A stretch of 5,616 bases of DNA, taken from positions 1 to 5,616 of the forward strand of contig NW_021829861.1 in assembly GCF_006345805.1 (NCBI RefSeq), in the 5' to 3' direction. A model generated the notes under the pieces. That model made no database searches, was not told where the DNA came from, and saw only the letters and a program-made list of their open reading frames with translations. The first letter of the stretch is position 1. Each line of letters begins with the position of its first letter. Of the stretch, positions 1 to 5,616 are shown piece after piece. Both the position numbers and the translations under genes were made by a program. The DNA comes from Octopus sinensis. Its lineage: Eukaryota.

Positions 1-371
1 ACCGACCACACATTATACTATTATTCCGTTGTACATTTTACTCCTGAGAGCTCACGATTTCACTCGCTCCGCTTAATTATATAAGAGCGAACAACGACCT
101 TTTGCCAAGGTTCTCAAAGAAACTTCTACCAGGGTACTTAACACCCAATTACCAATCTTAAAATACTCGTTTTCCCCAAATAAAGCAGTTTTCTGTGTAT
201 GATCTACCTTCGTTGTAATCACAATTTCTTCTACTAATTTCTTAAACATTTTTGTTCATTCTGCCAGTGCCCCTTCAATTACTGGTATGTCAGTTACATT
301 CTTCATTTCCCCACATTCGTCAACCTCATTTCTTAGAGGTTTGCAGTTCTCAATATTTTTTCAGTTCTGAA

Positions 372-463
372 GGCGGCGAGCTGGCAGAATCATTAGCACG
401 CCGGGCGAAATGCTTAACAGTATTTTGTCTGTTTGAGCCCCTTCTCAAAAATTTCGGGCCTTG
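372..463 (+). mobile_element. tRNA-derived SINE remnant (head joined to a tail-like piece, B box missing), antisense within LINE copy 1
   Basis: GC-rich island GGCGGCGAGCTGGCAGAATCATTAGCACGCCGGGCGAAATGC with an A-box-like TGGCAGAATC interrupts LINE homology. No GTTCRA B box follows. It resembles the head of abundant octopus tRNA-SINEs (from memory, not searched). Confidence 0.7.
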
Positions 464-686
464 ACACATGTCATTGAAGCATGGACGTAGCAGCGAACTT
501 ACACAAGTCTCTAAGTCTTGTTTCTTAAATGATCTTCGGAGTGTTACATTTTCAGTTGGCATCATGTTGTTATTTCTAACAGCAACAACCAAAGTTTCAA
601 TCAACATTCTATGATCACTTCTAGACATACAATTTATCGACATCGCTTTTAGGGTACAGTTCCTTGTTCATTCTCATTCCTTTCTT

Positions 687-688
<2 letters not shown>

Positions 689-723
<35 letters not shown>

Positions 724-764
724 ATCTCTCTCTCTATCTATCTATCATCTATCTATCTATCTCT
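689..764. repeat. Compound (TC)n/(TCTA)n microsatellite inside the LINE coding region
   Basis: Directly visible between the WAVSLIRY and RKGMRMNKELYPK segments. Confidence 0.97.
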
Positions 765-777
765 AACAACTCCTACA

Positions 778-1757
778 ATATCGTATTAAAGAGACAGCCC
801 ACATATTTATTGCTCTGATCTTGTCCTTTCCGTTAAGTCCAATCTTCATAACAGATATTTGCATCAACATCCTTAACTCACTCGTTGTCGGGTAGTTCTA
901 CACCACCAGATAACATTTCTTTTCCTTTTTTATTCATAAGTATACCACACTTTTTAATTATCAATCCCACCCCGAAATCCTTACTCAATATACGCACTGT
1001 TGAAACCGAACCATTTATTTCACACTCAATATTACCGATGATCTTTACGACATCTATATGCGACAGGGGATTCAACCTTTCTTCACTTTTGTAGTGTGTA
1101 AACTGATGCCAATTTCCGTAATATATGCATGATGAAAATCATGCAAATCACAAGCAGCAAAGGTGACAAATTATCTCCCTGAAATATGTCCCCCACAGGA
1201 TGTTTCTTTTATTTATATTCCAGATCTTCATTGATCTCCTGATAAAATTAAAGGTGTTATCAGATACCTGTAACAACTAAAGACTTTCTAAAATACAAAA
1301 ATGGGAGAACTTTCTATAAGCTTTCTTATAATTGACCCCTAGTATACCCGAGTTAGTACGTATTTTCTTACAATCATTCAGCACCATTCCGTCAATCAGA
1401 TGTTGATCTTTTGTCCTCCGGCTTTTGGCCCTTGTATCCCTTCTATGCCACTGGTCATTCCTTTTTAGGAAGTAGTTATATATCGCATTACCTTTGCCAT
1501 AACCCTTTTGGCAAAGAATCGTTTTCCCTTTTGTCATCCACTTCGGGATTTCCACACCATTGTTGACCCTTTCATCCATTTGGCCAGCTAGTACTCTTGT
1601 ACTCCATATGGACGTTGAATTTCCAGTTTGGAACCTTTGTTGTCTGTTCGGTTACCATTTCAGCTGTTATCCTTATATCATTTCGTTTAACTCCCTTTTT
1701 CTCCCATCTTAATTCCTCCAAACATTTACCATCTTTCTTATCCTGCATGTTATTCAT
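778..1757 (-). pseudogene. Reverse transcriptase domain remnant of LINE copy 1 (non-functional)
   Basis: ORFs 1572..1757, 1277..1579 and 878..1075 are frame-shifted pieces of one RT. FQGD lies at 1173-1184. The catalytic segment expected as LNHLLFMDDLK reads LNPLSHIDVVK, so one Asp is lost. The YRPI..L segment expected after GNAIYNY is deleted. Confidence 0.88.
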
Positions 1758-2333
1758 TTATCCTAGATGTTATTCTATCAGATTTCTCACCGCTGTTAAC
1801 ATTTCCGTTCAGTTGCTGATAAATCCTTTTATGATCTTATAAGAACAACCAATTGATCTTAAATTGTTCAATTCTTTGATTATATCTCTTAATTCATGTA
1901 ACTTCAGCCTGCAGTATTTATTTCAGCTCTTCAAAGTCTACATTTAATCCCCTTTTTACTTGATCATATATTTACCTTCTAGTTCCAGACATTTCTCTTT
2001 CTTCCTCATTTCACCTTGTTTCTTCTCAGGATGTTGATATTATTTCATAGATCGTTCATTGATTCCTTTAACCATTCTTTCCCGCCAAGGCCTTTACGCA
2101 TCATGGAATGCTTCGTAGTTTCGTTCAAGACTTATTTTTCTTCCTCAGTAAATGACACAAGCTTTAGTCAGTCTATTGGTTCCAGGCATACGCTCCGTCT
2201 TAATTTCTTTCAGTATTTTTATTCACATTCCGTGCCCACCCACTGGGCAACATTCTATCCACTTTCTTAAATCCATTTACCTTAACATCCAGATTTTTCT
2301 CAATGATACCAGTAATATCTTCGATCATTCTTC

Positions 2334-2895
2334 TGTTTTGCGTAGGATGTGTGCAGTGTCTAGCAGTGCTATTTTCTGTATTTTATATATACTTGTTAGT
2401 TCTGGTGATTTTGTTATGTATTTCTCTGAATATTTTTTTATCATAACGGCGGTGCATCAGCTGAAACCAGAGAAAAAAAATACCTAATTACGACAGAAAT
2501 TGTTTCTATTTTTAGATTCCACATTTCCAGGTGTTTGTATTTTGAAAGTTTCTCCATTTCATTTAGAGAAACGTTGCCATCTTTAGGTATTGATACATAA
2601 ATTAGAAACCATAATTTTTTTCATGATCTCTGACAACTATATCTGGACTATTGGCCTTAATTTCTCTGTGTGTATTGGTATATGCCATAGTATGGTTGCT
2701 TTCTCATTTTCTGTGACCTTTTCTGGCTTGTACCTATACCATCTTTTTTTCTGTTGTTATTCCATAGTGTTGGCACAGCTTCCAGTGTATGTAGCTCCCA
2801 GCTCTGTCGTGTCTGTGAATATATTCCTTCTTAGCTAGAACTGGGCAGCCAGAGACAATATGAGTTATTGTTTCGTGTCAATATCCATCTCCACC
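2334..2895 (-). mobile_element. Second RT+REL-class LINE fragment (copy 2): end of CCHC zinc knuckle plus restriction-like endonuclease domain to the ORF C-terminus
   Basis: Minus-strand translation, joined across small frameshifts: ETITHIVSGCPVLAKKEYIHRHDRAGSYIHWKLCQHYGITTEK..WYRYKPEKVTENEKATILWHIPIH..REIKANSPDIVVRDHEK..VSIPKDGNVSLNEMEKLSKYKHLE..MWNLKIETISVV..LGMIKKYSEKYITKSPELTSIYKIQKIALLDTAHILRKT. RHD is at 2806-2814 and NSPD (expected NRPD) at 2641-2652. Confidence 0.92.
2446..2479 (+). mobile_element. 34 bp A-tailed insertion (probable SINE 3' remnant) in LINE copy 2
   Basis: ACGGCGGTGCATCAGCTGAAACCAGAGAAAAAAA is flanked by ATA (2443-2445 and 2480-2482). Removing it plus one ATA restores TTA GGT ATG ATA AAA AAA (LGMIKK) on the minus strand. 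Confidence 0.6.
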
Positions 2896-2901
2896 CCTAC
2901 C

Positions 2902-3002
2902 TTATTATCATCATCACCATCATCATCATTATTATTATTATTAATATTGTTATTATTATTATTACTATTATTATTATTGTTATTATTATTATTATCATTA
3001 TT
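2902..3002. repeat. Imperfect (ATT)n/(ATC)n microsatellite; probable (AAT)n 3' tail of the 3003-3543 element
   Basis: Directly visible. It abuts the 3003-3543 element and lies a few bases from the truncated 5' end of LINE copy 2. Confidence 0.95.
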
Positions 3003-3543
3003 GAGTGAGAGAGCAGTTCATGCCATCAAAGTGACACTGGGGTAAAATATACGAAGCCCAATATACCCATCATGACTACCCGTCTGATAAAGGTACCCAG
3101 GCACATGCATCACAACCATATGTGCGCGACATGGTGATCTCATATCAAGATAAACAGCACATGACCTTGCAGGTGGGGCCCAGTTAGAATTTTCTTCAGG
3201 TTGAGTAGCCCATCCTGCTCAAACGGTCCCTGAATAAGGGTTGCTTTAGGATGTTGAACGAAACACCTATGTTTCCAGAGGTGAACCATTCAAACTCCAA
3301 AGAATCCCTCTCAACACATGGCCATGATGCTCCCCCACTACTTCTGCTCGTGATCAGAGATACACATATCGTCAGCCACTAATGGACATGCTCAACTGGT
3401 TAAGGTCAAACAACTGACAAGCAAATCTGTGGTATTGAGCAGAATATTTGCTGTAGCCCATCTTTTATACCAAGACAAAACAATGTACATGATAACACTT
3501 CCAATCAGTTAAGATCAGAAGCCATGAGAGCCAATGCCTGGTA
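3003..3543 (-). mobile_element. ~540 bp non-coding interspersed repeat (non-autonomous retroposon or LINE UTR derivative) embedded between (AAT)n tracts
   Basis: Sharp boundaries at ATT tracts on both sides, higher GC than the flanks, and no ORF in the track. It resembles a repeat recalled from octopus genomes. Orientation is inferred from the (AAT)n tail and a hairpin that pairs fully (G-U) only on the minus strand. Confidence 0.65.
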
Positions 3544-3556
3544 ATCATTATTATTA

Positions 3557-3619
<63 letters not shown>

Positions 3620-3624
3620 GATTA

Positions 3625-3683
<59 letters not shown>
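3544..3683. repeat. (ATT)n microsatellite, ~140 bp
   Basis: Directly visible; source of the poly-Ile ORF 3534..3737. Confidence 0.98.
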
Positions 3684-3798
3684 GTAACAAATAATATGTA
3701 TAGCAAATCAGAAATCAATTACGCCGATAAGCGATAGACACGCAACTCCAAGCGATAAGAGAAAGCAATTCGAGATTTCAGTGCTACACTAAACGTAA

Positions 3799-3799
3799 A

Positions 3800-3839
<40 letters not shown>
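3799..3839. repeat. (AC)n microsatellite
   Basis: Directly visible. Confidence 0.97.
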
Positions 3840-3841
<2 letters not shown>

Positions 3842-3998
3842 ACATTTGTGTTTTTCTTATACCTACCGACCATATAGAGCCAGCCCTGAGTTGGATGTAC
3901 GGTTAAAATTGGATTTGGTACTTATATCTCTACGATATCCTACCAACACATGAAACCTCAGGGTTGTTTTTTATCAAGCCAATCTGTATCCTACCTAA

Positions 3999-4070
3999 TC
4001 TCTCCCCCCATCTCTCCTCTTCTCTCACCTCTCTCTCTCTCTCTCGACTCTCTCTCCTCTCCTCTCCCTC

Positions 4071-4115
<45 letters not shown>

Positions 4116-4134
4116 TATAGATATATATTATATA
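3999..4134. repeat. Imperfect (CT)n tract (3999-4070) followed by (TA)n tract (4071-4134)
   Basis: Directly visible. Confidence 0.95.
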
Positions 4135-4140
4135 ATTTTT

Positions 4141-4387
4141 TGAATTGAAGAAATGAGTTGAACGAAGATTGGCCATGGGCTCTTAGGAGCCTCTTCGATT
4201 TGTTTTGCTCCGCCTCTGTTCTGTTTTTGTTTTTTCCAACGGATTTCCTATTTCTTCCTGAAGAGAAAGACACAATATGGTCTCCTTATTCAATCGGAAT
4301 TTGGTAAATTGTGCCTTTCGAAACACGTGTAGAATGCAATAAAACGATTTCTGTTCAATCTTCGTTCAACTCCATTTCTTCAATTCA
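4141..4387. repeat. Inverted repeat, arms 4141-4171 and 4356-4387
   Basis: TGAATTGAAGAAATG-AGTTGAACGAAGATTG versus reverse complement TGAATTGAAGAAATGGAGTTGAACGAAGATTG: identical except for a 1 nt indel. Confidence 0.95.
4255..4334 (+). ncRNA. Minimal type I hammerhead ribozyme (Penelope-like element type)
   Basis: Stem I UUC(4255-57)/GAA(4332-34); core CUGAAGA 4258-4264; stem II GAAAGACACAAU(4265-76)/AUUGUGCCUUUC(4308-19) with 11 of 12 pairs; GAAA 4320-4323; stem III A-U plus C-G closing the palindromic loop ACGU; cleavage triplet GUA 4329-4331. Confidence 0.8.
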
Positions 4388-4543
4388 CTAATAATATTAA
4401 AATTCAATTATCCGCACCAACGCACGGTTGCAACACCATATGGTTGTACCTCCAACCGTGCTGTCTTCTGCTGTGATTTTTGCTACCAGGTACCGGTTAA
4501 CTTTTTGATTACTGCAACAAGATTATTCATCTTTCTATTTCAC

Positions 4544-4544
<1 letters not shown>

Positions 4545-4606
<62 letters not shown>

Positions 4607-4634
4607 CATTCCGTTATATATATATATATATATA
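4545..4634. repeat. (TA)n tracts (4545-4606 and 4615-4634)
   Basis: Directly visible. Confidence 0.97.
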
Positions 4635-4730
4635 ACGGGAAGGTATACGAAAATAGACAAAAGACGATGGCAGGTGGAGTACAAACAAACAATGTATTAG
4701 TATGGCACTCAGGAATAGAAATAAAAGAAG

Positions 4731-4768
4731 TCTTTTACGTTTCGAGTCTACGCTCTTCGATAGAAAGA
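4731..4768 (-). ncRNA. Hammerhead-like motif with non-canonical core
   Basis: Minus strand reads UCUUU CUAUCGAA GAG CGUAGA CUC GAAA CG UA AAAGA: a 5 bp stem I, 3 bp stem II, GAAA, ACGU palindrome and GUA triplet, but CUAUCGAA replaces CUGANGA. Confidence 0.45.
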
Positions 4769-4819
4769 TACACAGAAAAGAAACAAGGAGAGAAAAAAAT
4801 TGCGTGTAGGGACTAAAAA

Positions 4820-4930
4820 AAACGTACACGCAGGACAGACACAGAAGGACCTTCGTTCTTCATCAGTTATCAACCGAATGATAATGCTCCGTTTCTATGG
4901 TCCCTCTGTGTCTGTCCTACGTCTACGTTT
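4820..4930. repeat. Inverted repeat, arms 4820-4851 and 4899-4930 (29/32 match, 47 nt spacer)
   Basis: AAACGTACACGCAGGACAGACACAGAAGGACC versus reverse complement AAACGTAGACGTAGGACAGACACAGAGGGACC. Confidence 0.95.
4860..4895 (-). ncRNA. Permuted (type II-like) hammerhead-like motif, probably mutated
   Basis: Minus strand reads GAAA CGGAGCA UUAUCA uucggu UGAUAA CUGAUGA: perfect core halves and a 6 bp closed stem I, but the triplet is GCA rather than NUH and the first stem II pair is not canonical. Confidence 0.45.
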
Positions 4931-5013
4931 CTTTAACTATCGTTTATTTAATGCATTTTTCATTTATTGAGTAACTGAATGCCACGCATTCCGACTTTTG
5001 TTCCAAGTTAGTT

Positions 5014-5014
5014 T

Positions 5015-5054
<40 letters not shown>

Positions 5055-5122
5055 AATGAGATTATATATGTGTGGGGTGTGTGTGTCTGTGACATATATA
5101 TATATATATACACTTTATATAT
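5014..5122. repeat. (TA)n tract with interspersed (TG)n and short (TA)n runs
   Basis: Directly visible. Confidence 0.93.
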
Positions 5123-5204
5123 AGACATAGCTCAGCTGTGAATACTGCACCAGACTGTTTATTAGTTCTGAAATTCTAAAAAATATTTCATTAATTTATC
5201 AAAT

Positions 5205-5580
5205 CTTATCTCTGTTCTTTTTTTCTTTCGTTTTTATTTAATTAAATTTATTCTCCCTCTTCATTCCTTCTTTTCTTTCCTTCTCTATTTTCTAACATCG
5301 TCGTTTCATTCTCTCATAGATTAATCCTTCTCTCATAATTTCTTCCCCGATTCTTCATCTTTTTTTTCCTTTTTCTTTTTTGCTTCTTTCGCTTTTTCTT
5401 TCCCCTCCCACCTCTCTTTTTCCCTGTCTCTATTTTCTTTTTTTTGGTTAATTTTTTTTCATTGTCTTTTGAATTTTTTTATTCTTAAATATTCTTATTT
5501 TTTTAAAGTTTTTCGCATTTTTTTCTCGATTATTTTTCTTCACTTTCTCATTTTTCATTCTCTTCTTGTTCCTCTTCCTT
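5205..5580. repeat. Pyrimidine-rich (T/C) low-complexity region
   Basis: Strong T/C strand bias with poly-T runs and no clear period. Confidence 0.85.
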
Positions 5581-5616
5581 CTCCTCATCGACCTCATCCT
5601 CCTCATCGACCTCATC
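5581..5616. repeat. 18 bp tandem repeat, two perfect copies, cut by the window edge
   Basis: CTCCTCATCGACCTCATC at 5581-5598 and 5599-5616. Confidence 0.9.

What the first reader, a model, noticed from the sequence alone, without database searches (positions are those of the whole stretch)
4255..4343. Canonical-core minimal hammerhead ribozyme hidden between (TA)n tracts
Seen: all conserved core nucleotides (CUGAAGA, GAAA, GUA) are in the correct geometry, with a long stem II (12 bp, one A-C mismatch, 31 nt loop), a short stem III whose CACGUG is palindromic, and AATAAA 7 nt after the predicted cleavage site (after A4331). Known: minimal type I hammerheads with palindromic loop III occur in pseudo-LTRs of Penelope-like elements and in retrozymes, and often cleave as dimers. 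Inference: this is a self-cleaving RNA motif of a non-autonomous mobile element, invisible to the ORF track. The long stem II and large loop are atypical for minimal versions.
Basis: partly seen in the sequence, partly recalled or inferred. Interest (0 to 1): 0.8.

Follow-up and report, generated by a model that had tools for sequence, protein, structure and literature searches.

The report
Long-armed hammerhead of Hydra-type Penelope retrotransposon
This conserved hammerhead-shaped RNA motif is the end piece of a young, thousands-of-copies Penelope-like jumping gene that lands in TA repeats; it likely self-cleaves only weakly or as a dimer, and the family is unusual for its long hammerhead arm and for lacking the cysteine linker proposed to aim such elements at TA repeats.

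Summary
The motif is there as described, and it is not chance: 4,070 genomic matches against 1 control match, a core unchanged across subfamilies whose synonymous sites have diverged by dS about 0.77, and 4 of 12 stem II pairs with two-sided changes. It is not a non-autonomous element or retrozyme. Window 4141-4545 is the 5'-truncated, 5'-inverted 3' stub (pseudo-LTR) of a protein-coding Penelope-like element (PLE). [quoted passage not shown] The protein has the Hydra-clade motifs (DKT, YRDD, CxxC/CxH, no CCHH) and differs from published Hydra-1_Obim. Hammerheads in PLEs are well known. What differs here: (1) stem II is 12 bp plus a bulge and a second hairpin (3-7 bp in the published Hydra table), and Rfam misses it; (2) stem I is 6 bp + loop + 7-8 bp in three subfamilies but about 3 bp in the window's; (3) the CxCx5C linker is absent (0 of 19 copies; 92 of 93 homologs have it), yet insertions remain TA-targeted. 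Copy ends never fall at the cut site, so templates were uncut or re-ligated. Cleavage itself is untested.

The parts
4074..4134 (.). (TA)n tract on the 5' side; likely the target microsatellite
   Evidence: nearly all family copies examined end in (TA)n
4141..4171 (-). Inverted, 5'-truncated copy of the element's own 3' tail (reverse complement of 4356-4387, one base shorter), joined to the body at a short microhomology
   Evidence: inverted 5' partners occur in many copies
4166..4545 (+). Body of the insertion: pseudo-LTR (end of the 3' UTR, hammerhead, start of the 5' UTR) of a Hydra-clade PLE; no ORF in this copy
   Evidence: 95-98% identity to the other 39 scored copies; the same stretch follows the ORF and precedes the ATG in full copies
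4240..4257 (+). Stem I 5' strand: proximal 4255-4257 (+U4253), degenerate distal part 4240-4249
4258..4264 (+). Core CUGANGA (C3-A9)
   Evidence: only N7 varies among 13 subfamily representatives
4265..4319 (+). Extended stem II: 12 bp (4265-4276/4308-4319), conserved AUGG bulge from 4277, distal hairpin 4284-4304
   Evidence: 4 of 12 pairs change on both sides, 93.6% of cells paired; distal hairpin 86.5% paired with no two-sided change
4320..4331 (+). GAAA core, 2-bp helix III with self-complementary ACACGUGU (4323-4330), UA triplet end; cleavage predicted after A4331
   Evidence: the homodimer MFE forms an 8-bp intermolecular helix III
4332..4353 (+). Stem I 3' strand, including AAUAAA (4338-4343), which is the internal-loop strand of stem I in subfamilies E-H
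4388..4401 (+). First of two preferred 3' ends of family copies (+57 to +70 from the cut); not used by this copy
   Evidence: 42 of 94 ends
4422..4461 (+). Predicted 5' UTR hairpin (4422-4430/4453-4461)
   Evidence: predicted in L070 and L073; not tested for covariation
4489..4545 (+). 5' arm of a 12-bp hairpin whose 3' arm ends just before the ATG in full copies; this copy ends at about +214, inside that hairpin's AC-rich loop
4545..4634 (.). (TA)n tract on the 3' side

Best explanation
Window 4141-4545 is a truncated, partly inverted end piece of a protein-coding Hydra-type Penelope-like retrotransposon inserted in a TA repeat, and the motif is the family's conserved hammerhead, which likely cleaves only slowly, as a dimer or with the element's protein. 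Shown: full copies carry one ~900-aa ORF (telomerase-like RT, C-terminal GIY-YIG) flanked by this pseudo-LTR, often as partial tandems and with an inverted 5' piece. Inferred: a read-through transcript of a tandem copy is bound by the ORF protein; the GIY-YIG domain nicks (TA)n; reverse transcription starts internally at +57-70 or about +214 nt past the hammerhead, which gives the two observed 3' ends; early termination or strand switching gives stubs like this one. Inferred: the 2-bp helix III cannot form alone, so two hammerheads would pair through the 8-nt palindrome to cut after GUA and trim precursor RNA to unit length. The RNAs that were actually integrated were uncut at that site, or cut and re-ligated.
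For: Dispersed repeat, 2,177 candidates, 40 scored at 95-100% identity; 4,070 pattern matches vs 1 control. RT search: 150 scored matches, several in open frames of 850-920 aa; ORFs and partial tandems. The top five PDB fold matches of the AlphaFold model (mean pLDDT 80) are telomerase RTs. dN/dS 0.07 in the RT and dS 0.77 between L066 and L073, while 0 of 13 core positions differ between the window and L073. Covariation in stem II, with slid controls far lower. Helix III octamer is ACACGUGU, ACAUGUGU or ACAUAUGU by subfamily, all self-complementary. 3' ends: 90 of 94 at two sites, followed by TA; 62 of 66 in diverged subfamilies. 3,243 copies continue with G after the cut, and all 19 that do not still continue into the tail. 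0 of 81 5' starts lie within 3 nt of the cut and 51 lie upstream of it. This matches the anole PLE in vitro: internal RT initiation, protein-assisted hammerhead, cleavage not needed for insertion (PMC11167929, parts 1-2 read).
Against: No cleavage data. The RNA runs offered were contigs only, so no RNA ends could be seen. In the window's subfamily stem I is about 3 bp, the monomer does not fold into the hammerhead, and even the homodimer MFE lacks stem I, so this subfamily may be catalytically dead. Rfam finds no hammerhead. Pfam and a PDB sequence search did not name the protein, so the GIY-YIG call rests on motifs and homolog alignment. Covariation counts rest on 13 related sequences; the count of two-sided pairs was reached by 64 of 500 shuffles.
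Confidence: 0.8

Rival explanations
1. The hammerhead cleaves efficiently in vivo and the unit-length RNA is ligated into a circle that is reverse-transcribed through the junction (the circular-template model of Cervera and de la Pena).
For: It predicts that no copy ends fall at the cut site, as seen, and more-than-unit copies, as seen: 5' UTR junctions 3.63 kb apart in three places and a 2.6-kb partial tandem in L071. Model as stated in PMC4209133 (parts 1-2 read).
Against: Linear read-through of tandem donors explains the same ends. The anole PLE used unprocessed RNA in vitro. Stem I is weakest in the youngest, most abundant subfamilies.
Confidence: 0.25
2. In the window's subfamily the hammerhead is a vestige: the sequence is kept as a protein-binding, promoter or UTR structure, and catalysis survives only in the subfamilies with a long stem I.
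For: 3-bp stem I and several mismatches in the distal stem in subfamilies A and B; pair probabilities about 0. The sequences flanking the core are also conserved (9 of 32 columns vary downstream), so constraint is not limited to the core.
Against: Core, G10.1-C11.1 and a perfect 8-nt palindrome are intact in A and B. A 2-bp helix I is described for D. virilis Penelope. The anole motif needed protein to cleave.
Confidence: 0.3
3. A stand-alone non-autonomous element (retrozyme or SINE-like) built around the hammerhead.
For: This copy has no ORF. Most copies are short: 4,070 hammerhead matches against 82 exact matches to a 30-nt marker just upstream of the ORF start.
Against: 5' boundaries are scattered and run continuously into the 3' UTR and ORF. 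No head-to-tail short-monomer array was seen in the loci inspected or in the window.
Confidence: 0.05

Closest known systems
Hydra clade of C-terminal EN+ Penelope-like elements, including Hydra-1_Obim (Craig et al. 2021, PMC8557442; section 11, passages and supplement tables seen)
   Same: Single ORF with RT then GIY-YIG; RW, DKT and GLYRDD motifs; CxxC and CxH around the catalytic E and N; no CCHH; hammerhead in the 3' region; (TA)n insertion; inverted 5' copies and tails.
   Different: Unit about 3.6 kb and about 900 aa (Hydra generally under 3 kb; Hydra-1_Obim 2,507 bp). CxCx5C linker absent, with a 145-159 aa S/N-rich stretch instead. RWK reads RWL. Stem II is 12 bp plus a second hairpin, against 3-7 bp with loops of at most 10 nt in the supplement's Hydra rows. 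Two DNA motifs of this hammerhead are absent from that supplement.
PLE minimal hammerheads (Cervera and de la Pena 2014, PMC4209133; parts 1-2 of 4 read)
   Same: Type I topology, palindromic helix III/loop 3, G10.1-C11.1 in the window's subfamilies, larger than usual helix II, location in the pseudo-LTR, many single and opposite-strand copies.
   Different: Helix II there is 6-8 bp. Here helix III has 2 bp and a 4-nt loop, there is no extra base between 9 and 10.1, and subfamilies E-H have a canonical-like stem I with an internal loop.
Poseidon element of Anolis (PAc; Frangieh et al. 2024, PMC11167929; parts 1-2 of 4 read)
   Same: Two discrete 3' ends downstream of the hammerhead, one in an AC-rich loop of a stem; no ends at the cleavage site; AT-rich targets.
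   Different: Different clade. The PAc hammerhead overlaps the start codon and the tail is 30-40 bp; here the cut lies about 265 nt before the ATG and the two ends are about 150 nt apart.
Animal non-LTR retrozymes (Cervera and de la Pena 2020, PMC7229834, passages; Li et al. 2026 preprint, part 1 of 5)
   Same: Type I hammerhead with short palindromic helix III.
   Different: Retrozymes are short head-to-tail tandem monomers without an ORF; this family is dispersed, variably truncated and protein-coding.

Membership tests
Type I hammerhead ribozyme | Core CUGANGA...GAAA...UH in a three-way junction open at stem I | tested here: met
   invariant except N7 in 13 representatives; 103 of 114 distinct copies found by a core-independent anchor keep both core halves
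Type I hammerhead ribozyme | Helices I-III supported by covariation | tested here: inconclusive
   Stem II met (4 of 12 two-sided); helix III invariant; stem I 6 bp in E-H but about 3 bp in the window's subfamily
Type I hammerhead ribozyme | Match to an Rfam hammerhead model | tested here: not met
   the long stem II insertion is a likely reason (inference)
Type I hammerhead ribozyme | Self-cleavage after the NUH triplet | not testable with these tools
   only contigs were available
EN+ Penelope-like element | Single ORF with telomerase-like RT and C-terminal GIY-YIG | tested here: met
   (RT by fold; endonuclease by Y..G, R, H, E, N motifs aligned with homologs)
EN+ Penelope-like element | Pseudo-LTRs, partial tandems, inverted 5' copies, tail | tested here: met
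Hydra clade | RWK and DKT motifs | tested here: met
   IRWL and SDKT; the K of RWK is L here
Hydra clade | CCHH absent; CxxC and CxH flanking the conserved E and N | tested here: met
   CNLC..E..N..CPH
Hydra clade | CxCx5C motif in the RT-EN linker | tested here: not met
   0 of 19 long copies with a readable linker have CxC; 92 of 93 homologs with the EN motif have it
Hydra clade | (TA)n insertion preference | tested here: met
Hydra clade | Placement inside the clade in an RT phylogeny with named references | not tested
   The tree holds only unnamed homologs; published Hydra proteins were compared by eye in the supplement. Because the linker test failed, this is filed as Hydra-type, a likely derived lineage, not a typical member.
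Non-LTR retrozyme | Short head-to-tail tandem monomers, no coding parent of the same sequence | tested here: not met

The most novel reading that the evidence does not exclude
A young, high-copy Hydra-type PLE lineage has lost the cysteine linker thought to direct (TA)n targeting yet targets (TA)n almost without exception, so the linker is not the targeting device. It also carries a new hammerhead architecture in which an invariant AUGG bulge and hairpin 12 bp out on stem II act as a docking or protein-binding module that has let stem I shrink to 3 bp, making cleavage dependent on the element's own protein.
Probability: 0.25. Interest if true: 0.6.

Novelty: new variant of a known kind. Interest (0 to 1): 0.38.

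Why it matters
The role of PLE hammerheads and the basis of PLE microsatellite targeting are both open questions in the papers read (PMC8557442, PMC11167929). This family offers a natural series: subfamilies with long and short stem I, three states of the dimerisation palindrome, near-intact ORFs, and no cysteine linker despite strict TA targeting. That makes both questions testable. It also shows a hammerhead form present in over 4,000 copies that Rfam misses. It is not a new class of ribozyme or element.

Tried and rejected
Rfam scans found no hammerhead family. Pfam named nothing in the ORF pieces or whole ORFs, and a PDB sequence search gave only E>=0.07. A single-sequence fold of the endonuclease was unusable (pLDDT 40). 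One search was a mis-specified search and means nothing. RNA: no holder on record as RNA was listed; four runs guessed to be RNA cover the pseudo-LTR and ORF start as contigs but cannot show ends, strand or level, and showed no splice joint at the AG/GT-like site near 4489, which is no evidence either way. RNAalifold recovered only the distal half of stem II and paired the core elsewhere. The idea that 5' ends pile up at the cut was suggested by the first 28 copies and rejected with 81: the truncation rate is only mildly higher from -150 to +100. The 3'-end tally used an anchor spanning the cut, so it could not see ends at the cut, and 29 of its loci were chosen with a long-tail query; some searches were run to fix the first bias. 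AAUAAA as the signal that sets copy ends was rejected: ends lie 57-70 or about 214 nt past the cut and join (TA)n, not poly(A). Palindrome covariation is weaker than it looks: the CA state would also pair in a shifted register (-5.2 vs -6.0 kcal/mol), and CG-to-TG is a common mutation. Lunse et al. 2017 was not held, so its hammerhead variants were not compared. Earlier scan notes held nothing for this sequence or genome; the general notes were not used.

Full report
Observation. The window shows the motif at the stated place: CUGAAGA 4258-4264, a 12-bp stem II with one A-C mismatch, GAAA 4320-4323, the self-complementary ACACGUGU 4323-4330 and a GUA triplet ending at 4331, between (TA)n tracts. 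Alone it does not fold better than shuffles (z 0.25), and Rfam finds no hammerhead, so the case rests on relatives. A descriptor shaped on the motif matched 1 of 2,000 resampled windows.

It is a dispersed repeat. The 411 bases between the TA tracts gave 2,177 candidates in the 2.72-Gb genome, with 40 scored at 95-100% identity. A core-and-spacing pattern gave 4,070 matches against 1 for the reversed control. Copies share their 3' part, start at scattered 5' points and often carry an inverted piece of themselves upstream. In the window that piece is 4141-4171, the reverse complement of 4356-4387. The host is probably an octopod cephalopod; this is inferred from the repeat landscape and the one homolog labelled with a cephalopod name, Argonauta hians, and was not tested.

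The parent is a protein-coding Penelope-like element. Longer copies run upstream into an ORF. An RT search scored 150 of 10,563 candidates, several in frames of 850-920 aa. In 20 long copies fetched, the ORF is about 900 aa, the hammerhead lies about 600 nt after the stop, and in 7 (L066, L068-L071, L073, L078) part or all of the same pseudo-LTR also precedes the ATG. An alignment-based model (mean pLDDT 80) has telomerase RTs as its top five PDB matches. Between L066 and L073, dN/dS is 0.07 in the RT with dS 0.77, and about 0.65 in two low-complexity inserts. Pfam and PDB sequence searches gave no name.

Clade. Craig et al. 2021 (PMC8557442; section 11, passages and supplement look-ups) define Hydra by RWK, DKT, no CCHH, a CxCx5C linker, C-terminal CxxC/CxH and (TA)n insertion. 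This protein has RWL, DKT, YRDD, CNLC and CPH and no CCHH, and by eye follows the listed Hydra proteins motif by motif. It is a different family from Hydra-1_Obim, whose length, protein and hammerhead differ. One defining feature fails: none of 19 long copies with a readable linker has CxC there, while 92 of 93 homologs with the endonuclease motif do (93 of the 120 listed). TA targeting remains: 90 of 94 ends in the young subfamilies (3 others run into the ORF, 1 hits a locus edge) and 62 of 66 in the diverged ones. That paper ties the linker to TA targeting as a hypothesis; it also notes that Chlamys elements lack the linker and still favour microsatellites, so the exception is notable rather than startling.

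The RNA motif is under selection. Across 13 hand-picked subfamily representatives only N7 of the core varies. 0 of 13 core positions differ between the window and L073, against 36 of 145 in the whole region. Of 114 distinct copies found with an anchor outside the core, 103 keep both halves. Stem II is 93.6% paired with 4 of 12 pairs changed on both sides; slid controls fall to 37-53% paired. However, 64 of 500 shuffles reach the count of two-sided pairs, and the sequences are related. The '31-nt loop' is predicted as an AUGG-containing bulge plus a second hairpin, conserved in sequence but without two-sided changes and weak in subfamily B. In the published Hydra table stem II is 3-7 bp, although two non-Hydra plant PLE-X rows there have long loops 2, so long arms are not unheard of. 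Stem I is 6 bp + internal loop + 7-8 bp in subfamilies E-H, but about 3 bp plus G-U in the window's lineage. The tree splits these two groups at a long-branch root, so loss versus gain is not settled. The helix III octamer stays self-complementary in three states, and the window's homodimer MFE forms the 8-bp intermolecular helix but not stem I.

What the copy ends say. 3' ends fall at +57-70 or about +214 from the cut and join (TA)n; the window uses the second. That site lies in the AC-rich loop of a 12-bp hairpin that closes just before the ATG. 3,243 copies read G after the cut, and the 19 that do not still continue into the tail. Of 82 copies that reach the ORF start (81 after removing one duplicate), none begins within 3 nt of the cut, 51 begin upstream of it and 42 contain the whole upstream core. 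So integrated cDNAs came from RNA that was uncut there, or cut and re-ligated. This parallels the anole Poseidon element, where RT starts internally at two sites, the hammerhead cleaves only with protein, and core mutants still insert (PMC11167929). Low activity of PLE hammerheads even as dimers is reported in PMC4209133.

Mechanism. Shown: element anatomy, copy number, selection on ORF and motif, end positions, TA targeting. Inferred: nicking of (TA)n, internal priming at two sites, slow dimer- or protein-assisted cleavage after A4331 that trims precursor RNA. Rivals: a circular template (0.25), a vestigial motif in this subfamily (0.3; not exclusive of the element-level account), a stand-alone retrozyme (0.05). 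Public runs were contigs only and decide nothing on cleavage or expression.

Novelty. Hammerheads in PLE pseudo-LTRs, Hydra elements in octopus and TA targeting are all in print. Six paper searches (listings and abstract starts, plus the papers named above and passages of PMC6765202, PMC7229834 and PMC13282606) showed no description of this family, its long stem II or a linker-less Hydra element. Repbase/Dfam, Lunse et al. 2017 (not held) and the supplements of PMC4209133 and PMC13282606 were not seen and may contain it. Verdict: a real feature and a new variant of a known kind, interest 0.38.

Noticed in passing
window 4731-4768, minus strand (within repeat 4637-4816): A second, unrelated minimal hammerhead-like motif: 5-bp stem I, core variant CUGUCGAA (U at position 6), 4-bp stem II, CG loop III. 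The repeat has 3,868 candidates; 10 of 11 other copies fetched have the intact form and one has a stem II change, while the window copy has changes at G5 and in stem II. Parent element not sought.
   Followed up: partly
window 4816-4934: 36-bp inverted repeat (89% complementary) abutting the second motif; gives sub-threshold mir-641 Rfam hits. Possibly an inverted 5' piece of that element.
   Followed up: no
window about 880-2650, minus strand: Broken reading frames that resemble an R4/Dong-type non-LTR reverse transcriptase (resemblance recalled). Pfam gave nothing; a genome search gave 5,672 candidates but only the window itself at E<=1e-20.
   Followed up: partly
window 3003-3545: About 540 bases of non-simple sequence between two (ATT)n tracts; looks like another microsatellite-flanked repeat. 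Not searched.
   Followed up: no
L070 about 3545-3650; window 4489-4500: Conserved 12-bp hairpin closing 3-4 nt before the ATG; its 5' arm begins at an AG/GT splice-donor-like site. No spliced joint was seen in contigs.
   Followed up: partly
G000 C1:193556812/193560441, C11:51282867/51286506, C17:28155997/28159632: Pairs of 5' UTR-ORF junctions 3.63 kb apart on one strand, implying insertions of more than two hammerhead-bearing units.
   Followed up: no
window 4141-4545 against L004: The window copy has several small deletions outside the hammerhead relative to a sister copy; decay or assembly error. The contig is only the window's 5,616 bases in the search header.
   Followed up: no

Follow-up and report, generated by a model that had tools for sequence, protein, structure and literature searches.

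What brings three hammerhead-like modules of different architecture together within about 870 bp of an octopus genome? The window that we analysed, a 5,616-nt stretch of Octopus sinensis DNA (contig NW_021829861.1, positions 1 to 5,616), had initially been annotated with a canonical type I motif on the forward strand and a core-variant type I motif and a permuted motif on the reverse strand, all between positions 4141 and 5013. They were read as marks of several families of short, non-autonomous retroelements mobilised in trans, possibly a poorly described, retrozyme-like system. Our analysis indicates that 4141-5013 is very probably a (TA)n microsatellite struck by at least three Penelope-type retroelement insertions, likely by target-primed reverse transcription. 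The region is a pile-up of broken Penelope-type copies and short, protein-free hitch-hikers within a TA repeat. Rather than poorly described, it matches Hydra-clade Penelope-like elements in print: the cluster itself is ordinary, an example of the kind set out in the Hydra-clade passages of Craig et al. 2021 (PMC8557442), and no new system.

Repeat blocks in a TA microsatellite

Four repeat blocks occupy 4141-5013, with (TA)n at the bounds of each. The (TA)n borders recorded at the outset are real and comprise the target tract on the left (4074-4134; TRF, period 2, 31.5 copies), a tract between the tail of the first insertion and the C1 family (4545-4634), and the right border (5014-5051; TRF). 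All four blocks are multi-copy rather than single-copy sequences (at least 1844, 1060, 4041 and 537 first-look candidates), and the block ends adjoin (TA)n in 21/22, 16/16, 23/26 and 16/21 cases against a background of 11%, an enrichment for which the initial annotation had proposed a check. The middle tract is interrupted at 4607-4616 by CATTCCGTTA, an inverted copy of about 10 nt of the C1 3' terminus. The hairpin that CATTCCGTTA makes in 4545-4634 registers in Rfam as a sub-threshold mir-1277/mir-4716 look-alike.

As annotated, 4141-5013 holds no long ORF of reverse transcriptase (RT) or endonuclease character. Of the three families described below (A, C1 and C2), none forms a tandem array in the window according to TRF, and copies sampled at other loci were single or two-armed. 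The inverted repeats of about 32 bp also exist, one pairing 4141-4171 with 4356-4387 in two exact pieces (15 and 17 nt) and the other pairing 4816-4851 with 4899-4934 (36 nt, 89%). They are not inverted duplications tied to ribozyme modules, as had been supposed, but head-to-head arms from Penelope-type insertion.

In the reading we favour, the first insertion would be a two-armed, 5'-truncated 3'UTR plus tail from an autonomous Hydra-clade Penelope-like element; the second would be a copy of a non-coding family of about 202 bp, C1; and the third, fused to the C1 copy, would be a two-armed copy from C2, another non-coding family, which reaches up to about 0.9 kb. The proposal of short non-autonomous families thus stands for two of them: C1 and C2 are short and non-coding, and so must be mobilised by something else. 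The first block is instead the 3'UTR of an ORF-bearing element.

The first block and its probable autonomous parent

The first block opens with a short inverted arm of the A family (4141-4171, minus strand), the reverse complement of the element 3' end at 4356-4387; this arrangement recurs at four other loci (L002-L005) with 95-97% identity. The A sequence proper (4172-4397, plus strand), delimited by its repeat copies, is the 5'-truncated 3'UTR up to a 'short' end site, and has at least 1844 first-look candidates at 95-100% identity. Contigs from RNA runs go on upstream of 4172 into unrelated, internal element sequence. On the other side follows a tail, B (4398-4544, plus strand), which ends at a 'long' end site and has at least 1060 candidates at 96% identity. 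With the tail a further tandem unit begins, and its sequence is the element's own 5'UTR: the same sequence lies immediately 5' of a 908-aa ORF at one locus (L121, 785-981) and precedes the ORF in 9/21 of the examined 5' regions overall.

At other loci, RT-like and GIY-YIG-like ORFs have inverted A copies at their flanks. RT matches at E ≤ 1e-30 point to at least 104 RT-bearing copies in the genome, whose open frames reach 923 aa; first-look candidates number 14058. The 908-aa ORF of L121 carries the motifs SDKT, FDIASFYPSI, Y(R/P)DD, VYQCKV..YVGASSSRL, CNLC..E and N..CPH. It is colinear with 32 homologues (RMRWK, ADKT, CNCRx5C, and a GIY-YIG core without CC) and matches the Hydra alignment printed in PMC8557442. 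Section 11 of that paper defines the Hydra clade by DKT in place of DKG and by the lack of CCHH in the GIY-YIG core. The L121 ORF has DKT and not DKG (VQSDKTRNTYKL), and no CCHH inside its GIY-YIG core, which holds a single C (VYQCKVYTDSDVYSYVGASSS). A CxCX5C linker upstream of GIY-YIG is absent from the A-family ORF, which reads GCSSRNKYSNSN where homologues have CNCRxKxxC.

Pfam searches of the ORFs and homologues returned nothing at E ≤ 0.1-1, neither RT nor GIY-YIG, and single-sequence and profile searches of the PDB likewise gave nothing relevant, with no RT or GIY-YIG, so the domain identity rests on motif-level alignment. On that alignment, the parent of the first block is probably an RT- and GIY-YIG-bearing Hydra-clade Penelope-like element. 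The autonomous partner sharing termini, for which the initial annotation had proposed a search, probably exists for the first block, while none was found for C1 or C2; and for this block a match to a Penelope pseudo-LTR removes the novelty and keeps the identity.

A canonical hammerhead in the A family

The annotated canonical type I motif is confirmed at 4255-4334 on the plus strand. Helix I pairs 4255-4257 with 4332-4334, the boxes CUGAAGA (4258-4264) and GAAA (4320-4323) follow in type I order, helix II (4265-4319) has 12 bp with one A.C mismatch and a 31-nt apical part, and helix III is the palindrome ACACGUGU (4323-4330). The cut is predicted after A4331. This is the sole perfect-core canonical descriptor match in the window, and 300 shuffles gave 0 hits; under a laxer descriptor the chance expectation is 0.01 per shuffle. 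A bare CUGANGA box, by comparison, is at chance level, with 5 seen versus 2.5 expected and at least 5 in 23/200 shuffles.

The motif is intact in 57/61 A-family copies, though these are 95-99% alike, so that its conservation among them alone is no evidence of selection. It is also kept in place in 14/15 diverged relatives (RT identity 74-85%). Pairing holds in 90.4% of cells across 15 sequences, versus 34-47% when the partners are slid, and six pairs, including five of helix II, have altered on both sides in a compensatory manner. Covariation is also seen in the pair at the centre of the helix III palindrome (UA 9, UG 4, CG 1), which lends support, from sequence alone, to the dimer pairing of minimal hammerheads. 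Helix I has only 3 bp in the window copy, versus 5-6 bp in the relatives. The monomer fold is not more stable than shuffles (z = -0.16); the predicted dimer fold has -40.7 kcal/mol, versus 2 x -15.4 for two monomers. We conclude that motif 1 is a canonical hammerhead, conserved with covariation across diverged subfamilies and predicted to be self-cutting. A sense transcript would be cut after A4331, most likely as a dimer via the palindromic helix III, and the likely role would be the trimming of tandem or read-through transcripts rather than the setting of the ends of inserted DNA.

Rfam reported no hammerhead family at E ≤ 10 in the whole window. At E ≤ 1 on seven control loci it again reported none and missed all the PLE-type (Penelope-like element) hammerheads there; its output for the window and the seven loci was limited to microRNA look-alikes below threshold, placed on hairpins and TA repeats. 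Since the hammerheads missed in the seven loci are descriptor-perfect, the Rfam models are insensitive to, and uninformative about, the PLE-type subtype. Contigs of four RNA runs cover 4169-4544, some bridging 4331/4332; as they carry no molecule ends, strand or circles, the bridging contigs say nothing on cleavage. The RNA data comprise 24 listed runs, as contigs only and of guessed or unknown kind except for three wastewater metatranscriptome runs.

The C1 family and a deviant core

The second insertion lies at 4635-4816 on the minus strand, a 5'-truncated copy of the C1 retroelement with its fixed 3' end at 4635. C1 has at least 4041 candidates at about 95% identity, and the 39 other matches listed all end at query 180-185. 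In the family the 3' end is fixed and the 5' end variable, and some copies have visible target duplications. C1 has no similarity to A or C2, which disposes of it as a relative of either, and as a tRNA-derived SINE it was dropped when ARAGORN found nothing. No autonomous partner of C1 was found.

The core-variant type I motif assigned to the minus strand is present at 4768-4731, where a descriptor with mismatches finds it in C1. Helix I pairs 4768-4764 with 4735-4731 (5 bp), the core CUAUCGA occupies 4763-4757, and helix II (GAG/CUC, 3 bp) is followed by GAA (4743-4741), ACGU (4740-4737) and the cleavage-site nucleotide A4736. The window copy has two mismatches in this core, and shuffled windows yield 0.17 chance hits at up to one mismatch and 1.3 at up to two, so that motif 2 is meaningful only at the level of the family. 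There the core reads CUGUCGA in 23/29 copies, and the departure from CUGANGA falls at what we take to be an essential position of the hammerhead. The C1 module is predicted to be a decayed, inactive hammerhead.

The C2 family and a permuted block order

The third insertion has a truncated inverted arm (4817-4898, minus strand), defined by family alignments, which contains motif 3 (4898-4836), and a direct arm (4899-5013, plus strand), the 3' terminal 115 nt of the family, which ends in (TA)n. C2 has at least 537 candidates at about 80% identity, with query 80-197 covered. Its inverted arm meets C1 at a common TTAG (4816-4813). An autonomous parent was not found for C2; at the 11 loci sampled, the family extends to about 0.9 kb and has no ORF.

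The permuted motif holds in part. GAAAC (4895-4891) does lie upstream of CUGAUGA (4866-4860), followed by a hairpin (4859-4843) and GUGUC (4842-4838), but the window copy is 5'-truncated and its cleavage-site (S) block is missing, and so this piece could not cut itself here. In fuller C2 copies the hammerhead blocks run S-G-C, helices I and III form between blocks, and covariation is modest: 89.7% of cells are paired, versus 34-41% when slid, and 4 pairs and 11 cells have altered on both sides, a cell count reached by 0/500 shuffles. Helix II does not directly abut CUGANGA and GAAA in C2: GGCAY pairs with GUGUC beside GAAA, and a 17-nt hairpin parts GUGUC from CUGAUGA. Both of these extra helices show one-sided changes only.

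These data are consistent with a tentative reading, which we regard as possible though on the doubtful side, that the C2 family carries a working hammerhead in the order cleavage site, GAAA, CUGANGA, with an extra hairpin in its core. If so, thousands of animal retroelement copies would contain a non-circular permutation, and Penelope-dependent elements thought to be ribozyme-free would have rewired hammerheads.

The competing reading, to which we give roughly even chances, is that motif 1 is the only ribozyme here and that in C1 and C2 ordinary hammerheads have decayed or been rearranged into look-alikes with no selected fold. It accounts for the C1 core, with its departure from CUGANGA and its chance counts, and for the 17-nt hairpin that separates the GAAA-adjacent helix of C2 from CUGAUGA, a feature of no hammerhead described in the portions of PMC10085705 used here. 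It would also fit the one-sided variation of the two extra C2 helices, the origin of all five C2 descriptor hits in one family, and the A/U-to-G/C split in C2 helix I, which tracks two subfamilies and may thus be a single event. Against it stand the C2 pairing and both-sided changes given above, and the two 6-bp helices that link a GUC/GUA cleavage triplet to both core boxes, as the type-SGC hammerhead requires. In the C1 module, helix I (5 bp), helix II (3 bp) and helix III are in exact register around the boxes, and the position of the module is the one usual for PLE hammerheads.

Two other ways of assembling a hammerhead from these sequences were discarded. A type II reading of C2, with a cleavage-like triplet between GAAAC and CUGAUGA, was judged by eye: it fails in helix II, and its helix I is poorer than in the S-G-C reading. 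Joining CUGAUGA (4866-4860) to GAAAC (4743-4739) over the C2/C1 junction would combine two different families, and the join occurs at no other locus among the 39 other matches listed for C1.

A model of paired insertion into (TA)n

The two-armed layout of the first insertion is shared by copies elsewhere. At other loci, head-to-head pairs consist of one short-end arm and one long-end arm in 15/16 cases, and the inverted arm ranges in length from 31 nt to more than 1 kb. The element 3' end faces outward on both arms, and the 147-nt tail is present on one arm only. We propose that the element endonuclease nicks (TA)n, and that the freed 3' ends would prime on UA-rich patches of the RNA, at 4388-4397 for the short-end site and near 4544 for the long-end site. 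Such dual priming would result in short-ended and long-ended arms, placed head to head.

Can the blocks instead be units of a system of their own, and not Penelope debris, that multiply via self-cleaved, circularised RNAs, as the retrozyme-like proposal holds? Neither C1 (about 202 bp) nor C2 (which reaches up to about 0.9 kb) is coding, both are of high copy number and furnished with hammerhead-like modules, and metazoan retrozymes have themselves been argued to derive from PLE pseudo-LTRs in the part of Li et al. 2026 drawn on here (10.64898/2026.07.22.740005). We nevertheless consider this proposal unlikely. The window has no A, C1 or C2 tandem units, block A aligns colinearly with the 3'UTR of an element that has an ORF, and the C1 core is deviant in most copies. 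Moreover, the insertion ends are found 66 and 213 nt downstream of where the cut is predicted, and the 5' starts are variable, which argues that unit-length cleaved RNA does not serve as the template unit here. Among the upstream partial copies, three begin at 4172 or beyond, and others at 4255, 4287, 4312, 4346, 4392 and 4488; in view of these variable starts, the idea of full-length copies that start at the cleavage site was dropped.

That the blocks are MITEs, whose terminal inverted repeats of about 32 bp serve as transposase binding sites, is highly improbable: block A is short with near-perfect inverted repeats at its outer ends, but the inverted arm is not of fixed length at other loci, the ends are asymmetric in facing and tail, the ORFs of long copies are RT- and GIY-YIG-like, with no transposase among them, and the C2 'repeat' sits at the inner ends of its two arms.

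Insertion of Penelope-type elements into (TA)n, our preferred reading, has consequences beyond this locus. The short-plus-long end rule, with a 147-nt tail that is the element's own 5'UTR, places a constraint on models of Penelope integration. The A family itself is a young and abundant Hydra-like family with an ORF of about 900 aa and a lost zinc-finger-like linker. That linker had been put forward as the means of (TA)n targeting; that the family goes on inserting into (TA)n speaks against this. Finally, the truncated C2 piece hints at a possible block-permuted hammerhead in animal retroelements.

Comparison with known systems

Hydra-clade Penelope-like elements are among the closest counterparts: the passages of PMC8557442 on that clade describe hammerheads, targeting of (TA)n, copies that are inverted and 5'-truncated, and tails, and an octopus family, Hydra-1_Obim, is already published there (Craig et al. 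2021). As those passages characterise it, the clade has DKT in common with the A family and likewise inserts into (TA)n. Both carry on the sense strand, close to the 3' end, a hammerhead with the core CUGAAGAG, and both have 5'-truncated copies, inverted copies next to one another, partial tandems and a tail on one side only. With motif 1 the clade shares a 4+4 helix III with a loop of 0-1 nt, in the format of table S2. The differences lie in the A-family ORF (about 900 aa with an N/S-rich insert, versus about 600-690 aa in homologues), in an element longer than the Hydra elements those passages describe, in the absent CxCX5C linker, in a helix II that spans 55 nt versus 11-24 nt in the Hydra rows of table S2, and in a tail of about 147 nt versus 30-40 nt. 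Six exact words of 16-20 nt from A, C1 and C2 gave 0 hits in the consensus file of PMC8557442, in which line breaks could hide a match.

The PLE/Terminon minimal type I hammerheads, as relayed in PMC7229834, resemble motif 1 in type I topology, very short helix III and action as a dimer; what motif 1 would add is covariation at the palindrome centre in favour of the dimer reading. Metazoan non-LTR retrozymes, in the same account, are like the blocks here in being short, AT-rich and non-coding, with type I hammerheads and borrowed enzymes, and their proposed derivation from PLE pseudo-LTRs (Li et al. 2026, 10.64898/2026.07.22.740005) would bring them closer still. Retrozymes consist of 170-400-nt units arrayed in tandem, with expression as circular RNAs, according to Cervera and de la Pena 2020 (PMC7229834), whereas the window blocks are single, truncated and two-armed, with ends that are not at the cleavage site.

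For C2, the relevant comparison is with the type-SGC hammerheads of Eckert et al. 2023, as presented in the portions of PMC10085705 used here. Fuller C2 copies are like these in their block order of cleavage site, GAAA and CUGANGA, in the crossing of helices I and III as a pseudoknot, and in a short UUAAA linker from helix I to the strand leading into GAAA. C2 differs by its 17-nt hairpin between CUGAUGA and the strand that pairs beside GAAA, and whereas type-SGC hammerheads come from metatranscriptomes, the C2 module lies in an animal genome, inside a retroelement.

Repeat blocks between (TA)n tracts

The host genome, a 2.72-Gb animal genome, is rich in microsatellites. Three (TA)n tracts (4074-4134, 4545-4634 and 5014-5051) have four repeat blocks between them. 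All four are multi-copy in the source genome, as expected by the initial annotation: first-look candidates number at least 1844 for block A (4141-4387; 95-100% identity), at least 1060 for block B (4388-4544; 96%), at least 4041 for block C1 (4635-4816; about 95%) and at least 537 for block C2 (4817-5013; about 80%), these counts being lower bounds because 40 candidates were scored per search. The two inverted repeats described within 4141-5013 are real, and the interval indeed contains no RT-like or nuclease-like ORF.

Several further features were observed in the window. At 4607-4616, CATTCCGTTA is a ~10-nt inverted copy of the C1 3' terminus, separated by nine TA units from the C1 copy that it faces; the hairpin that it forms with the C1 end (4605-4646) is a sub-threshold look-alike of mir-1277/mir-4716 in Rfam. 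A shared TTAG (4813-4816) joins the inverted C2 arm to the C1 copy in a single chimeric minus-strand unit, and this join was seen at 0 of the 39 other hits listed in a search with 4635-5013. A ~540-bp unique-looking block at 3003-3546 has a long (ATT)n array on either side, at 2928-3002 and at 3547-3683, and may be a further insertion targeted to a microsatellite. Positions 1-2900 are AT-rich with several open frames of 70-124 aa on both strands; Pfam gave no match for the two scanned there, minus-strand frames 350-667 and 1277-1651.

Parent element of blocks A and B

Many A copies are inverted pairs lying 0.2-4 kb apart. The autonomous RT and GIY-YIG partners that had been envisaged are represented between these copies by an RT-like ORF (FDIASFYPSI, YRDD) and a GIY-YIG-like ORF; none was found for C1 or C2. 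A genome protein search with 14058 first-look candidates yielded at least 104 matches at E<=1e-30, whose open frames reach 923 aa, and one copy of the parent element carries a single 908-aa ORF. Pfam and PDB searches gave no RT or GIY-YIG match; a database search returned 525 homologues of the parent ORF, mostly of 600-690 aa. Their alignment contains RWK, DKT, a CxCX5C linker, a GIY-YIG core without CCHH, and CxxC and CxH around a conserved E and N, the marks of Hydra-clade Penelope-like elements (Craig et al., PMC8557442). An octopus Hydra family targeting (TA)n is listed in that study; exact look-up of six words taken from A, C1 and C2 gave no match in its consensus file, where line breaks could hide one.

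Two public gene models matching the parent ORF, P0003 and P0012, carry the names 'myb-like protein I' and 'GATA zinc finger domain-containing protein 14-like'. These names probably arise from the N/S-rich low-complexity insert, and the models therefore look like misnamed retroelement ORFs.

In 9 of 21 5' regions examined, B lies directly upstream of the ORF with a variable piece of A upstream of B; the A|B boundary is thus a partial-tandem junction, and B is a 147-nt tail rather than an element of its own. The 39 distinct arms divide into 22 with an end at about 4397 (short), 16 at 4544 (long) and 1 elsewhere, and a short-ended arm is joined to a long-ended one in 15/16 head-to-head pairs. The window copy obeys this rule with a short arm of 31 nt, and its exact arrangement is common to four other loci. 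A TA repeat adjoins 21/22 short ends, 16/16 long ends, 23/26 C1 ends and 16/21 C2 ends, compared with 11% of random 20-mers from the same loci, bearing out the suspected (TA)n enrichment at block flanks. The template is UA-rich at both the short and the long end site, where nicked (TA)n ends would prime.

A canonical type I hammerhead in block A

With a descriptor patterned on table S2 of Craig et al. (PMC8557442), the canonical type I motif was confirmed at 4255-4334 (+), the single site across the whole window; 300 shuffles gave 0 sites, and a slightly laxer version 0.01 per shuffle. The motif reads UUC-CUGAAGA-[helix II]-GAA-ACACGUGU-A|GAA, helix II having 12 bp, including one A.C mismatch, and a 31-nt apical part. 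It is intact in 57/61 distinct A-family copies, which alone proves little since these are 95-99% alike. A canonical hammerhead also occupies the equivalent 3'UTR place in 14/15 diverged relatives (RT 74-85% identical). In a 15-sequence alignment, 90.4% of cells pair versus 34-47% with partners slid; both-side changes occur at six pairs, five of them in helix II, and the covariation score was reached by 0/500 shuffles.

Covariation is also seen at the centre pair of the palindromic helix III (UA 9, UG 4, CG 1), and since a hairpin without a loop is impossible, this points to helix III as a pairing between two molecules. Co-folding gave a dimer of -40.7 kcal/mol with an 8-bp intermolecular helix III, versus -30.8 for two monomers; the monomer fold was no better than shuffles (z = -0.16). 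Cleavage by this or any of the hammerhead modules is a prediction, and the predicted cut, 4331|4332, coincides neither with insertion ends nor with 5' starts.

Rfam gave no hammerhead match in the window; this silence is weak evidence because six other hammerheads in neighbouring loci, all descriptor-perfect, likewise escaped Rfam. These six type I motifs, from other families, lie in the flanks of loci L002, L015, L022, L027, L038 and L103 (0.36 Mb), and a seventh is at L145:43-102; all seven have a palindromic helix III. Descriptor-perfect type I hammerheads therefore seem very common in the host genome.

Variant modules in C1 and C2

C1 is a non-coding family of ~202 bp whose copies share a fixed 3' end (4635, minus strand) and are truncated to varying extents at the 5' end. 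A search for a tRNA-like part gave nothing, and C1 shows no similarity to A or C2. Its sense strand, UCUUU-CUGUCGA-A-GAG-cguagg-CUC-GAA-ACGU-A|AAAGA, matches a type I hammerhead with all parts exactly in register but U in place of A6, in 23/29 copies. The core-variant motif noted in the window (4768-4731, minus strand) would not count alone, because chance gives 1.3 matches per window at <=2 core mismatches; it is the family that upholds it. The window copy additionally has A replacing G5 (CUAUCGA, 4763-4757). According to mutational work, G5 and A6 of the hammerhead core are essential, so we predict that the window C1 module is inactive.

The C2 family is older; its copies extend to about 0.9 kb, and the sampled loci contain no ORF. 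In the window, its inverted arm (4898-4817, minus strand) abuts a direct arm (4899-5013, plus strand), and the 32-36 nt common to both form a hairpin. The permuted motif reported here (4898-4836, minus strand) was examined as a block-permuted hammerhead on fuller copies. These read CUCAGU-C/A|UUAUCG - UUAAA - GGCAY-GAA-ACUGAG, a spacer, then CGAUAA-CUGAUGA - hairpin (AGAA..UUCU) - GUGUC. This is an S-G-C order with two crossing 6-bp helices, like the type-SGC hammerheads of Eckert et al. (PMC10085705). In the window, the C2 copy begins within GGCAY and is without the cleavage block, so that the S-G-C reading holds in the fuller copies only, with modest covariation.

Across 17 copies, 89.7% of cells pair versus 34-41% when slid, and both-side changes occur at 4 pairs (11 cells); the cell count was reached by 0/500 shuffles and the pair count by 32/500. 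The S-G-C reading is weakened by the main A/U to G/C switch, which tracks two subfamilies, by the 17-nt hairpin that sets the helix adjoining GAAA apart from CUGAUGA, and by the one-sided variation of both this helix and that of the hairpin. An S-G-C descriptor matched five copies, all C2, versus 0.1 per shuffled set.

In about 8/21 C2 copies, a few TA units 3' of C2 are followed by one and the same T-rich sequence, the start of another repeat (TTTTTGCGAC...; for example in L069, L073, L077, L081 and L082), which suggests that a second element lands directly behind C2 ends.

Comparison with known elements

The region represents a Penelope-type pile-up of the usual sort within a TA tract. Its C1 and C2 blocks belong to non-coding families that are new and presumably dependent on Penelope-type enzymes. 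The available text of a 2026 octopus repeat survey describes Penelope-like families that are active, along with many SINEs left unclassified; hammerheads are not mentioned there. The retrozyme-like system initially proposed is unlikely: retrozymes are tandem units with a hammerhead, whereas the blocks in the window are not so arranged. Like the Hydra clade, the A/B family has DKT, CNLC..E and N..CPH and is without CCHH; unlike it, the family no longer has the CxC linker and has acquired the N/S-rich insert. On these sequence features, we assign A/B to a new, divergent family within the described Hydra clade.
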